The notes below the pieces were generated by a model that searched no databases, was not told where the DNA came from, and saw only the letters and a list, made by a program, of their open reading frames with translations. From contig NIVC01003838.1 of NCBI GenBank assembly GCA_002269645.1, forward strand, positions 10,444 through 74,443: 64,000 bases of DNA, written 5' to 3'. The position numbers and the translations under genes are program-made. Source of the DNA: Macrostomum lignano (Eukaryota). This document shows, in pieces, positions 1 to 64,000 of this stretch. Positions within the stretch are counted from its first letter, which is position 1, and each line of letters begins with the position of its first letter.

Positions 1-230
1 AACAGACACACAAACAACGCACCAGTTTTAGTATTAGGATAGAAGAGAGAGAGAGAGAGAGAGAAAGAGAGAAGAGAGAGAGAGATAAGAGGAGTTATCG
101 AACAGACACACAAACAACGCACCAGTTTTAGTATTAGGATAGAAGAGAGAGAGAGAGAGAGAGAAAGAGAGAAGAGAGAGAGAGATAAGAGGAGTTATCG
201 AACAGACACACAAACAACGCACCACTTTTA
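1..230. repeat. ~100-bp unit tandem repeat (2.3 copies) containing (GA)n
   Basis: 1-100 is nearly identical to 101-200, with a partial third copy. Confidence 0.9.
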
Positions 231-1063
231 ACACAGAAGACATAGAAGAGGGATGAAGAGGGACTCAGATAATGCCATAGACAATTAAAATTTGACCCAG
301 AAAACGAAGTGGGTAGTGTTAGACTAAAAATAAGTAGGATTCAGCAGAGAATTCGTTTTCATTTACCCAGTGATCGTTCGACTGCAATATCTAGATACTT
401 AAGCTATGTCTATTGCACACCTTATCAACTGGTCCCATCTGCCAGTGGATAGTCTCGACGGCGTTACATCTACCGAATATTCTTTCCTTGCGGAGCTGAG
501 CAGTGTTGATCACCGAGAAGATGCCCAACTGGAGGACTTTATCCATTTCATTACCTATCATTCACGCTCTGAAGATCAGCTGCTTGGTGTCGTTCTACCG
601 GACGTCGAAGAAGGAAAAGATTTAATTGCTACGGACAGCATGGATTGTCATTGCTTAACTTAAATTAAATTATTATAATTGGCTACTAGTATGCTTTATA
701 TACAATGCAATTAGATAGTATGTTACAGCGTTACTCGTAATGGCCATACTCGTGTTATGGCCATTATTTTACTCCGTAACATACAATATAATCTACCATT
801 GCTGATTTCAGCAATTGGCCATTTAGCGAGGGGGAGGCCGCTATCTCAATAAACGCTCAGACCAAGACCGTTCGCCTAATAAAGTTGAACCAACCATACT
901 ACAGACACTCTGCGTGGACAGTCAGAGGAATTGGACCATTTTCAAGAACAAACCATGCAGACATTTGCTTTGGACACTTGTACTCTAAACACTTGCCCCT
1001 GGATCGTGGACACTCAGCGCCGAGTCAATGCTCACCCTATGGACCCAACTCCGGCCTGTTAAA

Positions 1064-1430
1064 CCTCACCTCCAGCCTGCACCACCCCACTAGCCTGCAC
1101 CACCCCACCTCCAGCCTGCACCACCCCACCACCAGCCTGCACCACCCCACCTCCAGCCTGCACCACCCCACCTCCAGCCTGCACCACCCCACCTCCAGCC
1201 TGCACCACCCCACCACCAGCCTGCACCACCCCACCTCCAGCCTGCACCACCCCCACCTCCAGCCTGCACCACCCCACCTCCAGCCTGCACCACCCCCACC
1301 TCCAGCCTGCACCACCCCACCTCCAGCCTGCCCTACCCCACCTCCAGCCTGCACCACCCCACCTCCAGCCTGCACCACCCCACCAGCCTGCACCACCCCA
1401 CCTCCGGCCTGTCCCACCCCACCTCCCACC
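1064..1430. repeat. 21-bp minisatellite ctccagcctgcaccaccccac
   Basis: Direct inspection; generates ORFs 885-1490 and 1037-1471. Confidence 0.9.
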
Positions 1431-1713
1431 CTACCCCTGGCCTGCCACACCCCATCTCCAGTCTGCCCCACTTCAGCTCCACTGCTTTAAAACTCAAGTC
1501 TAAGTCCTCGTCGCTTAAAGTGGACCCTTTAATTCCTTTTACTCACACAGATTAGATAATTTCTGTACTGATAGTTTTAGCTATCTTACTGCTTTTTGAT
1601 CAACTGGTTACAATCAGTTCATACACTGTTCGGGACAGCTGCCCTATGCTACACAAATTAGTCAGTTAACTCTTCTAAAACTGCACGTTTTTCACCAACA
1701 ACTCACATTTCAG

Positions 1714-4446
1714 ATGCAGTCTCAGCGACTCAGAGCTGAGCGAGCAGCTGCACTCAGCACTGGAGCAGCCAGGCTTCACCGAATCCCGAGCCGCATTGCC
1801 GATGTCCTGCAGCAGATTCTGAGAAGTCGACTCAGATACGATGACTTTTTTATCGTCGGCAGCTACTCAGAAGGCTGGGGCAACAGCCTGACGACACTGG
1901 ACGGCAGAACTGACGCCAATTCCGACATTGATGTGATGATGTTGCTTCCCGGCCGAGAATACCACCAGAGAGGCCTGTGCGAGTGCGATGGAGCTCCGGA
2001 GCAGCACGAGTTTGTGAACGGGCACATTCAGTGCTCAGGATTCGGTGAGTTCTCTCTTGGGGGTGAAATGGTCTGTGAGTTCTGTTATTAGAATTATTCT
2101 GTTATTCCGCTAGAGATTCTGGCAGTGCAGACGTTTGCTTTTTGCGCGTAAGGCATTGGTGCAGAAAATATTCTGTACGCGATGGCTGAGCTCAGTAAGC
2201 AGATCTAAACAAGAGCCTGACTGTCCTGACAGTCTGGGTTGGCAAATTCCATTTATTATGCACAAGCTGTTGAAACCTGCGGATTTTTAACCCGCTGAAA
2301 TTCAATCTCCACTGGAGCCCAGAAACCAAATTTACTCAAAGCTCGTTTCACATCTATCCTAACTATTAACAAGTTTAGTTTGAGCTTGACTTCAGATTTC
2401 AGAAACTGTTTAAAGTGTTCACAGCAACTAAGCAGAGTAGGCATGCAAAACATCAGCAAAACCAATAAGCAACATATGTGAGGAGTGATAAAATATAATT
2501 TAGTATTGAAAGTGCAAATTGACAGTAGAAGTTCCTGTTTCAGAAGGTTCTCAACAAATGGTTCAACCATATCCTTGAGTTCCGTGTGCTGGGGTTGGTC
2601 TATTCTGGCAAGAATGTAAGAAAACTCGACAAGATTGTTGGTGTCAAATTTGAGTAGCATTGGTAAAAGTGGAGCAACGCTATGGAGGGTTAAGTGAAAT
2701 ATTACGCACTTTAGCAGTTTTTGCACTTTTAGGTAAGAGGACTCAAATTAAGGGAATTCTAAGGTAGTCTGAGACCTCCGCAGTGAGTTTAGGGTGCAAA
2801 ATATCGAGTCATTTGGTTGAGCGGTTTGCGTGTCCATAGCAAAGTTTCACAACAAATTTCACATACTCAGACAGACAGGGTTCTTTCCTAATTATTCCAA
2901 ACTAAAACTAATTATTCCACTGCACAGACTCAAAGCTGCATATTGCTCAATCGGGAACCAAATCGTTTTTACAGCCTCCAATCCTGCTCATGCGACACGC
3001 GGATGCACACTGAGGCCAGCGCTGGACGATGTCTCCGCATGCCGTCTCTGCCGCTACCCGCCCATCGCGCCGCTGCAGCCAAACCGCGTCTCCAACATCC
3101 CCCATCCGGTGCTGGAGGCCCTCCGCAAGGCTCTCACCTCCGCCTCATCGCCCTGCCACGTGGTGCACGCAGCCTCTCCTGACCGAGGCGGCGAAGAGCT
3201 CCGCGTGAGCACCAGCTTCCTGGAGAACCGGATGCTGCGAAGTCTCTCTACCCTGCAAGGTCAACTGTTTGTCACGCTGAAATACCTGGTCAAGAAGGTC
3301 ATCTGTCACAAGAATGGCTTCAATCAGCAAGGCTTGAAGTCCTACCACGTGAAGACCATCACCTTCCGAATGGTGGACGACACGCCGGTCGAGCAGTGGA
3401 AGAAGGAGAACCTCGTGAGTCTCACGAGACAGTCGCTGCAGATGCTGCTCGACTGTGTGGAGAAGAGCCGAGAGCAGGACAGACAAACACCTGACAAACC
3501 TGACCGATCTCGGGGTCGCATCATGAATCATTTCTTTCTCAGCGATGCGGCCATCTACCTCAAGGGTGCGGACAAGGAGAGAGTGGACCAGCATTTGGAC
3601 GGCATCATGAGCACACTGAGAACAGTAATCGATCGGCTGCCCCAACTGCTGCAGCAGTTCATCGGCAGTCTCAGACCTGTGAGCGACTCAGGCACATTCT
3701 ACTTCCACCCGTTCCAAATCCTGCCGGATCTGAGTCCGATGCCACTCACAGAGTCCAGTGCTCTCGAGTACTATCAGATCTACGACGTGGTGAGAGAGTG
3801 TCTGGTGCGTCTCTCTTGCAGTGACTGCAGCCCGCGATCTCAGGAGTCGCTCACAGAGCTGATTGCCAGACTGCCAGACTGCGCCCTCTCAGCACGGGAG
3901 GCTCTCAGAGCGCTGGCTTGCCTGAAGTTCGGCTACCGAGGAACTGCAGAGAGAGTCGTGAGCTCGTGCTCAGGTCACTCGGTTAGCAGAGGCATCGCTT
4001 GGTCTCGTGAGAAGTCGGCGACTGAAGCGACTGAGGAGTTCGTGATGCGGCATCTGAGGAGCCACGACACGGCATGGAAGTTCTGCTTCAAGTTCGACCA
4101 GCGACCGAAACTCGAATTCTTGCCAGGAGCTCTGAGGGAGTGCTTTCCCCTCCGGTTGTCGGGCAGTACTGACAATTTCTACATGAACTTCGACGCTCTG
4201 CTGTGGGCTCTGCGGCTCGAGCTGCGGACTGATGGAGAAGCGCGCGCTCAGGACTGGATCCGGGATGTGGCTGAGAGAGAGGACTCGGATGAGCAGGAGC
4301 TGCAGGTTGCCTCTTTTTATGCTTCGAATCGGGAGCAGCTTCAGGAAATATCAAAGAAGCTGAAGATGATGGAAGCAGTTCTTCCTGATGGGCTGAAGAA
4401 GAGACTGCTGGAAAAATGGCAGTTTTTAAGGGCTGTTTGGCAGTGA
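1714..4446 (+). CDS. cGAS-like receptor (cGLR) / Mab-21 nucleotidyltransferase, 600 aa; exons 1714-2044, 2975-4446
   Basis: GSYSEG...SDIDVM motif (G49-S50, D71, D73), third acidic residue in ALDDVS (D128/D129). Mab-21 helical motifs LRVSTSFLE, LKYLVKK, LKSYHVKTITF, W..ENL, MNHFF. Phase-1 GTGAGT donor at 2045 joins the TTTTACAG acceptor at 2974 in frame (1803 nt). Confidence 0.88.
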
Positions 4447-5575
4447 AAACTGTAGGAAGTTTTTTTAGTACATAAAAACTTTTTTGGCCCAGATGATGAG
4501 CTGGTAATTAATATATCTTATTTATGAACTCTTTTTCATCCTTAATAGCTTTAACTAAAACTGTTTTACTTGTGAGCTGGTGGTTAATTAGCTACGAGTA
4601 TCTAAAGAATTCTAAAGCATTCTACTACTGAAGCCACTGAAGCCAATTATGAAGCCACTGAAAAGTTTCACTAATGAACAATAATGGCAGTGCCATTGTC
4701 GTTGAATTCGTTGGAAATTCCGATGTTTATAACAAAGTTGTCAGTTCAACCTTATTTGAGCCAGAATATGTACATAAATTTTCTCATTAATAAATTTATC
4801 CAATTCCGCTTTCGTTTGCAGTTAACTGACGGCTTTGGCTACTCAATATTCACAGTTTCAAGTCTTTTAAATATTGTTCTGTGTTAGTTTAAATGCTTGG
4901 TAATCATATACAGAAGCTGGAGATGATGAGAGCCCATTAGAGACCTCCTGCTCATGCTCATTGTCTGCGGGACAAGTGCAAGTGAAAATGTGGCCCAGAT
5001 TAGCAAGTCTTTATTCTCTCAGTCCTTGGCTCGCTGTGTCAGAGGGCGTCATGCAGGCACAAAGGCCCAAAACAGATCAGAACAGAAGATCAAAGCAAAG
5101 TTGTGCGACCGAGGACCGGAAAGAGTTCGAAGTGCGGATTGTAAAGATGATCAACCTGATTAGAAAGTCTGGTGACATCCAGTTTAAACATATATCTGGT
5201 TTGCCCTGTCACTGGTGGCCTGGGCTGGCACGAGGTAAGTCGGTACAGATGGACCAGGGGTGCCACACTTGCTGATCAAAAAAATAAGATAGATGGGCCA
5301 CTTCACTAAATGCATTCTTACCAAGGACTGCTAAGCAAACAAACAATTTAAGTAATTTTAAGTAGTCCTTGCTCCTTACATAGTCTGTGTTTCTCCAGAG
5401 CTTCAACTGTTCAAAAACTGCAGTTAAACAAATATATTTTGTACGGCGGCTTTTGACGAACACACGAAGGGTTTGTAACGCAATTTAAATATAAACAGAA
5501 AAATTGCAAATTAAAACTGTTTTGCTGAAGCCGGCTATGGTGCAAGTGGGAGGGCGCCGGCGCTTAAGCGGCAGA

Positions 5576-7285
<1,710 letters not shown>

Positions 7286-7437
7286 GCATAACAGGGAGGT
7301 AAAATTGTGCAGATAAGGCTATAAAAGAAGATCCAAAATAAAGTTATTAATAATCGCTGTAAAAATCAAACGCAGCATTGTAGCAAAAGATTTCGTGAGA
7401 CAGAGCAGCTGTTTAGCGAGCCCGAAGTCAGCCAGCC

Positions 7438-10400
7438 TCACACAGCGGATAGATTCTGCAGCGATGTCGAGGACCTGCTCAGGGACAGTTCGACTTGCTT
7501 TTGCACTGCGGGCATAAAAATAGAAAATTCTTGTTTGATTCCGGATTTGCAACAGCTGTTGCAAGTTTGGTCTGGGGACAAATTAGACAATTTAATTGCA
7601 TCTTGTATTCGGCGCCACACCTGCGGTTCTGTTACCCCCCCCCCCCATGAGGTGGAAATTCAGGAAGCGTTCAGGAGGCTCCAGGAAGCATCAACTCGTC
7701 AGAGTTTTCGGGGCGTTGAGGAATTTTTGAAGAACGGAGTGATTTCCCCGGACACAGTTCTTCTCAAAACTTCACAGATGCTATGCCTCGTATACTCACC
7801 GGACACAATCCCCACCGGACAGCCCGCACTCACCGGACACAATCTCCGCCGGACAGCCCGCACTCACCGGACACAATCCCCGCCGGACAGCCCGCACTCA
7901 CCGGACACAATCCCCACCGGACAGCCCGCACTCACCGGACACAATCTCCGCCGGACAGCCCGCACTCACCGGACACAATCCCCACCGGACAGCCCGCACT
8001 CACCGGACACAATCCCCACCGGACAGCCCGCACTCACCGGACACAATCCCCACCGGACAGCCCGCACTCACCGGACACAATCCCCGCCGGACAGCCCGCA
8101 CTCACCGGACACAATCCCCACCGGACAGCCCGCACTCACCGGACACAATCCCCACCGGACAGCCCGCACTCACCGGACACAATCCCCGCCGGACAGCCCG
8201 CACTCACCGGACACAATCCCCGCCGGACAGCCCGCACTCACCGGACACTCGGACGCCGCGGCCAACCGTGTCAATCAGGGTGTAGCGGTCCAGATGCCGG
8301 CTAATGGAAATCCCAGACCGGTGGAATCCCCTCCTGGCCAGGCTGTCCATCCGGCAGTGCTCCGGCCAGGCCAGCCGGTGCTCTCCGGACAGGGCCGGCA
8401 GTCCGTCCTTGCCGCCACCGCCGCCGGCCGCCCCGGACAGTCGAGCCCAGTCGCGGCTGCCGATGTAGCTTGGCCGGCCGCCGGCCGAGGAGGCGGCGAG
8501 TTTCGGCTCGGTTCTCGACCGAGTCATGAAGCTGAACGGGGCGGGGTACCTCGACTGCTCGGCAGCTGGTTCGACGGCCAGGAGGTCGTCCGGCGCCGTG
8601 GGGGTCAGTATCGTCACCCGACGCTTTCCGGAGGCTTTCGCGGGCGCTGCTGCGTCGGCTCCGGCCGAGCCGTGTCGCTGGTCGATGGCCAGCAGCAGGG
8701 CGGGGCTGCGGCTGGAGCTGCCGCCGGGTGTGCAGATGACGTTGTCGCGTCCGGGCACGAACTCTCTGTGGGTTGGGGAGTTCGGCAGCTTGTTGCAGTG
8801 CTGGGATGTGGGGTGTGGGAGCTTTAGTTCGTCTGTTTGTTTTGTTGTGGTTGCTGCCCGGTTGACTATGAGAGAGCGGACGGGTATGTGAGGATAGGTA
8901 GATAGACAGGTAGATCGACAGGTAGATAGACAGGTAGACAGACAGGTAGATAGACAGGTAGAGAGACAGGTAGAGAGATAGGTAGACAGACAGGTAGATG
9001 TTTAAACGGGATATACAGATAGGTGAACGGACAAGTAGGTGGACAGGTAGGCACAGCAGGAGAGAACGGCGTAGTGAAAATGTTGATGGAGGTGAGGCAC
9101 CGGGATGCAGGCAAGATCGAAATCAGAAACAAAAATATAACACCAGATTCATCCTAATCTCAAAAAAGATTCTGCAACATCTGTTATCTAAGAAATCATC
9201 TTTGCCACACAGATAAACCGTTTACTCAACTGAGATATGAAGGGTAAATGGCAAGACCTATATTGTATTCATATCAGACAAAGCCCAGATGTTAATATTG
9301 TGAATCGATTTTTACACGTAACTCTGGCAATCGTTAAAGGTGTGGTACGTAAGGTACCAAATAACTTCTGTGTTAAGTGAATTTATGAGCTCAGCTCAAT
9401 ACAATTTGGTGACAAAAAACCGACTAGAATTTGTTAGAACATTAGCAACTCGATTATAAAAGTGCTTGATGTACTTTTCTCCTGTTTCAAGCCGATTCAG
9501 GCCATAGACTATCTGTCTAGCCCGCCTGTTAGCTGGCTCAGTATCAACTGGCTGAATTTTCGGCAGATTTAGCAGCATCTTTAGAATCCGATGATCGTCT
9601 AGGAGGCTGTGAAATTCGATTCCAGTTTCAGTTAAAAAATTGGACTCAAGACCCACCACCCCATTTTCTCCACTCCAGACCCACCACCAAATTTTCTCCA
9701 ACCCAGACCCACCACCCTATTTTCGTCACCCCAGACCCCACCATCCCATTTTCCACTCCAGACCCACCACCCTATTTTCTGCACCCACACCCAGCACCCC
9801 ATTTTCTGCACTCCAGACCCACCACCCCATTTTCTCCACTCCAGACCCACCACCCATTTTCTGCACTCCAGACCCACCACCCCATTTTCTCCAACCCAGA
9901 CCCACCACCCCATTTTCGTCATCCCAGACCCCACCATCCCATTTTCCACTCCAGACCCACCACCCCATTTTCTGCACTCCAGACCCACTACTTTGTCTTC
10001 ACCCTAGACCCACCAGCCCATTTTCTTCTCTCCAGACCGACCACCCCATTTTTCCGACAGCCACTGTTACTTACTCGTACAATCCAGTGTGCTGCGGCAG
10101 CAGCGGCTGTCGTCCACTCTGCTGACTCAACCGGCCTCCTTTGTCCAAGCGACTGTCAACTAAGAGCACATCGGGCAGCTGCTGCAGTGGAGACTTAAAT
10201 GTAAGAAAGGGAAGAAGTACTGCAAATTTTATCTTTTTTACTTCAAAATTCACACCTATCTACTATTAGTATTCTAGGTGATAAGAATTTACCAGACACT
10301 GGAAATTAAAACTCAAATTCACTCAGACTCATTCACAGACTGGTCACACCTTGATGCTCACCTGTCTCCAAGTGCCAGTGCTGCTACTTCTGCTATCAGT

Positions 10401-13400
10401 TCTGATGTCGCTCCGTCCACTGTGATTGGCTGATCGATTTTTCCTCACTGATGCCGTGCTTGGCCGGGCTCTGAGTTCCACGGTGACGCTGCCGCTGTCG
10501 GGCGCTCCTTCGGCGCCACGGCTGCCACCTGCGCTGCCACTGCCGCTGCCGCTGCCGCTGCTGCTGCCGCTGCTGTCGCTGCGCTGTTGCTGCTCTTCAC
10601 TGAGCACCGTCAGAGGCGGCTGATGCTGCTGAACGGGCGGCTGCTGCTGCAGCTGCTGTAGATTCTGCGATGAGGCTTCGAGACTGTCCGAAGTCAGCGT
10701 CGTCCGAGTGGCATCCCGGCCAGGTGCGTGATGGCGGTCTGGATGGGTAGGGACAGTGTCTATAGATCTAGTGTGTGATCTATAGATCTAGTGTGTGATC
10801 TATAGATCTAGTGTGTGATCTATAGAATCTAGTGTGTGATCTATAGAATCTAGTGTGTGATCTATAGAATCTAGTGTGTGATCTATAGAATCTAGTGTGT
10901 GATCTATAGATCTAGTGTGTGATCTATAGAATCTAGTGTGTGATCTATAGATCTAGTGTGTGATCTATAGATCTAGTGTGTGATCTATAGATCTAGTGTG
11001 TGATCTATAGATCTAGTGTGTGATCTATAGAATCTAGTGTGTGATCTATAGAATCTAGTGTGTGATCTATAGAATCTAGTGTGTGATCTATAGAATCTAG
11101 TGTGTGATCTATAGATCTAGTGTGTGATCTATAGAATCTAGTGTGTGATCTATAGAATCTAGTGTGTGATCTATAGAATCTAGTGTGTGATCTATAGATC
11201 TAGTGTGTGATCTATAGATCTAGTGTGTGATCTATAGATCTAGTGTGTGATCTATAGAATCTAGTGTGTGATCTATAGAATCTAGTGTGTGATCTATAGA
11301 ATCTAGTGTGTGATCTATAGATCTAGTGTGTGATCTATAGATCTAGTGTGTGATCTATAGAATCTAGTGTGTGATCTATAGATCTAGTGTGTGATCTATA
11401 GATCTAGTGTGTGATCTATAGATCTAGTGTGTGATCTATAGAATCTAGTGTGTGATCTATAGAATCTAGTGTGTGATCTATAGAATCTAGTGTGTGATCT
11501 ATAGATCTAGTGTGTGATCTATAGATCTAGTGTGTGATCTATAGATCTAGTGTGTGATCTATAGAATCTAGTGTGTGATCTATAGAATCTAGTGTGTGAT
11601 CTATAGAATCTAGTGTGTGATCTATAGATCTAGTGTGTGATCTATATAATCTAGTGTGTGATCTATAGATCTAGTGTGTGATCTATAGATCTAGTGTGTG
11701 ATCTATAGAATCTAGTGTGTGATCTATAGAATCTAGTGTGTGATCTATAGAATCTAGTGTGTGATCTATAGATCTAGTGTGTGATCTATAGATCTAGTGT
11801 GTGATCTATAGATCTAGTGTGTGATCTATAGATCTAGTGTGTGATCTATAGAATCTAGTGTGTGGTCTATAGAATCTAGTGTGTGATCTATAGAATCTAG
11901 TGTGTGGTCTATAGAATCTAGTGTGTGATATATAGAACCCAGTTTGTAATCCATAGAATCTAGTTTTGGATCTATAGAATCGATCGCTTTTAATCTGTAG
12001 AAACTGGGCTCTATCAAGGTTTTCTAATTTACAGTCAGTCTGCAGAATCTGTCACTCCAATCTACAGAGTCTGTCACCCCAATCTACAGAATCTGTCACC
12101 TCAATCTACAGAACCTGTCACCCTAATCTACAGAACCTGTCATCCCAATCTACAAAATCTGTCACCCTCAATCTACAGAATCTGTCACCCTAATCTACAG
12201 AACCTGTCACCCCAATCTACAGAACCTGTCACTCTAATCTACAGAACCTGTCACTCTAATCTACAGAACCTGTCACCCAAATCTACAGAATCTGTCACTC
12301 TAATTTACAGAACCTGTCACTCTAATCTACAGAATCTGTCACCCCAATCTACAGAATCTGTCACCCCAATCTACAGAACCTGTCACCCCAATCTACAGAA
12401 TCTGTCACCCTAATCTACAGAATCTGTCACCCTAATCTACAGAACCTGTCACCCAAATCTACAGAATCTGTCACTCTAATTTACAGAACCTGTCACTCTA
12501 ATCTACAGAACCTGTCACCCCAATCTACAGAACCTGTCACCCCAATCTACAGAATCTGTCACCCCAATCTACAGAATCTGTCACCCTAATCTACAGAATC
12601 TGTCACTCTAATCTACAGAACCTGTCACCCCAATCTACAGAATCTGTCACCCCAATCCACAGAACCTGCAGCTCAGTCTCACCCCAAGCGGTCAGGCTGG
12701 TGACCTCGCTGCTCCCCAGCCCCGAGTCCGCAAAACTGGCCGCTCTAGCGGGTCTCTTCGCTCGCGCAGCCTCCTTGACAGAAGATGCAGCTGATGAGGT
12801 CCTTTCCTGCTCCGTCTCAACTTTTTCCTCCGCAGCCTCCTTCTCAGCTTCATCCGGGTTTTGAGGCAGGTTTTTCAACCGAACCATCAGGTCGCTTTTG
12901 AACAGCTGCACCACCGGCTCGTCCCGTGCCAGCAGCGCCTCCTCATCCTGTCTGACCATCCCGGAAGATTCTCGAGAGGCCAAAGCCAGGGCGGAGTCGG
13001 CGGCGGCTGCAGAGGACTTCACAGCTTCAGCCTTCGCCGCTTCGGCAGCTGCGGCGGTGGCGGCAGCGGCAGCGGCGGCCGCGGCAGCCTCTTGAAGGCG
13101 GACATCGAGTTCTTGACGAACGGTGTTCCACCTCTGAAGTGGTGAAGGAGTGGGATTGGAATTGAATTAGCAATCCATCTGAGATAGATTAGCAATCCCA
13201 TGTGAGATAGATTAGCAATCCATCTGAGATAGATTAGCAATCCCATGTGAGATAGATTAGCAATCCCATGTGAGATAGATTAGCAATCCATCTGAGATAG
13301 ATTAGCAATCCCATCTGAGATAGATTAGCAATCCCATGTGAGATAGATTAGCAATCCATGTGAGATAGATTAGCAATCCATGTGAGATAGATTAGCAGTC

Positions 13401-16400
13401 CATGTGAGATAGATTAGCAATCCATGTGAGATAGATTAGCAGTCCATGTGAGATAGATTAGCAGTCCATGTGAGATAGATTAGCAATCCATGTGAGATAG
13501 ATTAGCAATCCATGTGAGATAGATTAGCAATCCCATGTGAGATAGATTAGCAATCCATGTGAGATAGATTAGCAATCCCATGTGAGATAGATTAGCAATC
13601 CATGTGAGATAGATTAGCAGTCCATGTGAGATAGATTAGCAATCCCGTGTAAAATAGATTAGCAATCCATGTGAGATAGATTAGCAGTCCATGTGAGATA
13701 GATTAGCAGTCCATGTGAGATAGATTAGCAATCCATGTGAGATAGATTAGCAATCCATGTGAGATAGATTAGCAATCCCATGTGAGATAGATTAGCAATC
13801 CATGTGAGATAGATTAGCAATCCCATGTGAGATAGATTAGCAATCCATGTGAAATAGATTAGCAGTCCATGTGAGATAGATTAGCAATCCCGTGTAAAAT
13901 AGATTAGCAATCCATGTGAGATAGATTAGCAATCCCGTGTGAAATAGATTAGCAATCCATGTGAAATAGATTAGCTATTCACTCTGTTCCCACGTTCACC
14001 TCTTTCAGTCTGGCGATATCCTTGTAGCCCAGGAACTCCAGCAGATCAACGGTTTGATCTCCTTTGATGAGCATCAGCTTGAGTCGCTGCTCAGACAGAA
14101 CGCCAGCTTCCTCGCTCTGTTCGAATATGGTTGCCATGTGACTGATGAGCTGATCCTCCACGGATTTGTGTAGTTCTGGCTCGAGATCTAGTTGCCTGCG
14201 ATTTGAAGCCGGGGTAGACGGGGAGTTAAGTTAAGTAAACATAGACACTGACTTGGTGGAAATGAGAATTGAGTAGAGTGGTGAGTAGAGTGGTGAGTAG
14301 AGTGGTTAGTAGAGTGGTGAGTAGAGTGGTGAGTAGAGTGGTAAGTAGATTGGTGAGTAGATTGGTGAGTAGAATAGTAAGTAGATTGCTGAGTAGATTG
14401 GTGAGTAGAGTGGTGAGTAGAGTGGTGAGTAGAGTGGTGAGTAGAGTGGTGAGTAGAGTGGTGAGTAGAGTGTTGAGCAGAGTGGTGAGTAGAGTGGTGA
14501 GTAGAGTGGTGAGTAGAGTGGTAAGTACAGTGGTGAGTACAGTGGTGAGTAGAGTGGTGAGTAGAGTGGTAAGTAGAGTGGTGAGTAGAGTGGTGAGTAG
14601 AGAGGTGAGTAGAGTGGTGAGTAGAGTGGTGAGTAGAGAGGTGAGTAGAGTGGTAAGTAGAGTGGTGAGTGGAGAGGTGAGTAGAGTGTTGAGTAGAGTG
14701 GTGAGTAGAGAGGTGAGTAGAGTGGTAAGTAGAGTGTTGAGTAGAGTGGTGAGTAGAGTGGTGAGTAGAGAGGTGAGTAGAGTGTTGAGTAGAGTGGTGA
14801 GTAGAGAGGTGAGTAGAGTGTTGAGTAGAGTGGTTAGTAGAGTGGTGAGTAGAGTGGTGAGTAGAGTGGTGAGTAGAGTGGTGAGTAGAGTGGTGAGTAG
14901 ATTATTGAGTAGAGTGGTGAGTAGAGTGGTGAGTAGAGTGGTGAGTAGAGTGGTGAGTAGAGTGGTGAGTAGAGTGGTGAGTAGAGTGGTGAGTAGATTG
15001 GTGAGTAGAATAGTAAGTAGATTGGTGAGTAGATTGGTGAGTAGAGTGGTGAGTAGAGTGGTGAGTAGAGTGGTGAGTAGAGTGGTGAGTAGATTATTGA
15101 GTAGAGTGGTGAGTAGAGTGGTGAGTAGAGTGGTGAGTAGAGTGGTGAGTAGAGTGGTGAGTAGAGTGGTGAGTAGAGTGGTGAGTAGAGTGGTGAGTAG
15201 AGTGGTGAGTAGAGTGGTGAGCAGAGTGGTGAGTAGAGTGGTGAGTAGAGTGGTGAGAACAATCACTCACCTCTTAATATCCCGCACTCTGTCGCACATG
15301 GCCAGGTGATCCCAGCCGCTAACTGTAAACTTCATCAACGTGAGCAGGCCCCTAGTAACTGGTTCCTTCTCCGCTGGCGGAACCTCAGTCAAGGTAAACC
15401 AGGGCTCGGCCAGGATCTGCTCCATCAAAGAGTTGGCAGTCGTCGACACCGCATTAGCAGCGGGTTGTGTTCCGCCATCGCCGAACTGAACACGGCGAGT
15501 CCTTTCAGCTGACGACCTTCCGCCTGGCTGCGGCTCGGTCTGTCGTGCCAGCGGCTGCACCTCAGGCAGCGGCGGCGGCTGCTGCTGCTGCTGCTGCTGC
15601 ATCTGTCGATCGGCTGCCGATCCGGCAGATGTCGGCGTCTTGAGTATCGACTGCGGCGGTGGCGGCTGTTGCGGATGCGGCTGCTGAGGCTCAGGTGGCT
15701 GAGCCGCCTGATTGGCTGGCTCTTCTTTTGGCTGAGAGTTGCAGAAGAGTTTTTATAGATGTAGATGGGATAAACGTCTAATTAGATGACGTGAAAGAGC
15801 ACTAGATTACTTAAAAGCACACTAGATAAGCTAAAAGTACACTAGATAAGATAAAAAGTGCACTAGATGAGATAAAAGTACACTAGATGAGATAAAGTAC
15901 ACTCGATAAGATAAAGGTACACTAGATACGATAAAAGTGCACTAGATAAGATAAAAGTCCACTAGATAAGATAAAAGTACACTAGATAAGATAAAAGTAC
16001 ACTAGATAAGATAAAAGTACACTAGATAAGATAAAAGTACACTAGATAAGATAAAAGTCCGCTAAATGAGATAAAAGTACACTAGATAAGATAAAAGTCC
16101 GCTAAATGAGATAAAAGTACACTAGATAAGATAAAAGTCCGCTAAATGAGATAAAGTATACTAGATGACAAAGTCAGATAAAGTTAATATGGTAAGTGGG
16201 GATAAAATCCTAAGAAATCCCTAAAAACCGAACACTCACCTCCGACACCTGAGTCTGTCCCGACTTGCCCTTCCCAGCTCCGGGCACCGTCAGTTTCTTT
16301 GTCTTCTTCACGATCGGCTTCCTGGCCTTCTTTTTCGCCACTTTCTGTTGCTCCTGCGGTGGCTGCTCCTCCTTTGGCGTCTCCGTCGATGGCAGCTCCG

Positions 16401-19231
16401 TCGTCACCGGCGTCGCTTCGCGCGTAGTCGCAGCCGGGGTCGCCGACTTGACGACCGGATCCTCTGTGTCGGGACTGACGGCGGCGGTGGTGACCTCCTC
16501 CGGCGGCGCCTGTACCGGCGCGCTAATAGGCGGCAGGGTGCGCAAGTTGATCTGCCGCTGCTGTCGCGGCTCCTTCGGCGGCGTCGGCGCCTCCTCCGCT
16601 CGGCTGGGCGCCTGCGACTGCTGCTGCGAGGCCCGGCTGCCGGCCGCTGCCGCCGCCTCGGCCGCCGCCTTCTGCTGCATCTCCTCGAGCATCTGGCGCC
16701 GCTTCTCCAGGGCAGTTTCGAGGTCGGCGAGGCTCGCGCCGTTCAGCCAGTCGCGCTCGGCCTCGGCCAGCTGCTGCTGACGGGCGCGCTCGGCCGTGTC
16801 GGCGCTGTTCAGCGAGCGGCGCCGGCGAGGTGCGTCCTGGGTAGGGGATTGGGGATGTGAAGATGTGTGGATTCCAGGAATAGGTGAATGATTCTTCAAG
16901 TGGGCCAAGGATCCTTCAAGTGGGTCAAGGATTTCTCAAGCAGGTCAAGGATTTCTCAAGTGGGTCAAGGATACTTTAAGTGGGTCAAGGATCCTTTGAT
17001 TGGGTCAAGGATCCTTCGAGTGGGTCAAGGATTCGTCAAGTGGGTCAATGATTCTTCAAGTAGATCAAGGATTCTTGAAATGGGTCAAGGATTCTTGGAA
17101 TGGGTCAAGGATTCTTGGAATGGGTCAAGGATTCTTGGAATGGGTCAAGGAATCTTGGAATGGGTCAGCGTTAAAGATGATATTATTAAGAATTATTCTA
17201 AACCATTTTGAATTCAAGTTTTATACTTTTGACATATATAAAATGCATGAAAGATAATAAGAAAAAAATATTCGAAAAAGAAATATTAAACCGTATCAAA
17301 CTCACGCCGAATTGCGTCATCAGATCGCCTGCCTTGGGTTCGTACAAATCTCGGATTACGGAGTTGGGAATTTCACCTGGTTTTATGAAATGGATTGGCT
17401 GTTTGAATTGGTTCCTCTGTATAGTGAACAAAATAGATATTGGTTGATAGAGAGGGAGATAGAGAGGGAGATAGAGAGGGAGATAGAGAGGGAGATAGAG
17501 AGGGAGATAGAGAGGGAGATAGAGAGGGAGATAGAGAGGGAGATAGAGAGGGAGATAGAGAGGGAGATAGAGAGGGAGATAGAGAGGGAGATAGAGAGGG
17601 AGATAGAGAGGGAGATAGAGAGGGAGATAGAGAGGGAGATAGAGAGGGAGATAGAGAGGGAGATAGAGAGGGAGATAGAGAGGGAGATAGAGAGGGAGAT
17701 AGAGAGGGAGATAGAAATCTATAGAGATCGATAGAGAGGGAGACAGAGATCGATAGAGAGGGAGATAGAGATCGATAGAGAGGGAGATAGAGAGGGAGAT
17801 AGAGATCGATAGAGAGGGAGATAGAGAGGGAGATAGAGATCGATGGAGAGGGAGATAGAGAGGGAGATAGAGATCGATGGAGAGGGAGATAGAGATCGAT
17901 GAAGAGGGACACAGAGATCGGTAGAGAGGGAGACAGAGATCGATAGAGAGGGAGACAGAGATCGATAGAGTAGGAGATAGAGATCTATAGAGATCGATAG
18001 AGGGGGAGATAGAGATTGATAGAGAGGGAGATAGAGAGGGAGATAGATATCGGTAGAGAGAGAGAGATAAATATCGGTAGAGAGAGAGACAGAGATCGAT
18101 AGAGAGAGAGAGATAGATATCGGTAGAGAGAGAGAGATAGATATCGGTAGAGAGAGAGAGAGATAGATATCGGTAGAGAGAGAGAGATAGATATCGGTAG
18201 AGAGAGAGATAGATATCGGTAGAGAGAGAGAGATAGATATCGGTAGAGAGAGAGATAGATAGATATCGGTAGAGAGAGAGAGATAGATATCGGTAGAGAG
18301 AGAGAGAGATAGATATCGGTAGAGAGAGAGAGATAGATATCGGTAGAGAGAGAGATAGATATCGGTAGAGAGAGAGAGATAGATATCGGTAGAGAGAGAG
18401 ATATAGATATCGGTAGAGAGAGAGATAGATATCGGTAGAGAGAGAGAGATAGATATCGGTAGAGAGAGAGAGAGATAGATATCGGTAGAGAGAGAGAGAT
18501 AGATATCGGTAGAGAGAGAGAGAGATAGATATCGGTAGAGAGAGAGATAGATATCGGTAGAGAGAGAGAGATAGATATCGGTAGAGAGAGAGATAGATAT
18601 CGGTAGAGAGAGAGAGATAGATATCGGTAGAGAGAGAGAGATAGATATCGGTAGAGAGGGAGACAGAGATCGGTAGAGAGAGAGATAGATATCGGTAGAG
18701 AGAGAGAGATAGATATCGGTAGAGAGAGAGAGATAGATATCGGTAGAGAGAGAGAGATAGATATCGGTAGAGAGAGAGATAGATATCGGTAGAGAGAGAG
18801 ATAGATATCGGTAGAGAGAGAGAGATAGATATCGGTAGAGAGAGGATAGATATCGGTAGAGAGAGAGAGATAGATATCGGTAGAGAGAGAGAGATAGATA
18901 TCGGTAGAGAGGGAGACAGAGATCGGTAGAGAGGGAGATAGATATCGGTAGAGAGAGACAGAGACCTGCAGAGAAGTGACACAAATCTGCAGTGATCCTC
19001 AAGCAGCTCACAGTCAGGCGCCACCGGGAAGCGACTCCATGGCGCCGCCCGCGGCCGTCCCGCCCGCAGGTCCCAGGCCAGGTCCAGCTGGCAGGCTCGC
19101 GCCAGTTCGACTTTCCGGCCGGGCGGGTAGCCCAGGGTGGCCGCGGCTGGCCAGACCGGAACTACAGGTGCCGGAGAGACCGAAGGCGAGGGGGAAGCCG
19201 CGGCAGAGCTCTTCTGAGTTGCGGAAGCCAT
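7438..19231 (-). CDS. Uncharacterised ~1154-aa Ala/Gln/Pro/Ser-rich protein; exons 19231-18966, 17414-17306, 16836-16240, 15731-15271, 14195-13983, 13131-12683, 10738-10362, 10193-10075, 9606-9425, 8865-8242, 7505-7438
   Basis: GC-rich open exons bounded by AG/GT with matching phases; total 3465 nt, divisible by 3. The 9425 donor (GTCGGT) is weak, so the gene could instead stop at 9396. Two junctions have alternative 2-nt-shifted solutions. No domain recognised. Confidence 0.6.
7793..8248. repeat. 34-bp minisatellite (~13 copies) containing a splice-donor copy
   Basis: Unit ggacacaatccccaccggacagcccgcactcacc. Confidence 0.95.
8893..9050. repeat. Degenerate GACAG/GATAG simple repeat
   Basis: Direct inspection. 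Confidence 0.75.
9646..10057. repeat. ~29-bp intronic minisatellite ccagacccaccaccccattttctgcact
   Basis: Direct inspection. Confidence 0.88.
10760..11935. repeat. 20/21-bp minisatellite ctagtgtgtgatctataga(a)t
   Basis: Highly homogeneous array of more than 50 copies. Confidence 0.97.
12035..12665. repeat. 22-bp minisatellite tctacagaa(t/c)ctgtcaccccaa
   Basis: Direct inspection. Confidence 0.95.
13168..13976. repeat. 22/23-bp minisatellite gagatagattagcaatcc(c)atgt
   Basis: Fills almost the whole intron. Confidence 0.95.
14270..15257. repeat. 12-bp minisatellite gtgagtagagtg
   Basis: Generates the (TTLL)n and (SRVV)n pseudo-ORFs. Confidence 0.97.
15800..16170. repeat. 20-bp minisatellite actagataagataaaagtac
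   Basis: Direct inspection. Confidence 0.92.
16885..17166. repeat. 20-bp minisatellite tgggtcaaggattcttggaa
   Basis: Direct inspection. Confidence 0.9.
17446..18962. repeat. Purine-rich compound array: 12-bp gagagggagata grading into gatatcggta(ga)n units
   Basis: Direct inspection. Confidence 0.95.
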
Positions 19232-19632
19232 GTCGTCAATCTCCGGCTCCTTTGTCGCTCAAACTGATTGAGTCCTCTCTCTGTTGTTCAAGCTTTTATT
19301 TGGCGAAAAAAGACGAAGAACTGCACGAATTGTGGATTTCTGCTTCTGTTCTCTGCCGGAGGAGGAGGGGTGGCTGATGCTTTCTGTCCATATCCCCCCT
19401 CTCTCTCCCCTACCCGTAGCCCATTGTTTCTCACCTGAAGCAGAAGACTGGGCCTTGTCTCCCCCCACGCTGTAACCAAGGAGAGCAGGCGGTTCTGTTT
19501 CAAGGGACAGAAAGTGACGGGAGGGCGCAATCCAATCTTGATCTGCCTCCCCCACTGCTCCAGTGTACGCCTGTGCTCAAACAGTTGAGGTCTGTCCCCT
19601 TCCTCTCCCCCTGTCTCTCTCTTTTTTTTCGC

Positions 19633-19651
19633 GTTGCCATGGTTTCCATGG
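19633..19651. promoter_or_regulatory. Two overlapping partial RFX X-box-like motifs (GTTGCCATGG / GTTTCCATGG)
   Basis: Left halves match GTTNCC-AT-GGNAAC and right halves are imperfect; about 400 bp upstream of the ATG at 19231. Confidence 0.35.
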
Positions 19652-20184
19652 CTTATGCTAAAGCTCTCTTCTCTAGACCATTCTCATCTGTTTCTATAAC
19701 CAACCTATCTGGCCAATTTTGATACAAGCTTTTTGTGTCAACAGCTCTCGCATTGAGTCTACACTTGAGTCTGTCTCTTGCAGTGTGAGCTGTTTATATT
19801 CTGCATGAAAACATGGATATATATATTCTGTTTATATATATCCATGTTTTCATTTCTTAGCTCGCAAAAGAAGGTGAAAGTTCTTTACTGGGGCTGCAAA
19901 ATCGTATGTATGAGTCCCGACTGGAGTCTCTGTGTGGGCCAGTAATTGCACAGACTATAAATAAGAAAGTGAATATTTTACCTGTCAGCTGGGTACCCCC
20001 CCCCGAGGAGATAATTGGGGTGGCGCTGATTTACGAGCTCAAAAATATTTTTTTGTTTTTATTACTCTTCTATTTCGTGGAAAGAGCTCTGTTGGCTTCA
20101 GTGGTGATTGTGTATCAAAAAAATAATTTAGATTTCTAGAGACCCGAAATGCATTCAAAGAGAAGAGACCGAGTGTCTGACTGA

Positions 20185-20585
20185 GGTGTCCGAAAAAATT
20201 GATAGGTGTCCGATAGATTAAAGAGGTGTCCGAACGATAAAAAAAGATATTTGAAAAATTCAAAAGGTGTCCGAAAGATTAGGGAAGTGTCCGAAAGATT
20301 AGGGAGGTGTCCGAAAGATTAGGGAGGTGTCCGAAAGATTAGGGAGGTGTCCGAAAGAGTAAGGAGGTGTCCGAAAGATTAGGGAGGTGTCCGAAAGAGT
20401 AAGGAGGTGTCTGAAAGATTAGGGAGGTGTCCGATAGATTCGGGAGGTGTTCGAAAGATTACAGAGGTGTCCGAAAGAGCACTGGGGTATCCGAAAGATC
20501 ACAGGCGTGTCCGAAAGATCACTGGGGTGTCCGAAAGATCACTGGGGTGTCCGAAAGATCAATGCGGTGTCCGAAAGATCACTAG
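20185..20585. repeat. 20-bp minisatellite gtgtccgaaagattagggag
   Basis: Direct inspection. Confidence 0.9.
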
Positions 20586-20919
20586 GAGCGATTAATGAAC
20601 TTTAAGGAGAATAAAACTCAATGACTCAAAACTGTGTTTCGAGAAAATTAAAGATTTTTTGTGCTGCAATCAGCAATTTGATTTAAATATATTTGGTTTC
20701 AGGTTAATCAACGAAAGTCAGCTGACAGCAATTAATTTCTATCCATACTGGCATTCTACTGGAAACAGGAAAAATTTAATATTTGATCGCATTTATTAAT
20801 ATTTGCACCGCCAAGCCAAATAGCTGATTAAGTATTGTGATTCGAAAAAACGTAACAATAGTTTCGAGCTCTTAAAAAATGTGAAAAAAGTCTGATTGTC
20901 CGAACGCGCGCCGAGGGGA

Positions 20920-21144
20920 TCAGCACTGATTGTCCAGGTAGTAAATGGTGACGGAGCCGTCAATGCTGGCCTCATTGCCACCGGTGACGCTTGAGCACGA
21001 GTTGCTCAGAGACATGGTGGCGTTGCAGAACGAGCCGCCTCCGCCCCCGGCCTGCAGCGAAGAATTTTAATGCCATTGTCAATAACTCTACTGTTAGTAG
21101 TGTGCTAATCTGTGCCTTCAATATTAATACGACTGAAACTACAA

Positions 21145-21223
<79 letters not shown>

Positions 21224-21286
21224 ATGATAATAATACTACTACTAGTACTACTACTACTACTACTACTAATGATAATAATACTACTA

Positions 21287-21358
<72 letters not shown>

Positions 21359-24300
21359 TTACTACCACTACTACTACTGCTACTAACATTAATAATAATA
21401 CTACTACTAGTACTACTACTAATACTACTACTACTACTCACCTGCTTGTCGTGGGTGCCGGCGCCGCCGCCGCTGTAGCCGCCGCCGCCGCCGCTGGCGC
21501 CGTTGTCTTCGCTGCCGCCGCCGCCACCGCCAAAGCCACCAACGGCGCCAGGATTCATTCCGCCGGGTTCGCCGCCGACGAACGGCTCCCTGGTGCCGGA
21601 CAGTGGACCGCCGTGTCCGGCGCCGCCGTGCTCGGGTCCGGCGCGCCTGGCGCCACCGCTGAGCCAGCCGGCGCCGCAGCCGCCGTGGTAGCTGGCGGCC
21701 TCCGTGTTGGTCCAGCCGGCGCTACCGTTGAAGCCGCCCCGGCCAGTCTGGCCGAGATTCGGTCCGGACGAGTCGGTGCCGTTCGTGCCGGCCTGTCCGG
21801 GGACGCCGGTAAGGGTGTAGCTGGCGCCGCCGCCGCCGCCAGCGGCCAGGTAGAGGACCAGCGAGCGCGGGTTGTAGACAAAACTGCCGCCGCCACCGCC
21901 CGTGCCAGCATTGTCTTCGATCTGGATTTTCAAGGGTACAGTCCAAGGTCACATCTCTGGAATTCTCTATGGTCTTTTCCTAGGGATTTTCCAAAATCGT
22001 GTTTCAGGATAGGGAGTTTCCATTGTCGCGTCCCAGGAATTCTCCATGGTCTTTTCCTAGGGATTTTTCAAGGTCGTATTTCAGGGACTTTCCATTGTCG
22101 TGTCCCAGGGATTTGCCAAGGTCGTATTCCAGGAATTTTCCATTGTCGTGACCCAGGGATTTACCAAGTTCACATTTCAGGAATTTTCCATTGTCGTGTC
22201 CTAGGGATTTGCCAAGGTCGTATTCCAGGAATTTTCCATTGTCGTGTCCTAGGGATTTGCCAAGGTCGTATTCCAGGAATTTTCCATTGTCGTGTCCCAG
22301 GAATTTTCTACGGTCTCTTCCTGGGGAGTTTCCTAGGGATGCTAGCAATAGGCGTTGTTAGTTTGGTTTTAGGAGTTACAATCCTTCGTGTTTGTGATGT
22401 TTCGGGTTTATGATGGGAAGTGATTTTGGAGTTGTCACTTCTAGGGTTTGTGATGAAACCCCCCCCCCGCCCTCACGTGAGGAAAGAGGCGAGAGCCAAT
22501 CAGATGGCAGCGAGGGGAGAGAAGAATAACAAGACTGAACAAGACAGAGAGGGAGAGAGATAAGAATAACAGGACTGAACCAGACAGAGCGGGAGAGAGA
22601 TAAGAATAACAGGACTGAACCAGACAGAGCGGGAGAGAGATAAGAATAACAGGACTGAACCAGACAGAGAGGGAGAGAGATAAGAATAACAGGACTGAAC
22701 CAGACAGAGCGGGAGAGAGATAAGAATAACAGGACTGAACCAGACAGAGAGGGAGAGAGATAAGAATAACAGGACTGAACCAGACAGAGAGGGAGAGAGA
22801 TAAGAATAACAAGACTGAACCAGACAGAGCGGGAGAGAGATAAGAATAACAGGACTGAACCAGACAGAGAGGGAGAGAGATAAGAATAACAGGACTGAAC
22901 CAGACAGAGCGGGAGAGAGATAAGAATAACAGGACTGAACCAGACAGAGAGGGAGAGAGATAAGAATAACAAGACTGAACCAGACAGAGAGGGAGAGAGA
23001 TGAGAATAACAGGACTGAACCAGACAGAGAGGGAGAGAGAACAGAGTAAACAGAGGCCAATAGCAGATGAACTGAAGAAAGTCGCTGAAAAAAGTACTTT
23101 TCAAATCCAAAAGTAAAGAAAATCTAGAAAGAAAGCATTACCGACGGCCGACGAGAAGGCGAAACTTCGCTAGAATTGCCTCCATGTTGGCCGACAACAA
23201 TTGCCAGCATCTGGCCGCGCTCCAGACGAAATTTGCCTCGCGCCGAGGCGCCCCGTCCACCGAGCCAGGTGCCGCCGCCCGAGTTTCCGTAGCTGGTCGA
23301 GTGGTTGCCACCCGCCGCGCCTGCGGCCGAGACTTCAAAGCAGCCAGTTTTTGGCACAAAATATCTGATGATGCTCCCTGTGGCGCCCTGGCCTGTGGCG
23401 TCGAATCGAACATCTGAAAAATGTCGGCGCTTTCCTATCATACTACTGTCCCGCCATAGGTCTTCAGTAGCATTATCAGCGCTTTTTAATATCTCACTCA
23501 CATCTTGGCGCAGTGCAGAAATAATCCACCTCAATGCGCATCATGCCGCCGCTGAAAGAGAAACACTCGTCCGGGATGATGTCCTGGGATCGAATCGCCG
23601 TCTGGAGGAACGGGTCCATCAGCCAGGTCGTGTCCAGCTGGCAGCCTTCGTCTGTCTTCTTGCAACTGCGGTTGTTTCCGGTTGAGGTGTCGGGAACTGC
23701 GTCCTTGACCCATCTGATCACTGACCCCTATCAGATCCCTGACCCATCTGATCACTGACCCCTATCAGATCCCTGACCCATCTGATCACTGACCCATATC
23801 AGATCCCTGACCCATCTGATCACTGACCCATATCAGATCCCTGACCCATCTGATCACTGACCCATCTGAACACTGACCCATCTGATCACTGATCCCTATC
23901 AGATCCCTGACCCATCTGATCACTGACCCCTATCAGATCCCTGACCCATCTGATCACTGATCCCTATCAGATCCCTGACCCATCTGATCACTGACCCTGT
24001 CAGATCCCTGACCCATCTGATCACTGACCCTGTCAGATCCTTGACCTATCTGATCACTGATCCTTGAACCATCTGATCACTGACCCCTATCAGATACTTG
24101 AATCCTTCGACCCCCCGATCCTTGACCCCCTCTGACCCCTCCGACCCCAGCGACTCACTTGCGCCGAACCCTAGCAAGCGCGGTATGCGAGGTGCAGTTG
24201 TAGATGCTGCATTCGGCATCCTCCGCCACCATCGCGGCCACAGCCGAGCTGCTGCGTCCCCGAGTCAGGTTCTCAAGCTTAACCGAGCACTTCAGCTTTG

Positions 24301-27300
24301 AGTAGCGCACCTGCAGGATGCCCATGGTGGAGCGCTCGCCGCAGACCAGCGGCGACTCTCGCCTGCCATCAGTGTCGAACATGACCACAGTGTGAAGGGT
24401 CGAGTTGCCTGCGAAGAGTTGATCGAGTGAAATCTGTTTTGTCACTCCCATGTCACTCTTTTTCATAACTTCCACTGTTACTCCCATGTATTCATTCTTA
24501 GTTACCCTCATTCTGTCACTCCCATCCTGTCACTCCCATTCTGTCACTCCAGTTCTGTCACTTCCATTCTATCACTCCAGTTCTGTCACTGCCATTTTGT
24601 CGCTCCTATTCTGTCATTCTAAATCTGCCAGAGTTCCATTCTGTCACTCCCATTCTGTCACTCCCATTCTGTTACTCCCATTCTGTTACTCTAACTCTGT
24701 CCCTCTCATTCTGCCAGAGTTCCATTCTGTCACTCCCATTCTGTCACTCTCATTCTGACAGAGAGTCCGATTCTGTCACTCCCATTCTGTCACTCTCATT
24801 CTGACAGAGAGTCCGATTCTGTCACTCCGATTCTGTCACTCCGATTCTGTCACTCTCATTCTGACAGAGAGTCCGATTCTGTCACTCCGATTCTGTCACT
24901 CTCATTCTGACAGAGAGTCCGATTCTGTCACTCCCATTCTGTCACTCTCATTCTGACAGAGAGTCCGATTCTGTCACTCCGATTCCGTCACTCTCATTCT
25001 GACAGAGAGTCCGATTCTGTCACTCCCATTCTGTCACTCTCATTCTGACAGAGAGTCCGATTCTGTCACTCCGATTCTGTCACTCTCATTCTGACAGAGA
25101 ATCCGATTCTGTCACTCCGATTCTGTCACTCTCATTCTGACAGAGAGTCCGATTCTGTCACTCCCATTCTGTCACTCTCATTCTGACAGAGAGTCCCATT
25201 CTGTCACTCCCATTCTGTCACTCTCATTCTGACAGAGAGTCCCATTCTGTCACTCTCATTCTGACAGAGAGTCCGATTCTGTCACTCCCATTCTGTCACT
25301 CTCATTCTGACAGAGAGTCCGATTCTGTCACTCCGATTCCGTCACTCTCATTCTGACAGAGAGTCCGATTCTGTCACTCCGATTCCGTCACTCTCATTCT
25401 GACAGAGAGTCCGATTCTGTCACTCCGATTCTGTCACTCTCATTCTGACAGAGAGTCCGATTCTGTCACTCCCATTCTGTCACTCTCATTCTGACAGAGA
25501 GTCCCATTCTGTCACTCCCATTCTGTCACTCTCATTCTGACAGAGAGTCCCATTCTGTCACTCTCATTCTGACAGAGAGTCCGATTCTGTCACTCCCATT
25601 CTGTCACTCTCATTCTGACAGAGAGTCCGATTCTGTCACTCTCATTCTGACAGAGAGTCCGATTCTGTCACTCTCATTCTGACAGAGAGTCCGATTCTGT
25701 CACTCTCATTCTGACAGAGAGTCCGATTCTGTCACTCCGATTCTGTCACTCTCATTCTGACAGAGAGTCCGATTCTGTCACTCCCATTCTGTCACTCTCA
25801 TTCTGACAGAGAGTCCGATTCTGTCACTCCCATTCTGTCACTCTCATTCTGACAGAGAGTACCATTCTGTCACTCTCATTCTGACAGAGAGTCCGATTCT
25901 GTCACTCCCATTCTGTCACTCTCATTCTGACAGAGAGTCCCATTCTGTCACTCTCATTCTGACAGAGAGTCCGATTCTGTCACTCCGATTCTGTCAACTC
26001 TGGAACTCACCGCGGAAGCTGACGCACACCTCGCTAGAGTATTTCTGCCCGTTGAGCACGTTCATCCCCTTGCAGCAGATGGGGTAGTAGAGATTCACGT
26101 GGGTCAGGCTCAGGTTCTGTCCTTTGGTCGCAACCAACTGACTGGTTTGGATAATCCGCCAGGAATAGGTGACCTCCGGCATGCCCACATCCGCCTGGCA
26201 ACTGAGGGTGTCCGAGTTGTCGATGTTGCTGTCATTGGTAACGACTCGACCTGTGGCCGCGTTGATTATACTGACTCGCCTGAGACCGGCTTTGTAGGCC
26301 ACCTGGGTGGGGATTGAGAGTTTTATTGCTTTGGGGAAGTTTCAAAAGTACTGGATTCTTAGAAAGATTTTAGAAAGTGTCAGGAGACTACTGTAAGTGT
26401 CAGGATTCTACATTAGGTGTCAGGAGACTACAGTAGATGTCTGGAGACTAAAGTAGATGTCAGGAGACTGCAGTAGATGTCAGGAGACTATAGTAAGTGT
26501 CAGGAGACTACATTAAGTGTCAGGAGTGTACACAGGTCACCAGAAGACACAGGGGGGTCAGGGATGTCAGGGATGTCAGGGATGTCAGGATGTCAGGGAT
26601 GTCAGGGATGTCAGGGATGTTAGAGATGTCAGGAATGTCAGGGATGTCAGGGATGTCAGGGATGTCAGGGATGTCAGGGATGTCAGGGATGTCAGGGATG
26701 TCAGGGATGTCAGGGATGTCAGGGATGTCAGGGATGTCAGGGATGTCAGGGATGTCAGGGATGTCAGGGATGTCAGGGATGTCAAGGATGTCAGGGATGT
26801 CAGGGATGTCAGGGATGGCAAGGATGTCAGGGATGCTAATGACACACCTTCAACCGTTGGGTCGCGGTCTCCAAAGTGAGCGGATCGTCAGCCCGACACT
26901 CGAACGAGTCGGTGGCATTGTTCGCGTCGGGCTGGTAGGCCAGGTTCTGCCGGACAGTCAGGCTGCTGCCGTCGGCGCTCCAGTCGAATTCGAAGTCGGT
27001 GGGCAGCGAGAGCACCGCGTCACCGTTGCGGAACAGAGTCAGCTGGGCCTGCTGGGGCGCGCTGGGCGACACGACCACCTGGCACGAAACGGTGTTGGCC
27101 TGCGACTTTAAGGGCGCGTCGCTGGCTGAATTCAGCTCGAGGGAAGCCTGCCGGGGTTCGAATTTTTTAGGATTTGTTTAAATGGGGTGCGAATATGACT
27201 TTTATCGGATGCGATAAGCTACAGCATAATATAGTAAGCTACAGCATAACTACAGTAAGCTACAGCATAACTACAGTAAGCTACAGCATAACTACAGTAA

Positions 27301-28253
27301 GCTACAGAATAACTACTACAGTAAGCTACAGCATAACTACAGTAAGCTACAACATAACTACAGTAAGCTACAGCATAACTACAGTAAGCTACAGCATAAC
27401 TACAGTAAGCTACAGCATAACTACAGTAAGCTACAGCATACTACAGTAAGCTACAACATAACTACAGTAAGCTACAGCATAACTACAGTAAGCTACAGCA
27501 TAACTACAGTAAGCTACAACATAACTACAGTAAGCTACAGCATAACTACAGTAAGCTACAGCATAACTACAGTAAGCTACAGCATAACTACTACAGTAAG
27601 CTACAGCATAACTACAGTAAGCTACAGCATAACTACAGTAAGCTACAGCATACTACAGTAAGCTACAGCATAACTACAGTAAGCTACAGCATAACTACAG
27701 TAAGCTACAGGAACGCCGGAAGCCTCACATTAAGCGCTTGACTAGGAGAATAGTTTAAGTCCAGCCAGGCCTCATTGCTCATCAGCTTGGCTCTGGGATC
27801 AATGATCAGCACATTCCACTCGGTGATTGACAGGTTCCTTGCAGCATTGGTGTAGTTCACTGAGCAGGCCAGCACGATTTGAGCCTCGGTGCCGGCGGCC
27901 GGCAGCAGGCGGACGACTCGGCCACGGATGCTGACCAGCGGTGATGAGGCGTTGCTAGGCTGCAGCACGGCAACTGAGTAGCTCACGGAGCGGGCACCGC
28001 GCCACCTGGAGCGGCCGCTGCGGAACGAGCAAACGAAAGCTGCCGAATCGGGCTTCGGGTTGTCATAGTAACCGAACAGTCTCCGACCTTCGGTTGTGTA
28101 GAAAGCCACGGCTGGCGAATGGGGAACGATTCGTTGGGAGAGATTTACCGAGCGGGTCGCGGCGACGGCTACGGCGACAGATTCTTCTGCTCCTAGAAGA
28201 CCAGCGAACAGAAACGCCAGCAAGACGGCGAAGCAACGATAGCGCTGCTGCAT
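20920..28253 (-). CDS. Secreted protein, 820 aa: signal peptide + 2-3 Ig-like domains + Cys-rich SUEL/lectin-like module + ALK/LTK-type glycine-rich domain; exons 28253-27729, 27147-26848, 26302-26011, 24408-24159, 23713-23502, 23413-23142, 21921-21442, 21051-20920
   Basis: Hydrophobic N-terminus (CFAVLLAFLFAGLLGA). Ig-like C...W/F...C patterns (SCQV..LFRNG..FECRA; LSCQA..YSWR..CKGMN). GRD motifs FEVSAAGAAGG, GGRGASARGKFRL, LAIVVGQHGG, GGGGGSFVY, LAAGGGGG, GGFGGGGG, GGGGGYSGG, AGGGGGSF, GSVTI. All junction phases are consistent (2463 nt). Confidence 0.85.
21146..21438. repeat. (ACT)n/(AAT)n microsatellite starting at the GTGAGT donor
   Basis: Direct inspection. Confidence 0.95.
21960..22335. 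repeat. 48-bp minisatellite
   Basis: ctagggatttgccaaggtcgtattccaggaattttccattgtcgtgtc, period 48. Confidence 0.88.
22515..23042. repeat. 40-bp minisatellite taagaataacaggactgaaccagacagagcgggagagaga
   Basis: About 13 copies. Confidence 0.95.
23705..24095. repeat. 34-bp minisatellite containing a splice-acceptor copy
   Basis: Unit ctgacccatctgatcactgacccctatcagatcc. Confidence 0.9.
24440..25995. repeat. 14-bp attctgtcactc(cc/cg) array with higher-order ctcattctgacagagagtccg units
   Basis: Direct inspection. Confidence 0.95.
26368..26836. repeat. 21-bp tgtcaggagactacagtagat array grading into a 9-bp gatgtcagg array
   Basis: Both share the tgtcagg core. Confidence 0.92.
27215..27710. repeat. 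21-bp minisatellite ctacagtaagctacagcataa
   Basis: Direct inspection. Confidence 0.95.
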
Positions 28254-28741
28254 GTTGGATGCAGTCTCGAGTATTGGCAGGTGTGTCTAAAATCTTGAAA
28301 TTTGAGCGTTTATTACAGCCCAAATAGCTGGTTTGGAACAGTAAAATCTTATCTTCTTGCGCAGAATTTCGATGCCAGAAAATTGCCAACCCAATCTGTA
28401 AATTTATAGTGATGACACAAGCAGAAACTCTATATACTGCGCCTACCATTACTAATCTGCGCGTATACATTTAAGGCTAAAAATTCAAACAAATCAGCAT
28501 GATAAGCAGCGCTTTGAAGAAAGTTCAGGAAATTTCTGAATTGAAGAAAGTTATTTGACGTTTGGAAGAGATGCAAGCAAGACTGATAAGATGCCAATTA
28601 ACTGGGCGCAGATGGCTAAGGGGGTGAAGCAATGAAGATTTGTGCGCTCAGCATCTAGATAAGATAGTAAGTTAAAGCCTGTAGGTTTTTGGCCTCTCTA
28701 ACAGCTGAAGATGCACCAAATTTGGGTGTCAGATGGTGCAT

Positions 28742-29061
28742 GGTGTCAGGGTGAATCAATCTGGGTGTCAGGGGGTGAATCAATCTGGGTGTCAGGGGGT
28801 GAATCAATCTGGGTGTCAGGGGGTGAATCAATCTGGGTGTCAGTGGGTGAATCAACCTGGGTGTCAGAGGGTGAATCAATCTGGGTGTCAGAGGGTGAAT
28901 CAATCTGGGTGTCAGAGGGTGAATCAATCTGGGTGTTAGGGTGAATCAATCTGGGTGTTAGGGTGAATCAATCTGGGTGTTAGGGTGAATCAATCTGGGT
29001 GTTAGGGTGAATCAATCTGGGTGTCAGAGGGTGAATCAATCTGGGTGTCAGGGTGAATCAG
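28742..29061. repeat. 23/24-bp minisatellite gggtgaatcaatctgggtgtcag
   Basis: Direct inspection. Confidence 0.93.
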
Positions 29062-30009
29062 TTCTGGCAGACTTTGCTACCGATATGTACATGTAGCGCA
29101 TGAAACTTTGTAAAGGGTATTTAAAATACTTGATATCCGAAAATGTATTAAATAAATTACATTCAAAAATAAGCTTTCGCTTTTCAGGTAATCCAGGTGT
29201 TCCTCTCAAGGTGTCAAAATGTTTTTTGAGTCAACTATCCTTAGATCCGCCGCGGTTTTTAAGTCGCTGCCGTAGGAATTCCGATTGTGTAAACAAAAAG
29301 AAAATTTCCGGATTTTTTTGCTTTAATTTAAATGAGTAGACAGACATGCGGTACTATATATTGAATATTCAGCAAGCCAAAAAAGTTCTTTTTACCTTTG
29401 GAAAGGAAATAAAATTCTGCAATGAGTCACAGTCTCGCCTTGTGTCGCCCTTCTGACCTGCCTAATTGCACCCAGTCCTGACCGTAAAAATTCTTTGTTC
29501 AAATTATTCAATTTTTTGTTAATCAAAGCACAGTCGAGTCATTGGGGGGGGGGTTCGCTTGTCCCATTAGAAATTCGAGAATTGCCGTGAGCCAACCAGT
29601 GAGTTGCCGTGAGTCATGAACTCTACTCTGAAATGCCGAAACTCTCTGCTCAAACACACTCGATCTTCAAAGTCTTCTTTTGTGCTCAATGAAGGTGACT
29701 CAAACCAAATTACGGCTGAGCAATTGTTTCGGAGAGCGTGGGTTGAAGCGTGAGTGAGTGTTAGCTAAGCTCTTCCGCATTCCGGGGTGTTGTTAGTTTT
29801 AAAAATTTTTTATAGAACAAATATACGCCGTCCCTACTGTTAGTAGGAGTGAGTATATAAATTAAAAAGTAAATGTACTCAGCTGTTAATCGAGTTAAAT
29901 ATAGCATTTCCCCCAATCCAATTGAGCCAAGAAGAATGCAATTCAAACAATCAACAGTGCAGCAAAGAGGTTTTACCATAGATAAAGAGTGAATAAATGT
30001 ACATGTTTA

Positions 30010-31358
30010 GCCCCTGTCTCTTGGTTGGCACCCCTGTCTCTTGGTGGGTGGGCGCCCCTGTCTCTTGGTTGGCGCCCCTGTCTCTTGGTTGGCGCCCCTG
30101 TCTCTTGGTGGGTGGGCACCCCTGTCTCTTGGTGGGTGGGCGCCGCTGTCTCTTGGTGGGTGGGCGCCCCTGTCTCTTGGTGGGCGCCCCTGTCTCTTGG
30201 TGGGTGGGCGCCCCTGTCTCTTGGTTGGCGCCCCTGTCTCTTGGTGGGTGGGCGCCCCTGTCTCTTGGTGGGCACCCCTGTCTCTTGGTGGGTGGGCGCC
30301 CCTGTCTCTTGGTTGGCGCCCCTGTCTCTTGGTGGGCGCCCCTGTCTCTTGGTTGGCGCCCCTGTCTCTTGGTGGGCGCCCCTGTCTCTTGGTTGGCGCC
30401 GCTGTCTCTTGGTGGGCGCCCCTGTCTCTTGGTGGGTGGGCGCCCCTGTCTCTTGGTGGGCGCCCCTGTCTCTTGGTGGGTGGGCGCCCCTGTCTCTTGG
30501 TGGGTGGGCGCCCCTGTCTCTTGGTGGGTGGGCGCCCCTGTCTCTTGGTGGGTGGGCGCCCCTGTCTCTTGGTGGGCACCCCTGTCTCTTGGTGGGTGGG
30601 CGCCCCTGTCTCTTGGTTGGCGCCCCTGTCTCTTGGTTGGCGCCCCTGTCTCTTGGTGGGCGCCCCTGTCTCTTGGTGGGCGCCCCTGTCTCTTGGTTGG
30701 CGCCGCTGTCTCTTGGTGGGCGCCCCTGTCTCTTGGTGGGTGGGCGCCCCTGTCTCTTGGTTGGCGCCCCTGTCTCTTGGTGGGTGGGCGCCCCTGTCTC
30801 TTGGTGGGTGGGCACCCTTGTCTCTTGGTGGGCGCCCCTGTCTCTTGGTGGGTGCCCCTGTCTCTTGGTGGGTGGGCGCCCCTGTCTCTTAGTGGGTGGG
30901 CGCCCCTGTCTCTTGGTGGGCGCCCCTGTCTCTTGGTGGGCGCCCCTGTCTCTTGGTGGGCGCCCCTGTCTCTTGGTGGGTGGGCGCCCCTGTCTCTTGG
31001 TGGGTGGGCACCCTTGTCTCTTGGTGGGCGCCCCTGTCTCTTGGTGGGTGCCCCTGTCTCTTGGTGGGTGGGCGCCCCTGTCTCTTAGTGGGTGGGCGCC
31101 CCTGTCTCTTGGTGGGCGCCCCTGTCTCTTGGTGGGCGCCCCTGTCTCTTGGTGGGTGGGCGCCCCTGTCTCTTGGTGGGTGGGCGCCCCTGTCTCTTGG
31201 TGGGCACCCCTGTCTCTTGGTGGGTGGGCGCCCCTGTCTCTTGGTTGGCGCCGCTGTCTCTTGGTGGGTGGGCGCCCCTGTCTCTTGGTGGGTGGGCGCC
31301 CCTGTCTCTTGGTTGGCGCCGCTGTCTCTTGGCGGGTGGGCGCCCCTGTCTCTTGGTG
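30010..31358. repeat. 20/24-bp minisatellite cgcccctgtctcttggtggg(tggg)
   Basis: Generates several 160-456 aa pseudo-ORFs. Confidence 0.97.
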
Positions 31359-32336
31359 ACTGCAGCACCAGAATAAGTGCCTGCTAAACTAAAGACACGA
31401 AATTCGAAACGCTTGTTTCAGCAAAAACTCAAGTATATTTTAGTACTTCTGGGAAGCAAGATAACTTTTAGCTCGCACTTAACCTTAAAACCCAGGATTT
31501 CGCTAATTCCAACGCTACTACATACTTCTCAACGCCAAAGGCTGCGCATGCCCGCCATTCGGTAAGCCATATACATATCTTCGCCTTTCCCACAAAATCG
31601 ACCTAATTCTTAAAATAACTTATGAAAAGTTAAATGCACTCCAACTCCAATAATTCGTTGAATTATAGTTTTATTTGTTTAATTTGTATTGTTGCACAAA
31701 ATGCTTACTGAGCAAATAACTTTTGCTCAGCAATTTGTGTGTACGATTGGCATCATATTATTCAAGCATGTAAAAGGGTGGATCAAGTTATAGATAAAAT
31801 ATATAATAAACAGAACAAGGCAGCAATTAACCAATAGATAGAGAAATTTCATGAAGTTTTTCTTAAGCAGATAAGTTTTAGTTAAGACACAACACAACAA
31901 ATAAACAGTGTTTGGAACTGAATTTTGACTGAGTTATTTATTATTTAATGAGCAATTCCAGCAATTCCAGAAGTTCCAGTATTATGCAAGAGTCTAATAG
32001 TCTTTTAATAATCTCAAGGGAGAGAGATTAAGCAACAATACCAACCCTTCACTAACGTACATACCCCAGTCCAGTTGGAATGTACGAGACATATAAAATC
32101 CACTAGAACAGTGTACAGTCAACTCTTCGACCGATAAAATAGCTTAAACCTCTTTAGTCTTAAATTAGAGTGATAGGAGTTTAAAAAATTGAATCACACT
32201 GTACACAATGATTTAGACTATCAGTGGCAAGCTGAAACTCTCTCCTCAAATGTACACTCTCGGATCCCTGGCCTAATGTACATTGAAGCGGGCACCCGGC
32301 TTGCTCGGGCCTATAAAACCTCTTTTAACTCTTTAA

Positions 32337-32458
32337 GGCGCGTTCACACCGCCATAAAATCACGCGACAGATGTACAAAGCGACGAAGAGAACATTCGTG
32401 TACATAAGCCGTGCGATAACGAAAAATGATCTCAATTTAATGGTGGTGTGAACTAGCC
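32337..32458. mobile_element. 122-bp MITE-like element flanked by TTAA
   Basis: Left ttaa-ggcgcgttcacaccgccataaa versus reverse complement of the right end ttaa-ggctagttcacaccaccattaaa. Confidence 0.6.
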
Positions 32459-32860
32459 TTAAAGAATCTATGTAGGAGTACAAAATCATATAAGAAATGG
32501 AAGTGCAACCTTATCGACTAAATACAGATTTCTAGACTTCTAGCTAAGATTCTAAGAATAAGGATTAATGAGTCAAGAGTTTTGTACAGTACAGTCCCCC
32601 CTCTATCGCAGTAATTTGTACAGCGAGACTTTCTTTATCACTAAAACTTTCTCTCCCCGTTAACTTGCCAAGCTACTAGCTGAAATGTGATCGAATCGGC
32701 CTTTAAAGGCTCGTTCATTCACAGCGTCATCACGTGACCTCACTGACCTGTGTATTAATTTTTGTTTGCTTTATACACGTACGCTGTGATTTGATAGGTC
32801 TAGCTCATCTAATTTTAAACGAAACTATGTTAAACGGATTGTTAAACGAACACTGCAAGG

Positions 32861-35800
32861 TCAGGCAATCAATACCCCATCGGCGTAGCCCTCCCTATCG
32901 ATAGAGACAATCTCTTCCAGCTCTTCTCGTTTAGCCGCAGCCGCCGCCGAGGCCATACTGGCATCAATTCGCTGGCGTAGAAAGCCGCGCCAAAGAGTCT
33001 TCAGCTGAGAATTAGGCGCCTCCAGCAGCACAACCCGTCGACAGCCGACGTTGCCTCCGTCGCCGAAGACAAGTCGGATTAGCAATCGTGAATCGAAGCT
33101 GGCCTCCAGACAGTCGGCCAGACGGAAGACTTCGCCAGCCAATGTTGACGTTATTACTGATGTCGGTGACGGCGAACCAACGGACGTCAAGCAGAGTCGG
33201 TCGGTCAGTAGGACGCCGCGAACTGGCAAGTCGACACCGCCGCTGCCGCTGCTCCGCCAGACCAGCTCGCCGGAGAAGACTACAGCATGCTGCTGGACAG
33301 GGGACAACGACAATGCCGAATGATCACGACGATGATTCGACGAAACTTGCCGGATTGGCGGAGTCGGCGGAGGCGTCGGCAGGCGAACTCGCTCCGGCTC
33401 AGGCAAGAGGCTGGCGCAGTGCTCCAAGGCCTGGGCGACATCTTCAACAAACAGGTGGTCGGCGTCCGCCTCTGGAGTGGCGGCCAGCAGAGCGGAGAAA
33501 TCCGATGCCAGAGTCTTCAGGTGCCGAAGCGGTTTAATTAGACTGGCGTTCAACGAAGGCAGGTCCGGCCGTTCGCGCGCGGCGGCCTCCAAAGCGGCCA
33601 AGAATTCCGGACAGGCGTGCAGGCCGCGGAGGGCGCGCGGACAAGCGTCGGACAGGTGGGCGCCGAAGTCTCGATAGTCGTCGCATAGTTGAAACAGGCG
33701 CGAGCGGAAAACCCGGCCGAGACAGTCGGCAGGGTGAGTTGGATCGATCTGGATCGGAGGGGAGTATGTAGCCTAACTTGAGCACGCCTGAACTACGATG
33801 CGCATATTAAGCGACAGTTGCAATCACTTGTCAGCCTTTAAAATGTCTAGACTAAAGTGTTCTATCTGAAAAGAACGTACGACAAATATTTCGAACTGGA
33901 ACACCGTGCGTGTGACAGGGAAAGTTTTAGTTCAGACGTACGAGCTTAACCTTTTGCGCCGGAGATAGAAATACAAAAGCTCCGTTCCTGCCGACATGGT
34001 CAGCAGGGCTGACCGTAGACTATAGCTAGAATCTTAATGCGCCGCTGTGCAAATCCTTTCTAGCCGAGAAGGGAGCATTCTATACTCGGCTTGGACAAAT
34101 CTAGGGTCGAAAAAAGTGTATTTCACTTAATGTCTCTACATAGATTATGCAGTGTGCACACTCGATATCTAGCAATAGACACTACAGTTCACTTTAAAAG
34201 CTGCAAACAGGCCTTTTTGCAAGAGAAAGTACTACACCTCCTAAATACGAGTAGTGCATCATTTTATTGAAAAGTAAATCAGCTACAACCATGGACATTT
34301 TGCATACATCAGATTCTGACACTGATGATGTCATCACAGAGAATGCTGAAACCGAGTCGCTGCATTCCATTGCAGATATTTTCACCCATTTTTCGTATGA
34401 TCAGCCCTGCTGACCATGCTCGGTAGGAACGGCTAACTGTGCAGCACATAAATTTTCTTTTACCATAGACTCAAAAATTTACCAGCAGTAAATTAAGGCT
34501 GTTGGTTCATGGTCAGCTCTGCTGACCATCCGGCAGCTTAAAGTTAAAGGATGATAGGGATGGCTTAAACTAAAAGATGTGTCGTTCCTTGAAAATTCGA
34601 ACGACGCGTCTTTGTCAGTGACACTTTGAACTGGGACGCATCCTTGTCAGTGACACTTTGAACTGGGACGCATCCTTGTCAGTGACACTTTGAACTTGGA
34701 CGCATCCTTGTCAGTGACACTTTGAACTGGGACGCATCCTTGACAGTGACACTTTGAACTGGGACGCATCCGTGTCAGTGACACTTTGAACTGGGACGCA
34801 TCCTTGACAGTGACACTTTGAACTGGGACGCATCCGTGTCAGTGACACTTTGAACTGGGACGCATCCTTGTCAGTGACACTTTGAACTGGGACGCATCCT
34901 TGTCAGTGACACTTTGAACTTGGACGCATCCTTGTCAGTGACACTTTGAACTGGGACGCATCCTTGACAGTGACACTTTGAACTGGGACGCATCCGTGTC
35001 AGTGACACTTTGAACTGGGATGCACCCTTGACAGTGACAGTGACACTTTGAACTGGGACGCATCCGTGTCAGTGACACTTTGAACTGGGATGCACCCTTG
35101 ACAGTGACAGTGACACTTTGAACTGGGACGCATCCGTGTCAGTGACACTTTGAACTGGGATGCACCCTTGACAGTGACAGTGACACTTTGAACTGGGACG
35201 CATCCGTGTCAGTGACACTTTGAACTGGGACGCATCCTTGACAGTGACACTTTGAACTGGGACGCATCCGTGTCAGTGTCACTTTGAACTGGGACGCATC
35301 CGTGTCAGTGACAGTGACACTTTGAACTGGGACGCATCCGTGTCAGTGACAGTGACACTTTGAACTGGGACGCATCCGTGTCAGTGACACTTTGAACTGG
35401 GACGCATCCTTGACAGTGACACTTTGAACCGGGACGCATCCGTGTCAGTGACACTTTGAACTGGGACGCATCCTTGACAGTGACACTTTGAACTGGGACG
35501 CATCCGTGTCAGTGACAGTGACACTTTGAACTGGGACGCATCCGTGTCAGTGACACTTTGAACTGGGATGCACCCTTGACAGTGACACTTTGAACTGGGA
35601 CGCATCCGTGTCAGTGACAGTGACACTTTGAACTGGGACGCATCTGTGTCAGTGACACTTTGAACTGGGACGCATTCGTGACAGTGGCTGTCAGAACTAG
35701 AGATATTTGACCTATAAAAATACCTTAAGGTTTAGAGCCAAGGAATGTCATAACTTGCGACTTGTCATAATCGCCTGCCTACAAACTGGATACGCTTCCA

Positions 35801-38800
35801 GCTAAGGCCCATCCATGAAAGTGGCCTAACTCGCTTCATACGACGTCTGCTTCTCTTACCAGTCTCAGAATCTGCTTGGTGGTGTCAATCAGCTGGTCGA
35901 AACGGTGAAACAGCGCCGAGCAGAGCTGCGGCCCCAGACTGCCAACCAGCCTGCGCCGGTAAAACTGCTGACAGGCGGTCATCTCAGCGGCGAACGCTTC
36001 TTCGCGATTGAAAATTTGATTCGCTAACGATTGGCGCGAATGCGGCGGCAGCGTCGGAGGCGTCTGAAGCTGTAACTGCGGCTTTTGAGGCGGCGTTTTC
36101 GGCGGCTCGGCGATCATTGCTTCGTAGGCCCGATTGTGGCAGTAGGTCTGACCACCCCCCGGGCCCGGGCCCCGCGCTGGCACAGTAGATGACAGGGCCA
36201 GCCGGCCTAGCATAGTCACCGCGTTGCCGCCACCGCTTCCGCTTCCGCTGCTCTCGTAGCCGCCGTGCCCGTTGGCCGGCGCGTCGACCAGCCATCGTTG
36301 GATTCGAAGTTCTAATCGGCTGCCGCTTCGTCTGAAGAGCAAGAATTTGCATTTTTTGTTTGAGAATTACTAACTTTTTACACAAATAATCGCTACACAC
36401 TACTACTGATGAAAGTAGAAATAAGCGGATGACAATAGCAGACTTTTTGTTAGGAATAGAGTAATTTTTTAGTCTCGTATCATTTCAGAGCGGCAATTTT
36501 TTACATCAAGATTCATGCATGTTATGGCTGCGGGCCAGATTGCATAGAAGATGAGAGAGAGGAGGAAAGACAAGATAGATGAGATGAGGGGAGAGGCGAG
36601 AGATGAGATGAGAGAGAAGATAAGATAAGAGGAGAGAGGGTAGAAGAGGAGAGAAGAGAGGGTAGAAGAGGAGAGAAGAGAGGGTAGAAGAGGAGAGAAG
36701 AGAGGGTAGAAGAGGAGAGAAGAGAGGGTAGAAGAGGAGAAAAGAGAGGGTAGAAGAGGAGAGAAGAGAGGGTAGAAGAGGAGAGAAGAGAGGAGAGAAG
36801 ATGAGAGAAGAGGAGAGAAGAGAGCTGAAAAGAGACACAAAACTTAAGCGACCCGGAGTTTGTCAAACCCGGCACTAACTCGTAGATCTTGTTAAATAAT
36901 TAGAAAAAACCTGTACTTTTGCATTAGAATTGGCAGAAAATGACTTGAACTAACGAGCTAAGCCATACAAATGTATAGAAGTTATAGGAGAGTTTGCTTG
37001 AAATCGACTGCACAGTTCTGATTGACTCTGAAAGCAGAAAAATGGTGTCAAAAAGGATTCAGAGTAATGCATACTTCTATAGCTTGACATGCTAACATCC
37101 TATTTTGGTCAGCAATGGTCTGTTTGTTTTTATATTGTCTTTGTTCATAGTTGAGCGTTCTTATGCATAGATAAATACTGAATATAGTCTTTGTTTCTCG
37201 AAGAAGACCTACAAGTTCATTTCATCCTTTGTTTTCTTGATGAACTAACTTATCACAAACTCACCGTCATCACAAAGCTGCTGGTCTTTGTTTTGCTTAT
37301 TTTCCATCTATCTGTCTACATGTATGCTAATGTAGCGCGCGACCGTTATTACTGTAAACACACCAAGCTACTAACAGCTATTTCCATTTCAACTTAAAAT
37401 CACTAACCGCTTCGTTTTTCTGAGGTCACTTTAGGGGCCGCTATAAGGTCACTAAAGGGCCGCTTTTGGGTCACTTAAGGGCCGTTTTGGGGTCACTTAA
37501 GGGCCTCTTTGGGGTCACTTAAGGGCCGTTTGGGGTCACTAAAGGGCCGCTCTTTTAGGTAACTTAAGTGCCATTTTTAGGGTAACATAAGGGCCTCTTT
37601 GGGGTCACTTAATGGCCAATCTTTGAGGTCACTTAAGGGCCGCTCTTTAAGGTCACTTAAGGGCCGTTTGGGGTCACTTAAGGGCCGTTTTTGGGGTCAC
37701 TAAAGAGCCGCTCTTTGAAGCCACTTTAGGGGCCGCTTTGGGGTAACTTAATGACCGCTTTGGGGTCACTTAAGGGCCGTTTGGGGTCACTAAAGGGCCG
37801 CTCTTTTAGGTCACTTAAGTGCCATTTTTGGGGTAACATAAGGGCCTCTTTGGGGTCACTTAATGGCCAATCTTTGAGGTCACTTAAGGGCCGTTTGGGG
37901 TCACTTAAGGGCCGTTTTTGGGGTCACTAAAGAGCCGCTCTTTGAAGCCACTTTAGGGGCCGCTTTGGGGTAACTTTATGGCCGGCTTGGGGTCACTTAA
38001 TGACCGCTTTGGGGTCACTTAATGGCCGTTTTGGGGTTGCTTTAGGAGTCGCTTTGAGGTCACGTTAGGGGCCGTTCTGGTATTACTTTAGGGGCCGAAT
38101 TGGTCACTTAAAGGAATTTTCAAACAAAGCCACGAGCCGTAAATTTAAGTTGAGTTCTAGTACTCATTGTCTTGAATAAAAAGACAATGTTTCCCAACTC
38201 TTACCGCCAACTCATCTCAATTATCCTATCTAATCTTACCATCAGAAAACTTCAAAGACTCGCAAAACCTGGCAAGAAACGAGCGCGCAGAGGCCCGCAA
38301 ACTACATCGCGCAGTGACTCAGAGCTCAATAGCTTTGGTTGAGCAAAAGCAAAATGACAGAAGCAAAAAAGCAGTGCTTTTCTGTCTGCACGCTTGGCTT
38401 TGAGATGACTCATTTCTGCTGCTGCTGCTGCGGCAGGCAGCTGATCCCTCGTGTGTTTTTTGTTCTCTGTCATCCATGATTCTTCCGTGCATAATAGCAT
38501 GTTACTCAAGGCTATACACATTTTTTAGTGCTACGAGCTGCATAGGGTACTCGCGCTGTTTGATGCTCAGATGAGGCAGCTGCCAACAACAAGCGTAAAA
38601 TAAATACACCAGCTTGTAGGAAATTCATTGTCTGCTTTTCCCGGCTTGGCGCCCCTGGATTTTCGAGTAGCACTTCTTTAACAGCTGGGTTCTTTATTGT
38701 GCTTTACCTGTTGTTGACTGTACAGTTTAGAACTGTCCGTCATCTCTCACTCTCTCCGTCATCTCTCACTCTCTCCCCATCTCTCACTCTCTCCCCATCT

Positions 38801-41800
38801 CTCACTCTCTCCTTCATCTCTCATCCTCTATGCCAGGGGTTGAAAAAAATTTAATCCGAAGGCCTGATATAAAATCTTGCGCAACACTGTGGGCCAGAGA
38901 GAGGATAGAGGAGAGTAGAGAGGAGGAGAGAGGCGAGATAAAGAGGAGCGAGGAGATGAAGGGGGAGAGGAGAGAGGAGGGAGAAGAGGAGAGGGGACAG
39001 GAGGCGAGAGAGGGGGATGAGGGATGAGAGGAGAGAGGAGAGAGGAGAGAGAAGAGGAGAGAGGAGATAGGAGTGGAGAAAGGAGAGGGTAGAGGAGGGG
39101 AGAGAGGGGATGAGGGATGAGAGGAGAGAAGAGAGAGGGGGAGATGAGGGAAGAGAGGAGAGAGGAGAGAGGAGAGAAGACAGAGGAGAGGGGAGAGAAG
39201 AGAGGAGAGGGAAGAGGGTAGAGGAGGGGAGAGAGGGGTGAGGGAAGAGAGGAGAGAGGAGAGAAACACTGAGCAGGCCAGATCGCTTTTGTAAAGCGAT
39301 CCGAGGGCCGGATAGAGAGGCTTCGCGGAATCGAGTTTGCTGACCTCTGCTCTACACTCTTCCTGATTCCTTCATCATCCCACATTCGCGCAGATTTCCC
39401 AAGCCTCTCACCGGATGTCCCCAACCACGGTGTCGCAGCTGCAACTGAGCACGGTCTGCCCATTCACGCTGACCACAATGTCGCCGCTGAGCAGGCCGAC
39501 TGCGGCGGCGGCCGACCCCGGCTCGACCTTGCCGACTCGAACTGGCTGCGAGCCGACCAGGGTGAAGCCGAAGCTCCACTGCTGACCGTGGCGACTCAGG
39601 GAGAACTGCAGGCGATTGATTGGGATTTGGGATTTGGGATTCAGTGGATAATAAGCTAGACAATGTACTCTGCTATCAGCGATAGTTTATTGAGTTGTTT
39701 AACTAGCGAACTGTGTCAAAATAAAGTTTACTTGTCAGACAATGATTTTCCTGTATCAGACATTGGTAAGCCTGTGTCAGGTAGATACTGGAGCAACCAA
39801 TGTGTCAGATGGTTATGTAGATACTGACATCCCTGTGTTAGCTAGGCATGTAGATACTGACATCCCTGTGTCAGACAGTTATGTAGATACTGACATCCCT
39901 GTGTCAGCTAGGCATGTAGATACTGACATTCCAGTGTCAGCTAGGCATGTAGATACTGACATTCCAGTGTCAGCTAGGCATGTAGATACTGACATCCCTG
40001 TGTCAGCTAGGCATGTAGATACTGACATTCCAGTGTCAGCTAGGCATGTAGATACTGACATTCCTGTGTCAGCTAGGCATGTAGATACTGACATTCCTGT
40101 GTCAGCTAGGCATGTAGATACTGACATCTCTGTGTCAGCTAGGCATGTAGATACTGACATCCCTGTGTCAGCTAGGCATGTAGATACTGACATCTCTGTG
40201 TCAGCTAGTCATGTAGATACTGACATCCCTGTGTTGCTACATGCTAGGCATGTAGATACTGACATCCCTGTGTTGCTACATGCTAGGCATGTAGATACTG
40301 ACATCTCTGTCTCAGCTAGGCATGTAGATACTGACATTCCTGTGTCAGATAGTCATGTAAATACTGACATCCCTGTGTCAGCTAGGCATGTAGATCCTGA
40401 CTTCCCTGTGTCAGCTACCATGCACTACCGCATGGAAGCACCGGCCTCTTTAATGAAATCATTACCCAATTAATTTTTTGTGAATATGAAAAAATGACAA
40501 AGATAAAAGTGAAAACATACAAAATAACACCAAGAGAACGGCTTCCCTTTGAAGTTCTAAAATAATCGCCTAAAGAATGAAATAAATTAGTCAGCTACAA
40601 AGACTTGAATCAGAACCGATCGCATTGCATTCCACTTAGTGCTACCGGCTGCCCAGACACAAAGAGGACAGACAGCAGCACAAGGGGGCTGGGCGCAGGT
40701 CTTTGTTCGGCAGACTGAATGCGGGACACCCGCGCTGGAGTAGGAGGGGACGAGAAGGCAATAAAAAAGCAGTCTGTTGCAGACAGGAAAAAGCGCCACC
40801 GCCCCCACCCAGAAGTTCAATGTCGAGCTTGTCTCGGTGTCTGTCTGCCGTGGAGTTCTAGACAGAATCTGGGACTGACTTTGGCTTTTTGTCTTGTCAT
40901 TTTCCGCTGTAAAAAACTATATGAGCCTTTATAAAAACTTTAATGTAGTTTAGCCTGCTTATGTCTTGTGAACAAGACATATGTCTTGCTGTAAAATTTA
41001 GGTCCTATGAAATTTAGGTCCTATGAAATTTAGGTCCTATGAAATTTAGGTCCTATGAAATTTAGGTCCTATGAAATTTAGGTTCTATGAAATTTAGGTC
41101 CTATGAAATTTAGGTCCTATGAAATTTAGGTCCTATGAAATTTAGGTTCTATGAAATTTAGGTCCTATGAAGTTTAGGTACTATGAAATTTAGGGTTGTA
41201 TGAAATTTAGGTCATGAAATTTAGGTCTCATGGAGTTTAGTTATAGTGAAGTTTAGGATAGGTCCTAAATTTATGAGATTTATTCTACATAATCTGTGTT
41301 TCCAATCCAGATTTCTAGGCTTACGGCATCCATGTGTCCGCCTGTCTCTCCTCCTATGCGTGCGTGTTTAATATCAAGACAGCCAAATGCAAGATATGAG
41401 TCACTTCAGCACTGAACAGAAACTAACTTTGCCTTGCGTACAATTATAATACAAATACACATTGCATTGGGCTTGCTAAATATCTTTTTATCTCTGCAGG
41501 TCCATCACTCCCGGCGCCTCCATCTGGCTCTGAGATCAATCAGTACTGCTTTATTAATGTGCTACATAATTAGATATCATGTACAAAATATATTTCTAGC
41601 TTTCTATTACCGACAACGGCTGCTCAAGAATGCCACCATTTTTTGTTCTTTTTTAAAATGGCAATTTTCAAAAATGACAATTGACCAACTATCTGATTAA
41701 AAATGGCATTTCGGGTTTCTAAAATGGCACTTGTCCCTACGAAATGGCACCTGTCCCTTCAAAATGACACCTGTCCCTACAAAATGACACATGTCCCTAC

Positions 41801-43011
41801 AAAATGACACATGTCCCTACAAAATGACACATGTCCCTACAAAATGACACATGTCCCTACAAAATGACACCTGTCCCTACAAAATGACACATGTCCCTAC
41901 AAAATGACACATGTCCCTACGAAATGACACCTGTCCCTACAAAATGACACCTGTCCCTACAAAATGACACCTGTCCCTTCAAAATGACACCTGTCCCTTC
42001 AAAATGACACCTGTCCCTAAAAAATGACACCCATCCCGATCCTACAAAATCACACTCTATCTTCAAAATTGACACTTTTCTCCTCAGAATGGCATTAGTC
42101 TCGTATCTTTTAAAGATGGCATTCGTTTCTTCAACATGACAAGTTCCATTTCTCTAAGTTCTCTCACCGTTCTTTGCTCAGTTCTGCCGCCGCCGCCGCC
42201 ACCACCGCCGCCATTTTCGACCACTGCGCTTCCCTCGCCGCCGCCGCTGCCGTTGCCGCAGGCTTTGAGTCTCGCGACATCTCCTTGCGCGGCGCCCAGC
42301 AACAGCGGGCTGTTGTTGGCAGCGACTCCAGCCGCCGCTTGCGCCGGAGGCGGGGCCGCCCAGCTCCAGCCCTCGTCCAGCACGTAGGGATCCTCCTGGA
42401 ACCGTTTTCTCAGGCCGGCCATCATTGAGATTGCGCTGGAAGTGGAACGAAAAGGCGGCATTGTCAGATCGCTAGATTGGGTGGGTAAACAGCTGAAGTA
42501 ACTATACCTGTACTTCTATGGGCAGATAGCTCGTTATCTAATAAGTACTCTTGCTACTCGAGCTTCTAGGGCTTTTTTAAATTGCAAATATTCTTAACTA
42601 AATGGCACCCCTGTTTTCTACAAAATGGCACCCAGACACAAAGGTCTTCGATAAAAAATGGCCACTTTTCAAACAGAAAAGTGGCACCCAACATTAAAAA
42701 TGGCATTCCTTCGCGTCAAAGTCCCGCACTCACGAGTCCCGCCTCCCCTGCCCGCCGGCGCCGCCCGCCGCTTTCGTCGAGGTCCTCCTGGCCTGCACGC
42801 CGTTAGCGGTCACGTGACCTGCCGCCGACGGCTCCTCAATGCCGTCGGCCGAAGACGCCGCTGACGAACCCGACGATCGCCCAGCTTGGAAGCAGCTCAG
42901 CGGGCGGAGCACCCGGCGAACTCGCTGCGCCCGAGACATTTTGCCGTTGCCGCCGCTGCCGCCACCTTCGCGGCCTCCGTTTGCATCGAAATTTCTCGCT
43001 CTACTAAGCAT
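32861..43011 (-). CDS. PDZ-DH-PH RhoGEF-like protein, ~711 aa; exons 43011-42734, 42471-42168, 39605-39412, 36331-35860, 33748-32861
   Basis: PDZ: RTFSLSRHGQQWSFGFTLVGSQPVRVGKVEPGSAA..VGLLSGDIVVSVNG...RLELRIQR. DH: REEAFAAEM, LFHRFDQL, LGRVF, SLIKPLRHL. PH: FSGELVW, VLLTDRLCL, LKTLWRGFL. Phases are consistent (2136 nt). The start codon is uncertain. Confidence 0.82.
33950..34543. mobile_element. ~594-bp non-autonomous piggyBac-like element (TTAA-flanked, imperfect TIR, subterminal inverted repeats) in RhoGEF intron 4
   Basis: TTAA at 33946-49 and 34544-47. Ends ccttttgcgccgg / ctttaagctgccgg (revcomp). A 31-bp internal inverted repeat at 33982-34012 / 34401-34432. Confidence 0.5.
34610..35685. 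repeat. 32-bp minisatellite gtgacactttgaactgggacgcatcc(t/g)tg(t/a)ca
   Basis: Direct inspection. Confidence 0.95.
36545..36835. repeat. Purine-rich ~22-bp array
   Basis: gagagggtagaagaggagagaa repeats. Confidence 0.85.
37420..38110. repeat. Degenerate ~21-bp minisatellite ggggtcacttaagggccgttt
   Basis: Direct inspection. Confidence 0.85.
38740..39265. repeat. Short CT-rich array (38740-38822) and AG-rich low-complexity tract (38897-39265)
   Basis: Direct inspection. Confidence 0.8.
39790..40420. repeat. 33-bp minisatellite gtagatactgacatccctgtgtcagctaggcat
   Basis: Generates the (ARHVDTDIPVS)n pseudo-ORF. Confidence 0.95.
40992..41225. repeat. 16-bp minisatellite aaatttaggtcctatg
   Basis: Direct inspection. 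Confidence 0.93.
41720..42025. repeat. 20-bp minisatellite aaaatgacacatgtccctac
   Basis: Direct inspection; related aaatggcacc motifs recur at 42600-42705. Confidence 0.92.
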
Positions 43012-43809
43012 GTGAAAGAGCCACTTAATTCGATTGCAATTTCAGTATAGCGTAGCTCCAATCTCTGGTTTACGGGGGGTTGGGTTTATAATAAAAACAG
43101 GACCTGGCCGCTTGCCCCCGTCTGGTCTGTCTCGCAGCCCCATTGGCTGGCTCAGTGACGCACCGTACAAAGAATTAATCTGCACCTTCCCCCTTCTATT
43201 CCTTACCCCCTCACAATTTCCTGGGTACAAGCCCCCCCTGTTCCCTACTGCATGTATGCGGGGGGAAACAAAGATCCCCACGGAAATACTGGGTTATGTG
43301 GGGTTTCTGGAGGGAGAAGGCAGGAGAGGAGAGGAGGGTAGCAACTGCCTGACGTCATTCTGGGACTGCGAACTGGGTTTGCAGCTGGTTGGTACAGTCA
43401 GCCACAGAAGTGTACAGTCGAAGCCTTTCCAACATTTACACATTATTATATTTGAAACATCGGCTTATCTACCATTAGTCTTTCATTCGATATCTGCGAA
43501 TCTATGAACTACAAGCAGTCCAGCAGTTCAGTGGAAAAGCTCTCATATAAACAGCAGCGCTAGAAGGCTGAGGGTTGGTTGGTCGGCTTTAAAAATTCAT
43601 GTTGATGCGCGGAAGACGAAGCCGCAAGGATGAATCATTTCTGCATAAACGGTGGCTGGTGGGTGGCTGGATTTGATGCTTTGAACTGGCCTCCTGCTGC
43701 TGCGGGCTTCACAATTTGTGCTGCTGGTAGCCACAGTTTTAAATAAATTTTAGTGCACCTTGCCGCTCATGACTGGGCAGTGTTGATGCAGGAGTAGCTG
43801 GCGGCGTAT

Positions 43810-44297
43810 TCTCCATACCCTCCCGGCCATCTCCACACCCTCCGGCCTGCCCTCCCACACCCTCTCTGCCCTCTCCATGACCATACCCTCCCGGCCCTCT
43901 CCACACCCTCCGGCCTGCCCTCCCACACCCTCTCTGCCCTCTCCATACCCTCCCGGCCCTCTCCACACCCTCCGGCCTGCCCTCCCACACCCTCTCTGCC
44001 CTCTCCATACCCTCCCGGCCCTCTCCACACCCTCCCTGCCCTCCCAACCCTCTCTGCCCTCTCCATACCCTCCGGCCTGCCCTCCCACACCCTCTCTGCC
44101 CTCTCCATACCCTCCCGGCCCTCTCCACACCCTCAGGCCTGCCATCCCACACCCTCTCTGCTCTCTCCACACCCTCACTGCCCTCTCCACACCCTCCCTG
44201 CTCTCTCCACACCCTCCCTGCTCTCTCCACACCCTCCCTGCCCTCTCCACACCCTCCCTGCCCTCTCCACACCCTCTCTGCCATCTCCACACCCTTT
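43810..44297. repeat. C/T-rich minisatellite (ccctctccacaccctc variants)
   Basis: Direct inspection. Confidence 0.88.
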
Positions 44298-44719
44298 CTG
44301 TACCTTTTATCTTGCAAAAAATCACACTATTTAAATTTAAATATCGAATTCAACAGAAACGAGTCAAAGTCAAAGTACATGTATCTAGATATAGTTACGA
44401 GTTTAGCTAAGTAGTTATGTAATATATTTGCTACACAAATTACGATTAAATTAACTACAGACAATCTCTTAAAGTGATTTGTAAGTTGAAAATTTGCTTA
44501 AGTGAAATAATTAGCAAATAATTTTGTCAGGTAAAAAAGCTGAACTAGGGATCAACCTGGACTGAATGAGCTGAGCTATATATTTCAGATATTAATAAAC
44601 TAACAGAAAACTAAAGTCACCAGTAATTTTTAGGGCGAAGCGAAAAATTATACTGCTTAATTTTGAACGAAATTCTAGAGAGTCAATAATAAAATTGAAG
44701 TCATTAAAATGATTTTCCT

Positions 44720-47067
<2,348 letters not shown>

Positions 47068-47399
47068 GACTTAACAACGAATCCGATAATGGCAATTATT
47101 AAGCTGAGTTTCAACGATTGTAAACGCGGCGGCAGATGGGGGACCGGACGATCTGAGTTTCGCCCCACTCCGGGTATTCCCTTATCATTTTAAAGGGAAG
47201 GAATGGACCGGGGGAGAGAGAACTCTGGGAAAGGGGCGGCGGAGGCGGCTTGGAAGCGGCGGGGGACCAGCAGGGGAAGGAAAACAAGGGGAGAGGTGGT
47301 GAGGAAAACTTCCCTACCCCCTAGTTATAACCGTCGCCTTCTAAGCCACGGATGCCTAAAGCTAGGTATCTGGACTGGGACAGTCGATTCCCACTATCC

Positions 47400-48185
47400 C
47401 AATTTCTAAGAAACTGCGGATCGACAATCGACGTTTCTTAGAATAGATGCATGTATTTCTTAGAATTAGGCAATCAACAATCGAGCTTTCTAAAAATCTG
47501 GTTTCTTAGACTCAAAGATTTCTTAGAATCGGCGAATCGACTATCGAGATTTCTTAGAATCGGCGAATCGACTGTCGAAATTTCTTAGAATCAGCGAATC
47601 GACTATCGAGATTTTTTTGAATCAGCGAATCGACTATCGAGATTTTTTTGAATCAGCGAATCGACTATCGAGATTTCTTAGAATCAGCGAATCGACTATC
47701 GAGATTTCTTAGAATCAGCGAATCGACTATCGAGATTTCTTAGAATCAGGGAATTGACTATCGAGATTTTTTTGAATCAGCGAATCGACTGTCGAAATTT
47801 CTTAGAATCAGCGAATCGACTATCGAGATTTCTTAGAATCAGCGAATCGACTATCGAGATTTCTTAGAATCAGCGAATCGACTATCGAGATTTCTAAGAA
47901 TCAGCGAATCGACTATCGAGATTTCTTAGAATCAGCGAATCGACTATCGAGATTTCTAAGAATCAGCGAATCGACTATCGAGATTTCTAAGAATCAGCGA
48001 ATCGACTATCGAGATTTCTTAGAATCAGTGAATGGACTATCGATATCTCTTAGAATCTGCGAATCGACTATCGAGATTTCTTAGAATCGGCGAATCGACT
48101 ATCGTGATTTCTTAGAATCGGCGAATCGACTATCGAGATTTCTAAGAATCGCCAAACCGACGTCGAGATTTCTAAGAATCAGCGA
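47400..48185. repeat. 31-bp minisatellite gagatttcttagaatcagcgaatcgactatc
   Basis: Direct inspection. Confidence 0.93.
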
Positions 48186-48699
48186 ATGAAGTTACTTTGC
48201 AAAGCTAGCTTTAAAAAGAGTGAATTTTCTACTGTCGACACTTTCCTACCGTGCAACAAATTATTTACCAGCGAATTGAAATTCAAGCTCCGCGAGAGCT
48301 CCGTCGCCAACTCCAGATTCTAGATGTCTAGAGCTCCCTGCCTGCCCAGATCCCTCAGCCGCACGCCGCGCAGGAGGTAGGGCATGGGGAGATTCTTCCC
48401 CAACAGATAACACCGCACAGCAGTGTACAGTACGCCAGTCAAAGCCCCCTACTGCTGTAAAATCCTTAATTTCGCGTGTTCGCATTGGGCAGTATGGAGC
48501 GAGCTGCTGGGTCAGTCTTGAATGTCACAGCCGAAGTTCTTTGACTAGCTGCTAGCTGTGTTTCTGTGCAGTAGGGAAGCAAGCTGATGCATTCTTCGTT
48601 CGCGCGCAAAAGTTCGGAGAGGAAAAAAATAGCCGAGCGAACTTTGCAATTGCAAACTTCTTGGGGGTGAAAGGAAACTGATAGCGTATAGACTGCCTG

Positions 48700-48965
48700 G
48701 AGTCGGTGAGGGGTGGGAGAGGAGAGGGTTGGAGAGGAGAGGGTTGGAGAAGAGAGGGAGGGTTAAGAGAGGGTGAGATAAGAGAGGGTAAGATAGGAGG
48801 GGGTGAGATAGGAGAGGGTAAGATAGGAGAGGGTGAGATTGGAGACGATGAGATTGGAGGGTAAGATAGGAAAGGGTGAGAGTGGAGAATGTAAGATTAG
48901 AGAGGATAAGATAGAAGAGGGTAAGAGAAGATAGGAGGGTGAGATAGGAGGGGAAGAGAGGGACA
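48700..48965. repeat. AG-rich low-complexity repeat
   Basis: Direct inspection. Confidence 0.75.
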
Positions 48966-49359
48966 GAATTATAAATATATAGTATTAAATAATGATCAAA
49001 AGCCTTGAAAATAAGAAGTTTTTTAAATGATGGTCTGTAAAAAGCAAGGAAGCCGCTAAGCTGACGGCAGCTGCTTATATTTCAGGCAGAACCAGCACCC
49101 AAAAAATAGGTTCGATCAATGTCTGCAAGGTAAATAAACGAAAAAAACAACAAGTTTATTAGGCGCAAAAACAGTGGGATCCTCGCAAAACCAACAATTA
49201 CTAATATAATGACGTAACATAATAACAGGTTTGTAATAAATACAGGAGACTACTGGTAGTGCATGAAATTGTTTATGAAGGGCCGGTTTGTCAAAAAGAC
49301 TGAAAATAATTATGGAGCTTACAATATTCAGCCATCCTCCTGCGACAGGATTTTAGCTA

Positions 49360-50260
49360 CCGACATTCTAAGAATTGGTTACCGAATTTCTAAGAATGGG
49401 CTACCGACATTCTAAGAATTGGTTAGTGGTTACCGACATTTATAAGAATGGGCTAAACACATTCTAAGAATAGGTTACCGACATTTCTGAGATTTGGCTA
49501 CCGACATTTCTAAGAATAGGCTATCAAAATTCTAATAATGGGCTACCGAAATTCTAAGAATGGGCTACCGATATTCTAAGAATGGGCTACCGATATTCTA
49601 AGAATGGGCTACCGATATTCTAAGAATTGGCTACCGATATTCTAAGAATTGGCTACCGATATTCTAAGAATTGGCTACCGACATTCTAAGAATTGGCTAC
49701 CGACATTCTAAGAATTGGCTACCGACATTCTAAGAATGGGATATCGACATTATAAGAACTGGCTACCGACATTTTAAGAATCCGCTATCGACATTCTAAG
49801 AATCTGCTAACAGACATTTTAAGAATCTGCTAACAGACATTCTAAGAATCTGCTAACAGACATTCTAAGAATCTGCTAACAGAAATTCTAAGAATCTGCT
49901 AACAGACATTCTAAGAATCTGCTAACAGACATTCTAAGAATCTGCTAACAGAAATTCTAAGAATCTGCTAACAGACATTCTAAGAATCTGCTAACAGAAA
50001 TTCTAAGAATCTGCTAACAGACATTCTAAGAATCTGCTAACAGAAATTCTAAGAATCTGCTAACAGAAATTCTAAGAATCTGCTAACAGAAATTCTAAGA
50101 ATCTGCTAACAGAAATTCTAAGAATCTGCTAACAGACATTCTAAGAATCTGCTAACAGAAATTCTAAGAATCTGCTAACAGAAATTCTAAGAATCTTCTA
50201 ACAGAAATTCTAAGAATCTGCTAACAGAAATTCTAAGAATCGACTTTACGCATTCTAAGA
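49360..50260. repeat. 22/23-bp minisatellite (acattctaagaattggctaccg grading into acattctaagaatctgctaacag)
   Basis: Direct inspection. Confidence 0.93.
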
Positions 50261-51278
50261 ACTGGCCAATCAACTATATCGACATACTTACAACTCCAAA
50301 TGCCGTTTTGCAAATAAAAATGAAAATGATCAACCGACATCAGTCTCGGGAGGATTTGGCTGCTGTAAAACCACAAGCAAAACAGCATGGAAACCCAGCT
50401 GAAAAAGCAACAACATACAGCAACAGAACTCGCCAGCTACCAGTAACAGCACGAATGCATAAATAATATTGTTTTTGTTAAAATTGAACATAAAAATAGA
50501 GTGGAGAGAAGCTTTCAGCGGTGTGGAAGACGCCGGACAAAATAAATGAAAATAAAAAAACAGCCTCGGGAATGTTTTAACGGATAGAGGAAAGGAAATA
50601 TAAATAAATAAATAAATGAATGAATAAATATTAGTATAGACAAATAAACAAATATACACATTGTTCATTCTGAAATCAGAAGACGGTTAGAGATCAAATT
50701 CGAATTCGAATATTAGGAAGTCAATAGTTTTTTGTGACAGTGGAATTATTGTTATTTGTTATTTCATCGCCTTAATGTATATACATGTATGTATATAAAA
50801 ATTCGAATGCTCAATGCAAAAACTACGTCGAACGCGTACTACTAACAGTAGTTTACAATAATAAGTTTAAAATAATTTTTTTAATTACACAAGCACGTGA
50901 TTTGGGTAATTGATATTGTTAAAAAACTTGGGAAAACTTGTAAAGTTAAAGTGACTCGCGCTAAATTTGATCAACAAATTAAAATGAGCAAATCGCTTCA
51001 ACACTTGCCTGTGCTAGCGAATGTAGATTGTTGAAACCTGTGCAGCACCAGCATCTGCTTGCCATTGAGCAAAAAGTACAAAAAGCAAAGCTGTGCAGTC
51101 GAAAAATCCCGAATCTCTGATCCCAGATTCCCGGACAATGATCCCGAATCTCTGATCCCAGATTCCCGCACAATGATCCCGAATCTCAATCCAGAAAAGA
51201 GCCCAAAACACGAACATATAGTAATCCCAATTTACAAGAAAAATCCCAGCCTATCCGAAGCCACAGCCGAGCCGCCAA

Positions 51279-54200
51279 TCACAGCAGGCGCAGAATCGTG
51301 TAGGGCACGTGACCAACCTCGCCAATGTAGTTGCGCAGCTGCCACCAGTTGCGCGAATCGTCCAGCACTTCAAGCAGTTCGCCGCGCTGCACAGTCAGCT
51401 CCTTGGCGTTTCGGCCGGCTTTGTCGTGCAGCACCTGCACAACCCGGCGACCGCGGGACTCGGCCTCCGAACGGAGCCGCTCCTGACGCTCGTCCCAGCT
51501 GCTGGCGGCGCCGAAGCCGGCTCCGTTGAAGCTCCGCCGGGCTGCCTGACGGTGGCCAACACCAAAGGAGGACTGCCGAGGCTGGGCGTAAATCGACGGC
51601 TGAGCCAGCTGAGGGCCTCTGGGTGCCACCTGAGCAACGGGACGCTGCGGCTGCGATGGCTGGACTTTGGGGCCGTTGTTTCCGCCGCGGCTGTAGGGGC
51701 TGTGCGGCTGGGCCATTGTCACCGGGTTGATCTGGGCAGGTTCGTTGTGGGGAAACATTGGCACACTTTATGGGTAATTTTGAAGGTGAATTGTAAATTA
51801 TCATAGATTGGAAATAGAGATGAGACACATCTATCAGACAGGCGGACATGAAACACGGACATGAGACACGGAAATCAGAAGCGGACATGGAACACGGACA
51901 TGAGACATGAAACACGGACATGAGACACGGAAATCAGAAGCGGACATGGAACACGGACATGAGACATGGACACGAGACAAGGATATGAGACACGGACATG
52001 AGACAGGCTCAGCTCATCACCTTGATGACAGGCTGCTGCCTGGGCGCGGCGCCGCCATTAACCATCGGAGCGGCAGCCTGGGACTTGGACAGTCCCTGGC
52101 CGAGCAGCTCGGGTTCGAGCTCGGGCTGCCAGCCGTCCCGCTTGAACCGGGGCCGGTAGGGCGGCACGTCGCCAGCCTGCTGCTGATGCTCGTCGATCCA
52201 GCGCTGCCGGTGGCAGGTCCAGGCGTTGCCAAGGCTGTACCAGAGCTCGCACTCCTTGGATGTCAGGCAGTGCTTCAGCAGCGCCACGGCGGCCGGGGTG
52301 AGCAGAGGCGACAGCACCCGGGAGGGCAGGTCCGGCCCGATCGACTGCGGGGCGAGGGGGTGCGGCGGGATTCGATAATGACTGATATGCAAATATGGAA
52401 TAGGTTTGTACTGTGGATACGCTGAACAGAGAGTTGCTAAGATAAACAGAGAAGAGATGGGGTGAGACAGGATGAGACAGGAAGAGAGACAAGACAAGAC
52501 AATACCAGACAGGATGGTGGGAGACAAGACCACACAGGATGAGAGACAAGACAAGACCAGACAGGATGGGAGACAAGACCAGACAGGATGTGGGACAAGA
52601 CCAGGCAGTATGAGAGACAAGACCACACAGGATGGGAGACAAGACCAGACAGGATGTGAGACAAGACCAGACAGGATGGGAGACAAGACCAGGCAGTAGG
52701 AGAGACAAGACCACACAGGATGGGAGACAAGACCAGACAGGATGGGAGACAAGACCAGACAGGATGTGAGACAAGACCACACAGGATGGGAGACAAGACC
52801 ACACAGGATGGGAGACAAGACCAGACAAGGTAAGAGACAAGACCAGACAAGGTAAGAGACAAGACCAGACAGGATGAGAGACAAGACCAGACAGGGTAAG
52901 AGACAAGACCAGACAGGATGAGAGACAAGACCAGACAAGGTAAGAGACAAAACCAGACAGGATGGGAGACAAGACCAGACAGGATGAGAGACAAGACCAG
53001 ACAGGATGTGAGACAAGACCAGACAGGATGAGAGACAAGACCAGACAGGATGTGAGACAAGACCAGACAGGATGAGAGACAAGACCAGACAGGATGAGAG
53101 ACAAAACCAGACAAGGTGTGAGACAAGACCAGACAGGATGAGAGACAAGACCAGACAGGATGTGAGACAAGACCAGACAGGGTAAGAGACAAGACCAGAC
53201 AGGATGAGAGACAAGACCAGACAGGATGAGAGACAAAACCAGACAAGGTGTGAGACAAGACCAGACAGAATGAGAGACAAGACCAGACAGGATGTGAGAC
53301 AAGACCAGACAGGGTAAGAGACAAGACCAGACAGGATGAGAGACAAGACCAGACAGGATGAGAGACAAGACCAGACAGGATGTGAGACAAGACCAGACAG
53401 GGTGGGAGACAAGACCAGACAGGATGAGAGACAAGACCAGACAGGGTGAGAGACAAGACCAGACAGGATGAGCCAGATATCACAGACACTGCAGCAGACA
53501 AGCCGCACCTGCACAATGAGAACCAGCGGAACGAACAGGCAGTGCACCAGCTCGGGGCATTGGGCTGATGAATCCGGCCCTCCAGCCGGCCTAGCAGATT
53601 CAGAGCCAGTTTCAATTTTTTCAAAATGTCCACAAAATCCTCGGTGCTGGGCAGCGCCTGATGGGGCGGCGAGTGCCGCTCTGAGCGGTGCGACCTCGGG
53701 GTGGCGGGATGCTGCGGTTGCGGCTGCTGCTGCTGAATGCGCAAGGAGAATGCCTCCACCTCTTCTAGGCATCGATTCAGGACCTTTAGACAGACCAAAA
53801 ATAAGCATCTTTGTTATAGTGAACTGATTGTTCACCCGCACCGAAATCATAACCTACCCAGACTAACATTATAACCTACCCAGAATAGCATTATAACCTA
53901 CCCAGAATAGCACCATAACCTACCCAGACTACCATTATAACCTACCCAGACCACCATAACCTACCCAGACTGGCACCATAACCTACCCAGACTACCATAA
54001 CCTACCCAGACTACCATAACCTACCCAGACTACCATAACCTACCCAGACTACAATTCCAAGCTACCCAGACGGCTTCCCTTCCTGTTGCTCACCTGCACC
54101 AACTGTGACGAATCAGCTGCCTCCCCGTTGGTGCCGCCGCCTCTACCGCCGCCGCCCAGGCCGCTGCCAAAGAACTGCTGAATGAGCTGGTGCATCTCCT

Positions 54201-54570
54201 GGGCAATCTGGCTGGCTTGCAGAGCTGATGGCAGCTGGAAGATGTGCATCTCCCAGGTGCCACCGTCGGATTCAACGCTGAACATCAACAGATTATCCCT
54301 GCCGCCTTCGTAAGCCAACGGTTGGCGCAGATTTCTGACCGGAAAATCCTCCATCACCTGGCCGCTAGCCGGATCGATCACGCGCAGGCCGCCGCCGTTG
54401 CCTAGCAACCGAATCCGGCACTGAGTGCCGCTACTCAACTCCATCTGGCGTAGGCGTTGAAGCCCTTCGTCCGGGCTCAACTGGCCAGAACCGGAGGTTA
54501 AGCTGGCCAGATGGCGCACCTGGATGTCGCGAATAACTGGCGATGACTGCGGCTGACGAAATGCCGCCAT
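51279..54570 (-). CDS. EPS8: EPS8-family adaptor (PTB - central EGFR-binding region - SH3), ~509 aa if a 1-nt frameshift near 53553 is corrected; exons 54570-54094, 53783-53509, 52344-52021, 51731-51279
   Basis: PTB (VRHLASL, MEDFP, MHIFQ). EPS8 core VLNRCLEEVEAF, DILKKLKLALNLL, ELVHCLFVPL, VLSPLLT, LWYSLGNAW, PRFKRDGWQP. SH3 ELTVQRGELLEVLDDSRNWWQLRNYIGEVGHVP. Exon 2 is 275 nt, one base short of frame. Confidence 0.88.
51820..52005. repeat. catgagacacggaca-type repeat in EPS8 intron 3
   Basis: Direct inspection. Confidence 0.75.
52460..53470. repeat. 22-bp gagacaagaccagacaggat(gg/gt/ga) array in EPS8 intron 2
   Basis: Generates the LSGLVSHPVWSC pseudo-ORFs. Confidence 0.95.
53847..54050. 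repeat. 19-22-bp cataacctacccagact array in EPS8 intron 1
   Basis: Direct inspection. Confidence 0.9.
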
Positions 54571-54739
54571 GCTGGCTTCAACTGCGGTCTGGTTCTGCTG
54601 ACTCAGAATCCGATTTTTATTCTTCCACTGATATTTGGAACACCAATCAGACTGGCTGGAAATGAAAAACAATTTTTATACGGCTATTCATAACTCCAGT
54701 AGCTGCTTATAAGCTAATTTTTGTGACTATTACAAAGAT

Positions 54740-55050
54740 TCTCAATGTGTGACTTGTGGCCGATTCTCAATGTGTGACTTAAGGCCAATTCTTAAGGTGT
54801 GACTTAAGGCCGATTGTCAAGGTGTGACTCAAAGCCGATTCTAAAGGTGACTTAAGGCCGATTCTCAAGGTGTGATTGAGGGCCGATTCTTAAGGTGTGA
54901 CCTAAGGCCGATTCTCAAGGTGTGACTTGTGGCCGATTCTCAAGGTGTGACTTAAGGCCGATTGTCAAGGTGTGACCCAAAGCCGATTCTAAAGGTGTGA
55001 CATAGGGCCAATTCTCAGTGTGACATAGGCCCAATTCTCAAGGTGTGACA
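54740..55050. repeat. 25-bp minisatellite aggccgattctcaaggtgtgactta
   Basis: Direct inspection. Confidence 0.85.
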
Positions 55051-55322
55051 CTAATAAAAAAATCATTTCGATCGGTCTTATTGAATTCCAAGCCTATTTA
55101 TTCAAAGGTGCAAGACAATTCTTACAAGTTGTCAATCAGTTGTGCAGGCACAGACGGACACTGACTAACCAAGGCAGATTTAAGGTCAGCTTGTACGATT
55201 GAAACGATAGTCACCGCAACAATACGCAGAGGTGAAACAAAAAAACTACTAAACAAAACCTGCGATTATAGCCACTGTTCCACACTCGAAAGGGTCTTCT
55301 TTTCAGTGTCTTTTCGACAAAT

Positions 55323-55354
<32 letters not shown>

Positions 55355-55959
55355 CGCTCGCGAACTTGACCGCGCCCAGAGAAAAGCACAAACTTCCACC
55401 CCAAACCCAAAAGCCTTTACTATAGTTGACAACCATCCCACACGCACGCAAGCTAAAAACCTGCAAGTTTTTAAAATAATATTTCGCATACGCGCATTCC
55501 TTTCCATCTGAGGCTAACACGGCAATAATAACTAACTATATACAGATGAGAGCGCTGAGCTTCAGCACACACTGAAGGCATGCGTGCACAATTTAAAAAC
55601 ACACACACAGTCTCTCTCTCACACACACTGCCATTTACTGTAGCTGGGCGCTGGCTGAAGTTGGCGAAATGGAGATTCGAAAACACAAAAGCTGAAACTA
55701 CATTAGAAAGGCTCTTTGAGACAAAAGCACTTATTTATATATAATAGCTACTAAAAGCGCTATTGCTCCGCTAACGGCTAGGCCGACTCAACTCAAAGGC
55801 TGCGCACGCGCTGGGCGACTGGACAAACAAAGAAAAACTAGAAGGATGGCAAACTTTCTGAGAACTTCAATTTGCGTAGCGAGGCTGGGGGGGATAACGA
55901 AACGTTAGCGAACGGTAAGAAAGAAGACAGAGATCGAGGGGTGAATGGAGATGGAGAGG

Positions 55960-56520
<561 letters not shown>

Positions 56521-57049
56521 AAAGGGAGAGAATAGGGATGGCAGCGGAATCATGAGAGAGGCAGACAGTGAGGGTACATCCGGTACATGCAGAGGAACTT
56601 AATAGAAACCACACAAGTCACAATGTCTAGAGTCTAAAACACATCTGATAAAGTCTACATAATAGTTAAACAAATAAACAAAGTCTGCAAGCACGTTGCC
56701 ACAAAAAACGCAAGGTAACAAATTATTAGTACATTATAACCTTCTAATTGTGTAAATAACAAATTATTAGGGCAAGGGAGACAGAGGATAAAAATCAGCA
56801 AAGCTCAGGGAGGCGACAAATTTCACATTGGGTTGTACAAAATGTTAACGCAAGTGGCAGAGGTACTTCTAAATTATATATTATAATGAGATGATAGCAC
56901 GGCTAGATTTGCGGTGCTATAAAAGTCGCAATATTAACACAAATTTTCTAACTAGTAAATTAGGACTAGGATGTAAGCAAAACAGGAAAAAAATTCTAGT
57001 AAGACTCCAGATGAATGTGCACTGCCACAAATCGTTCTTGAGCATACGG

Positions 57050-57165
57050 TGTTCAAGTTTAGGGTTTGTGAAGTTAAGGGATTGTGAAGTTTAGGGATTG
57101 TGAAGTTTAGGGATCGTGAAGTTTAGGGATTTTGTAGTTTAGGGTTTGGGAAGTTTAGGGATTGT
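57050..57165. repeat. 16-bp gaagtttagggattgt array
   Basis: Direct inspection. Confidence 0.8.
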
Positions 57166-57694
57166 CACATTTAACAATTCCTCATCAAAATCACATTGCA
57201 AATTGTACAATCAACAGTTTTCGGTAAACAAGACACTCCTACTTACAATAGTATAAATAAGCGACTAACACAGAAAATACTAGCTAAATATAATATGTAT
57301 ATACAACAGTAATACTGAGAAGGTACAAAAATTGCCAATTAAAAAGCACACAGAACGGCTTACCTACCTAAGATAGGAAAAGCAACAATATAGAAATTCT
57401 GAAACAAATAAAATTAAAAAAAATTGTAATAAAAAAATCTCGCTTCTTTAAACTACTGAGCTAGCAATGGTTAGTAGTAAAAAAAGCAGCGAATGAGTAT
57501 TATTATTAGAACAGGGCGGGTTATATTATAGAAAAATAATATTGCAACCGCGTTTAATAGACATAATCAAAAAACTAAATCAAAATAGAATGACAGACAC
57601 ACAGATCTGCTTGTAGAGATTGTCGGCATAGAAAAAATTAAAAGCAACAAAATAAAACCGAAGCAAACAATATTGCAAGTCCCGCTAGGAAAAC

Positions 57695-57935
57695 AATTGC
57701 AGCGACGACACGGTGACAACAAGTGACGACAGGCTAGAGACGACAGCCTTGTCGGTTTACTATCGATTTACTAAAATAAGTATGATTTGTTCAAGTCAGT
57801 AGTATCGTGCAAGTGCGCGCTTCCAAATCCGCTTTGCTGCCTGCTTTCTATCGGCCTCTGATTGGTCGACTGCCATGGCGACGACAGAGTGACTTGTTGT
57901 CAACTTGTCGTCATTAGCCTGTCGTCGCTGCAATT
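57695..57935. mobile_element. ~240-bp MITE-like foldback element
   Basis: Perfect 16-bp inverted ends aattgcagcgacgaca / tgtcgtcgctgcaatt, with internal reiterated gacgacag and gacaacaag motifs in both orientations. No TSD identified. Confidence 0.5.
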
Positions 57936-58079
57936 TTTTTCCCAGCGGGAGTTGTAGCACACAAGCAAACTAGATTGGTTTGAAATAAATGGTTAATTAT
58001 ACTACTTGTAACGCTCTTCAAAAGAGTAGTATAAAATGGGCATATATATATTGTATCGGATAGAAAAATCCTATTGAAA

Positions 58080-61000
58080 TCAAAGCACTGAGCAGGGCAA
58101 AACGCGCCATTGAATCTCGGGCTCCTCCAGACTGCAGCAGCTGTCGCCGATGTGACCAACCGCCAAATCGTCGCTGCGATTGCCGCCGCCGACCCCGCCG
58201 AGACCGGCGACGCTGCCAAAATCAACTGGACCAGAGCATTCGAATCGATAGCGGCCGCCAATACGCCAGATGTGATAGGCGAACAGGGCCGTCACTGTGT
58301 ACACTGATAGGCTGAGAAATGAAACCACCTGGTTGGAAATCATTGGCTGGGCACATGTAGGACGCATTGTGCAGCCACGGTTTTAAAGATTTTTAAGAAG
58401 AAGCTGATGTTAAAAGCAAAATAAGCATCAGTCCTGAAAGCCTGATATCTAGACTGAGATGTCAGCATCCACTTTGAGCTTTGTCATCAAGGCCTCCTCA
58501 ACTTGAACCTTCGCATCTGAGCAACTCTCAAGTATTGGCATCTCCTCTCAGCAACTCCTCCTGTGAACATTGGCATCTCAGCAACCCCCTGTAGACATTG
58601 GCATCTCAGCAACTCCCCATTGAGCCATGGCATCTCAGCAACTCCACCCTATGGACATTGGCATCTCAGCAACTCCACCCTATGGACATTGGCATCTCAG
58701 CAACTCCACCCTATGGACATTGGCATCTCAGCAACGCCTCCCTATGGAAATTGGCATCTCAGCAACGCCTCCCTATGGACATTGGCATCTCAGCAACGCC
58801 TCCCTATGGACATTGGCATCTCAGCAACGCCTCCCTATGGATATTGGCATCTCAGCAACGCCTCCCTATGGACATTGGCATCTCAGCAATTCCAGAAACT
58901 CACAGCAACTGGCAGGGCTCGATAGCCCGGAATGCCAGAGTTGCACGAGGCAACAACAGACGTAATCAGCAGCATCAGCGACAGAACCGCGTAGGATATC
59001 ATTTCCTGGAAAATTTGTACGGAAAAGTTTCCACTTACAACAAGTCAAGATTTCTTTCTCCTAAGAGCTACAATTTACTGCTGCCTTAGCTAGGAGAAAA
59101 TCTGGCTTCTTGGCTACTTCCCATGTTGCTATTTTTAGAAACATTGCCAAGTCAAGAATAATCCAGCAACACCCGATCCGTTTGTCTCGATTATTTGAAT
59201 AGCACAAGTGGTGCCAGCAGCAGCAGTGTTGAGCATAGCATTTCTTTCGCTATAAATAACTTCAACTGTTGCCCGAACAGCATAGCGCGCGCAAAATAAG
59301 AAAAGTTCACGACGGCCAGATTATCCGAAATTCTGCTTTTTTCTTTACATACAGCAAATTTAATAGTCGTCTGCCTCTGGCTGTCTATGTATCTGTCTAC
59401 TTACGAGTATCTAAGGGAACCGTAGCCCAGTGGCCTGGCGCGGCGCTCTGATGTGCCAGCGGCCCAGGTTCGATTCCAAGTGCAGTCACATATATTTTGG
59501 GATAAATTGGAATCTCGGCTTGGCTCTGCTCGTGCAATTAACGGCCTTGAGGGCCAAACCCTAAGGCACAGTGAAGTGTACATGCCTAACGATAAATAAA
59601 GTTAGGGCCGCTGTACACTCCTGTGTGAGCGTGTGCCTGCGTACGTATCCGCACGCTTGTGTGCCTGCTCAGGGGAGCCTGCGGAATGGGCAGGCAATGC
59701 CCCTCGCCTGGTTGTGTGACAATGTCGCTTAAAGTGCGCCCAGGTGCACACAGCCCTCTGAATCTAATAAAAAATGTATTTATCTATCTATCTGTCTGTC
59801 TGTCCGTTTGTCTATCTATCTAGATCTACCTATCTAATACCTATTTATCTATCACTATTAACGACGACTCACTATCGCAGGGTCGAGTCGCCTTAATGAC
59901 AGTGCTCACTTAACAGCAGCCGTCTTGACACCATCTGAACAAGAATCTATTCTGCAAAACTAAGCCGCTTGTGCCAAGGAATTTGAAGCAGGCCCGGATT
60001 ATTCTCAAGCACCCTCAGCTATTCGCAGTAATGAGGATCGCAAAACTTCATTGAGCAGACTCTGGTCCAAATAATTCCCATGCCATCTACCACTATCGAG
60101 GTCTTTAGGTCCTTTCTGCCAGGTCAACAATGGTCAACAATCGCGATCGGTTGGCAACAATTAAGAGTCTGACTCGTCCAGGAATGCAAGACTTACACAA
60201 GAAATCCGATTTCGAAATTAAGAACAGAAAATCTAATCAAGAGTTCACGTGAACAGGCCGAACTTCCTACTGAAATAGTCAATCGTATGCCAAGACAGTT
60301 TGAAGGTGTGATCGACAAACAGCTCACAACGATTCTTAACCATTTCCACAAAGTCTCTCCAAAAGCCAAAGTTTACACACTGGACTTAGTAGTGGACACT
60401 TGAGCACCAGAAAACACCAGGAAAGCTGCCAAAAAAGGTAAACAGCTACCTGACAGGTATCAATCCAGCCAACCATGTGACACTGCTGCCACGTGGCACT
60501 GATGTCTGATGAGTCGACTCCGAGGCCTCCCAAACTGAGCGCAAAAAACTAGACATCAACCTTAATCAGAATGATTTCGTCTTTGACTTTGATAGCAAGC
60601 GGCATTTGCAGATTAAGGGCCTTCCTACGCCAACATCTTTATGTTCGACTGGGAGTCTAAGGCCCTGGTAACCGAAAATTTCGCTCCTTGCCTATATAAA
60701 CGCAATATTGATGACGTCTTCGTGGTTGTCTTTGGCAGCAAGGAGCCGCAGCTGAAGGAACTGCACGGACACCTGAATGGTGTCCTACAGCCGTGAAAAA
60801 ATTTACATTCTTTTAGACTGCTGCGTCTCTTTGATTGATGAAGGAACTCTTCGTCAATTACTGCGGACCCAACTTCTTTATAATTATAGTTAGTTGACAA
60901 AAATGATTCACAGAATCTGTCAGAAAGTCCGCTGCGACTCTCGAAACGATGTCTATGCTATCCTATGCAAAGGCCTAGGATGCAACTCCTCCTAGAGCTC

Positions 61001-61664
61001 TAAAAGTCAGACTGATGGCCCACTTAAGCGACGCTAGACTCACTTAAAAGACACTCCGTTCTCGAGACACTTCTACTCGTCTAACCAAAACATTCACAAT
61101 CTCCGCTTCATGGCACTGCAAGTATCTCAGCCTCAGAATTTGAGACCAATAAGAAGACACTCAATGCAGGCGACGAGACATGCAGAAGAAGCTCGTCACC
61201 TTGCTGAGCACTCGGCTACATTGATTAAATACGCTGCTTAGACTTTAGAAATTTAGAAATGAGTATCTATACGAATATCGGTACAATAAGTCTTCATGAT
61301 TAAACTGCTTTGCATTAGATTCTTTGCACAATACAAAAGTAGGCAGCTAAAATCCGATTAAACTCACAATAACGGACCAATGCAGTCTAACAAATGCGAA
61401 TGATCCGAACAGGTGAGCGCAAAAGTACATAGCAGTGATTAGGAAGCACAGTACAGAGGTGATGAGGCCCCAAACTCCAATGCTAGGATGGGCAGTCGCC
61501 GCTACACCAGTAAGAATGATTGACAGGGCTGTGCCAGTCAGCTGGAAGATGCCCAGAGAGGACAGGCAATGCTCCTTATAGATCACGAAGAAGCGCACAT
61601 TGCTGCTATTGCCAGCCATGTGTTGCGGCTGCTGACAACCAGGAGCTGCAGTTGGTGGCTCCAT
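58080..61664 (-). CDS. MARVEL-domain four-TM protein (CMTM/plasmolipin-like), 215 aa; exons 61664-61368, 59005-58904, 58328-58080
   Basis: Four hydrophobic helices: SSLGIFQLTGTALSII; WGLITSVLCFLITAMYF; W..IEMISYAVLSLMLLI; VVSFLSLSVYTVTALFAYHIW. Phase-0 GTGAGT donors; 648 nt in frame. Confidence 0.8.
58565..58890. repeat. 31-bp tggcatctcagcaacgcctccctatggacat array in MARVEL intron 2
   Basis: Direct inspection. Confidence 0.93.
59415..59600 (+). mobile_element. tRNA-derived SINE in MARVEL intron 1
   Basis: Pol III A box TAGCCCAGTGG (59423-33) and B box GGTTCGATTCC (59467-77) at tRNA spacing, followed by a non-tRNA body and a taaataaa tail. Confidence 0.65.
60000..61235 (+). mobile_element. 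Degenerate Penelope-like retroelement (RT + GIY-YIG remnants), antisense in MARVEL intron 1
   Basis: Frameshifted fragments NDFVFDFDSKRHLQIKG, YANIFMFDWESKAL and LYKRNIDDVFVV...LKELHGHLN match the PLE RT pattern N.F.F....Y.Q..G, ANLFM...E, Y.RYIDD. TPFSRHFYSSNQNIHNLRF resembles the GIY-YIG C-terminal part. The 5' boundary is approximate. Confidence 0.65.
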
Positions 61665-62949
61665 CTGGGTATTTTTAAGTGTGCCAACACAATTTATTAC
61701 TTCCAATTCATTTTATTGAGTGTGAATAATTTATTTTAGCTGAAAAAGTATGCAAATATTTTTCATCTTAGAAGCCAAAGGGAGAATCTCAATATTAAAC
61801 ATTTTAATATATTATCCTAAAAGTAGTCCTTTTAAATTAGATTATAAAATTCAAGCCAGAAATCAGCACCCAAAGAAGGCTACGAAGCGTTGACTAAAAT
61901 GTTTGAATAATTTACATGTAGCTCCTGACCTCTCAGCCTTGACACCTAAGCAATCCCCATAAGCCCTGACATGTCTGGGCAAAGTTAAAGGCAAAAAGGT
62001 TTTATCAGGTAGCCAACTTGTAAGGTGGAGAAAACTTTGGTGGGTATATATTTGCAGCAGCAATAGGCCACTATTGATGATACTATCTAGGCTATCACTG
62101 CCACTAGACCAAATACCAAAGGGCATATAGCCTAATCTGGTATCAATGTTTTGCTTTATTTTGGGAAGCAGCACATGCCACTTAACCTAGGTGGCAATAT
62201 TCCAGATAAGTACAAAAATGAGCTACGCAAGTTCTTTGCTACTATTGTAAATATGCTTGTAAAATGATTTAAGGCTATTGGCCCATTGGTAGGGATACCA
62301 TTGCTGACAAAAGATAGTTTCAATATAGTACTAGGAGCCTAGTCAACATAGCTGATATTGTGATGCTCATCCTAAGAACTTTGAGTAGCAGAGCACTAGG
62401 TCTAGTATAGACAAGGTTCCCATCAAGGTTTTACAACTCAATTTCCAATTTTTCTGAAATTTTTACAAGACACTTGGGGGATGCCCAAAATGATAAAAAA
62501 GCAAAAAAATCACCAAAAAACTTCATTCAGTGGTGATGCAACATTGGTTTATTGATCCCCATTGATATTCATTCTCATTGATTCTTATTCTCATTGATAT
62601 TTGATCTCAATGATCCATATCATTGAGATTCTCATTGATATGGTGTCAATGAGAATGTTTTGTGAATATTGTGAATTAAGAAATCACAAGTAATATTAAC
62701 CATTCTCAAATTACAATTTACAGTGAATAAAAATGACCTTATCAAATTTGATACTGAGTTTTGTTATAATGTAAAAAAATTGCTATGTCACAGTTTCCTC
62801 TTTTTTAAATTTGCCATATCCATGATGCACTGCTCGTCTCCCACATTTTGATTTGTTGCTACTTTTGCCTTTGTGTTCTACATTAACACCTTTCTGAATG
62901 ATTTAGCAATGTAGTAAGTAATTAAGCATACTATAAATGTCTATAATAA

Positions 62950-63535
62950 TTCAAGTTTGCATTGATAAAATCAACCTTCATGAAGTATAACCTATCCAAA
63001 AAAAACCTTATCCTATTTGATAATCTGGTTGGTCATTGACCTTTTTGGTAAGGTCCACCCCTTTTTCCCTAAGTATGAAATTCATCAACACTTTTTTAAT
63101 AGGTCTCTAGACCTTTATTCAAGTTTATGTCTATAAAATCAACCTTTATCAAAGGTCCCCCACCCTAACACCCCCTATTTCTCATGCTCCAATATTTGGT
63201 CATTGACCTTTTGGTAGGCCCTAAGGTCTACCTTTCCCCCGAAAGTCTGGAATTTATCAACATCATTTTGAATAGGTCTTAATGTCTTTATTAAAGTTTA
63301 TGTTGATAAAATCAATCCCCATAAAGAATATTCTATCCTAAAAACCCATCCCATTCCCCTATGCCTACTAAGCCTATTTGGTCATTGACCTTTTGGTAAG
63401 GTCCACCCTACACCATGAGTCCAGAATTTATGAATACCATCTTGAATAGGTCTCTATGCCTCTTTTTAAAGTTTATGTTATAAAGTGAATCCCTATAAAG
63501 AATCTCATCATCTAAAACCCCCTATTCCCTATGCC
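62950..63535. repeat. Diverged ~170-180-bp tandem repeat (~3.5 copies)
   Basis: ggtcattgaccttttggta recurs at ~63030, ~63198 and ~63380, with aataggtct and aagtttatg at matching offsets. Confidence 0.8.
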
Positions 63536-64000
63536 TTGGTAGTTAGTATTAAGCTATATAGTTAGGTTGAAGCTACCAAAAAATGAAGCTCAAATTTGAA
63601 ATCAGCATTATCAAAAACCTTTCTAGAGACAGAATTATGATCCTGTCAAAATTGTAACTTATTAATCAACATAAACTTGAAGAAGTCCCAAGTACCATAT
63701 ATGGCTTAAGGATATGAGGATCAATTATCTGCTTGTAGTCTTGTACTGCTAAGCTGTTCAACCAAATACTGCTCTTGTGGCTATAGCCTATGCTAGATCC
63801 ATATTTGAAGCCTAATCAGAATATCTAGATTCTGGCCCATTGTGGCATAGTGGTGCATATCAATTATCATATCATATCCTTAGAAACAGCGGAGCCTACT
63901 ATTTTAGGGGGGGGGGGAGGCACCAAGCACAGGACAAGGCAAGGGGGCACATGTACCTTTTATAAGCTATTAATTAGGGCCTAAAACTCAGAAAAAGCAC

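What the first reader, a model, noticed from the sequence alone, without database searches (positions are those of the whole stretch)
1714..4446. Intact, divergent cGAS-like receptor: candidate invertebrate cyclic-nucleotide immune sensor
Seen: a complete 600-aa two-exon ORF with the GS activation motif, D71-x-D73 and a third Asp (D128/129), plus the Mab-21 helical lobe. Established: cGLRs make cyclic dinucleotides that activate STING, and their ligands and products vary among animals. Inference: an enzymatically competent sensor of unknown ligand and product. The spacing from D73 to the third Asp is only about 55 aa, shorter than in cGAS. No STING gene is present in this window.
Basis: partly seen in the sequence, partly recalled or inferred. 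Interest (0 to 1): 0.72.

Follow-up and report, generated by a model that had tools for sequence, protein, structure and literature searches.

The report
Flatworm cGAS-like gene, frameshifted start
This is one copy of a large, already catalogued family of cGAS-like genes in the flatworm Macrostomum lignano. Its enzyme core looks fully preserved, but it has no ankyrin exon nearby and its first 28 codons are read out of the family's frame, so it is an ordinary and possibly decaying family member, not a new kind of sensor.

Summary
The two-exon ORF is real: 1714-2044 plus 2975-4446, GT..AG intron, 600 aa. G49-S50, D71-x-D73 and D128 align with cGAS G212-S213, E225/D227 and D319 (family profile against a cGAS/cGLR alignment: 97% probability, E 4e-11, over the whole catalytic domain). 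An AlphaFold model (pLDDT 86) finds cGAS and MAB21L1 as its best PDB matches.

The window is Macrostomum lignano. The gene belongs to a lineage-specific family of dozens of paralogues. Most of these carry N-terminal ankyrin repeats, and all carry an uncharacterised C-terminal extension of about 260 aa.

Li et al. 2023 already list M. lignano ankyrin-cGLRs. They cloned five for their biochemical screen, and none is among their 15 noted active enzymes.

"Intact" is doubtful. Compared with a close paralogue, this copy has a 13-nt deletion at 1796/1797. Residues 1-28 are therefore an out-of-frame reading of a segment conserved across the family, and the ATG at 1714 is in frame only because of that deletion. 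No ankyrin exon lies within the 1.7 kb available upstream.

Downstream of residue 29 the protein matches the family consensus at 96 of 97 highly conserved positions.

Verdict: a new member of a known kind. It is either an ankyrin-less cGLR with a new start codon or a young pseudogene. Its ligand, product and receptor are unknown.

The parts
1708..1713 (+). TTTCAG acceptor-type site immediately before the ATG. It fits the M. lignano trans-splice acceptor motif [T/C]TNCAG and is homologous to the acceptor that follows the ankyrin exon in paralogue P0006.
   Evidence: It is the only AG downstream of the last ancestral-frame stop (AG at 1712-1713).
1714..2044 (+). Exon 1 (331 nt): ATG at 1714-1716 and residues 1-110 plus one base. 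It holds G49-S50 (1858-1863), D71 (1924-1926), D73 (1930-1932) and the conserved H84/C89/C91/H104 cluster (1963-2025).
1715..1822 (+). Remnant of the ancestral reading frame (CSLSDSELSEQLHSALEQPGFTESRAAL). It matches the conserved N-terminal segment of all paralogues and runs into TGA at 1820-1822 because of the deletion.
1796..1797 (+). Site of a 13-nt deletion relative to paralogue locus L001. This deletion brings ATG 1714 into frame with the cGLR domain.
   Evidence: (alignment A2, columns 202-214). The same N-terminus is present in P0005/A0A1I8FXA2.
2045..2974 (+). Intron (930 nt, GTGAGT...TTTTACAG). About 530 nt (2089-2616) has no counterpart in the roughly 368-nt intron of L001.
2975..4446 (+). 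Exon 2 (1472 nt): residues 111-600 and the stop TGA at 4444-4446.
3025..3027 (+). D128 codon. This is the third catalytic Asp and aligns with cGAS D319.
3202..3225 (+). R187-V-S-T-S-F-L-E194, the counterpart of the cGAS W-R376-LSFSHI-E383 nucleotide-binding motif. R187, S189, T190 and E194 are invariant in the family.
3274..3468 (+). Mab-21_C (PF20266) match, residues 211-275. It includes K213 (= cGAS K414) and S233-Y234-H235-V-K237 (= cGAS S435-Y436-H437-V-K439).
3664..4443 (+). Family-specific C-terminal extension, residues 341-600. It is mostly helical with a small sheet and is modelled confidently, but it has no Pfam, PDB-sequence or clear PDB-fold match.

Best explanation
The locus is one paralogue of the Macrostomum lignano-specific expansion of ankyrin-linked cGAS-like receptors (cGLRs).

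Shown:
- Residues ~29-340 are homologous to the whole cGAS catalytic domain and have the same fold.
- The GS loop, the three metal-binding acidic residues (D71, D73, D128) and the residues that line the cGAS nucleotide pocket (R187, S189, E194, K213, S233, Y234, H235, K237) are all in place.
- The cGAS zinc thumb is absent.
- A His/Cys cluster (H84, C89, C91, H104) lies between the second and third Asp and is conserved across the family.
- A conserved 260-aa extension of unknown fold follows the Mab21 domain.

Inferred:
- The family are ligand-activated nucleotidyltransferases. They would hold two NTPs with Mg2+/Mn2+ on the Asp triad and make a cyclic di- or oligonucleotide signal.
- The ankyrin repeats and the C-terminal domain would serve ligand sensing, regulation or partner binding.

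This copy is atypical. It has no adjacent ankyrin exon, and a 13-nt deletion shifts the frame of its first exon. Translation can therefore only reach the enzyme domain from the ATG at 1714, or from the AUG at the end of the spliced leader if the TTTCAG at 1713 is a trans-splice acceptor. The product would be an ankyrin-less protein with a non-homologous 28-residue N-terminus.

I think this is somewhat more likely a still-translated, ankyrin-less cGLR than a dead copy. Only transcript data can settle that.
For: **Identity and family**
- All 30 homologues are M. lignano proteins. The best are 87% identical, and many carry Ank plus Mab-21_C.
- All ten further members I looked up are M. lignano.
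- 19 of 23 members match PF20266 and 16 of 23 have ankyrin repeats.

**Homology to cGAS**
- hhalign of the family profile against a cGAS/cGLR alignment gives 97.2% probability and E 4e-11, query 2-337 against template 14-365. Catalytic and nucleotide-binding residues are matched column by column.

**Fold**
- The AF2 model has mean pLDDT 86.1 and pTM 0.85.
- Foldseek against the PDB puts cGAS first (E 4e-7), then MAB21L1 and MiD51, then CdnE and OASL.

**Conservation**
- G49, S50, D71, D73, D128, H84, C89, C91 and H104 are each at least 90% conserved down to 33% identity.
- This copy departs from consensus at 1 of 97 highly conserved columns.
- It has fewer lineage-specific changes than its close paralogue, 13 against 25.
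- Neither copy has a stop across ~570 codons, despite dS of 0.09.

**Start codon**
- The 13-nt deletion and the two reading frames are shown.
- The spliced leader ends in ATG and the trans-acceptor motif is [T/C]TNCAG (PMC8629364). SL-ATG joined at 1714 reads MMQSQ... in the model's frame.
- The deletion is also present in a second, non-identical sequence (P0005).

**Prior classification**
- Li et al. 2023 (PMC9980059) list M. lignano Ank-cGLRs and cloned five of them.
Against: - I could reach no transcript or protein evidence for this copy.
- The frameshift removes the conserved segment LSxQLHxALxxSGFxxSRAALQSA. This segment aligns with the N-terminal spine helix of cGAS, and part of it lies inside the constructs of Li et al..
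- dN/dS against the closest paralogue is high, 0.74 overall and 0.97 for residues 451-600.
- The five relatives cloned by Li et al. are not among their 15 noted active enzymes.
- Pfam's NTase-core model PF03281 matches no family member.
- cGAS and STING are reported lost in Schistosoma and Schmidtea. I did not test whether M. lignano has STING.
Confidence: 0.55

Rival explanations
1. This is a young pseudogene. The copy lost its ankyrin exon(s) and then suffered a 13-nt frameshifting deletion in its first remaining coding exon. The long ORF from ATG 1714 would be an accident: an out-of-frame ATG that already existed in the ancestor, with an open downstream frame only because too little time has passed for stops to accumulate.
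For: - The same ATG is present in paralogue L001, where it is out of frame and stops after 46 codons. It therefore predates the deletion and was not selected as a start.
- The conserved N-terminal segment is destroyed.
- There is no ankyrin exon within 1.7 kb upstream here or 10 kb upstream in L001. In P0006 it ends about 100 nt upstream of the homologous acceptor.
- dN/dS is 0.74.
- The other sequence that carries the deletion differs at only about 4 of 440 aligned residues, so the deletion may be very recent.
Against: - 96 of 97 highly conserved positions are retained, and this copy has fewer derived changes than the paralogue with the ancestral frame.
- There is no stop or further frameshift in 572 codons.
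- The deletion happens to restore an ATG-initiated frame that would also be read from the spliced-leader AUG.
- None of these points excludes a very recent inactivation.
Confidence: 0.33
2. This is a non-enzymatic Mab21-type protein. The family would use the cGAS fold as a nucleotide-binding scaffold or adaptor, as proposed for MAB21L1 and MiD51. The ankyrin repeats and C-terminal domain would mediate protein interactions, and no second messenger would be made.
For: - MAB21L1 and MiD51 are among the best structural matches.
- Five relatives cloned for the screen are not noted as active.
- PF03281 is not matched.
- Reported loss of STING in other flatworms leaves no obvious receptor.
Against: - The GS motif, all three acidic residues and the counterparts of cGAS R376, E383, K414 and S435-Y436-H437 are conserved across paralogues as low as 33% identical. 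That is hard to explain without selection on catalysis.
[quoted passage not shown] A negative result there is weak.
Confidence: 0.1

Closest known systems
Macrostomum lignano ankyrin-cGLRs catalogued by Li et al. 2023 (PMC9980059). Examples: PAA86972.1, PAA45980.1, PAA57558.1, PAA93208.1 and PAA68676.1 (screen samples 89-93). Close paralogues here include BOX15_Mlig022050g1 (P0001) and UniProt A0A1I8FXA2 (P0005).
   Same: - Same species and same domain order from the NTase core onward.
- Shared motifs: GS[YF]xEGWG...SDIDV, RPAxDxVxA, LRVSTxFLE, QGQxF, K(S/T)YHAKT and FHPF.
- The same C-terminal extension of about 260 aa.
- 87% identity to the nearest paralogues.
   Different: - No ankyrin exon next to this copy.
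- A 13-nt deletion changes the frame of the first 28 codons and removes the conserved LSxQLH...SGFxxSRAALQSA segment.
- The start codon is a former out-of-frame ATG.
Vertebrate cGAS (human/mouse; PDB 6CT9, 7UUX, 4K8V)
   Same: - Mab21/cGLR fold.
- Residue matches: GS loop; E225/D227/D319 = D71/D73/D128; R376, E383, K414 and S435-Y436-H437 = R187, E194, K213 and S233-Y234-H235.
- The catalytic domain is moderately basic, pI 8.4 against 9.1.
   Different: - Only about 14-20% identity.
- 55 residues between the second and third acidic residue, against 92 in cGAS.
- No zinc thumb (H390/C396/C397/C404 region deleted).
- A different conserved His/Cys cluster inside the NTase core.
- No disordered basic N-terminus.
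- An extra 260-aa C-terminal domain.
Ankyrin- or TPR-fused invertebrate cGLRs, e.g. in the coral Stylophora pistillata (Li et al. 2023)
   Same: A cGLR core fused to N-terminal repeat modules is a recognised minority architecture of the family.
   Different: - The Macrostomum proteins form their own lineage-specific radiation.
- They carry an additional C-terminal domain.
- This copy lacks the repeats.
MAB21L1 / MiD51 (Mab21-fold proteins without proven cyclase activity)
   Same: Same fold, and among the best structural matches.
   Different: - The family keeps the full GS plus triad signature that Li et al. require of cGLR enzymes.
- Conservation is at catalytic positions, not only at scaffold positions.

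Membership tests
cGLR (criteria of Li et al. 2023, PMC9980059) | Catalytic residues of the motif, namely GS, then [DE]x[DE] 8-20 residues later, then a third [DE] 50-90 residues later | tested here: met
   - G49-S50, then 20 residues, then D71-I-D73-V, then 52 residues, then L127-D128.
- All five residues are at least 90% conserved in 23 family members.
- They align to cGAS G212-S213, E225, D227 and D319.
cGLR (criteria of Li et al. 2023, PMC9980059) | Literal flanking positions of the motif: h[QT]GS and h[DE]h | tested here: not met
   - V48 stands where Q/T is expected (I-V-G-S).
- D129 stands where a hydrophobic residue is expected after D128. Paralogues vary at this position: N, Q, F, L, H, I, E, R.
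- The M. lignano proteins that Li et al. accepted show the same deviations, e.g. VMGS and ILGS. These positions are evidently not treated as strict.
cGLR (criteria of Li et al. 2023, PMC9980059) | Sequence homology across both the NTase core and the C-terminal helix bundle | tested here: met
   hhalign gives 97.2% probability and E 4e-11, with query 2-337 against residues 14-365 of the 366-residue human cGAS construct. A single-sequence phmmer search against the PDB reaches cGAS only at E ~0.07, over residues 209-275.
cGLR (criteria of Li et al. 2023, PMC9980059) | Predicted structural homology to known cGLR/CD-NTase enzymes | tested here: met
   The AF2 model has pLDDT 86.1. Foldseek against the PDB gives 22 cGAS/MAB21L1 matches at E from 4e-7 to 6e-5, probability 1.00 and TM (by target) 0.45-0.58. 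CdnE scores 0.026.
cGLR (functional definition) | Ligand-stimulated synthesis of a nucleotide second messenger | not testable with these tools
   This needs biochemistry. Five relatives were cloned by Li et al., and none carries the note that marks their 15 active enzymes.
cGLR (functional definition) | Convergence of the three acidic side chains on a two-metal site in three dimensions | not testable with these tools
   Model coordinates are not exposed. The only indirect support is that D71/D73 and D128 each sit at the start of a modelled strand, 72-85 and 127-135.
Pfam Mab-21 (PF03281 NTase domain plus PF20266 HhH/H2TH-like domain) | Match to PF20266 above the gathering score | tested here: met
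   24.2 bits against a cut-off of 24.1, residues 211-275. 19 of 23 family members match.
Pfam Mab-21 (PF03281 NTase domain plus PF20266 HhH/H2TH-like domain) | Match to PF03281 | tested here: not met
   No match at E up to 10 for this protein, and none at E up to 0.01 for any of 23 members. The NTase core is too divergent for that profile.
Macrostomum ankyrin-cGLR subfamily | N-terminal ankyrin repeats encoded just upstream of the cGLR exon | tested here: not met
   tblastn with ankyrin-bearing paralogues finds nothing in window 1-1708. In P0006 the ankyrin exon ends about 100 nt upstream of the homologous acceptor. The window starts only 1713 nt upstream, so a distant exon cannot be excluded.
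Macrostomum ankyrin-cGLR subfamily | Conserved N-terminal segment LSxQLHxALxxSGFxxSRAALQSA, in frame with the enzyme domain | tested here: not met
   The segment is encoded at 1715-1798 but in another frame, which ends at TGA 1820-1822.
Macrostomum ankyrin-cGLR subfamily | C-terminal extension of about 260 aa (FHPF..., RLPDCAxSARE, SAWKFCF, NFDALL, EDADEQEL) and the H84/C89/C91/H104 cluster | tested here: met
   Both are present and conserved.

The most novel reading that the evidence does not exclude
The 13-nt deletion did not kill the gene. It converted an ankyrin-cGLR into a free-standing cGLR translated from a new start, possibly the spliced-leader AUG. This would make it a natural 'sensor module removed' variant.

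The family as a whole would then form a distinct cGLR subclass, defined by its own His/Cys metal site and a 260-aa C-terminal domain. It would signal through a product and receptor different from the canonical cGAMP-STING pair, in a phylum otherwise reported to have lost cGAS and STING.
Probability: 0.15. Interest if true: 0.6.

Novelty: new member of a known kind. Interest (0 to 1): 0.3.

Why it matters
Flatworms are usually described as having lost cGAS-STING signalling. Macrostomum is the exception, with dozens of cGLR genes whose ligands, products and receptor are all unknown. That family is worth biochemical study because M. lignano is a tractable model.

This locus adds little on its own. 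It shows that the radiation includes ankyrin-less, frame-altered copies, so gene counts and "intact active site" calls based on ORFs alone overstate the functional repertoire. It also gives a clean example of an out-of-frame ATG brought into frame by a small deletion.

Tried and rejected
1. **Shallow first structure prediction.** With the 18-sequence alignment the NTase core came out at pLDDT below 50 and was unusable. A 23-sequence alignment with more divergent members fixed this.
2. **Exhaustive profile search wasted.** I ran the search of 1.84 billion representatives with alignment A1. The ankyrin columns entered the profile, so the top 150 hits were mostly giant ankyrin proteins. It gave extra divergent family members but could not show whether the family exists outside Macrostomum. 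That question stays open.
3. **Global hhalign misaligned the N-terminus**. I used local mode instead.
4. **My first guess about the third Asp was wrong.** I suspected it had been replaced, reading ELRVSTSF as the cGAS SVDITLAL strand. LRVSTSFLE is in fact the WRLSFSHIE motif, and D128 is the third Asp.
5. **The C-terminal extension has no detectable relative.** There was no Pfam match, no significant PDB sequence match with a family profile and no convincing PDB or viral fold match.
6. **A search with the C-terminal alignment returned nothing,** not even the family itself. I treat that as a tool failure.
8. **No ankyrin remnants** turned up upstream in the window or in L001.
9. **Long ORFs elsewhere in the window:** ten of the ORFs of at least 170 aa were scanned against Pfam. 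No STING domain turned up, only an EPS8-like match and repeat artefacts.
10. **STING in M. lignano was not searched.** The word-indexed protein search would be swamped by vertebrate STINGs, so I ran no further search on it.
11. **Li et al. Table S1 is truncated in the held copy,** so I could not check whether this exact locus is in their list.
Full report
**Observation**

The reported ORF exists exactly as described. Exon 1 (1714-2044) ends at CG|GTGAGT and exon 2 (2975-4446) follows TTTTACAG|. Joined, they give 1803 nt, which is 600 codons plus TGA. G49-S50, D71-I-D73 and D128-D129 are at the stated positions. Pfam finds only Mab-21_C (PF20266) at residues 211-275, at 24.2 bits against a cut-off of 24.1. 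The NTase-core model PF03281 gives no match. A single-sequence search of PDB sequences reaches cGAS only at E ~0.07, over residues 209-275.

**Organism and family**

All 30 database homologues are Macrostomum lignano proteins.
- The closest are 87% identical.
- The rest are 44-58% identical, and many carry N-terminal ankyrin repeats.
- P0005 (UniProt A0A1I8FXA2, "Mab-21 domain-containing protein") has the same N-terminus and differs at about 4 of 440 aligned residues. It is a mis-merged model of this locus or of a near-identical copy, and it runs on into unrelated ORFs at 8317-8813 and 10086-10186.
- More divergent members, down to 33% identity, came from the representative search. All ten that I looked up are M. 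lignano.
- Only one copy lies in this window.

**Is it a cGAS-like enzyme?**

A 23-member family alignment was compared by hhalign with a small cGAS/cGLR alignment built from sequences in Li et al. Table S3. It aligns over the whole catalytic domain: query 2-337, template 14-365, 97.2% probability, E 4e-11.

| This protein | Human cGAS |
|---|---|
| G49-S50 | G212-S213 |
| D71 / D73 | E225 / D227 |
| D128 | D319 |
| R187 / E194 (LRVSTSFLE) | R376 / E383 (WRLSFSHIE) |
| K213 | K414 |
| S233-Y234-H235-V-K237 | S435-Y436-H437-V-K439 |

The human cGAS residue numbers and the roles of those residues come from my knowledge of the cGAS structures. The correspondence itself comes from the alignment.

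These positions are invariant or at least 90% conserved in the family. D129 is a change private to this copy (N129D), so D128 is the relevant residue.

With the deeper alignment, AlphaFold2 gives mean pLDDT 86.1 and pTM 0.85. Foldseek against the PDB returns cGAS first (E 4e-7), then MAB21L1, MiD51, NF90/NF45, CdnE and OASL.

The cGAS zinc thumb is missing. In its place the family has a conserved H84-x4-C89-x-C91-x12-H104 cluster between the second and third Asp, which is a candidate metal site.

I could not measure the geometry of the triad, because coordinates are not exposed.

**The other half of the protein**

Residues 341-600 lie outside the Mab21 fold.
- They are conserved in every family member.
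- They are confidently modelled as helices with a small sheet.
- They match nothing in Pfam, in PDB sequences or in PDB and viral folds.
- The cGLR domain is mildly basic (pI 8.4) and the extension is acidic (pI 5.9).

**Is it intact?**

- All paralogues begin the cGLR part with a conserved segment...SDSELSEQLHSALEQSGFTESRAALQSAAADVLQQIL.... In the window this segment is encoded at 1715-1798, but in a different frame from the model.
- Alignment with the close paralogue locus L001 (NIVC01001460.1; 87-93% nucleotide identity) shows a 13-nt deletion in the window between 1796 and 1797.
- Because of it, the ancestral frame stops at TGA 1820-1822, and the ATG at 1714 comes into frame with the enzyme domain. 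The same ATG is present in L001, where it stops after 46 codons.
- Residues 1-28 of the model are therefore not homologous to anything in the family. About half of the N-terminal helix, which aligns with the cGAS spine helix, is replaced.

The ATG sits directly after TTTCAG, the only usable acceptor. In the ankyrin-bearing paralogue P0006 the homologous TTTCAG follows a ~100-nt intron after the ankyrin exon. No ankyrin-coding sequence lies within 1.7 kb upstream here or 10 kb upstream in L001.

About 30% of M. lignano genes are reported as trans-spliced. The 35-nt leader ends in ATG and the acceptor motif is [T/C]TNCAG (PMC8629364). A leader joined at 1714 would read MMQSQ... in the model's frame. 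In the ancestral frame the junction makes TGA.

**Functional or decaying?**

Evidence that it is maintained:
- Downstream of residue 29 this copy keeps the consensus at 96 of 97 highly conserved columns.
- It has fewer lineage-specific changes than P0001, 13 against 25.
- It has no stop in 572 codons.

Evidence against:
- dN/dS against L001 is 0.74 overall. It is 0.27 in the Mab-21_C region and 0.97 in residues 451-600.
- The deletion may be recent, since the only other carrier is about 99% identical.

I cannot separate an ankyrin-less gene with a new start from a young pseudogene without transcript data. I put them at roughly 0.55 and 0.33, and a non-catalytic scaffold reading at about 0.1.

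**What is already known**

Li et al. 2023 (PMC9980059) define cGLRs by three criteria:
- the motif h[QT]GS-X8-20-[DE]h[DE]h-X50-90-h[DE]h;
- homology over both lobes;
[quoted passage not shown] Their tables nevertheless list M. lignano ankyrin-cGLRs. Samples 89-93 of their 140-protein screen are M. lignano family members, and the listed constructs start downstream of the ankyrin repeats. None carries the note that marks the 15 active enzymes.

Other work reports loss of cGAS and STING in Schistosoma (PMC4117786) and in Schmidtea (PMC13563047). I found nothing on STING in Macrostomum and did not test for it.

**Verdict**

This is a genuine cGLR-family gene with a preserved catalytic signature. 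It is an atypical, possibly decaying paralogue of a family that is already catalogued, so it counts as a new member of a known kind. The open biological questions concern the family as a whole and are not specific to this locus. They are the ligand, the product, the receptor, and the roles of the ankyrin repeats, the His/Cys cluster and the C-terminal domain.

Noticed in passing
window 1-230, 1063-1426, 5572-7286, 7794-8248, 9644-10052, 10759-11000: The gene is embedded in tandem-repeat DNA:
- a 100-nt repeat at the window start;
- a 21-nt x 17.5 array upstream;
- a (CAGACAGA) x 214 microsatellite downstream;
- a 34-nt x 13.4 array that creates the long repetitive 'ORF' at 7535-8827.

A stretch just before the 21-nt array (890-969) has a weak counterpart upstream of paralogue L001.
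   Followed up: partly
window 8317-8813 and 10086-10186: The UniProt model A0A1I8FXA2 (P0005) joins the cGLR to these unrelated downstream stretches and skips parts of exon 2. It is a gene-prediction artefact, not a real architecture.
   Followed up: partly
window 2089-2616 (inside the intron): About 530 nt of the 930-nt intron has no counterpart in the ~368-nt intron of paralogue L001 and no second copy in the window. It may be an insertion of unknown origin.
   Followed up: no
window 1963-2025 (H84, C89, C91, H104): An H-x4-C-x-C-x12-H cluster is conserved across the family inside the NTase core, where cGAS has none. The cGAS zinc thumb is absent. This is a possible alternative metal site.
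   Followed up: partly
window 52009-53850 (-): A 613-aa ORF with an EPS8 spectrin-like domain match (PF22975, E 2e-14). It is probably an exon of an unrelated EPS8-type gene.
   Followed up: no
P0031 (1346 aa) and P0017 (1036 aa), M. lignano proteins: These database models contain two complete cGLR units in series. They are either tandem genes merged by annotation or true multi-cGLR fusions of the kind Li et al. mention.
   Followed up: no
L001:9988-12146 (paralogue P0001, NIVC01001460.1): The closest paralogue keeps the ancestral frame but has no start codon in its first exon and no ankyrin exon within 10 kb upstream. It is annotated 'partial', and it has accumulated more private amino-acid changes than the window copy. 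It may itself be the decaying copy.
   Followed up: partly
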